Assembly (NCBI GenBank): GCA_021650915.1
Contig: CP091279.1
Span: 120,001-152,000, forward strand
Length of the DNA: 32,000 nt
Direction of reading: 5' to 3'
Source of the DNA: Candidatus Brocadia sp.
Lineage (GTDB): Bacteria > Planctomycetota > Brocadiia > Brocadiales > Brocadiaceae
The notes under the pieces: model-generated
Told to the model about the DNA's origin: nothing
What the model saw: only the letters and a program-made list of their open reading frames with translations
Databases searched by the model: none
Translations under genes and position numbers: made by a program
Shown here: in pieces, positions 1 through 32,000 of the stretch
Layout of the letters: every line of letters begins with the position of its first letter
Numbering within the stretch: the first letter of the stretch is position 1

Positions 1-620
1 GCAATCGAAAAGCCCTCACGCGCGATGACCTGCTCATGCATATTGGCGCGTTAAAGAAAGAAGCCGGACGAGACTACAGACTGGTCACGATCTCCATTCC
101 CAAACCGCAGGAACCGGTCAATGAGAATACGTTCCGGTTCAGTTTGGATCGGGAACGCCTGAGGCAGGCGTATCGGCGCGAGGGGCGTTATTTGCTTCGT
201 TCCAACATGCAGGCCACCGCGCCAGAAACCGTCTGGGAAAATTATTTGCTGTTGACACGGATAGAACAGGCATTTAAGGACTTGAAGGGGTCTCTTTCCG
301 TCCGCCCCCTATGGCATCAATTGGAACGGAGAATTGAAGCCCATATCTTTGTTTCCTTTTTGGCTTTTTGTCTCCACACGACACTGCGCAATCTTGCGCG
401 GGGGAGGGCCGGAGGGCTGACGTCTGAAGCGATTTTGGAAAAACTGTCGGGCATTCAAATGATAGACGTTCATTTACCGACCACGGATGGCCGTCATATT
501 GTCATGAGCCGTTATACCCAGCCGGAGAAGGACGTTTTACTCCTTTTGGCGCAGTTGGGATTAACGCTTCCTGAACAACCGCCGCCCAAGGTTTACGCAT
601 CCGGACAGGTCGGCCTGTAG
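1..620 (+). CDS. IS1634-like DDE transposase, C-terminal part (5' end outside the window)
   Basis: ORF 36-620 matches the C-terminus of the 482 aa ORF at 27110-28558 with a single K/R difference. It carries the Y..L..IEQAFKDLK..L..RP motif typical of IS4/IS1634 transposases. Confidence 0.8.
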   Translation, partial: NRKALTRDDLLMHIGALKKEAGRDYRLVTISIPKPQEPVNENTFRFSLDRERLRQAYRREGRYLLRSNMQATAPETVWENYLLLTRIEQAFKDLKGSLSVRPLWHQLERRIEAHIFVSFLAFCLHTTLRNLARGRAGGLTSEAILEKLSGIQMIDVHLPTTDGRHIVMSRYTQPEKDVLLLLAQLGLTLPEQPPPKVYASGQVGL

Positions 621-699
621 TGCCGACCTTTTTACATGACCCCTTGATTTTCCTGGCTTAGCGGGTTGTATACCCCTCGAATTGCGAAAGTCGGGTTAG
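1..699 (+). mobile_element. IS-A copy A: 3' part of an IS1634/IS4-type insertion sequence, cut by the window edge
   Basis: Near-identical to the 3' parts of the copies at 26405-28637 and 2569-6590 (reverse). It ends with the shared terminal sequence GAATTGCGAAAGTCGGGTTAG at 679-699. A hairpin plus T-run (ggtcggc..gccgacc ttttt, 608-634) overlaps the stop codon. Confidence 0.85.
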
Positions 700-792
700 C
701 CTGTGCAGGCCAAAACCACCGCGGCTATCAGGTTGAAATTCCTCAACGGTAAAATGAGATGCCGCTCTGTGTGAAAGAGCCGGATGGATACT

Positions 793-1509
793 TCATTTCA
801 GGGGTTCGATAATCTCTACCCCTCGTGGCACTTCAAAGATGAACAGCTTGTCAGACATGCCTTTGTTAAGCTTGATATTTTTCAGTTCAATACGATTGAC
901 CACCTCGCCCGCACTTTCGTAGAGTTCTATCCTGACTGGCAGCCAGAACCCTTCCTCTACCCATAATCGGATATCGGAATATTGAGACTTCTTGTCTTTT
1001 GGCAGGAGATCCAGGATATAGAAGCGCTTCTTGCCCTCATCCATTGTTTCAAACAGGGTGATAGTATAATCTTTTTTTACTGAATGCACCGATTCTCCGT
1101 AACCAAATTCAAAAAAACTCAAACCTTGAGAGGTTTGTTTGTCTCTGTCCATGTCATACTTTTCGACTTGCTTTTCTGCCGGATGATACACCCACACATG
1201 CTTCCCATCCACAACGTTTATCTCATTGCGAGGTGGGTAAAATTTCAGGTACAGCCTCTTGGGTTTTTTATAACTCATCTGGCCCTGGAAGACCTCGGTA
1301 GATTCAAGCAGGGTAATGGTGCGGGTAAAGGTCATGTCAGCCTTCAGGGTCTTGAAGGCATTGTTTGCCTTTTCGATCTCGGCAAGGACCTCGTCGAGGT
1401 TTTTCCCTGGAGTAACCTCTTTTGGCAAGCCACTTCTCTGGAAAAAGAAGACGCACGAGATTAAGACTATAAGTAAAATAAACCTGTTTTTATACACTGA
1501 CTCCTCCAT
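793..1509 (-). CDS. LolA-like outer-membrane lipoprotein carrier / lipoprotein-sorting family protein
   Basis: 238 aa with an N-terminal hydrophobic signal. The length and beta-rich pattern (KADMTFTRT..FQGQMSYKKPKRLYLKF..DGKHVWVYHP) recall LolA/LolB-fold proteins. The call is from memory of the family, not from a search. Confidence 0.55.
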   Translation of the reverse strand: MEESVYKNRFILLIVLISCVFFFQRSGLPKEVTPGKNLDEVLAEIEKANNAFKTLKADMTFTRTITLLESTEVFQGQMSYKKPKRLYLKFYPPRNEINVVDGKHVWVYHPAEKQVEKYDMDRDKQTSQGLSFFEFGYGESVHSVKKDYTITLFETMDEGKKRFYILDLLPKDKKSQYSDIRLWVEEGFWLPVRIELYESAGEVVNRIELKNIKLNKGMSDKLFIFEVPRGVEIIEPLK

Positions 1510-2101
1510 TCAAGCCTGTGCTCATTTTCTCAAAATGGGTGATGATATCGATGATTTCCCGGATACTCTCTATTTCGAAATCGGGAACCACTTCGGTTTC
1601 TATATACTCTTTATACCGGAGCAGTACCGTCTTGGTTCCTGCCGCCTTGCCGCATAGAATATCATACTTGTAGTCACCCACCATTAAGAGGTGATCGGTA
1701 TGAATATTCATCTTTTTGCTCAGCAAAAAAATGGGGTCAGGGGCCGGCTTTGGTTTGGTGTCTTCCCGGCTCACGATAAATTCAAAATGAAGACAATGTT
1801 TCTGGAGAACGGTTTCCACTGACTTGCGGGAGTTGCGGGTTAAAAGGGCCTTTTTCAGTTGTTTCTTTGAAATATATTCCAGCATTTCCACAACGCCTTC
1901 ATTGAGTTCTGATTCGCTGGCTGCCTGCGCCTCATAACGCTCTAGGATTTCCAGCGCCCTCTTTCGCTCCTCAGGGGTCGATCGTTCCGCATAATCGATA
2001 ATGAATCCCACTTTGGCGCCGATCTCCCGCTCGATTGCTGCAAAATCGACATTTGGCTTGGTAAGTGTGCCATCCATATCAAAGATAATTCCGCGTAACA
2101 T
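1490..2101 (-). CDS. HAD-superfamily hydrolase (phosphatase-like)
   Basis: 203 aa. Motif I is IIFDMDGTLT, a later T/S motif is LLTRNS, and the C-terminal motif is MVGDYKYDI. Its 3' end overlaps the downstream gene start by 20 nt. Confidence 0.8.
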   Translation of the reverse strand: MLRGIIFDMDGTLTKPNVDFAAIEREIGAKVGFIIDYAERSTPEERKRALEILERYEAQAASESELNEGVVEMLEYISKKQLKKALLTRNSRKSVETVLQKHCLHFEFIVSREDTKPKPAPDPIFLLSKKMNIHTDHLLMVGDYKYDILCGKAAGTKTVLLRYKEYIETEVVPDFEIESIREIIDIITHFEKMSTGLNGGVSV

Positions 2102-3860
2102 ATGTGCCTGCTTTACTCCTTTTCAAAGGTTTTCAGGTAATCTGGTGCAATTGATTCTATCAATAATCTCAAGGCATGCAAGGGAATTTACTCGTAGTGA
2201 AGGAAATATTGCACATTTCGTAATACATTAGTTTTTTAGCAGGGGGCGAAGCATCTGCCCTATTGGGTAAGAGCGCATGTATGTCGGTTATAGCAAATCC
2301 TTCGTCTCTATCCTGGGTGGTAAACATCGCTGTTATCCGGATTTTTCGAAAAACGAAATCGACTTTTGATTTATGGGCGTTCCTGGTATTATCTCCGGCA
2401 TTTTCCCGTTGATTTTCTCCGGAGATACATCATAATGTTAAGGACAGAAGATCTTTCGGCATGTCCGTTTCATTGGCGTTAAACTTAGCCCGAATGAGTC
2501 AGAAGAGACGAATTCGTAGCACAAAATGGTGAATCAGCCCTGTCGGGGCTAATGTGGTCATATTTTTGCTAACCCGACTTTCGCAATTCGAGGGGTATAC
2601 AACCCGCTAAGCCAGGAAAATCAAGGGGTCATGTAAAAAGGTCGGCACTACAGGCCGACCTGCCCGGATACGTAAACCTTGGGCGGCGGTTGTTCAGGAA
2701 GCGTTAATCCCAACTGCGCCAAAAGGAGTAAAACGTCCTTCTCCGGCTGGGTATAACGGCTCATGACAATATGACGGCCATCCGTGGTCGGTAAATGAAC
2801 GTCTATCATTTGAATGCCCGACAGTTTTTCCAAAATCGCTTCAGACGTCAGCCCTCCGGCCCTCCCCCGCGCAAGATTGCGCAGTGTCGTGTGGAGACAA
2901 AAAGCCAAAAAGGAAACAAAGATATGGGCTTCAATTCTCCGTTCCAATTGATGCCATAGGGGGCGGACGGAAAGAGACCCCTTCAAGTCCTTAAATGCCT
3001 GTTCTATCCGCGTCAACAGCAAATAATTTTCCCAGACGGTTTCTGGCGCGGCGGCCTGCATGTTGGAACGAAGCAAATAACGCCCCTCGCGCCGATACGC
3101 CTGCCTCAGGCGTTCCCGATCCAAACTGAACCGGAACGTATTCTCATTGACCGGTTCCTGCGGTTTGGGAATGGAGATCGTGACCAGTCTGTAGTCTCGT
3201 CCGGCTTCTTTCTTTAACGCGCCAATATGCATGAGCAGGTCATCGCGCGTGAGGGCTTTTCGATTGCGAAGTTCGCGCAGGCCCATCCACAAACGTCTGA
3301 GTCTGCGCCTACGCATGGCACGCTCCTTAGACACCCGGTCATGGCTTTCCACGTAAACGTAAAACTCCGATTCCTGCCGAAGAACTTTCACGCGGACACT
3401 CTCCCTCGCCTGCATCCAGGTTTGTTCGAGCAACGGTTTTTCTACTCGCGTCAAATGTCCCTTCGGAGTCCCAACCAAATAATCAATCCCGCGCTCACGC
3501 ATCTTTTCCAACATCTCCTCCGTTGGAATACCGCGATCCATAAGCCAGGTGCGCCGGAATTTCCCATACTGCTTTTCAATCCGATCCAGAAATTCCTCCA
3601 GCGTTGCGGTGTCTCTGGTATTGCCCGGATACACTTCGTAGGCCACGGGAAATCCTTCCGGCGTTAACACCAATGCCACTACCACCTGCACGCAATCCGA
3701 ACGTTTGTCCCGGCTATATCCAAACCGTTTCTTACTCCCCGATCCAGTCGGAGGTGGGTCACTTTCAAAATACGTACTCGTCAAATCATACAGCAGCACA
3801 TCGTACTTCGCCCCAAAGAGTTTTCCCCACTTCTCCTTTAAATAGGCAAACAACTCGTCC

Positions 3861-5868
3861 AGCTGGTAGGAAGGAGGCGAACCGCCTCCAACCCCCAATC
3901 GTCGCCAGATACTTTGGACAACGTGACAAAGTATCCTTTTAAACCATACGGCTTTCCCGTAGTTAGCGACCCCATAGTGTTGCTCTGGAGCAGAGAAAAG
4001 TAAACTATCATGCCTTCGCACGTGCCTTAAGAAATTCTCTTTCAAATGAGAGTAACCCCATCTTAAAGAATCGGTGTACCGGGAAACGTTTGTTGTCAGT
4101 TTTCCATTTTCTCGAAAACTTGAAACTTCTCAGTCTCATGCGTACCCAGCAGTCTAACGAGCGATATACCGTTTGTACATTGCCCAGCCGAAAATAGTTG
4201 ACATGTCCCCTTATGACAGGATTTAATGTATCAATGACGGCTTGCAGGTTGACGCCTTGTGTGCGTTTGGTGATGTCTCTAACGGCGTCCTTGAGTTTGT
4301 CCAGGGATTTCATGCTTACACCCTTGTTCTTGCCCATGAAATTATATCCGAGAAACCGGAAGCCTCGTTTGAAGTTGGTGAGCCTGGTTTTATCCTCGCT
4401 CAGCTTCATTTCAAGTTTCCCTTCGATGATTTCTTTGACGTACTGAAGGGCGGTAGGGAGTTCTTCTTTTGTTTTAGTCATGACAACGAAGTCATCGGCA
4501 TAGCGGACAAATTTATATCCTGCCTTTTCAAGCTCCTTGTCGATGATGTCACCGATAAGGTTTGCAAGCAAGGGAGATATGACGCCTCCTTGCGGAGTGC
4601 CTTGATTTGTCTCATGCACGATGCCGTCCTCCATGACCCCTGCCTTGAGCATGTTCTCGATACTGTTCAAAACCCATCCGTCAGCGATTTTCTCACGCAA
4701 GGAGTTCATGATAAGCTTGTGAGGTATGGTGTCATAGAACGCCTTTATATCGGCGTCCAAAATGTTCCGATACCCTTGCTGCTTATACTGTTCAATCCGT
4801 TTGATAGCATCATGACAGCATCTGTTTGGACGAAATCCAAAGCTGTTATCTGAGAATTCTTTCTCGAATATTGGCTCTATGATTTGTCTGAACGCCTGCT
4901 GTACTACCCTGTCCTTGACAATGGGAATGCCAAGAGGTCTCTTGTCATGCCTGCCTTTGGGAATGTAGCCCCTTAAGACGGGCGCAGGGTTGTATATGGC
5001 GGTTTTCAGTTCCCTGTGAATAGCTTGTAGATTATTCTCAAGGTCACTTTCAAACTGCTTAATACTTACCCTGTCGAGACCAGCCTTGCCTTTATTCTTC
5101 TTTACGTGCCCAAAAGCCGCATAAAGGTTTCTCAGACTGAATACCTTGTCTCTTAAAGAATGATACTTAAGCATCTCCCGATATGTTCCTTTTGATTGAT
5201 TCCGGATAATAGACTTGTCAATCGTGTTTCCTGAGTCGAGATTCCTCCTGACAGAGGCAAAACAAGAGAGTCTCTTGCTACTACTTGCCCATGCAAAGAG
5301 TCTCTTTTCTCATGGAACGTATTCAATCTACCACGTTTCATCAACTCCACTACGGTTATGCCCCTTCATTCCTGGTACACACCAGAAACTATTATGAGCA
5401 CTGCTGACGACTTCAAAGACAGACCTGTGAGAGCCAGTCGTCCGTCACCATCTCATACAGCTTGGATTTCGGATTTCCCTTATACCTCGCTGTTAGGGAA
5501 TTTCTTCCCAAGACGTAAGTCCTCCCCCGGTCATATGAATTACCCCTTTTCCCTTCGTGATGTATGTTCAAACGCATTATCCAGAGATGTTTTCACCAGG
5601 TCTTTTTTTTTTTGACATCTCCAACAAGGACATTGTCAGTGCTTCACTGAGAAAGGGCAGTTGGCACGAACTAACACGCCATACTCATACACCCCAAAAG
5701 GTCGTCTGTACCTCGTAACTCCGTCATACCCCTCACGGGAATACGCTATCCTTCTACGCACACGGATTGCTCCTTTGTATACGCATAGGTACAAACTTCT
5801 CTACGAGGATCTAGGCTCGCAGAGGTGATATTTTCAACCACTTAGGTATCCCATACTTCAAGGCACGC
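3861..5868 (-). mobile_element. Group II intron (~2.0 kb) inserted in the IS-A transposase gene, same orientation
   Basis: Boundaries come from alignment with the uninterrupted copy E, where ..LLEHR|DELFAYL.. is continuous. About 690 nt of RNA lie 5' of the ORF and 147 nt lie 3' of it. Confidence 0.8.
4008..5174 (-). CDS. Group II intron reverse transcriptase/maturase, with no obvious endonuclease domain
   Basis: 388 aa. RT motifs seen are RPLGIPIVKDRVVQ, GFRPNR, DADIKAFYDTI, QGTPQGGVISPLLAN and the catalytic YADDFVV. The maturase X motif is LNPVIRGHVNYF. The C-terminus is short, with no HNH motif seen. Confidence 0.9.
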   Translation of the reverse strand: MLKYHSLRDKVFSLRNLYAAFGHVKKNKGKAGLDRVSIKQFESDLENNLQAIHRELKTAIYNPAPVLRGYIPKGRHDKRPLGIPIVKDRVVQQAFRQIIEPIFEKEFSDNSFGFRPNRCCHDAIKRIEQYKQQGYRNILDADIKAFYDTIPHKLIMNSLREKIADGWVLNSIENMLKAGVMEDGIVHETNQGTPQGGVISPLLANLIGDIIDKELEKAGYKFVRYADDFVVMTKTKEELPTALQYVKEIIEGKLEMKLSEDKTRLTNFKRGFRFLGYNFMGKNKGVSMKSLDKLKDAVRDITKRTQGVNLQAVIDTLNPVIRGHVNYFRLGNVQTVYRSLDCWVRMRLRSFKFSRKWKTDNKRFPVHRFFKMGLLSFEREFLKARAKA

Positions 5869-6625
5869 CGATGCTCAAGCAACAAATCCAAACAACGATA
5901 CGCCTTGTCCTTCTGCGCCAGGGAATAATCCTCTCCCAGCAGATCACCTATTGCGCTCCGCACGTACCACTCACGGTGAAAACGAAATTCGCTTCCCGGA
6001 TCGGTCAACCGGTAACAGACAAGCGCCTTCAGGATATTCAGCCAGCTTGTTCCCTTCCGGCTTGACGGCAGACGCTTTCTCCAAAATGCGTCCAGTTCCA
6101 GCATATCCCATACATGCAATCCCAACCAGCTTGCTCCCCACTCCCGTGGATGGCGCAGCTCTATTTTGTCCAATCTCACCTGAACGGTCTCACCATCCGG
6201 TATCGGCATGGCTTCCCGGTCATCCGGAAACAATGCCAGTTGTCTTGGTTTCGGTTCTTTACCCGACACCGCCTCTATCGTCCGAATCCACCCAGCCCGT
6301 TGATTGTCATTGAGTTCTCCCAAATAGAGAACCTGCCGCTGCACCACCCTTCTTCCGCTGACCCGGTGGTTCTCTACCACACTCCAATAACGGTGGGTTT
6401 TTCCATCTTTCGTTCATGTCTTTTCCCGGAGAAACATGCGAGCATTTTCGCACTTCCTCCTGCATGCGTCAAGAGGGTAGGTCGGCACTACAAGCCGTTT
6501 TGAAAATTCACCCCTTGAATATCACGGGTTTCCTGGCGACTCTTGCCCAAAAATAAACTTTTTTGGGCGCGAATTGCGAAAGTCGGGCTAAAGGCGTTAA
6601 AAGCACTTTGGAAGACTTGGTTTCT

Positions 6626-7488
6626 ATGCTTGAAACATTTCGGTTGGCAAAATTCAGGATTACCGTCTGCGCCAGAGGACAGATACGCTTCCCTGTCTAT
6701 AAAGGCTCTGCCTTCCGTGGCGGCTTTGGATATGCATTTAAACGGATCACCTGTGTGATAAAAGGCAAGGCATGTGACGACTGCCTCCTGAAACAGAAGT
6801 GCATCTACTCATACATCTTCGAGACCCCGCCGCCGGAAGATACCGAAATCTTTCACCTCTACCCAAAGGTTCCGCATCCTTTTGTCATCGAACCGCCGGT
6901 TACGGAAGAACAGTCCTTTGCACCGGGCGACACATTTACCTTTCACCTTATCCTCATCGGCCATGCCATCGATTACCTGCCATATTTTATCTATACCTTC
7001 ACGGAATTGGGAAAACAGGGGATTGGGCAGGGCAGGGGGAAATATGATCTGATACAGGTGGAAGGCATCGGTTTGAAAGATGAGTCCGCCAGGATTTATG
7101 ACAATCAAACCCAGACCCTTATAAACCACTATCCCATTATAACGTGGCAAGACTGCAGTCAAAAAGAGGTTGCTCACAAAGAACATGAAGGTCACGAAGA
7201 AAATACTTGTGGTGGGAAAAGTCCGGTAAACGGTCTTTGCATCCCTACCGCCACGCCCCCCGCATGTGAAGGGAAAAATCCAGTCGGGATTGGGGTCTTC
7301 TCTGAACAAGACGTCTCTGCAATGGGAAGATCTGCAATAACCATCTCCATACAAACCCCGCTCCGCCTGCGCTTTGATGGCCATATAACCGACAAGATCG
7401 AGTTTCACATCCTCATCAGAAACCTCTTGCGCCGTATCTCATCCCTATCCTATTTTCATTGTAACGAAAAATTGGATGTAGACTTTAA
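6626..7488 (+). pseudogene. cas6: cas6-like CRISPR RAMP endoribonuclease gene, 3' end cut by ISL3, with the IS-A end 35 bp upstream
   Basis: MLETFRLAKFRITVCARGQIRFPVYKGSAFRGGFGYAFKR..C..C..C.YSYIFETPPP..PHPFVIEPP..FTFHLILIGHAIDYLPYFIYTFTELGKQGIGQGRGKY matches, from memory, the RAMP Cas6 family seen near type III loci. The reading frame runs into the ISL3 inverted repeat at 7489. Confidence 0.55.
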
Positions 7489-8833
7489 GGTTCTTCTCCC
7501 AATTAGTCAATAAGAATTGAGAAGAAAATCCTTTAAATCATTGAAAAGAGTGGACATTTGGTGTTTCCTATAGATAGATATATACCGTTCTATAAACTAT
7601 TTACAGGAGACCAGCAATGTCCACGTTAAGTATATTACCATATTTTCCTTTTCAGCGGGTAAGAATTACGAAGCAAACTGTTTTTCCTGATGCTGAGATA
7701 TCTCAGCTTACTGCCGTGCCCGATGAACGATTTCGTCCAATATGTCATGCGTGTAGCAGCAAGGCACAGCGCATTTACCGCCATGACAAACGATCTTTGC
7801 GGGATCTGAATCCTGGTTCAGTTCGCGTATGGATAAATTGTTCGTATCGTAAGATTGCCTGTGAGCCGTACAATAGAATCGTAGTTGAAGACTTAGGGTT
7901 TTTTCAACCCTACAGTCGTGTTGCGCATCGTTTAGCAGCGTATATTCACGAATTGTGTAAAGTGTTAACCGTAACCGAAGTTGCAAAACATTTTGGAATT
8001 AACTGGAAAACCGTAAAAACCATCGACAAGTTTTTTCTGGAACGACAATACGCGCAGACAGATTATCAGAATCTTCGCATACTGGCGGTAGACGAAATCT
8101 CTGTTAAGAAGGGACAGCGCTATTTGACCGTTGTTCTGGACTATCTGAGTGGCCGCGTAGTCTGGGTGGGAAAGGAAAGAACAAAAGAAACCCTGGGAAC
8201 CTTCTTTGCGGGTATGACAGAGGAACAAAGGCAGGCGCTTGAGGCCATTGCCATGGATATGTGGGATCCTTATATTCATGCAGTAAAAAAGCACGTGCCT
8301 CATGTTAAGATAGTCTTTGACCTGTTTCATGTGGTTTCAAGTTTTGGTAAAGTTATTGACAAGGTGAGAAATGCTGAATATCAAAAAGCATCGAAGAAGG
8401 ATAAGGACGTCATCAAGGGTTCAAAATATCTTTTGTTAAAAAATAAACGAAATATTCGCAGGAAAAAACACCGAGAACATCTCAAACAGCTCTTGTCGCT
8501 TAATGAAACCATAAATACCATTCTGATTCTTAAAGATAAACTCAAACATATTTGGACCTATACCTCACGGACGTGGGCGAGAAAAGCCATTGATGAATGG
8601 AGCCTCCTGGCGAAAACGCTCAACTATTCTGTCGTGAATACGTTTGCAAATATGCTTACAAAATACCGCTACGGAATCTTGAATCACTGTGATTATAAAA
8701 TTCATACCAGTAAACTCGAAGGGGTTAATAATAAGATCAAAGTTATCAAAAGAAAAGCTTATGGATTTCATGACGAACGGTACTTTTCATTAAAAATTAT
8801 ACAAGCTTTTGCAAACTAATTGGGAGAAGAACC
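7489..8833 (+). mobile_element. ISL3-family insertion sequence, complete (1345 bp)
   Basis: Perfect 18 bp terminal inverted repeats: GGTTCTTCTCCCAATTAG (7489-7506) and CTAATTGGGAGAAGAACC (8816-8833). They enclose one intact transposase ORF. Confidence 0.9.
7617..8819 (+). CDS. ISL3-family transposase
   Basis: 400 aa. N-terminal Cys/His zinc-finger-like region (CHACSSKAQRIYRHDKRSLRDL..C..C), then a DDE core (LAVDEISVKKGQRYLTVV.., DMWDPY, EGVNNKIKVIKRKAYGF) typical of ISL3. Confidence 0.9.
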   Translation: MSTLSILPYFPFQRVRITKQTVFPDAEISQLTAVPDERFRPICHACSSKAQRIYRHDKRSLRDLNPGSVRVWINCSYRKIACEPYNRIVVEDLGFFQPYSRVAHRLAAYIHELCKVLTVTEVAKHFGINWKTVKTIDKFFLERQYAQTDYQNLRILAVDEISVKKGQRYLTVVLDYLSGRVVWVGKERTKETLGTFFAGMTEEQRQALEAIAMDMWDPYIHAVKKHVPHVKIVFDLFHVVSSFGKVIDKVRNAEYQKASKKDKDVIKGSKYLLLKNKRNIRRKKHREHLKQLLSLNETINTILILKDKLKHIWTYTSRTWARKAIDEWSLLAKTLNYSVVNTFANMLTKYRYGILNHCDYKIHTSKLEGVNNKIKVIKRKAYGFHDERYFSLKIIQAFAN

Positions 8834-9188
8834 CCTTTTCAGCGGGTAAGAATTACGCAGCAAACTGTTTTTCCTGATGCTGAGATATCTCAGCTTACTG
8901 CCGTGCCCGATGAACGATTTCACCCAATATGTCATGCGTGTGGCAGCAAGGCACAGCGCATTTACCGTCATGACAAACGATCTTTGCGGGATCTGAATCC
9001 TGGTTCAGTTCGCGTATGGATAAATTGTTCGTATCGTAAGATAGCCTGTGAGTCATGCAATCGAATTGTAGTTGAAGACTTGGGTTTTTTTCAACCCTAC
9101 AGTCGTGTTACGCATCGTTTAGCAGCGTATATTCACGAATTGTGTAAAGTGTTAACCGTAACCGAAGTTGCAAAACATTTTGGAATTA
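8834..9188 (+). pseudogene. Fragment of a second ISL3 copy (equivalent to 7647-8001 of the intact copy)
   Basis: About 95% identical to the 5' third of the intact ISL3. It starts directly after the right inverted repeat of the intact copy and diverges after 9188. ORF 8903-9262 is the truncated transposase N-terminus. Confidence 0.85.
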
Positions 9189-10145
9189 TTAATCGTCTCA
9201 TAATAGAACACACATTAAGCTGTCCGTTTAGCGCTTCAATATTGGAGAAGGGCGTGCCTTGAAGCGGATGTTCACCTCAAGGCAAAAAACAAAAAGGCTG
9301 CGAAAGCCTTAATTTTACTGGCTTATTTGTTGCCTGGTAAGTTTTTTTCTCGTGACTACCCGTAGGTTCCGGCTTGGCAATGCCTCCGGCAGCTTTACCT
9401 GCAATGCCTCTAACAATTCACGTGATTGTTGCCGTGGACGTGGTATCTTCTGGCAATGCGCCTTTTGACCCTTCACCTTCACTTCCACGGAACAAATGGT
9501 AGTCAATTGTTTGAGTCCTTCCTCTACCGTCAGATCAAAACTCTTCCACGCATCACGTAACCTTCGGATTATCAGGTACGCAAGCATTACCACAAACACA
9601 TGCCCTTTTGTACTCTCTTCTTTCCTCACGTATACAGGACGAACCTCAAGATTCACCGTCTTGCACCCCCGAAACACCTTCTCCACCTCTGACAAGTCCT
9701 TGTACCGGTCGTGCACCAGATCGGCATCCGCATCGCCCTCCTTCAGATCGGTCTTGATTACATAACATCCATCAAGATACGATTCTTCCTTGAATGCTTC
9801 TTCATTGTTCTCAATCTTCAGCGCCCCGGCCTCGTCTTTTATCTGCACCCACCCCTCAAGCTTCAGCTTCCCGAGCTTCTCCTTCGCTGCCCCCAGCGCC
9901 TTCAATACCGATGCCTTCGGATGTTCTCTCAAATAACCATTCCTCTTCTCGACATATCTCTCCATACTCTGTAATTTTGACATGCGAGTCTTCGCCATCT
10001 CTTCTGCCCTTATCGGATTGCGTCTCAGAATATACCGAACCCCCTCACTCTTTATCTCGCAGAGCTTTTCTTCAAACAACCCTAACTGCAGAATCCCTTG
10101 TTTTATCAACGACTCGATCTGCGGCTTGGTTATCGCCGTTATGTA

Positions 10146-11995
10146 GTGTTTGAACGGAAACCCCCCAGAGCCCTGTAAAGTAAGGAGAAGCTGGTGAAAA
10201 ATGTTCATGAAAGTCATTGAATTTTTTCGGGTAAAAGGGTAAAATATGGCGAAAATGAAGGGATTCTGGGTATAAAGAGTCCAAATATTCGGTTCATTAA
10301 CCCACTAGCCAAAGGACATTCGATAGAAGATGAGAAAGAGATTTGAGCAGCAATTGAAGCTTGGCATCATACCCATTTCAGGGGTAAAACTGCCAATAAA
10401 GAGTCGAGATGAGCTACCACCGATACTGAGGGCGTTGCAACATATCTATGTTACACCGGAGTTGAACGAGGAGGTATTCCGGATATTAGAGGCGAAGGTA
10501 ACGAAGGGGAAGAAAAAGACGGGAAGATATGGGATGGATTTATGGCATATTTTGGTGTTGTCGGTGGTAAGATTAGGGTTAGATGCCGATTATGACAGGT
10601 TGGAGGATTTTGCCAACCATCACAAACTTATCAGGCAGATAATGGGGGTTGAGACGGCATTTGGAGAGGCGAAGGTTTTTTCGATGCAGAGCATCAAGGA
10701 CAATATAAGATTGTTGGATGAGGAGACCCTCAGGCAGATAAATGAAGTGGTGATATCATCGGGGCATCAGTTGGTTAAAAAAAAGGACGAAGGACTGTGT
10801 ATTAAGGTGGATACGTATGTGTTAGAGACGAATGTACACTTTCCGACCGATATGAATTTATTGTGGGATGCGGGACGCAAGAGTCTGGACATGATAGAGG
10901 ATGCAATAGAGGAAGGCATCCTGGCGGGGAAAGGATGGCGCAAGAGCAAATATTGGAGGAGAGAGTTAAAAAAGCTGATGAGGATAAGCGCAAAGGCGTC
11001 AAGCAGCGGGGGGGAAAAACAAGGAAGAGCATGTGAGGAGTTACTTGGAATTATCGAGGGGTTTGAGTGAAAAGATAGGAGCGAGTCTGTTAGCCATCTA
11101 CGAAAAGGTGCTAACGACGAACCAGGTAGACAAGCATGCAGGGAAAATAGGGACACTGGAGTATTTTCACGGGATGTTGAATAAACAGATAGACCTGGTG
11201 GAGAGAAGGGTGATCCGGGATGAGGTAATACCGGCGGCAGAAAAGGTTCATTCGTTGTTTGAGCCGCATACGGAGTGGCTGTACAAAGGCAAGTCAAACA
11301 AAAGGGTAGAGTTGGGACATAATATTCTGGTAGCAAGCGATCAGTGGGGTTTCATCGTGGACCATGTGGTAGGAGAAAAACAGGCGGATGTATCGTTGGT
11401 AATTCCATTGGCAGATAGGTTGTTGAGCCGTTACGGAGAAGGCACAATAAAGAGTATAAGTTTTGATAAAGGTTTTTACAAGAAAGAGAATAAAGAGTTG
11501 CTGAGTTTGTATATACCAGAGGTAATCCTTCCCAAGAAGGGCAAGAAGAATAAGGCGGAACAGGAAGAGGAATCGGGTAAGACATTTAAGAAGCTAAGGC
11601 ACAAGCACTCGGCGGTAGAATCGGATATCAATCGTTTGGAGCATCACGGCTTGGATAGGTGTCCGGACAAAGGGCTGCATGCCTTTAAAAGATATTGTGC
11701 AATGGGCGTGTTAGCTGCGAATTTGCACAAGCTGGGAAACGTGCTGCAGGAGAAGGCACGGAAGCAGTGCGAAAAGTTGCGAAAAGCCGCCTAAGCAAGC
11801 AAAAAACACGAAGAAAAACAGTCTGCCGGGAGGCAGGTACGCCCAGACAAGGCTAAAATAAAGGGGAAAACAAGGGAAATATGTAAAAGAACAGTATTTT
11901 TGCCAAAAACCCTAATCTCAAATCTTAAAATTATCTATTGGTAAATAGAAAATCGACCTCGCACTTTTACAAAAAGTGCGTTTTCGTTCAGACAC
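10146..11995 (+). mobile_element. Nested IS (1850 bp, IS4/IS5-superfamily type) inside the IS-B transposase gene
   Basis: Imperfect terminal inverted repeats GTGTTTGAACGGAAA (10146-) and TTTTCGTTCAGACAC (-11995), 13 of 15 matching. Direct TATGTA flanks it at 10140-10145 and 11996-12001. Confidence 0.8.
10330..11794 (+). pseudogene. DDE transposase of the nested IS, in two frames (10330-11070 and 11033-11794)
   Basis: DTYVLETNVHFPTDMNLLWD, FDKGFY and SAVESDINRLEHHGLDRC motifs, as in IS4/IS5-type (ISNCY-like) transposases. The frame changes by +1 around a G7 run at 11008-11014. Confidence 0.7.
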
Positions 11996-12972
11996 TATGT
12001 AATGAAACCCCTCCGGTAAACATTCGATTTGCATCGTCTTGATCATCCCCCGATCACCTACCATGGTCACCCCGGTGCACCCAAACCGTTCTGCCGTCTT
12101 CTTTACCTGAGACTCAAAGGTCTTTGGGTCCTGAGTATTGCCCCGAAAAACCTCCGTGGACACCGGCTCCCCAAATTCATCACACAGCATACCAATCACG
12201 ATCTGCTTCTTCCCCTTCTTGCCGTCACGATTATACCCGTACTCACCAAAATGATTTAACTCCCCCTCCACATAACTGCTCGTCACGTCATACAGAAACA
12301 GCTTCGGCTTTTTGCCTGCCCGTCTTGCATCAAACAACGTTCGCTCTATCTTTGCCTGATGCTCCGATAACCACGATAAATTATCGTAGAGATCATTCTC
12401 GTCGAACCCCCGCTTCATACCCAGCACATCACCCGCCGCATGCACCTGCGCCAGCCTTACCGCCGAGAGTCTTGACCCCTGATTTATCACCCGCGCCATT
12501 ACCTGCCACAGCGCCAGTCTCCCTTGAAAATCCTTCCCCAACGCCTCCTCTATCCCTAATTCCTTTGCCACCTGGTACACACTCCAGATCGCCCCCACGG
12601 ACATCCCCTCCTGGAGTTCCACCGATCCTGACAATGCCCCCAATGCAGTGAGATCCTCTTTATGGCTGAGGGCAAGCTTTATCGCTTCTATCTCCCGCGA
12701 TGTGCAGTTCGACAGATTTGCAATGGTACGCTTCCTGACCTTTCCGCCTTCCCGATACGATTCCCGCAAAAGAATGGAGCGATAGATTTTTTTGCCGGAT
12801 TTTGATTTGTTTTCCACAATATGCATGTCTACTATAATATACTATATTATTCAACATTTCAAGCATATTATTGAATAATAACAATATATTAGTGACTACA
12901 TAATTGCCGACAAAACCACACTAACTACCAATATATTAAATGCTTACGTGTTTTGCTTGGGGTGAACATCCG

Positions 12973-13010
12973 TTATATTCATGCAGTAAAAAAGCACGTG
13001 CCTCATGTTA
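12973..13010 (+). other. 38 bp ISL3 fragment (equivalent to 8270-8307)
   Basis: Exact identity with TTATATTCATGCAGTAAAAAAGCACGTGCCTCATGTTA of the intact ISL3. It lies between the IS-B right end and the IS-A copy E end. Confidence 0.8.
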
Positions 13011-13086
13011 ACCCGACTTTCGCAATTCGAGGGGTATACAACCCGCTAAGCCAGTAAAATCAAGGGGTCATGTAAAAAGGTCGGCA

Positions 13087-14937
13087 CTACAGGCCGACCT
13101 GTCCGGATGCGTAAACCTTGGGCGGCGGTTGTTCAGGAAGCGTTAATCCCAATTGTGCCAAAAGGAGTAAAACGTCCTTCTCCGGCTGGGTATAACGACT
13201 CATGACAATATGACGGCCATCCGTGGTCGGTAAATGAACGTCTATCATTTGAATGCCCGACAGTTTTTCTAAAATCGCTTCCGACGTCAGCCCTCCGGCC
13301 CTCCCCCGCGCAAGATTGCGCAGCGTCGTGTGGAGACAAAAAGCCAAAAAGGAGACAAAGATATGGGCTTCAATTCTCCGTTCCAGTTGGTGCCATAGGG
13401 GACGGAGGGAAAGCGATCCCTTCAAGTCCTTAAATGCCTGTTCTATCCGTGTCAACAGCAAATAATTTTCCCAGACGGTTTCTGGCGCGGTGGCCTGCAT
13501 GTTGGAGCGAAGCAAATAACGCCCCTCGCGCCGATACGCCTGCCTCAGGCGTTCCCGATCCAAACTGAACCGGAACGTATTCTCATTGACCGGTTCCTGC
13601 GGTTTGGGAAGGGAGATCGTAACCAGCCTGAAGTCTCGTCCGGCTTCTTTCTTTAACGCGCCAAGATGCATGAGCAGGTCATCGCGCGTGAGGACTTTTC
13701 GATTGCGAAGTTCGCGCAGACCCATCCACAAACGTCTGAGTCTGCGCCTACGCATGGCACGCTCCTTAGACACCCGGCCATGGCTTTCCACGTAAACGTA
13801 AAACTCCGATTCCTGCCGAAGAACTTTCACGCGGACGCTCTCCCTCGCCTGCATCCAGGTTTGTTCGAGCAACGGTTTTTCTACTCACGTCAAATGCCCC
13901 TTCGGAGTCCCAACCAAATAATCAATCCCGCGCTCACGCATCTTCCCCAACATCTCCTCCGTTGGAATACCTCTATCCATAAGCCAGGTACGCCGGAATT
14001 TCCCATACTGCTTTTCGATCCGATCCAGAAATTCCTCCAACGTTGCGGTGTCTCTGGTATTGCCCGGATACACTTCGTAGGCCACGGGAAATCCTTCCGG
14101 AGTCAACACCAACACCAACACCAACACCAACACCACTACCACCTGCACGCAATCCGAACGGTTGTCCCGACTGTATCCAAAACGTTTCTTACTCCCCGAT
14201 CCAGTCGGAGGTGGGTCACTTTCAAAATACGTACTCGTCAAATCATACAGCAGTACATCGTACTTCGCCCCAAAGAGCTTGCCCCACTTCTCCTTTAAAT
14301 AGGCAAACAGCTCGTCCCGATGCTCAAGCAACAAATCCAAACAACGATACGCCTTGTCCTTCTGCGCCAGGGAATAATTCTCTCCCAGCAGATCGCCTAT
14401 TGCGCTGCGCACGTACCACTCACGGTGAAAACGAAATTCGCTTCCCGGATCGATCAACCGGTAACAGACAAGCGCCTTCAGTATATTCAACCAGCTTGTC
14501 CCCTTCCGGCTTGACGGCAGACGCATCCTCCAGAATGTGTCCAGTTCCAGCATATTCCATACATACAATCCCAACCAGCTTGCTCCCCACTCCCGTGGAT
14601 GGCGCAGCTCTATTTTGTCCAACCTCACCCGAACTGTCTCACCATCCGGTATCGGCATGGCTTCCCGGTCATCCGGAAACAATGCCAGTTGTCTTGGTTT
14701 CGGTTCTTTACCCGACACCGCCTCTATCGTCCGAATCCACCCAGCCCGTTGATTGTCATTGAGTTCTCCCAAATAGAGAACCTGCCGCTGCACCACCCTT
14801 CTTCCGCTGACCCGGCGGTTCTCCACCACGCTCCAATAACGGTGGGTTTTCCCATCTTTCGTTCGTGTCTTTTCCCGGAGAAACATGCGAGCATTTTCGC
14901 ACTTCCTCCTGCATGCGTCAAGAGGGTAGGTCGGCAC
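13087..14937 (-). pseudogene. IS-A transposase with a CGA>TGA nonsense codon and an in-frame hexanucleotide expansion
   Basis: ORFs 13885-14937 and 13087-13872 are collinear with the intact protein. TGA at 13885-13887 (minus strand) replaces the Arg codon of GHLT-R-VEKP. VVALVLT is replaced by VVVLVLVLVLVLT. Confidence 0.85.
14104..14133. repeat. (CAACAC)5 tandem hexanucleotide repeat inside the copy E transposase gene
   Basis: Five perfect CAACAC units. The other copies have AACACCAATGCC at this place, so copy E is 18 bp longer and stays in frame. Confidence 0.9.
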
Positions 14938-15065
14938 TACAAGCCGTTTTGAAAATTCACCCCTTGAATATCACGGGTTTCCTGGCGACTCTTGCCCAAA
15001 AATAAACTTTTTTGGGCGCGAATTGCGAAAGTCGGGCTAATACCCGTGAAACCGATTATGCAATA

Positions 15066-15089
15066 TTTTGCCTGGGGTAAACATCCGTT
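15066..15089. other. Solo end resembling the IS-B terminal repeat
   Basis: TTTTGCCTGGGGTAAACATCCGTT versus TTTTGCTTGGGGTGAACATCCGTT at 12950-12973. It lies just outside the IS-A copy E left end. No other IS-B-like sequence is nearby. Confidence 0.5.
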
Positions 15090-15106
15090 ACAAAGCTAAT
15101 CTCGCC

Positions 15107-16486
15107 TCAATTTAACCCTATTGACTCTATATACAATTCTTTTTCTGTAGATTTTGTGAGATTCACTTTGAAAATTATACCGCGAACGCCAACGGCTATC
15201 GGTCTATCAAAGAAACGCCGTAAACCAATCGCAGTATCCGAGGCAGATACCACATTAACAGACCCACCCGGCACCGACTGATTTCCCAAGTTTTTGTTAT
15301 ACTCATTGATTTTCTTTGCTAGTGCAAACGCATCATCTTCTTCTTTTATCTCTATATTCTCAGCGATAGTCCGTCCTTCTGTGTCTTCTTTAATGGGAGA
15401 AGTTTCGGTTATTTTCGATTTTTTAGATGCTCCAATCTTTGTTAGCCTGTCTAATTCCTTCAGCATCTTTGTTGTGATTGGCTGAACATTTGCGGCGCCA
15501 CCTCCAAACCTTCTTTTGCGAATATTCATATCGATTGCCCTGGCATAATACACTTCATTAATTACCGCTATCCATAGGAAATCGCGATAGGCAATTAGAC
15601 CTTTTTTATCCCCAAGTATTATCTTGGCTGCTTCATCAAATTGTGACTTGGCCAACTTCAAAGTTATATAGTTTATACCAGCAATTCCTTGAAATCTATT
15701 GACAGTGTCCGTTGAATTATAAACATACGGTTTGAGAATAAAATTATTTTCTTTCCCAAGTTCTATTGAATTAGTTTCAAAGAAAGTCTTTGTAAGTAGC
15801 TTTGCAGGAATAGCATAAGACTCCGCAGAGGGAATTTTCAAAGAAACCTGTCCGATTTTATTAAATGAAAATCCTAGGGCAACATTTAAATATTCAATCG
15901 GGACTAATGCATTTACATCGGCTTGAGTAATATTGGTAACTGAAAATTCAGGAAAAGCCACTTGCCTTAAACGGTTACAATCACCATCATTAAAAACATC
16001 CTTATTACCTATTACAACCGGCATTATAGAAACATCCGTTAAGTGCGCTTGATCCTTGGAAATGGCGTTTTTTATGGCCTCCGTTGTGCTCGGAAACGAA
16101 AAACGATTTTTATAAAAATCATTTGCCAATGTTGACGTACCATACATGAGTTTTAGTTCATAGAGAACATTGGTAACCCAAATCCCCGTTTTGCCTAATC
16201 CCCCTATATCTTCAATTAGCTTAGTTTCATATGGATGTGTTGGAAGCAGCCAAATGTCTCCCACCTGCACATCTTCACGGGGAGGAAAGACGGGAAAAAT
16301 ACCTTCTTCGGACATGGTTCTTGTCCACTCTTTATATACCACTCCATTCTTAAATTCCCGGGAACTACATCCCAAGAATCCCACAACCGTTACCAGAAAG
16401 AACGGTAAAGTGATTTTTTTCGTAGCTCGAAAAGCGTTCCTAATGCCCTGCTTCAAAATCATTGGCTTCTTCATAATATTCTCCAT
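15107..16486 (-). CDS. Hypothetical lipoprotein (459 aa)
   Basis: Long ORF with a signal peptide and a lipobox-like VVGFLGCSS. No family recognised from the sequence. Confidence 0.6.
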   Translation of the reverse strand: MENIMKKPMILKQGIRNAFRATKKITLPFFLVTVVGFLGCSSREFKNGVVYKEWTRTMSEEGIFPVFPPREDVQVGDIWLLPTHPYETKLIEDIGGLGKTGIWVTNVLYELKLMYGTSTLANDFYKNRFSFPSTTEAIKNAISKDQAHLTDVSIMPVVIGNKDVFNDGDCNRLRQVAFPEFSVTNITQADVNALVPIEYLNVALGFSFNKIGQVSLKIPSAESYAIPAKLLTKTFFETNSIELGKENNFILKPYVYNSTDTVNRFQGIAGINYITLKLAKSQFDEAAKIILGDKKGLIAYRDFLWIAVINEVYYARAIDMNIRKRRFGGGAANVQPITTKMLKELDRLTKIGASKKSKITETSPIKEDTEGRTIAENIEIKEEDDAFALAKKINEYNKNLGNQSVPGGSVNVVSASDTAIGLRRFFDRPIAVGVRGIIFKVNLTKSTEKELYIESIGLN

Positions 16487-16527
16487 TTCTTAAAATATTC
16501 GTTTAGTTTCTTCTATGATGATAAATC

Positions 16528-16678
16528 GTAACACTTTAGTTTTTTGAAAAATGGCAACAACAACGATGTTTCCGCACGGTGTAGGGGCGAAGCATTTGCC
16601 ATCAATTGGCATAAATGTCTGCACACCCCAAGCAGGCAAATGCTTCGCCCCTACCTTTTCAAAAAACTAAAGTGTTAC
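16528..16678. mobile_element. 151 bp MITE with perfect 23 bp terminal inverted repeats and an 8 bp target duplication
   Basis: TIR GTAACACTTTAGTTTTTTGAAAA (16528-16550) and its exact reverse complement (16656-16678). Inner 20 bp palindrome arms GTAGGGGCGAAGCATTTGCC (16581-16600) and GGCAAATGCTTCGCCCCTAC (16635-16654). Direct GATAAATC at 16520-16527 and 16679-16686. Confidence 0.85.
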
Positions 16679-17057
16679 GATAAATCAATTTTTCCCCAAG
16701 TGAGTCAGGTTTGCATAATCGTCCATCCTTGTTTATTACGATAATATGCCTTTTGATATTTGGAGTTAACTCTGGATAAATTTCTTCACAAAGTTTTCCT
16801 ATGGACAACGGTAGCCTGAATTCGTTTTCATCAAAGTCTAACCGGTTAACATTTCTTGAATTTTCCTCACAAAATGCGTCATTACCTGTATTACCATGAT
16901 ACTCGACTTGGTCCGAATAGCAGGGCGTTATGAAACACGAATACAGATTCATTATGAAAACGGGAAACACTAAAAGAACCGGTAGTAATTGATATCTTAA
17001 AAAGGGTCGATTTAATCGATATCTCATAATTTTTGAATTCCCTCTGTGCCAAAACAC
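16659..17057 (-). CDS. Small hypothetical exported protein; the last codons are supplied by the MITE
   Basis: The track ORF starts at a GTG. An internal ATG at 17027 with AGAGGGA upstream gives MRYRLNRPFLRYQLLPVLLVFPVFIMNLYSC, which looks like a signal peptide. The last 5 codons and the stop lie inside the MITE. Confidence 0.5.
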   Translation of the reverse strand: MFWHRGNSKIMRYRLNRPFLRYQLLPVLLVFPVFIMNLYSCFITPCYSDQVEYHGNTGNDAFCEENSRNVNRLDFDENEFRLPLSIGKLCEEIYPELTPNIKRHIIVINKDGRLCKPDSLGEKLIYRNTLVF

Positions 17058-17084
17058 CTTCGATCCAAAAAATTCTCATGAAAT

Positions 17085-17134
17085 AAAAAAAGCCTTACTG
17101 CAAAGATTTTTCAAAACATCTTCGGCAGTAAGGC
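17085..17134 (-). terminator. Rho-independent terminator or attenuator hairpin upstream of the small ORF
   Basis: On the minus strand: GCCTTACTGC-cg-AAGAT-loop-ATCTT-t-GCAGTAAGGC followed by TTTTTTT. It lies 28 nt upstream of the GTG and 58 nt upstream of the ATG. Confidence 0.65.
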
Positions 17135-17144
17135 TGTCTTTATT

Positions 17145-17233
17145 CCTGGGGATCGTGTTTTCTAAACCACTTCCGTGTCGGCTTAAAGATCCACTACTTT
17201 GCGCCCCCTGATCACTCAGGGTTTACCTTTCTC
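17145..17233 (-). promoter_or_regulatory. Candidate c-di-GMP-I (GEMM-like) riboswitch aptamer
   Basis: Minus-strand RNA: GAGAAAGGUAAACC-CUGA-GUGA-UCAG-GGGGCGCAAAG-UAGUGGAUCUUUAAGCC..GGUUUAGAAAACACGAUCC. It resembles the GEMM-I pattern GGCAAACC, hairpin with GNRA loop, GGGACGCAAAGCC, second hairpin. There are two deviations in conserved positions (U for C, G for A). Confidence 0.35.
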
Positions 17234-17387
17234 GTTATGTTTCCTAAAATGATAATTCGCAAAATAGTAGCCATTGAAAGGTAATAATAACAATTTTAGT
17301 GAATTATTTCATAATTCCCTGAATTCATGAGGCTTACAAATAGGAAAAGTCTAGGAATAGCTAACGGTAAGCGAAAGGAGGTTGGCA

Positions 17388-17446
17388 AAAAAGTGTGTCA
17401 TGGCACAGATGTGCCAGTTACAAAAGTGTGCCATGACACACTTTTT
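17388..17446. terminator. Perfect 19 bp hairpin flanked by A- and T-runs (bidirectional terminator-like)
   Basis: AAAAAGTGTGTCATGGCAC (17388-17406) and GTGCCATGACACACTTTTT (17428-17446). It lies about 320 nt downstream of the ccsB-like gene on the minus strand. Confidence 0.55.
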
Positions 17447-17765
17447 ATTAAGGCATGCATTTGAGTTCTTCTGGAAAAGGAGAGAGCAGAAGTCTATCAA
17501 AAACCTTTAACACGCCTCAAGCCGCTCTTTTTAGAGTGGAGGTTAATGTTTCCGCTGCCAACAAAAGACTATGCATTTCCTTCCAAGCAAGCAAAAAACT
17601 CTTTTCTCCAATACTAAGCGATGCTTCTTTTGTAGTATTTTCCAAAAGATGTTGATGTCTTTAGCAAAAATATAAATAAAATTAGCCCAGTCTTGGCTTA
17701 AAACCCTGACTGAGCTAACTGACAAATTTCGTGCTTCAGATTTCGTTTTTTTCAATTCATTTGGG

Positions 17766-18749
17766 TTAGGTGGTAACGGTTCGGTAAATCATCCGAAAGA
17801 CCACAAGAATCATGCCGGCAGAAAAGAAGAAGATGGTTACAAAGGTGAGTGGTATGCTGGGGTTCTTTTTTACGCTGACTAAGACTCCGGGCACCGAATT
17901 AATATCTTCAAAACTAACCTTTGCTCCATGAATCTCCTGTGCATTGTCATCACCAATGGACAAAAAAACCGGATTCGTTCCCGCAGCAGTCACCAATTTT
18001 AATACGGGATAGCGATATTGCGGAGGCATATACAAATCAGCAACGCACACCTGTTTGCCATTTGCAGTAAAGGTTTCGCTGACCTTCAAACGGTACGGAT
18101 GATTATCCACCTTCAGGACTACGCCTGATGCAATCCATCCATAATCCCGCATCAGGATTTCCGATATCCCATGCTGCAGGAGAACGGGATTGTTATAACC
18201 GAGGGTGTCCGTAAATTCGTTTCCGTCCTTTCTGACGACAACGGATGCCGTTATTTTTCTCGGCATACCATTTGGGTACGAACTCGTCTTCAGGTCGGTA
18301 ACCTTCATTTCAATACCGCCCAGGTCAGTCCATTCCTCTGCTACAGATACCGGTGGTTCCGTCGTTGAATAGAGCCCGCCAATAAGATGTGCAATCAGGG
18401 TGATAACAAATCCAATATGCACGACCGATGCACCATACAGAGTAATCTTTTTTACGCCACTCCTCGTCTTTCGTATGATGGAATCAAGGGTGCACAAAAA
18501 GGTGTTAACACCATAAAGAATACAGGCAAGAAACAGGAGATAGAACCACAGATGGATCGGCCGTTTGTGCGCGAAGAAGAAAGAGATGTCTTCACCGGAA
18601 AGTCCTTCATATGCACGAGGATTATAGTTCATAATCAGACTACCGAGGATGAGAAGGGCGGTGACGGTAAATCCGGTGATGATACCCAGTTTTTGCGACT
18701 TAAATATTATGTAGATCGTTCTCATTTTACCACACCAAACCTGAAACAA
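17766..18749 (-). CDS. ccsB: Cytochrome c biogenesis protein, ResB/CcsB-like (system II), short form
   Basis: 327 aa. N-terminal IFKSQKLGIITG.. TM helix, then HLWFYLLFL..NTFLC and VHIGFVITLIAHLIG helices, a soluble middle and a C-terminal TM helix. It lies directly downstream of ccsA. The true start may be the internal MRTIY. Confidence 0.65.
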   Translation of the reverse strand: MFQVWCGKMRTIYIIFKSQKLGIITGFTVTALLILGSLIMNYNPRAYEGLSGEDISFFFAHKRPIHLWFYLLFLACILYGVNTFLCTLDSIIRKTRSGVKKITLYGASVVHIGFVITLIAHLIGGLYSTTEPPVSVAEEWTDLGGIEMKVTDLKTSSYPNGMPRKITASVVVRKDGNEFTDTLGYNNPVLLQHGISEILMRDYGWIASGVVLKVDNHPYRLKVSETFTANGKQVCVADLYMPPQYRYPVLKLVTAAGTNPVFLSIGDDNAQEIHGAKVSFEDINSVPGVLVSVKKNPSIPLTFVTIFFFSAGMILVVFRMIYRTVTT

Positions 18750-18792
18750 GTCGGAACGGAAGAAGTTTTACCGATGCACAGGACACGCCCGG

Positions 18793-19560
18793 TTATCGAA
18801 AGCTGTGTGAACTACCGATCAAAAAGCTGGTGCCCACGTATGTCATCATGAGTATAATAAATCCTACGATAGCCATTGGCGGCTTATATCGTTTTGCCTC
18901 CTGCCAGTAATCAAGATGCAGACACGTGGCATAGAAAAACCAGATGATTACAGACCAGACAACTTTTGCATCCCAGAGGAAATATGCCCCCCATGCGACG
19001 TAGCCCCACAAGCCTCCAAAAATCATTGAAACAGAAAAGATAACGAGACCATATTGAAATCCCAAATCAATAAGATGATCGTACGCCTTTTTTTCATCAC
19101 GGGTAAAATAACGCGCTACAGCCGCAGACATGGCGCTCACCCACAAGGCGTAACAAAAAAAGGAGAGGGGAACGTGTAAAACGTACCAGAGGGTCAGCAT
19201 CAGGGGCGGCGCGTAGCTCAATCCTTTTGGGAAATATGCAGCCGCCGCATAAAAACCATAGCCAACCCCAAAGAGAGACATGCGGTAGATATGGCTTTTT
19301 GTTCTCATATTTATGAGCAAAATAATAAAGGCTGCAACGGCAAATGCATTAAAGGACTCGAATTTGTTGGTCAAGGGAAAATACTCAATCGATATGCCAC
19401 GCAGCGTAATCGATGCAAGGTCGAGAACGATCATCCCTGCCAGAATCGGAAATCGGAGTTTTAACCGGGTAAATCCAATGCCCCAATATGCGGTATAGGC
19501 AATGAAACAGAGCCAATATAAATTGACTGACAATTGGTTGAGGAAATGAGCCGTATCCAT
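18793..19560 (-). CDS. ccsA: Cytochrome c assembly protein CcsA/ResC (heme handling, system II)
   Basis: 255 aa polytopic membrane protein with the Trp-rich WWD-type motif GGLWGYVAWGAYFLWDAKVVWS and conserved His residues. Confidence 0.85.
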   Translation of the reverse strand: MDTAHFLNQLSVNLYWLCFIAYTAYWGIGFTRLKLRFPILAGMIVLDLASITLRGISIEYFPLTNKFESFNAFAVAAFIILLINMRTKSHIYRMSLFGVGYGFYAAAAYFPKGLSYAPPLMLTLWYVLHVPLSFFCYALWVSAMSAAVARYFTRDEKKAYDHLIDLGFQYGLVIFSVSMIFGGLWGYVAWGAYFLWDAKVVWSVIIWFFYATCLHLDYWQEAKRYKPPMAIVGFIILMMTYVGTSFLIGSSHSFR

Positions 19561-19562
19561 AA

Positions 19563-20672
19563 TTACAAGGTAATCTCTATCTTTGCCTTTTCCCTAAGAT
19601 CCTTAATCGTGTTATTCATTTCAAGGGCAACCAGCTCCTCCCGGACTCTGTCTTTTACCTGGCTGAAACTGACATCTTTGGGCGGGGTTTTTGCAGTAAC
19701 CTTGATAAGATGATACCCAAATTCCGTTTTGACCGGATCACTCACCTTACCCACCTCCGTAGCAAAAGCAGCTTTGGCAAACTCTTCTACCATGACGCCG
19801 TGCCGGGGGAACGAACCGAGCTCTCCGCCCGTTTTGCCGGTCGGACAGTCAGAATATTTTTTAGCCAATTCGGCAAAATCGGCCCCCTCATCGAGTTCTT
19901 TTTTTATTGATGCAATCTTTGCCCGCGCGCCCTCTATTTCCTCCGGCGTCTTCTTTCCTTTGGTATCAACCAGGATATGACTCGCCGTAACGGTTTCACC
20001 ATTGAAATTACTAATATTTTTCATAAAATAATCTTCTAGTTTTTTCTCGTCGATACCCTTGGATACGTAATTTTCAATCGCGGCCGACATGTTAATTGCA
20101 GTTTTTAACTCTTCAATGTTACTCCCCTGAAATTCCAAAAACTGCTCCAAGGTTTTGTCCTTCGTGGCAGGATTATTTTTAATATTATCCCGCATCTTAG
20201 CAATCTCTTTGTCTACCACTTCTGCCGGGACGCTCAGCTTTTTTTCCACCACGAATTGCCGTAATAAACTCTGCGTTACGAGCTGATCGGTAATCTGCTC
20301 CTCCATAGAAGATATTGTGGCAGGATTCACATGATTTTTAAACCGGTCCAGAATTTTATCGAGATCTTTTCGGAGAATTTTTTCGTTATTTACCGTTGCA
20401 ATAACTTTGTTAGGATCGGCCTTTTCTTTCTTGCCATGGACACTGCCCATACCGTGTCCACCCGAGCCGTTTTCTTCCGCAGCCATTCCTAATGAATGCA
20501 TTTTTTCCTTATCTTCTTTGTTAAAATTAACATTCTGATGTATTTTTGCAAAATCCTGTTCTGCAGATTCATTGCTTGCCTGTGAACTGCCCGATTCATT
20601 CCTCTGACAGCCACAAAGAGAGAAAGCCACGAAAATTGCAAAAACAGAAAAAAGAGCGATTCCTTTTACCAT
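19563..20672 (-). CDS. Parvulin-type peptidyl-prolyl cis-trans isomerase (SurA/PrsA-like lipoprotein)
   Basis: 369 aa. Signal peptide with lipobox FSLCGC, a SurA-like N-terminal chaperone region, and a PpiC domain (ASHILV..AKKYSDCPTGKTGGELG..FGYHLIKV). Confidence 0.8.
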   Translation of the reverse strand: MVKGIALFSVFAIFVAFSLCGCQRNESGSSQASNESAEQDFAKIHQNVNFNKEDKEKMHSLGMAAEENGSGGHGMGSVHGKKEKADPNKVIATVNNEKILRKDLDKILDRFKNHVNPATISSMEEQITDQLVTQSLLRQFVVEKKLSVPAEVVDKEIAKMRDNIKNNPATKDKTLEQFLEFQGSNIEELKTAINMSAAIENYVSKGIDEKKLEDYFMKNISNFNGETVTASHILVDTKGKKTPEEIEGARAKIASIKKELDEGADFAELAKKYSDCPTGKTGGELGSFPRHGVMVEEFAKAAFATEVGKVSDPVKTEFGYHLIKVTAKTPPKDVSFSQVKDRVREELVALEMNNTIKDLREKAKIEITL

Positions 20673-20721
20673 AACAACTCCTTCATTAATGATACTTCTG
20701 GCTAGAAAAACTAAAAATTAG

Positions 20722-20952
20722 TTAAAGAGATGGGGCGGTATGCTTTCTTCCATAATAATCCGTGATAAGCTTCAGGAGGTCTTCTTCCTTCAGGTTTGAG
20801 ATATAGTCGAGTGCAATATCTACAAGAAGGTCGACAGAAAGCCGGGGATTCTTTGCAGTAATCGATTGTAATGCCTCATAAATCTCAGGACTGATTTCTA
20901 AGGCTGTTTTTGACTTAAATAGATGATATTTTATGAGCTTGATATTATCCAT
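20722..20952 (-). CDS. Small hypothetical protein (76 aa)
   Basis: The only ORF of plausible size in this interval. No motif recognised. Confidence 0.35.
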   Translation of the reverse strand: MDNIKLIKYHLFKSKTALEISPEIYEALQSITAKNPRLSVDLLVDIALDYISNLKEEDLLKLITDYYGRKHTAPSL

Positions 20953-21061
20953 GATTTTATCTTTTCAAAACACCTGATAAAGGAAATTGGTTCCGCAATT
21001 ATCTTATTTTCTATAATTAATTTGGACAACCGATCTCATCCGCGCATTAAGAGCTGTCATA

Positions 21062-21146
21062 TGGGCGAGGTGGGAGTCGAACCCACACAACCTTTAAGGG
21101 TCAAAGGATTTTAAGTCCTTCGTGTCTGCCATTCCACCACTCGCCC
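21062..21146 (-). tRNA. tRNA-Leu (anticodon UAA)
   Basis: Hand-folded cloverleaf: acceptor GGGCGAG/CTCGCCC, anticodon stem AAGGA/TCCTT with loop CTTAAAA, long variable arm, T arm GTGGG-TTCGACT-CCCAC. CCA is not encoded. Confidence 0.9.
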
Positions 21147-21304
21147 ACTGGTATCTTTGTTTGCCGTTTCGTCACAAATGGTAAGAATAAAAAGAAATTT
21201 CTCCCGTGCACAATTTTCACACGCCGCTCTCACTTTTTTCTATTTTCTTTCCTTCCTTTTCCCGTGGCATTACATTCACTCGCATCTAACCGTATTTTAA
21301 CAAA

Positions 21305-21377
21305 AGGCGGCTCTGGGATTCGAACCCAGGATAACGGTTTTGCAAACCGTGGCCTTAGTCCACTTGGCGAAGCCGCC
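21305..21377 (-). tRNA. tRNA-Cys (anticodon GCA)
   Basis: Acceptor GGCGGCT/AGCCGCC, anticodon stem ACGGT/ACCGT with loop TTGCAAA, T arm CCTGG-GTTCGAAT-CCCAG. Confidence 0.9.
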
Positions 21378-21576
21378 ACTTCTGTCTTTTAATATTTAAG
21401 TTTTTTATGTTACCATCTAAAAATAATTAAGGCAAGATGTTTTTTCGCCACTTCAATCTACTCGCACGAATTCTTCTAAGTTTTCGGTAACGGTGATTCC
21501 TCTGCAAACAAAAAGGGGAAGACAGAGCCTTCCCCTTCGTCGCATCGTGAACAGCGCACAAAAAACGCAGAAGTTT

Positions 21577-22419
21577 TTACTTTAAATTTTTTAATGCCTT
21601 TTCCATCCTGGACAGGAGGATACTCACCTCATCAAGCGCTATCTCAGGCGCAGTGACCCTTTCGCATAATAAAGCAAACGTCTTATCAATCTCTTCGGCG
21701 GTCTTATTTCCTGATTCCGTGAGCGGGAAACGCGGTCCTGATGTGGAAGAAGTTTCAGGCGTCACCGATGCATCCGGTTGCTTGATCTTTGCCAATTCTG
21801 CCTCTAAGGCCTCTTTTGCCTTCTGGAGTTCTGTGATTGCCTTCTGTTTTTCTGCAAGTTCCTGATCCGCTAATTTTTTTGCCTCGGTATAATAAATAAG
21901 CTGATTTTTAACATCTTCCCGGTCTCTCTTAATATCCGTAATCTGCAATTCAAATTTCTCTGACAAACCCTTACTATCTGCTTCAACGGCATTAAACTGT
22001 TCCGCTAATTTGGCTTTTGCATTCTCTAATTCCGTGAGCTTGTTTTGCTGCTCCAGGATGGTATTTTGCAATCCGCTTATCTGAACCCCGACAGCCGCCT
22101 TAATAGCGCCGAAGGTATCCACCTCTTTCTGGAGCTCAGACGCCTTTGCCACAAAACCATCTTTTTCGGCAGTACATGCCGTTAACTTATCCTCGACCTC
22201 TTTCTTTGCAACTTCAGCCTTATCTAAATTTTCCATAAGTTCCGGAACTTTTAAAACCTCCTTGCGACCGGCACCCAGTTGCCGTTCAAGGCCGTGCACC
22301 CGCTCTTTCTGTAACCGGTATTTTTCAGTAACCGATACGCCAAATCCAACACACAGCAGTCCAAAAAGACCTACCAATACTACCATAATTGCCTTTGCCT
22401 TCGTATTACAGCTCGACAT
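21577..22419 (-). CDS. Membrane-anchored coiled-coil protein (hypothetical)
   Basis: 280 aa. One N-terminal TM helix, then a long heptad-like region rich in E, K, A and L. Confidence 0.6.
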   Translation of the reverse strand: MSSCNTKAKAIMVVLVGLFGLLCVGFGVSVTEKYRLQKERVHGLERQLGAGRKEVLKVPELMENLDKAEVAKKEVEDKLTACTAEKDGFVAKASELQKEVDTFGAIKAAVGVQISGLQNTILEQQNKLTELENAKAKLAEQFNAVEADSKGLSEKFELQITDIKRDREDVKNQLIYYTEAKKLADQELAEKQKAITELQKAKEALEAELAKIKQPDASVTPETSSTSGPRFPLTESGNKTAEEIDKTFALLCERVTAPEIALDEVSILLSRMEKALKNLK

Positions 22420-22721
22420 ACCTGCCCCCCCTTTTGGTGTACTTTGGTTAAATTTTTAATAGTTGCTATAGAAGATTTTAAGGTATTTACAAAAATGATC
22501 GGATACAAATAATAGCAAAAGGCAGCTCTCGTTTCAAGTAAAATTGTTCCTGCAAATTGGCAACAATTTAGACTTGATTTTCAGGATCGCAAATTACGAT
22601 AATATGATGAGGGTGATAATCCACAATAATAAATCCGCGATCAAATAACGACAATCTGCAGAAACAATGGACCTCATTCCATTTTTTGTATCTTGTTAAC
22701 CTGCATTAATGAAAGACCCGT

Positions 22722-25700
22722 ATGAAGAACGAAAATTTTGTCCATCTCCATGTCCATAGTGAATATAGTCTTCTTGACGGCGCCTGCAAAATCAGTGATC
22801 TTGTTGATAAAGCCTTGCAGCTGAAAATGCCCGCCCTTGCCCTGACCGATCATGGGAATATGTTTGGCGCTGTGGAGTTTTATGAAATGGCAAGGTCAAA
22901 AGGAATAAAGCCCATATTGGGATATGAGGCCTATGTGGCACAGGGCAGTCGTTTTGATAAAGAAGCGAAAAACGGAAAGGAAACGATCAGCCACATCACC
23001 CTCCTTGCAGAAGATAACGAAGGATATCGCAATCTTCTCAAGCTCACAACATCAGCATATCTTGAGGGCTTTTACTACAAACCAAGAATCGACAAGGCAA
23101 TCCTGAAGGCGCATGCCACAGGGCTCATTTGCCTCAGTGGCTGCATGACCTCGGAAATTAATCGTTATTTAGTACAGAACCGCACGGAAGAGGCATCACA
23201 GGTAGCAAGGGAATTCAAGGATATCTTTGGGCCAGAGCATTTTTACCTGGAAGTCCAAAACAACGGAATCGAACATCAGGCAAAGTTGGTATCAGACGCG
23301 GCGGAGATAGGAAGGAAGTTCGGCATCCCGCTTGTTGCAACCAACGACATCCACTATTTGAATATGGATGACGCTACCGCCCACGATGCCCTGCTCTGCA
23401 TTAATACCGGGAAACATCTATCGGACGTCCAAAGGATGCGTTTCGGAACGAACGAATTTTATTTCAAAAACTTTCAGGAGATGCACACCGTCTTCCAGCA
23501 TATACCCGAGGCCTTAGAGAATACAGTAAAAATCGCCAACCGCTGTAATGTGGAAATGACCTTCGGGAAGATGCACCTGCCCAAATTTACCGCACCAAAC
23601 GGTATGACCAACAATGCCTATCTGAGAAAACTCTGCGAGGAGGGCGCCGTGCAAATATACGGTTCTCTTAACCAGAATATCCGCGACCGTCTGGATTACG
23701 AGCTAAAGGTTATCGAAAGCACGGGATTTGTGGATTATTTTTTAATTGTCTGGGACTTTATTCACTTTGCCATTCAGCATCGTATTCCCGCTACAGGCCG
23801 TGGTTCAGGCGCCGGCAGTCTCGTTGCCTACGTGCTGAATATTACAAACATTGACCCCCTTGAAAACGATTTGCTCTTTGAGCGGTTTCTGAATGCGGAG
23901 AGAATCTCCATGCCTGATCTGGATATTGATTTCTGCGCTGAAGGCCGCGAAAAGGTCATTCAGTACGTCCGGCAAAAATACGGCGGCGACAGCAACGTCG
24001 CCCAGATCATCACCTTTGGAACGATGAAGGCAAAGGCCGTCATCCGGGACGTCGGACGGGTGATGAATATACCGTTATCCGAAGTAGACAAGGTGGCCAA
24101 ATTGATCCCCAATACCCTTAACATAACTTTAAAGGAGGCCCTGGAGCAGGAGCCAGCGCTCAAAGCGCTGTATGAAAACGAAAAACATATTCATGATCTG
24201 TTTGACATTTCCAAAAAACTGGAGGGACTCTGCCGCCACGCATCGGTGCATGCTGCAGGTATCGTCATTTCAGACGAACCGTTAACTGAATACGTCCCCT
24301 TGGCAAAGAATGGAGACGTGGTTACCACACAATTTTATGATGAAATCCTGGTAGATAAAATCGGGTTGCTGAAGGCAGATTTTCTTGGCGTCCGGAAACT
24401 AACCGTCCTTGATAAGGCCCTGAAACTGATCCGGGAAACGACGGGTAAGGACATTGATCTGACAAAGATTCCTATGGATGACAGGAAAACATATGAATTA
24501 TTATCCCGCGGGAATGTAAAGGGGGTCTTCCAGGTAGAAACCAGTCGTGGCTTTAAAGAACTGCTCAAAAAGCTAAAACCCGATACCTTTGCAGACATCT
24601 TACCCCTCGTGGCATTGTACAGGCCTGGTCCTTTGCAAAGTGGGATGGTAGACTCCTTTATTAACCGAAAGCACGGCAGGGAAGAGGTTGCCTATCCTCA
24701 TCCTTTCCTAGAACCGATCCTGAAAGAGACCTACGGCGTAATTTTATACCAGGAGCAGGTCATGCGTATTGCCAACCGTTTGGCAGGATTTTCCCTGAAT
24801 CAGGCCGACAACCTTCGCAAAGCCATGGGAAAGAAGAAGCCGGAGATTATGGCAAAATTCAAGGACCAGTTCATCAACGGCGCAGTCGCGAATGGAATCC
24901 CGAAAGAGACTGCGGTCAGCATATTCGAATTGATGGAATATTTTGCAGGTTACGGATTTAACAAATCTCATTCTGCAGCCTATGCGGTAATCACGTACCA
25001 AACCGCTTATCTGAAGGCGAACTACCCGGTACAGTACATGGTTGCCCAACTCAGTTGTGAAAAACAGAATATGGATAAGATCGTGGACTATATTGAGGAC
25101 TGCCGCCACACGGGCATCGGGGTGCTTCCCCCCGATATCAACGAAAGTCAAAACGACTTTACCATCTCCCAGGGAAACAAGATACGGTTTGGATTAGGGG
25201 CAATCAAAAATGTGGGCGATAAGGCTATCGAGTCCATTATACAGTCACGGGACAAAGGGGAACGCTATACCTCAATCCTGGATCTATGCAAACGGGTTGA
25301 TATGCGGGTTGTCAACAAACAGGTACTCGAGTCTTTGATCAAATCCGGATGTTTTGACTCACTGCATGACAACCGGGCAAAACTCCTTGCCGGACTCGAT
25401 ACGGCTATGCAATTAGGCGGTATAGCAGGTAAAGAAAGACGAAAGGGGCAAAAATCCCTGTTTGCCATTGGAAGTGATCTGGATATTGCCGTGAAGGCAG
25501 ATGCCGGAACAGAGACTGAGGTGAAGCAGTGGACAGAAAAAGAGATCCGTCAGGCAGAGAAGGAAAGCCTCGGTTTCTACCTGAGTTCGCATCCATTGAA
25601 TGTCTGCCAGCAAAAGATTAAACAGTTGTCTACCGTGTCTTCAGCAGAAATGTCAGAACATGCTGATGGAGAAGAGATCATTATCGGGGGTATTGTCACC

Positions 25701-26192
25701 AATCTGAAACCGAGTGTAACGAAACGGGGCGATCCCATGATGTATATCACCCTGGAAGATATGAAGGGCGCCGTTGAGTGCGTTATCTTTAGCAAAGAAA
25801 TGAAGTCGCATCAGTCGTTATTAAACATGGATGAAATTGTTTTCGTGAAGGGCCAGATTGGTTTCCAGAGCACTGCCCCGTCCATACGGATAAAAGAGAT
25901 GATAGCCGAAAAAGACGCACTAAAGCGTCTGACCAAATGCATAACACTTCGGTTTGAAGGAGCACATTTTGATGAGGTAAAATTAAATCAGCTCAGGGAA
26001 ATCATCAAGAAACACTCCGGCACATGCCCGCTCTTCCTCGAAATCAGCAACCCCGAACAAACCAGCACAGTAATTAAAGCCTCAAGTCAATATTTCACAT
26101 CGGTAACGGACAATTTTCTGTCTTGTATAAAAGAACTCTTTGGTCCCGATGCGCTCAAGCTTAATCAGAGAGAAATGCTTGCTATGGTTTAA
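22722..26192 (+). CDS. dnaE: DNA polymerase III alpha subunit
   Basis: 1156 aa. N-terminal PHP domain (FVHLHVHSEYSLLDG), polymerase core (PDLDIDF, GLLKADFLG, YRPGP, FNKSHSAAYA), HhH region and a C-terminal OB-fold region. Confidence 0.97.
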   Translation: MKNENFVHLHVHSEYSLLDGACKISDLVDKALQLKMPALALTDHGNMFGAVEFYEMARSKGIKPILGYEAYVAQGSRFDKEAKNGKETISHITLLAEDNEGYRNLLKLTTSAYLEGFYYKPRIDKAILKAHATGLICLSGCMTSEINRYLVQNRTEEASQVAREFKDIFGPEHFYLEVQNNGIEHQAKLVSDAAEIGRKFGIPLVATNDIHYLNMDDATAHDALLCINTGKHLSDVQRMRFGTNEFYFKNFQEMHTVFQHIPEALENTVKIANRCNVEMTFGKMHLPKFTAPNGMTNNAYLRKLCEEGAVQIYGSLNQNIRDRLDYELKVIESTGFVDYFLIVWDFIHFAIQHRIPATGRGSGAGSLVAYVLNITNIDPLENDLLFERFLNAERISMPDLDIDFCAEGREKVIQYVRQKYGGDSNVAQIITFGTMKAKAVIRDVGRVMNIPLSEVDKVAKLIPNTLNITLKEALEQEPALKALYENEKHIHDLFDISKKLEGLCRHASVHAAGIVISDEPLTEYVPLAKNGDVVTTQFYDEILVDKIGLLKADFLGVRKLTVLDKALKLIRETTGKDIDLTKIPMDDRKTYELLSRGNVKGVFQVETSRGFKELLKKLKPDTFADILPLVALYRPGPLQSGMVDSFINRKHGREEVAYPHPFLEPILKETYGVILYQEQVMRIANRLAGFSLNQADNLRKAMGKKKPEIMAKFKDQFINGAVANGIPKETAVSIFELMEYFAGYGFNKSHSAAYAVITYQTAYLKANYPVQYMVAQLSCEKQNMDKIVDYIEDCRHTGIGVLPPDINESQNDFTISQGNKIRFGLGAIKNVGDKAIESIIQSRDKGERYTSILDLCKRVDMRVVNKQVLESLIKSGCFDSLHDNRAKLLAGLDTAMQLGGIAGKERRKGQKSLFAIGSDLDIAVKADAGTETEVKQWTEKEIRQAEKESLGFYLSSHPLNVCQQKIKQLSTVSSAEMSEHADGEEIIIGGIVTNLKPSVTKRGDPMMYITLEDMKGAVECVIFSKEMKSHQSLLNMDEIVFVKGQIGFQSTAPSIRIKEMIAEKDALKRLTKCITLRFEGAHFDEVKLNQLREIIKKHSGTCPLFLEISNPEQTSTVIKASSQYFTSVTDNFLSCIKELFGPDALKLNQREMLAMV

Positions 26193-26368
26193 AAGATTCT
26201 CCATGCCCGCACCCGGTGTTTTTGCCCTGAATGGGATGGCCGGTTAGCGTTAGAATATCTTCTTTCCTCACCGGTGGGATATTGTATCTATGCAAAATCT
26301 CTTCATTAAAAATTGCGGATAAGTGGCCTTTTTCTTATCAGCATTAGCATCCTTTTTGTCGTTGTTAC

Positions 26369-26404
26369 CTAGAATATAAAAAACACCAAACACCCTGCAT
26401 CGCC
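26369..26404. repeat. 36 bp direct repeat, first copy (second copy at 28634-28669)
   Basis: CTAGAATATAAAAAACACCAAACACCCTGCATCGCC directly precedes the left end of both IS-A copy C and copy D. In the second copy the CTAG is also the last 4 nt of copy C. Confidence 0.9.
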
Positions 26405-26507
26405 TTAACCCGACATTAGCAATTCGCGCCCAAAAAAGTTTATTTTTGGGCAAGAGTCGCCAGGAAACCCGTGATATTCAAGGGGTGAATTTTCAAAACG
26501 GCTTGTA

Positions 26508-28558
26508 GTGCCGACCTACCCTCTTGACGCATGCAGGGGGAAGTGCGAAAATGCTCGCATGCTTCTCCGGGAAAAGACACGAACGAAAGATGGAAAAACC
26601 CACCGTTATTGGAGCATGGTGGAGAACCGCCGGGTCAGCGGAAGAAGGGTGGTGCAGCGGCAGGTTCTCTATTTGGGAGAACCCAATGACAACCAACGCG
26701 CTGGGTGGGTTCGGACGATAGAGGCGGTGTCGGGTAAAGAACCCAGGCCAAGACAACTGGCATTGTTTCCGGACGACCGGGAAGCCATGCCGATACCGGA
26801 TGGTGAGACCGTTCAGGTGAGATTGGACAAAATAGAGCTGCGCCATCCACGGGAGTGGGGAGCAAGCTGGTTGGGATTGTATGTATAGTATTACTGTATA
26901 AAAACTTCTTTTTTCTGTGAGTTTTTTCACAAACCCCTTTCAGGAGGTACCGTTTTTTATGAGTGAAAGATTGCTTCGCTTCACTCGCAATGACAGCATG
27001 CAGTGTACCATCAAAGTGCATGGCCGGTGTCATTGCGAGGGCCTTTTCCGAAGCAATCTCCCCGCTTTCATAAAGGAAATTTGGTTGTGGCTGTGCCGCG
27101 CTATGGAATATGCTGGAACTGGACACATTCTGGAGGATGCGTCTGCCGTCAAGCCGGAAGGGGACAATCTGGTTGAATATACTGAAGGCGCTTGTCTGTT
27201 ACCGGTTGATCGATCCGGGAAGCGAATTTCGTTTTCACCGTGAGCGGTACGTGCGCAGCGCAATAGGCGATCTGCTGGGAGAGGATTATTCCCTGGCGCA
27301 GAAGGACAAGGCGTATCGTTGTTTGGATTTGTTGCTTGAGCATCGGGACGAGCTGTTTGCCTATTTAAAGGAGAAGTGGGGCAAGCTCTTTGGGGCGAAG
27401 TACGATGTACTGCTGTATGATTTGACGAGTACGTATTTTGAAAGTGACCCACCTCCGACTGGATCGGGGAGTAAGAAACGGTTTGGATATAGCCGGGACA
27501 AACGTTCGGATTGCGTGCAGGTGGTAGTGGCATTGGTGTTAACGCCGGAAGGATTTCCCGTGGCCTACGAAGTGTATCCGGGCAATACCAGAGACACCGC
27601 AACGCTGGAGGAATTTCTGGATCGGATTGAAAAGCAGTATGGGAAATTCCGGCGCACCTGGCTTATGGATCGCGGTATTCCAACGGAGGAGATGTTGGAA
27701 AAGATGCGTGAGCGCGGGATTGATTATTTGGTTGGGACTCCGAAGGGACATTTGACGCGAGTAGAAAAACCGTTGCTCGAACAAACCTGGATGCAGGCGA
27801 GGGAGAGCGTCCGCGTGAAAGTTCTTCGGCAGGAATCGGAGTTTTACGTTTACGTGGAAAGCCATGACCGGGTGTCTAAGGAGCGTGCCATGCGTAGGCG
27901 CAGACTCAGACGTCTGTGGGTGGGCTTGCGCGAACTTCGCAATCGAAAAGCCCTCACGCACGATGACCTGCTCATGCATATTGGCGCGTTAAAGAGAGAA
28001 GCCGGACGAGACTACAGGCTGGTCACGATCTCCATTCCCAAACCGCAGGAACCGGTCAATGAGAATACGTTCCGGTTCAGTTTGGATCGGGAACGCCTGA
28101 GGCAGGCGTATCGGCGCGAGGGGCGTTATTTGCTTCGTTCCAACATGCAGGCCACCGCGCCAGAAACCGTCTGGGAAAATTATTTGCTGTTGACACGGAT
28201 AGAACAGGCATTTAAGGACTTGAAGGGGTCTCTTTCCGTCCGCCCCCTATGGCATCAATTGGAACGGAGAATTGAAGCCCATATCTTTGTTTCCTTTTTG
28301 GCTTTTTGTCTCCACACGACACTGCGCAATCTTGCGCGGGGGAGGGCCGGAGGGCTGACGTCTGAAGCGATTTTGGAAAAACTGTCGGGCATTCAAATGA
28401 TAGACGTTCATTTACCGACCACGGATGGCCGTCATATTGTCATGAGTCGTTATACCCAGCCGGAGAAGGACGTTTTACTCCTTTTGGCACAATTGGGATT
28501 AACGCTTCCTGAACAACCGCCGCCCAAGGTTTACGCATCCGGACAGGTCGGCCTGTAG
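26508..28558 (+). pseudogene. IS-A transposase interrupted after ..WLGLYV by the 215 bp element
   Basis: ORFs 26508-26888 and 27110-28558 are the N- and C-terminal parts. The junction in intact copy E reads LYVWNMLELD. Confidence 0.85.
26887..27101. mobile_element. 215 bp insertion without terminal inverted repeats, carrying a long imperfect palindrome and flanked by TAT
   Basis: Absent from copies B and E. TAT lies on both sides (26884-26886 and 27102-27104). Palindrome: GATTGCTTCG..CTCGCAATGACA (about 26970-26995) pairs with TGTCATTGCGAG..CGAAGCAATC (about 27029-27058). Confidence 0.75.
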
Positions 28559-28633
28559 TGCCGACCTTTTTACATGACCCCTTGATTTTACTGGCTTAGC
28601 GGGTTGTATACCCCTCGAATTGCGAAAGTCGGG

Positions 28634-28669
28634 CTAGAATATAAAAAACACCAAACACCCTGCATCGCC
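28634..28669. repeat. 36 bp direct repeat, second copy
   Basis: Identical to 26369-26404. Confidence 0.9.
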
Positions 28670-29258
28670 TTAACCCGACATTAGCAATTCGCGTCCAAAA
28701 AAGGTTATTTTTGGGCAAGAGTCGCCAGGAAACCCGTGATATTCAAGGGGTGAATTTTCAAAACGGCTTGTAGTGCCGACCTACCCTCTTGACGCATGCA
28801 GGGGGAAGTGCGAAAATGCTCGCATGCTTCTCCGGGAAAAGACACGAACGAAAGATGGAAAAACCCACCGTTATTGGAGCATGGTAGAGAACCGCCGGGT
28901 CAGCGGAAGAAGGGTGGTGCAGCGGCAGGTTCTCTCTTTGGGAGAACTCAATGACAATCAACGGGCTGGGTGGGTTCGGACGATAGAGGCGGTGTCGGGT
29001 AAAGAACCCAGGCCAAGACAACTGGCATTGTTTCCGGATGACCGGGAAGCCATGCCGATACCGGATGGTGAGACCGTTCGGGTGCGGTTGGACAAAATAG
29101 AGCTGCGCCATCCGCGGGAGTGGGGAGCAAGCTGGTTGGGATTGTATGTATAGTATTACTGTATAAAAACTTCTTTTTTCTGTGAGTTTTTTCACAAACC
29201 CCTTTCAGGAGGTACCGTTTTTTATGAGTGAAAGATTGCTTCGCTTCACTCGCAATGG

Positions 29259-29264
29259 TAATAT
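29259..29264 (+). promoter_or_regulatory. -10 box (TAATAT) of the same junction promoter
   Basis: It starts at the second nucleotide of the IS110 left end and faces the transposase gene. Confidence 0.55.
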
Positions 29265-29396
29265 GAAAAAGCAGCGTCCTTCCAAGGAGGTTAAAAAGCC
29301 TTGAATAGGCGATAACCTTTTGTGATATTAAATATCATAAAGGCTTTAGACCACCAATTAAGGTGGTAAGTCTTTAAACCTTGGAAAGGAGGCTGT

Positions 29397-30407
29397 ATGA
29401 TAAAGTATATAGGATTGGATGCACATTCGTCAACATGTACATTCAATGTGACGGATGAAAGAGGGAGGGAAGTAGACAACACTACGATTGAGAGCAATGG
29501 CCGGCTTTTGGTGAAGTATGTGAGGGGAGTGGAGGGTGTTAAGAAACTGACCTTTGAAGAGTGTGAATTAAGCAACTGGCTGTATGAGATATTGAGACCA
29601 GAAGTAGATGAGTTGATCGTATGCAATCCAGTAGCAAACGGAGACTACAAGAAGAAAAAGACGGACAAGATGGATGCCAGGAAGCTGTCGAATCTTTTGC
29701 GAGGAGGTTTTCTCGTACCGGTATATCATGATGGTTCAAAGAGGGAGAGGTTAAGGAGTTTAATGTCCGGGTATCAGGATTTCATTGAAGAGGGTGTGAG
29801 GCTAAAGAACCGATACAAATCCTTATTTCGGAAAAGTGGGAAGAAAATCAAAGGTGAAGCGTTATATAACGACGAGAGTTTCCTGGAAGGATTAGAGCGA
29901 AGAGACTTTCAATTTATTGGCACGCAGATCTATCAGCTTTTAGAGAAGATGGAAGAAGGCAGGCAGGAATATGTAAAAGAGATCGTTCGATGCAGTAAGG
30001 GATTTAAAGAGATAAAATATCTCAAGAGCATTCCCGGCATTGGGAGTATCCAGGCGGCGAAGATCGTATCACAGGTAATAGACCCGGAGAGGTTTAGCAG
30101 TAAGTACAAATATTACAGCTACTGTGGGTTGGTGAGGCATAAGAGGATAAGTGATGGGAGGGGATATGGGAGTGAAAAGATTTGGGGAAATCGGATATTA
30201 AAATGCGTATACAAGATGGCAGGACATTCGGTTTTAAAGGGTAAGAGCGGTTTAAGGAACTATTACGATACCTTGCGGTTGAAAGGCATCGGTCATGACA
30301 ATGCCTATAATGCAGTATGTCGTAAGATAGCGGCAATATCTTTAAGCGTGTGGAGGAAGAGTGAGAAATATAATGACAGACTGATCACTGGCAATCTAAT
30401 CAAGTAA
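29397..30407 (+). CDS. IS110-family DEDD transposase/recombinase
   Basis: 336 aa. N-terminal RuvC-like DEDD region (IGLDAH.., FEECE.., KTDKMDARKL). C-terminal Tnp domain with SIPGIGSIQAAKI and ISDGRGYGSEKIWGNRILK. AAGGAGG lies upstream of the ATG. Confidence 0.9.
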   Translation: MIKYIGLDAHSSTCTFNVTDERGREVDNTTIESNGRLLVKYVRGVEGVKKLTFEECELSNWLYEILRPEVDELIVCNPVANGDYKKKKTDKMDARKLSNLLRGGFLVPVYHDGSKRERLRSLMSGYQDFIEEGVRLKNRYKSLFRKSGKKIKGEALYNDESFLEGLERRDFQFIGTQIYQLLEKMEEGRQEYVKEIVRCSKGFKEIKYLKSIPGIGSIQAAKIVSQVIDPERFSSKYKYYSYCGLVRHKRISDGRGYGSEKIWGNRILKCVYKMAGHSVLKGKSGLRNYYDTLRLKGIGHDNAYNAVCRKIAAISLSVWRKSEKYNDRLITGNLIK

Positions 30408-30414
30408 AACAGGG

Positions 30415-30580
30415 CAAGAGGGCATGAAAGGCTGGTTCGCACCTGTTTTCTTGAGAGAGGGATGAGATCCACGTGTCATTGACCCAAAGAGGTCCAACGC
30501 AATGGTTGATCCGCCCTCGTTTAAATCGAAAATTACCATGCTCAGCAAAGAGCACCGATAGATGACTGAAAACCGATTGC
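30415..30580 (+). ncRNA. Candidate bridge (guide) RNA in the 3' non-coding end of the IS110-family element
   Basis: Two internal loops of the same build. Loop 1: GUGUCAUU-[GACC CAAAGA GGUC]-CAA-CGCAAUGGU. Loop 2: AUUACCAU-[GCUC AGCAAA GAGC]-ACCG-AUAGAUGAC. The strands match the target and the joined donor ends around the ATG core (see findings). Confidence 0.5.
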
Positions 30581-30742
30581 CGAAGGTATTTCAGAGAAGG
30601 TAGTAGAAAGAAAACGATAATAATCTGTTTGTCATTCATGCACTCAGGACTTTATGGCTTGATTAGCCTCAGTTAAGCGGAAGGGACGCATGGCAAGAAA
30701 ACATTTCTTTGGTTTTTTTGTCAACAGGGATAATATTTTTTC

Positions 30743-30748
30743 TTGACA
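30743..30748 (+). promoter_or_regulatory. -35 box (TTGACA) of a promoter completed only when the IS110 ends are joined
   Basis: TTGACA lies 13 nt from the right end. With the ATG core and the first G of the left end, the spacer to TAATAT (29259-29264) is 17 nt. Confidence 0.55.
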
Positions 30749-32000
30749 TGCTTTTTCATAGATGACAACGTACAATATGTCATCGGAGGCATAGTCGGTG
30801 TCATTGCGAGGGCCTTTTCCGAAGCAATCTCCCCGCTTTCATAAAGGAAATTTGGTTGCGGCTGTGCCGCGCTATGGAATATGCTGGAACTGGACACATT
30901 CTGGAGGATGCGTCTGCCGTCAAGCCGGAAGGGGACAAGCTGGTTGAATATACTGAAGGCGCTTGTCTGTTACCGGTTGATCGATCCGGGAAGCGAATTT
31001 CGTTTTCACCGTGAGTGGTACGTGCGGAGCGCAACAGGCGATCTGCTGGGAGAGGATTATTCCCTGGCGCAGAAGGACAAGGCGTATCGTTGTTTGGATT
31101 TGTTGCTTGAGCATCGGGACGAGCTGTTTGCCTATTTAAAGGAGAAGTGGGGCAAGCTCTTTGGGGCGAAGTACGATGTACTGCTGTATGATTTGACGAG
31201 TACGTATTTTGAAAGTGACCCACCTCCGACTGGATCGGGGAGTAAGAAACGGTTTGGATATAGCCGGGACAAACGTTCGGATTGCGTGCAGGTGGTAGTG
31301 GCATTGGTGTTAACGCCGGAAGGATTTCCCGTTGCCTACGAAGTGTATCCGGGCAATACCAGAGACACCGCAACGCTGGAGGAATTTCTGGATCGGATTG
31401 AAAAGCAGTATGGGAAATTCCGGCGCACCTGGCTTATGGATCGCGGTATTCCAACGGAGGAGATGTTGGAAAAGATGCGTGAGCGCGGGATTGATTATTT
31501 GGTTGGGACTCCGAAGGGGCATTTGACGCGAGTAGAAAAACCGCTACTCGAACAAACCTGGATGCGGGCGAGGGAGAGCGTCCGCGTGAAAGTTCTTCGG
31601 CAGGAATCGGAGTTTTACGTTTACGTGGAAAGCCATGACCGGGTGTCTAAGGAGCGTGCCATGCGTCGGCGCAGACTCAGACGTCTGTGGGTGGGCTTGC
31701 GCGAACTTCGCAATCGAAAAGCCCTCACGCGCGATGACCTGTTCATGCATATTGGCGCGTTAAAGAAAGAAGCCGGACGAGACTACAGACTGGTCACGAT
31801 CTCCATTCCCAAACCGCAGGAACCGGTCAATGAGAATACGTTCCGGTTCAGTTTGGATCGGGAACGCCTGAGGCAGGCGTATCGGCGCGAGGGCGTTATT
31901 TGCTTCGTTCCAACATGCAGGCCACCGCGCCAGAAACCGTCTGGGAAAATTATTTGCTGTTGACACGGATAGAACAGGCATTTAAGGACTTGAAGGGGTC

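Follow-up and report, generated by a model that had tools for sequence, protein, structure and literature searches.

An IS1111-group RNA-guided element of Candidatus Brocadia carries at its two ends the halves of a putative promoter that would be assembled only in the excised circle

We propose that a mobile element in the genome of Candidatus Brocadia sp. keeps the two halves of a promoter for its transposase gene at opposite ends, and that these would be joined only when the element is excised as a circle; we give this reading a probability of about 0.78. Sequence data and comparison with relatives support this interpretation. The junction-promoter principle is already known for the family, and its sequence support in the present element is strong. 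Positions are those of the window, the whole stretch of 32,000 nt that was analysed, which corresponds to 120001-152000 of contig CP091279.1.

The element, its copies and its target

The element is 1504 nt long (window positions 29258-30761), is flanked on both sides by ATG and encodes a single 336-aa protein (29397-30407). It lies within an insert of about 220 nt that interrupts a host IS in its DDE transposase gene, and in this window copy the element has the same orientation as the split gene. The adjacent tandem copy of the host IS carries the empty site, ...ctcgcaATGaca..., with its ATG at 26988-26990. The main features of the element and its site are as follows.

29255..29257, + strand: left copy of the ATG core, on the target side; each of the four seekRNA guide strands has a match to the core
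29258..29396, + strand: left end and 5' non-coding region, 139 nt, terminating in the RBS GGAAAGGAGG ahead of the transposase ATG
29397..30407, + strand: DEDD transposase/recombinase gene, 336 aa (Pfam PF01548 and PF02371; NF033542 at 130 bits)
30762..30764, + strand: right copy of the ATG core, placed by the sequence, 11 copies and the guide strands
26980..27036, + strand: unoccupied target in the neighbouring host element, a hairpin-type repeat made of ctcgcaATGaca, about 30 nt and tgtcattgcgag

The whole genome (4.05 Mb) holds 11 copies of the element, with the ORF intact in nine, frameshifted in one and interrupted by an insertion of about 1.85 kb in one. Each of the 11 starts with GTAATATGAAAAAGCAG, finishes with CTTGACATGCTTTTTCATAG and occupies the site ctcgcaATG|aca, and the two junctions have only the ATG in common. 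The genome contains the target 12-mer CTCGCAATGACA 244 times, where 0.5 occurrences would be expected; the 12-mer forms both arms of the hairpin-type repeat, and copies of the element are found in either arm. The earlier note had deduced the ends and a single ATG core from comparison with the empty site, and had held that copies with other ends would speak against them. The 11 identical copies, many empty sites and the covarying seekRNA guides described below bear this deduction out, with the same ends in 11/11 copies.

A guide RNA downstream of the gene defines the same ends

Following the logic of the seekRNA and bridge RNA described by Siddiquee et al. (PMC11187229) and Durrant et al. (PMC11208160), we recognized four short strands, all at 30470-30572, in two stem/internal-loop modules within the 354-nt 3' non-coding region.

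30450..30600, + strand: seekRNA/bridge RNA, recognized by guide strands, covariation and compensatory stems
about 30470-30483 and 30497-30509, + strand: strands of the target-binding loop, from seekRNA guide matches
about 30528-30539 and 30555-30572, + strand: strands of the donor-binding loop, from seekRNA guide matches

In the target-binding loop, the 5' strand GTGTCATTG complements the top strand CAATGACAC, that is ATG and the right target, and the 3' strand CGCAATGG reads the same as the target top strand; CGCAATGGT corresponds to the left target, ATG and the initial two bases of the left end. In the donor-binding loop, the strand ATTACCAT complements ATGGTAAT (ATG and the left end), and the strand ATAGATGAC corresponds to the right end, ATG and the initial two target bases.

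We gathered 94 related loci with protein identities of 53-98%; their sources are many metagenomes as well as MAGs (Brocadia-like, Omnitrophota, Endomicrobiales and Nitrospinota). Among the roughly 50 elements having both ends, the target guide strands covary with the real flanks, on the left (GCAatg, GGAatg, AGAatg, AGGatg, GGGatg, TAAGatg and CGAGatg) as well as on the right (ATGaca, ATGatt and ATGtat), and the seekRNA stems show compensatory changes in eight pairs. An Rfam search of the element returned no family at E<=1. Read in this way, the guides 3' of the gene are an independent confirmation of the ends and the ATG core.

Placement in the IS1111 group

The 336-aa protein contains the domains DEDD_Tnp_IS110 and Transposase_20, with matches to PF01548 (43 bits, cutoff 29) and PF02371 (41 bits, cutoff 21). 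Its score against the NCBIfam model NF033542, "IS110 family RNA-guided transposase", is 130 bits with respect to a cutoff of 140, just below the threshold, which makes it a divergent member of the IS110 family. It matches PDB 9mty weakly, and its identity to any plasmid-borne IS110-family protein is at most 26%, the best relatives there being at 25-26%. Insertion in the 11 copies is site-specific and in one orientation, with no target duplication beyond the common ATG core, as in the IS110 family.

One criterion for the IS1111 group is a pair of subterminal inverted repeats of 11-13 bp, with asymmetric extensions of 7 bp on the left and 3 bp on the right, so that in the circle the repeats stand 10 bp apart (PMC11187229). 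The element carries a perfect 12-bp subterminal inverted repeat, formed by TATGAAAAAGCA and TGCTTTTTCATA.

29262..29273, + strand: left subterminal inverted repeat, TATGAAAAAGCA, covarying with the right repeat in relatives
30749..30761, + strand: right subterminal inverted repeat, TGCTTTTTCATA, and terminal G (letters TGCTTTTTCATAG), forming 13 nt of the promoter spacer

Once the ends are joined, 10 bp (AGATGGTAAT) separate the repeats, counting the 11-bp repeat common to relatives, which fits 7+3 provided that the crossover falls within the ATG. The non-coding regions measure 139 nt on the left and 354 nt on the right, with the guide RNA downstream of the gene for the transposase. For IS1111-group seekRNAs the complement of the target top strand precedes the bottom-strand match (PMC11187229), and the seekRNA of the element follows the same order. 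Based on the RNA 3' of the gene, the 12-bp subterminal repeat, the 10-bp gap and this order of the guides, the element is an RNA-guided IS of the IS1111 group (IS110 family), a placement made by layout. The label IS110 given to it previously holds at the family level, as PF01548 and PF02371 indicate, while the layout makes the IS1111 group the better name.

Joining the ends would assemble a promoter

We took as a junction promoter (Pjunc) a pair of -35 and -10 boxes that lie in opposite ends of an element, come to stand 16-18 nt apart only when the ends abut, and face the transposase. The element has such a pair, TTGACA-N17-TAATAT with a TG upstream of the -10 box, and the pair is missing from both integrated junctions.

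30743..30748, + strand: -35 box TTGACA, adjoining the right inverted repeat on its upstream side
29259..29264, + strand: -10 box TAATAT (TAATAT, TAACAT or TAAAAT in relatives)

Between the left ATG and TAATAT stands a single G, at 29258. Joining the right end to the left end through one ATG yields TTGACA, the 17 nt tgctttttcatagATGg and TAATAT, facing the transposase, with the spacer made up of 13+3+1 nt. TAATAT agrees with TATAAT in four of six positions, with T1, A2 and T6 kept, so that the joined promoter scores 10/12 against the sigma-70-type consensus, which may not be the primary sigma specificity of the host. Together with the G after it, the TG of the ATG core adds an extended -10 element (TGnTAATAT, here TGgTAATAT). 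In the integrated state, the hexamer 17 nt past TTGACA is CAACGT (30766-30771), the left flank of this copy offers TTGCTT at 17 nt (3/6), and neither integrated junction of this copy holds a promoter-like match of at least 8/12. The two boxes, their 17-nt joined spacer and CAACGT had all been read in the same way in the earlier note, and the sequence agrees with it on each; the extended -10 was absent from that note and the left flank unchecked. Its description of the promoter as near-consensus is slightly generous at 10/12 rather than 11/12, with the TG of the extended -10 speaking in its favor.

Conservation of the split promoter and alternative readings

We compared 48 distinct joined junctions of relatives from several phyla, with transposase identities down to 58%. 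The split promoter scores at least 10/12 in 44 of them. The -35 box is TTGACA in 43, TTGACC in two, TTGACT in one and TTGCTA in two; the -10 box is TAATAT in 24, TAACAT in 14, TAAAAT in eight and another hexamer in two (TAAnAT in 46/48); and the spacing is 17 nt in 48/48. The last 20 nt at each end are also constrained by recombination. As the -10 box overlaps both GTAA, the target of the donor guide, and the left inverted repeat, its conservation is not independent evidence, and the -35 box is the informative half. The -35 box carries 1.85 bits per column, against 0.72 in the mirror positions 14-19 of the left end and 0.79 in the 26 nt upstream of it. Moreover, TTGACA is constant in relatives whose neighbouring inverted repeat has undergone paired compensatory substitutions.

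An alternative is that TTGACA is kept as a recognition or architectural site of the right end for the recombinase-seekRNA complex, with an incidental likeness to a -35 box. TTGACA does adjoin the right inverted repeat, and terminal positions are all highly conserved. It is also alike in five of six positions to ATGACA, the core with the right target, and a genomic scar, ttcgcaATGACA-TGCTTTTTCATAG-ATGaca, suggests that recombination or deletion is possible at this spot. However, TTGACA does not covary with the right target, being constant where the target is ATGatt or ATGtat, and for this reason we rejected the idea that it mimics the right target. On the side of the right end, the seekRNA donor guides extend no further than 4 nt from the core. 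A promoter requires exactly the distance seen here, 17 nt, to a TAnnAT box preceded by a TG, and the same layout is active by experiment in ISEc11 and IS621. We consider this alternative improbable.

About equally improbable is that expression takes place mainly in the integrated state, by read-through of the transcript of the host element or from the extended -10 with a weak -35 in the flank, and that the joint adds little. Some expression is needed ahead of the first excision, TG-TAATAT exists in the integrated state, read-through was both sufficient and required in IS621 (PMC13626964), and ISPpu9 offers a precedent for an element without a junction promoter (PMC12288879). Against this, no other conserved plus-strand promoter, for the transposase gene or for the seekRNA, was found in either non-coding end of the relatives, the integrated left ends of which reach at most 8/12. 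A -35 in the flank is at best 3/6 and depends on the site, and half of the genomic copies lie in the opposite arm, where there is none. Such expression would also leave the invariant TTGACA unexplained. Finally, a chance product of AT-rich ends is hardly credible: matches of at least 10/12 do occur in this genome at about 0.18 per kb per strand, two of them on the minus strand of the element, but they arise across only 0.4% of random joints in one orientation (20,000 random joins, this genome), and the match is conserved in the relatives while flanking positions vary.

A second complementarity between the ends

The two ends share a further block of complementarity, between positions 17-29 of the left end and a block 72-84 nt from the right end.

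29274..29286, + strand: left half of the second complementarity, GCGTCCTTCCAAG, covarying with the right half
30678..30689, + strand: right half of the second complementarity, CGGAAGGGACGC, covarying with the left half

The exact complement averages 10.1 nt in cognate pairs and 6.7 nt in non-cognate pairs, and the helix is represented by at least 12 different sequences. As the block adjoins the left repeat, positions 5-29 of the left end pair with the right end in two blocks, and together with the subterminal repeats the second complementarity makes up a helix of about 23 bp. On the right-end side the helix is interrupted by about 58 nt, which contain a conserved hairpin and the -35 box. Comparing pairing as RNA and as DNA, we found the G.U and A.C exceptions to be balanced and few.

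The left block starts about 3 nt downstream of the predicted start of the junction promoter (about position 14 of the left end), suggesting that the 5' end of the junction transcript may pair just past the seekRNA. It is conceivable, although doubtful, that this pairing builds a panhandle or an RNase III-type processing stalk bracketing the transposase gene and the seekRNA. The block also includes CCTTCC, which resembles an anti-Shine-Dalgarno sequence and may point to a coupling to translation. If true, this would be an undescribed layer, at the RNA level, that couples circularization to the maturation of the guide RNA or to translation.

Proposed mechanism

We picture the junction promoter at work as follows. 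In the chromosome the promoter halves stand 1.5 kb apart, with the -35 inside the right end and the TG and -10 at the extreme of the left end, and low-level read-through would supply the first recombinase and seekRNA. By excision through the ATG core these would release the element in circular form, creating the joint ...TTTTTCATAG, a single ATG and GTAATATG..., in which TTGACA, the 17-nt spacer, TG and TAATAT would form a strong sigma-70-type promoter directed into the left end. Transcription, predicted to start at about position 14 of the element, would run through the 5' UTR and the transposase gene to the seekRNA downstream, all in one RNA. The boost in expression would thus be confined to the transposition intermediate, and reinsertion into another CTCGCAATGACA arm would split the promoter again. 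The ends, the core, their geometry, the guides and the conservation of boxes and spacing are observed; circle formation, activity of the promoter in the host, the start of transcription and co-transcription of the seekRNA are the steps that we infer. A joint of right end, ATG and left end was found in none of 401 Planctomycetota genomes or the 94 related loci, as expected of a rare, transient intermediate.

Significance and comparison with known junction promoters

The current view of the mechanism is unchanged by this finding, which would extend the design of a promoter present only in the circle to a clade of IS1111-type RNA-guided elements that is divergent and uncharacterised. Members of the clade are found in MAGs of Omnitrophota, Endomicrobiales and Nitrospinota as well as in anammox Planctomycetota. 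With guides, ends and promoter readable side by side, the roughly 50 natural variants may be of use for the annotation of such elements and for the mining of compact bridge/seekRNA recombinases.

That junction promoters are known in the family, as stated in the earlier note, is correct, and such promoters are active, in elements of the IS1111 as well as the IS110 group (PMC11187229, PMC11208160, PMC13626964, PMC12288879). Active junction promoters in ISEc11 and ISEc21 are described in PMC11187229, which cites Prosseda 2006 for the Pjunc of ISEc11. According to the same paper, ISEc11 shares with the present element the subterminal repeats, a non-coding region and seekRNA 3' of the transposase gene, a circle of abutted ends, and a -35 in the right end with a -10 in the left end, no other promoter having been seen; its junction transcript is proposed to contain the transposase gene and the seekRNA. 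The two elements, which we compare by description, differ in that activity was demonstrated for ISEc11 and is predicted for ours, and in the target, which is a 12-nt arm of a palindromic repeat here rather than GTGAAAATACTG.

Junction promoters were also described for IS621 and five orthologues (PMC11208160), and IS621 combines weak read-through expression when integrated with a boost after excision (PMC13626964). IS621, of the IS110 group, resembles our element in its DEDD recombinase, in a guide RNA with two loops for the recognition of target and donor on either side of a short core, and in a promoter reconstituted across the joint of right and left ends. In IS621, however, the core is the dinucleotide CT and the left end contains the guide RNA, immediately behind the promoter, whereas our element has an ATG core, its RNA 3' of the gene, and long subterminal repeats. 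In Pseudomonas putida, ISPpu10 has a junction promoter while ISPpu9 forms circles without one (PMC12288879), which means that some family members are without the feature. Like our element, the two have palindromic repeats (REP) as insertion sites; they belong to the IS110 group.

IS4321/IS5075, of the IS1111 family, share with the element a subterminal repeat of 11-12 bp, 10 bp between the repeats when joined, a sigma-70-like joined promoter with 17-nt spacing, and a target in the inverted repeat of another mobile element. The joined ends of IS4321 on plasmid R751 read TTGCAA-N17-GATAAT. Its register is shifted by about 5 nt, the -10 straddling the joint and the -35 lying 4 nt upstream of the right repeat, whereas in our element the -10 is entirely in the left end and the -35 adjoins the repeat; IS4321 is also without a strong second complementarity between its ends (6 nt only). 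Junction promoters are known as well from the copy-out-paste-in DDE elements IS911, IS30 and IS21. The DDE transposases of these are unrelated, their inverted repeats are terminal, they make target duplications and they use no guide RNA, but they too assemble a -35 and a -10 from opposite ends in a circle or tandem joint.

A second complementarity between the element ends, and features of the 5' UTR

Beyond the subterminal inverted repeats of the IS1111-group element, we observed a second, covarying complementarity between its left and right ends, joining window 29274-29286 with window ~30678-30689. This second complementarity is also present in loci L031-L106 (related elements collected from other genomes and metagenomes); it is 10-14 nt long and occurs in at least 12 sequence variants, and no mention of it was found in the IS110/IS1111-family literature compared. 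The ~58 nt between its right-end block and the right repeat contain the -35 hexamer (TTGACA) and the following feature:

Window ~30693-30723, conserved hairpin, between the right block of the second complementarity and the right repeat

Two further hairpins lie in the 5' UTR (window 29310-29390), where they are maintained through compensatory changes among relatives, for example GATAT-TAA-ATATC vs GATC-N-GATC. An anti-Shine-Dalgarno-like CCTTCC adjoins GGAGG in the same region, and this arrangement may control translation.

State of the genomic copies and a solo right-end remnant

Nine copies of the element in this genome are intact, with 98.5-100% identity. The remaining two are one at contig positions 3812911-3816269, with a ~1.85-kb insertion in its left non-coding region, and one, near position ~597385, in which the transposase gene is frameshifted.

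A solo right-end remnant was also observed on the minus strand of the contig at ~1161850-1161880, reading ttcgcaATGACA-TGCTTTTTCATAG-ATGaca. Here the target is intact; directly after it come the element's terminal 13 nt, and after these a second ATGACA. This remnant may be the scar of an aberrant excision; alternatively, it may have been left by a deletion via the TGACA common to the target and the -35 region.

The host element and the target repeat

The host DDE (IS4/IS1634-like) element forms a tandem repeat (window 26369-28633 and 28634-32000), and the transposase gene of both units is interrupted by the same ~220-nt insert, which carries the target hairpin:

Window 26980-27036 and genome-wide, target hairpin-type repeat

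The genome contains 244 occurrences of the 12-nt target, CTCGCAATGACA, where 0.5 would be expected. This target constitutes both arms of the repeat, arranged as ctcgcaatgaca, ~30 nt and tgtcattgcgag, and bordered by gattgcttcg and cgaagcaatc. To the right of the window copy, the hairpin loop (window 30765-30798) has many substitutions relative to the majority of host-repeat copies. The element copy at genome position ~2032276 has an identical flank, and the variant loop is therefore common to two loci. Relatives of the element in other phyla are housed in the same kind of repeat, and because of this the target looks like a widespread REP-like repeat.

What the first reader, a model, noticed from the sequence alone, without database searches (positions are those of the whole stretch)
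30415..30580. Two matching guide loops downstream of the IS110 transposase: a candidate bridge RNA
**Sequence matches.** The 354 nt between the transposase stop and the right end of the element contain four short matches, all centred on the ATG core shared by both junctions.
- (a) 30498-30506 CGCAATGGT is identical to the left junction 29251-29259. That is 4 nt of left target, ATG, and 2 nt of the element's left end.
- (b) 30474-30481 TGTCATTG is the reverse complement of CAATGACA, the unoccupied target (26988-26995 in copy C).
- (c) 30558-30566 ATAGATGAC is identical to the right junction 30758-30766. That is 4 nt of the element's right end, ATG, and 2 nt of right target.
- (d) 30532-30539 ATTACCAT is the reverse complement of ATGGTAAT (29255-29262), the core plus the element's left end.

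**Layout.** Matches (b) and (a) flank a 4 bp stem with a 6 nt loop (GACC CAAAGA GGUC). Matches (d) and (c) flank a similar one (GCUC AGCAAA GAGC), closed by AATCG/CGATT (30524-30528 and 30574-30578). One loop therefore reads both strands of the target and the other reads both strands of the joined donor ends.

**Interpretation.** The 2 nt extensions in (a) and (c) match the opposite partner, like the handshake guides described for IS621. IS110-family elements are known to use such bispecific RNAs. A 3' location is what I recall for the IS1111 subgroup. I found no comparable matches in the 139 nt 5' end.
Basis: partly seen in the sequence, partly recalled or inferred. Interest (0 to 1): 0.85.

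Follow-up and report, generated by a model that had tools for sequence, protein, structure and literature searches.

The report
Bridge RNA of an IS1111-like element
The stretch after the transposase gene of this mobile element encodes a structured guide RNA (a bridge or seekRNA) that tells the enzyme where to insert; this is a known kind of system, found here in a previously undescribed branch.

Summary
The four matches are exact and not chance: 0 of 3000 shuffles reproduce all four, and 1 of 3000 reproduces two.

The element spans 29258-30764 in a Ca. Brocadia genome. It has an IS110-type DEDD recombinase, 11-bp subterminal inverted repeats and a long 3' non-coding end.

Ten other copies of the same element, and about 90 relatives at 50-98% recombinase identity, carry the same RNA scaffold.
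- **Left guide.** The 5 nt before the constant UGGUUG (segment a) equal the left flank in nearly every locus. There are 23 distinct guides, and 0 of 20000 permutations do as well.
- **Right guide.** The nucleotides before the constant UCAUUG (segment b) are complementary to the right flank, and the match fades after 3-6 nt.
- **Stems.** Compensatory changes support the stems.

This is an IS1111-type bridge RNA/seekRNA with a well-supported target loop.

- The core is TG, not ATG.
- The RNA domain is 30445-30615, closed by a long-range helix.
- The proposed AATCG/CGATT stem is weak.
- Segment (d) pairs with a downstream segment (30599-30604) in a covarying helix, so it is not exposed.

Donor reading by the second module is plausible but cannot be tested, because the ends do not vary. 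I file this as a new member of a known kind.

The parts
29258..30764 (+). The insertion sequence, 1507 bp when one copy of the TG core is counted. The core copies are at 29256-57 and 30763-64.
   Evidence: Compared the occupied and empty copies of the host repeat. The same ends appear in 10 further copies and about 90 relatives. Coordinates checked.
29262..29272 (+). Left subterminal inverted repeat, TATGAAAAAGC.
   Evidence: It is the reverse complement of 30750-30760. The two repeats change together in relatives, for example ATGGAAAAAC/GTTTTTCCAT, ATAAAAAAG/CTTTTTTAT and ATGAAAAGG/CCTTTTCAT.
30750..30760 (+). Right subterminal inverted repeat, GCTTTTTCATA.
29397..30407 (+). Recombinase gene, 336 aa, with DEDD_Tnp_IS110 and Transposase_20 domains.
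   Evidence: Pfam PF01548 E=5e-11 and PF02371 E=3e-10. NCBIfam IS110 model E=1e-37, 130 bits, below the 140-bit cut-off.
30445..30615 (+). Structured RNA domain, 171 nt: the predicted bridge RNA / long seekRNA.
   Evidence: MFE and centroid give the same architecture, z=-3.0, with 0 of 200 shuffles folding as well. The scaffold is conserved in all relatives that have enough sequence. G-U pairs in the helices favour the + strand.
30445..30452 (+). 5' strand of the basal helix P1, GUUUUCUU. It pairs with 30608-30615.
   Evidence: Compensatory variants include GTTTTCGT/ACGAAAAC, GTTTCCGT/ACGGAAAC, GTTTCCTT/AAGGAAAC and CTTTTGC/GCAAAAG. Own-sequence pairing scored 601.5 against 506.7 +/- 9.7 for permuted partners, with 0 of 200 permutations as high.
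30608..30615 (+). 3' strand of the basal helix P1, AAGAAAAC.
30457..30469 (+). 5' strands of the stem that closes the target loop: GAGGG 30457-61 and GAUC 30466-69.
   Evidence: They pair with CCCUC 30514-18 and GAUC 30508-11. The pairs are 97-98% formed, and 8 of 9 show changes on both sides.
30472..30481 (+). 5' side of the target loop, CGUGUCAUUG. It is the guide for the top strand: core TG plus the right target ACAC(G). The trailing UUG is constant across the family.
   Evidence: The reverse complement of this segment matches the right flank. Identity is 1.0, 0.97, 0.76, 0.50 and 0.44 at right-target positions 1-5, then falls to background. 0 of 20000 permutations do as well. Examples: L087 CTACGG, L097 CGTAAA, L098 AGTTGA.
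30481..30494 (+). Inner hairpin of the target loop, GACC-CAAAGA-GGUC.
   Evidence: 98.7% paired. Variants GAUC/GAUC and GGCC/GGCC occur.
30498..30506 (+). 3' side of the target loop. [quoted passage not shown] The next two bases, GU, equal the first 2 nt of the left end and are the candidate handshake.
   Evidence: Identity to the left flank is 0.89-1.0 at the 5 nt plus core, and 0.1 two positions further out. There are 23 distinct guides. 0 of 20000 permutations do as well. GU versus left-end GT is invariant in 88 of 88 loci.
30508..30518 (+). 3' strands of the stem that closes the target loop: GAUC 30508-11 and CCCUC 30514-18.
30532..30539 (+). AUUACCAU. It is complementary to the circle junction ATG|GTAAT, so it is the candidate guide for the donor's left end. 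It is also paired with 30599-30604.
   Evidence: Exact match. Helix with segment X appears in the MFE and centroid folds and is supported by covariation.
30540..30553 (+). Hairpin of the second module, GCUC-AGCAAA-GAGC.
   Evidence: 100% paired and nearly invariant.
30558..30566 (+). AUAGA plus UG equals the right end plus core: the candidate guide for the donor's bottom strand. The next two bases, AC, equal the first 2 nt of the right target. The segment is single-stranded in the predicted fold.
   Evidence: Exact match. Invariant in the family, as is the right end ATAGATG. It has the same 5+2 length as the target guide. Unpaired in the folds.
30566..30594 (+). 3' hairpin, CUGAAAACC...GGUAUUUCAG. 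The apex varies in relatives.
   Evidence: MFE and centroid folds. Apical stems differ in relatives: CCG/CGG, CTG/CAG and TTGAC/GTCAA. My alignment count for the lower stem was run one base off register (30567-72 with 30590-95) and gave 55% paired, so that number is not informative.
30599..30604 (+). Segment X, GGUAGU (GGUAAU in most copies). It pairs with 30532-30537.
   Evidence: Own-sequence pairing scored 415.5 against 374.5 +/- 5.6 for permuted partners, with 0 of 300 permutations as high. Pair 30537:30599 is UA 17, CG 5, AU 4. Pair 30532:30604 is AU 27, GC 4.
30743..30748 (+). TTGACA, the -35 half of a promoter that forms only when the ends are joined. Its -10, TAATAT, lies at 29259-64, with a 17-nt spacer.
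   Evidence: Read directly from the sequence. No other + strand promoter-like site lies between the gene and the RNA. A junction promoter is described for ISEc11 in PMC11187229.
26986..26995 (+). Empty target site CGCAATGACA in the neighbouring copy of the host repeat. Further perfect sites lie on the other arms, at 27028-37 (-) and 30799-808 (-).

Best explanation
**What it is.** Bases 30445-30615 (+) encode a bridge RNA, also called a long seekRNA, of about 171 nt. It belongs to an IS1111-like insertion sequence at 29258-30764.

**Architecture.** A basal helix (30445-52 with 30608-15) encloses two modules.

**Module 1, the target-binding loop.**
[quoted passage not shown] - The preferred site is therefore CGCAA-TG-ACAC, in the stem of a palindromic repeat.

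**Module 2, the donor-related module.**
- It carries AUAGAUG, which equals the right end plus core. This segment is single-stranded in a multi-loop.
- It carries AUUACCAU, which is complementary to the core plus the left end. In the free RNA this segment is held in a helix with a downstream mimic, GGUAGU.
- I infer that these two segments read the joined ends of the excised circle.

**How it works (inferred).** The DEDD recombinase exchanges strands at the TG core, as shown for IS621.

**Expression (inferred).** The RNA is probably co-transcribed with the recombinase gene from the promoter created at the circle junction, TTGACA-17 nt-TAATAT, and then processed.

**Shown here:** the conserved structure, guide-to-flank covariation for both sides of the target loop, and site-specific insertion.

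**Inferred only:** transcription, protein binding, donor reading and chemistry.
For: - **Not chance.** The four matches are exact and are not reproduced by shuffling.
- **Recombinase and ends.** IS110-type recombinase domains. 11-bp subterminal repeats that covary between the two ends. The 3' non-coding end is 357 nt against 139 nt at the 5' end.
- **Site specificity.** Ten further copies of the identical recombinase are all flanked by CTCGCAATG|ACA, with differing outer flanks.
- **Conserved scaffold.** About 99 relatives from genomes and metagenomes keep the scaffold. Variation is confined to two short stretches of the first loop.
- **Guides track flanks.** Those two stretches track the left and right flanks, with 0 of 20000 permutations doing as well in each case. 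The left guide has a sharp 5+2-nt boundary.
- **Helices.** The target-loop helices are 97-99% paired with many compensatory changes. 0 of 500 shuffles reach the observed covariation score of 0.211 (shuffled mean 0.105), and versions with the partner slid by 1-3 columns score 0.025-0.068. P1 and the D5:X helix are supported by own-versus-permuted tests.
- **Fold.** The MFE and centroid folds reproduce the architecture, z=-3.0.
- **Agreement with the literature.**
  - IS1111-group bridge RNAs lie in the right end, with donor-binding nucleotides often in a multi-loop (PMC11208160).
  - In IS1111 seekRNAs the top-strand match lies 5' of the bottom-strand match, and the only promoter is at the junction (PMC11187229).
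Against: - **No expression data.** Nothing here shows that the RNA exists or binds the recombinase.
- **No curated model match.** No Rfam 15 family matches the region.
- **Donor reading is unconfirmed.** The right end ATAGATG, the left end GT and the corresponding RNA segments are invariant, so covariation cannot test it.
- **One donor segment follows RNA, not DNA.** In the left-end-complementary segment, the two positions opposite the core vary (CA, UA, AA, AG, GA, GC, AC). They follow the downstream RNA partner, not the invariant DNA core.
- **A target-only RNA can suffice.** For ISEc11, an 82-nt target-only seekRNA was sufficient in a mini-IS assay (PMC11187229).
- **The recombinase is an outlier.** It scores 130 bits against NCBIfam's 140-bit cut-off, and it is 26-28% identical to the best-listed plasmid IS110 genes (under 60% in every matching record).
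Confidence: 0.85

Rival explanations
1. It is a target-only seekRNA plus scaffold. Module 1 guides target choice as above. The second module (30519-30607) is structural or a protein-binding scaffold. The donor ends would then be recognised by the recombinase through the subterminal inverted repeats. On this view, the matches of (c) and (d) to the ends are incidental or left over from ancestry.
For: - Segment (d) is in a covarying RNA-RNA helix, and its core-opposed positions do not track the DNA.
- The donor-matching segments never vary, so nothing shows that they are guides.
- The 82-nt ISEc11 seekRNA alone supported movement (PMC11187229).
- The subterminal repeats covary with each other as a recognition element would.
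Against: - The two modules are built alike. Each has a top-strand-complementary stretch, then CA, then a hairpin, then a 5+2-nt bottom-strand guide plus 2 nt.
- Matches of 9 and 8 nt to the two ends, both spanning the core, occur in 0.8% and 1.1% of shuffles.
- AUAGAUG is single-stranded in the fold.
- In the GTAAA-ended clade the segment reads UUUAC, matching the end and not its RNA partner. This is probably one evolutionary event.
- Durrant et al. report donor-complementary nucleotides in IS1111 bridge RNAs.
Confidence: 0.12
2. The matches are chance or trivial. The four short matches arise because an AT-rich non-coding end happens to share ATG-centred words with the junctions.
For: Each match is only 8-9 nt.
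Against: - 0 of 3000 shuffles give all four matches, and 1 of 3000 gives two.
- The guide positions covary with the flanks across dozens of loci.
Confidence: 0.01
3. The region is something else conserved. Candidates are a 3' UTR stability or terminator structure, a small ORF on either strand (for example 30400-30639 on the - strand, 79 aa), or DNA-level recombinase-binding sites.
For: ORFs of 50-79 aa overlap the region on the - strand. The - strand also folds well, z=-2.75.
Against: - Variation is confined to two short guide stretches, and compensatory changes keep the helices. This is an RNA pattern, not a codon pattern.
- G-U pairs in the helices would be A-C mismatches on the - strand.
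- No terminator-like site lies on the + strand.
- None of these alternatives explains why the variable stretches equal the flanks.
Confidence: 0.02

Closest known systems
IS1111-family seekRNA (ISEc11, ISPa11, ISKpn4; Siddiquee et al. 2024, PMC11187229)
   Same: - The RNA is encoded in the long non-coding region downstream of the recombinase gene.
- The top-strand match lies 5' of the bottom-strand match, and the two overlap at the insertion point.
- The target is a palindromic repeat, as for ISPa11 in REP sequences.
- The element has subterminal inverted repeats.
- The only recognisable promoter is the one formed at the circle junction.
- Natural retargeting occurs by changes in the two target-matching stretches, as between ISEc11 and ISXne4.
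   Different: - The recombinase is very distant. It falls below the NCBIfam IS110 cut-off, and the best-listed plasmid IS110 genes are 26-28% identical.
- The hosts are anammox Planctomycetota, Omnitrophota, Elusimicrobia and similar uncultured groups.
- Whether a short form of about 80 nt is processed out is unknown.
- The 171-nt domain is closed by a long-range helix. It contains a helix that pairs the left-end-complementary segment with a downstream mimic. I did not find this described in the papers I read.
IS621 bridge RNA (IS110 group; Durrant et al. 2024, PMC11208160; Hiraizumi et al. 2024, PMC11208158)
   Same: - It is a bispecific RNA with two paralogous modules.
- Each guide pair reads opposite strands and overlaps at a dinucleotide core: CT in IS621, TG here.
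- Guide lengths are similar (5+2 and about 2+3-6 nt).
- A 2-nt extension of the 3'-side guides matches the opposite partner, like the handshake guides.
- A DEDD/Ser recombinase of about 330 aa.
   Different: - The RNA is encoded at the other end of the element.
- The order of strand reading within each loop is reversed. This is equivalent to IS621 read on the other strand.
- The subterminal repeats are long.
- The second module is a multi-loop, not a simple internal loop.
- The recombinase sequence search of solved structures did not return the IS621 chains. Its only hit was 9mty_A at E=2e-5.
ISPpu9 / Ssr9 of Pseudomonas putida (PMC12288879, abstract only)
   Same: It is an IS110-family element inserted in repetitive extragenic palindromes, with a small-RNA gene downstream of the transposase gene.
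   Different: I did not compare the two in detail. ISPpu9 has solo copies of its RNA gene elsewhere in the genome. No second copy of this RNA is present in the window.

Membership tests
IS110 family (DEDD recombinase elements) | Recombinase with an N-terminal DEDD/RuvC-like domain (PF01548) and a C-terminal Transposase_20 domain (PF02371) | tested here: met
   Both domains score above the Pfam cut-offs.
IS110 family (DEDD recombinase elements) | Score above the curated NCBIfam equivalog cut-off for NF033542 | tested here: not met
   130.1 bits against a cut-off of 140. E=1e-37 over the full length. This is a divergent member, not a non-member.
IS110 family (DEDD recombinase elements) | Site-specific insertion with no terminal inverted repeats and only a short shared core at both junctions | tested here: met
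   TG at both junctions. The same site is used in 11 copies. There is no duplication beyond the core.
IS1111 group | Subterminal inverted repeats of 7-17 bp | tested here: met
   11 bp, 29262-72 and 30750-60. They covary in relatives.
IS1111 group | The longer non-coding region lies downstream of the recombinase gene | tested here: met
   139 nt upstream against 357 nt downstream.
IS1111 group | Recombinase of 330-350 aa that groups with IS1111 transposases and carries the GL-P----S(T)G motif | tested here: inconclusive
   The length is 336 aa. The motif reads GLVRHKRISD here and ...SG in the clade consensus. The Ser is invariant, but the Pro is absent. I built no phylogeny with ISfinder members.
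Bridge RNA / seekRNA | Conserved structured non-coding RNA in the long non-coding end | tested here: met
   Covariation-supported helices across 58 relatives. Fold z=-3.0.
Bridge RNA / seekRNA | A loop whose two sides match opposite strands of the target, overlap at the core, and change when the target changes | tested here: met
   Guide-to-flank covariation on both sides, with 0 of 20000 permutations doing as well. Per-locus table.
Bridge RNA / seekRNA | A second loop that matches both strands of the joined donor ends | tested here: inconclusive
   Exact 9- and 8-nt matches exist. Both the ends and the RNA segments are invariant. One arm is held in an intramolecular helix.
Bridge RNA / seekRNA | Handshake nucleotides that match the non-cognate partner | tested here: inconclusive
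   Target-loop GU against left-end GT matches in 88 of 88 loci but never varies. For the donor-loop AC, the first base matches the first base of the right target in most events. The second base matches only when that base is C, with one concordant change to AU/AT.
Bridge RNA / seekRNA | The RNA is transcribed, binds the recombinase and is required for recombination | not testable with these tools
   No expression or biochemical data are available here.
Bridge RNA / seekRNA | Match to a curated covariance model | tested here: not met
   Rfam 15 has no hit in 29200-30800 at E<=10 other than noise. The published bridge RNA models were not available to me.

The most novel reading that the evidence does not exclude
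In this clade, the bridge RNA carries its own anti-guide. Segment X (30599-30604, GGUAGU/GGUAAU) copies the top strand of the element's left end. It keeps the left-end guide (30532-37) base-paired in the free RNA. Donor engagement would then need a conformational switch. For example, only the recombinase-bound RNA, or only the circle junction, could displace X. This would be a built-in gate on donor capture that has not been described for IS621 or for the IS1111 seekRNAs I read about.
Probability: 0.25. Interest if true: 0.6.

Novelty: new member of a known kind. Interest (0 to 1): 0.4.

Why it matters
- **It confirms the principle in a distant branch.** RNA-guided, dual-strand target reading extends to a deep, uncharacterised branch of the IS110 family, found in anammox bacteria and several candidate phyla. 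The evidence is an unusually clean natural reprogramming series: at least 23 different left guides on one scaffold.
- **It gives guide rules for an engineering candidate.** The system is compact, a 336-aa recombinase and a 171-nt RNA. The left guide is 5 nt plus a TG core. The right guide is the core plus about 3-6 nt. This could be tested for bridge editing.
- **It helps annotation.** It explains why assemblies of these genomes break at the CTCGCAATGAC palindromic repeats.
- **One point goes beyond confirmation.** The covarying helix that masks the left-end-complementary segment bears on an open question: whether and how IS1111-type RNAs read the donor.

Tried and rejected
- **Rfam.** Scans at gathering threshold over the whole window, and at E<=10 over 29200-30800, found nothing relevant in the element.
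It is only 65% paired across relatives. An alternative, GUUU 30519-22 with AAAC 30570-73, is 98% paired with a few compensatory changes: GCUU/AAGC and AUUU/AAAU. But it crosses the better-supported D5:X helix and overlaps the 3' hairpin, so I left it open.
- **Repeat-binding by CUGAAAA and UAUUUCA.** I asked whether these conserved motifs could read the subterminal repeats. They stay constant where the repeats change, so I dropped the idea.
- **Segment X as a copy of the left junction.** It matches in a few loci (L042, L059) but not consistently.
- **ATG as the core.** Rejected, because the A varies with the left target: CTG, GTG.
- **Energy-based strand choice.** Not decisive: z=-3.0 on the + strand against -2.75 on the - strand.
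- **Alignment-based count for P1.** Blurred by register shifts: 73.5% paired against 57-66% for slid versions. I replaced it with an own-versus-permuted test.
- **Literature search for Brocadia plus IS110.** No papers.
- **Placement of the recombinase among named IS1111 or IS110 elements.** Not possible. The best-listed plasmid hits are unnamed 'IS110 family transposase' genes at 26-28% identity.

Full report
**Observation.**

I asked how often dinucleotide-preserving shuffles of the 3' non-coding region (30408-30740) give a match of at least the observed length that spans the core. The four matches appeared in 12, 91, 25 and 33 of 3000 shuffles. Two of the four appeared together in 1 shuffle, and all four in none. 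The 139-nt 5' end has no target or junction match longer than 6 nt.

**The element.**

- The ORF at 29397-30407 (336 aa) carries DEDD_Tnp_IS110 and Transposase_20 domains.
- An identical protein is named as a transposase of Candidatus Brocadia sp. in public records.
- I compared the occupied copy of the host repeat with the empty copy 2.3 kb upstream. This places the ends at 29258 and 30764, with TG at both junctions.
- Four bases inside the left end (two inside the right) lie 11-bp inverted repeats: TATGAAAAAGC at 29262-72 and GCTTTTTCATA at 30750-60. They change together in relatives.
- Joining the ends would create a promoter: TTGACA, a 17-nt spacer, then TAATAT. No other + strand promoter-like site precedes the RNA region, and no + strand terminator follows it.
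- The recombinase is a distant family member.
  - It scores 130 bits against NCBIfam's IS110 model, whose cut-off is 140.
  - The best-listed plasmid-borne IS110 genes are 26-28% identical to it.
  - A sequence search of solved structures gave one weak hit, 9mty_A.

**Other copies.**

Ten other places encode the identical recombinase, in one JGI assembly and nine Logan assemblies. All are flanked by CTCGCAATG on the left and ACA on the right, while the outer flanks differ. The site lies in one arm of a palindromic repeat (CTCGCAATGACA ... TGTCATTGCGAG). Each repeat therefore offers the site on both strands. Three perfect empty sites lie in the window.

**Relatives and the covariation test.**

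- I fetched 99 loci that encode relatives at 50-98% identity. They come from Planctomycetota, Omnitrophota, Elusimicrobia and other metagenome-assembled genomes.
- The region after the stop codon is strikingly conserved in all of them. The exceptions are two short stretches: the 4-6 nt before a constant UCAUUG, and the 5 nt before a constant UGGUUG.
- I located the ends of each element from the conserved left-end and right-end sequences, without using the guides. I then compared guides with flanks.
- **Left side.** Identity is 0.89-1.0 over the five bases before the core and at the core. It drops to 0.1 two positions further out. So the left guide is 5 nt plus TG. With one event per distinct guide (23 guides), 113 of 138 positions match against 46 expected, and 0 of 20000 permutations do as well.
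- **Right side.** Complementarity is 1.0, 0.97, 0.76, 0.50 and 0.44 at right-target positions 1-5, then falls to background. Again 0 of 20000 permutations do as well.
- **Examples of retargeting.**
  - L097: left flank CAAGTG, right target CGTAAA.
  - L087: right target CTACGG.
  - L098: left flank TTACGTG, right target AGTTGA.
  - L094: left flank TCTGCTG, right target ACTTC.
- The base before TG varies with the left target (A, C or G). The true core is therefore TG, not ATG.

**Structure.**

On an alignment of 58 non-redundant relatives:
- The stems that frame the first loop are 97-99% paired with many compensatory changes. They are GAGGG/CCCUC, GAUC/GAUC and the inner hairpin GACC/GGUC.
- The hairpin GCUC/GAGC is invariant.
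- The whole set exceeds all 500 column shuffles and all slid controls.

Two further helices emerged.
- **P1.** This long-range basal helix pairs GUUUUCUU (30445-52) with AAGAAAAC (30608-15).
  - Independent compensatory variants include GTTTTCGT/ACGAAAAC, GTTTCCGT/ACGGAAAC, GTTTCCTT/AAGGAAAC and CTTTTGC/GCAAAAG.
  - Each sequence's own partner pairs better than permuted partners: 601.5 against 506.7 +/- 9.7, with 0 of 200 permutations as high.
- **D5:X.** Segment (d), AUUACC at 30532-37, pairs with GGUAGU at 30599-604.
  - Covarying forms include AUUACA/UGUAAU, UUACAA/UUGUAA, GUUAC/GUAAC, AGUACG/CGUACU and AUUAU/AUAAU.
  - Own-versus-permuted scores are 415.5 against 374.5 +/- 5.6, with 0 of 300 permutations as high.

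The 171-nt RNA 30445-30615 folds into exactly this architecture in both the MFE and centroid structures, z=-3.0. In that fold, segments (a), (b) and (c) are single-stranded and (d) is paired. G-U pairs in the helices favour the + strand.

**The second module.**

- AUAGAUG at 30558-64 equals the last five bases of the right end plus the core. This is the same 5+2 format as the left target guide.
- AUUACCAU is complementary to the core plus the first five bases of the left end.
- The two modules have the same layout. Each has a top-strand-complementary stretch, then CA, then a hairpin, then a 5+2 guide, then 2 nt.
- This parallel, and the low chance of the two matches, make donor reading likely.
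- It cannot be confirmed by covariation. The right end ATAGATG, the left end GT and the RNA segments do not vary in the family.
- The two positions of (d) opposite the core do vary. They follow the RNA partner X, not the DNA.
- The published record is mixed.
  - Durrant et al. note that in many IS1111 orthologues the donor-binding nucleotides sit in a multi-loop. That fits this fold.
  - Siddiquee et al. found a target-only 82-nt seekRNA sufficient for ISEc11. That keeps a scaffold-only reading of module 2 alive.

**Handshake.**

In IS621 the handshake nucleotides extend the 3'-side guides of each loop and pair with the other partner after strand exchange. The IS1111 order of strand reading is reversed. 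It is equivalent to IS621 read on the other strand; this is my inference.

The evidence for them is limited. GU against GT matches in 88 of 88 loci but never varies. The A of AC matches the first right-target base in most events. The C matches only when the target has C there. One lineage changed concordantly to AU with an AT target, and one did not.

**Comparison with what is known, and verdict.**

The element behaves like an IS1111-family member: subterminal repeats, a 3' non-coding RNA, top-then-bottom order, a palindromic-repeat target and a junction promoter. Its RNA behaves like the seekRNA or bridge RNA of that family. Membership of the IS1111 group by recombinase phylogeny was not tested. 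The motif evidence is mixed: GLVRHKRISD, with the Ser conserved. No Rfam model covers the RNA, and no paper links Brocadia with IS110.

I therefore file it as a new member of a known kind. In practice it is a new, well-populated clade. It carries one feature I did not find described in the papers I read: the helix that masks the left-end-complementary segment.

My confidence that this is a functional guide RNA directing target choice is about 0.85. My confidence that module 2 reads the donor as proposed is about 0.6.

Noticed in passing
30743-30748 with 29259-29264: Joining the element's ends would create a near-consensus promoter: TTGACA, a 17-nt spacer, then TAATAT. Both halves are conserved in relatives: ACATGC...CATAGATG on the right, and GTAAT/GTAAC/GTAAA followed by ATG on the left.
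   Followed up: partly
26369-28633 and 28634-32000; also 1-300: The insertion sits inside directly repeated copies, 2265 bp apart, of another mobile element. In each copy a 126-aa ORF and a 482-aa DDE_Tnp_1 transposase ORF are separated by about 220 nt. That spacer holds the palindromic repeat used as the target. The transposase gene may itself be split by the repeat.
   Followed up: no
26996-27027 versus 30767-30797: The loop of the palindromic repeat differs between the two host copies by about 12 transitions, one transversion and one indel in about 30 nt. The surrounding host copies are 98-99% identical. The window's variant recurs next to other copies of the IS (L002, L003). I have no explanation.
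   Followed up: partly
left flanks of L011-L109 (for example L047, L056, L019, L024): The same repeat arm (GATTGCTTCG ... CTCGCAATG|AC) flanks relatives in Omnitrophota, Elusimicrobia, Planctomycetota and a 'Nanoarchaeota' bin. This short palindromic repeat is therefore shared across very distant hosts and is the commonest target of the clade.
   Followed up: partly
29397-30407 (residues about 243-253): The motif around the conserved serine reads GLVRHKRISD in this copy. The clade consensus has SG. The protein also gives a sub-threshold match (58 bits) to the NCBIfam model for TIGR-Tas RNA-guided endonucleases.
   Followed up: no
L104 and L106, right junctions: Two loci share the guide of L021, L103, L105, L107 and L108 (predicted right target AGCATA) but have the right flank ATATCGG. 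This could be off-target insertion or a later rearrangement. L080 and L039 likewise have left flanks with 2-nt mismatches to their guides.
   Followed up: no
30409-30444: A hairpin lies between the stop codon and the RNA domain (ACAGG...CCUGU here). Relatives have hairpins of unrelated sequence at the same place. It may be a processing or stability element.
   Followed up: no
17121-17237 (-); 21062-21146 (-); 21305-21377 (-): A c-di-GMP-I riboswitch (50 bits) and two tRNA genes lie elsewhere in the window.
   Followed up: no
2567-2866 and 13006-13305; 5868-6167 and 14317-14616; 3666-3865 and 14123-14322; 7647-7946 and 8834-9133: Several other long direct repeat pairs, 94-97% identical, lie in the first half of the window. 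They suggest a duplicated block or further mobile elements.
   Followed up: no
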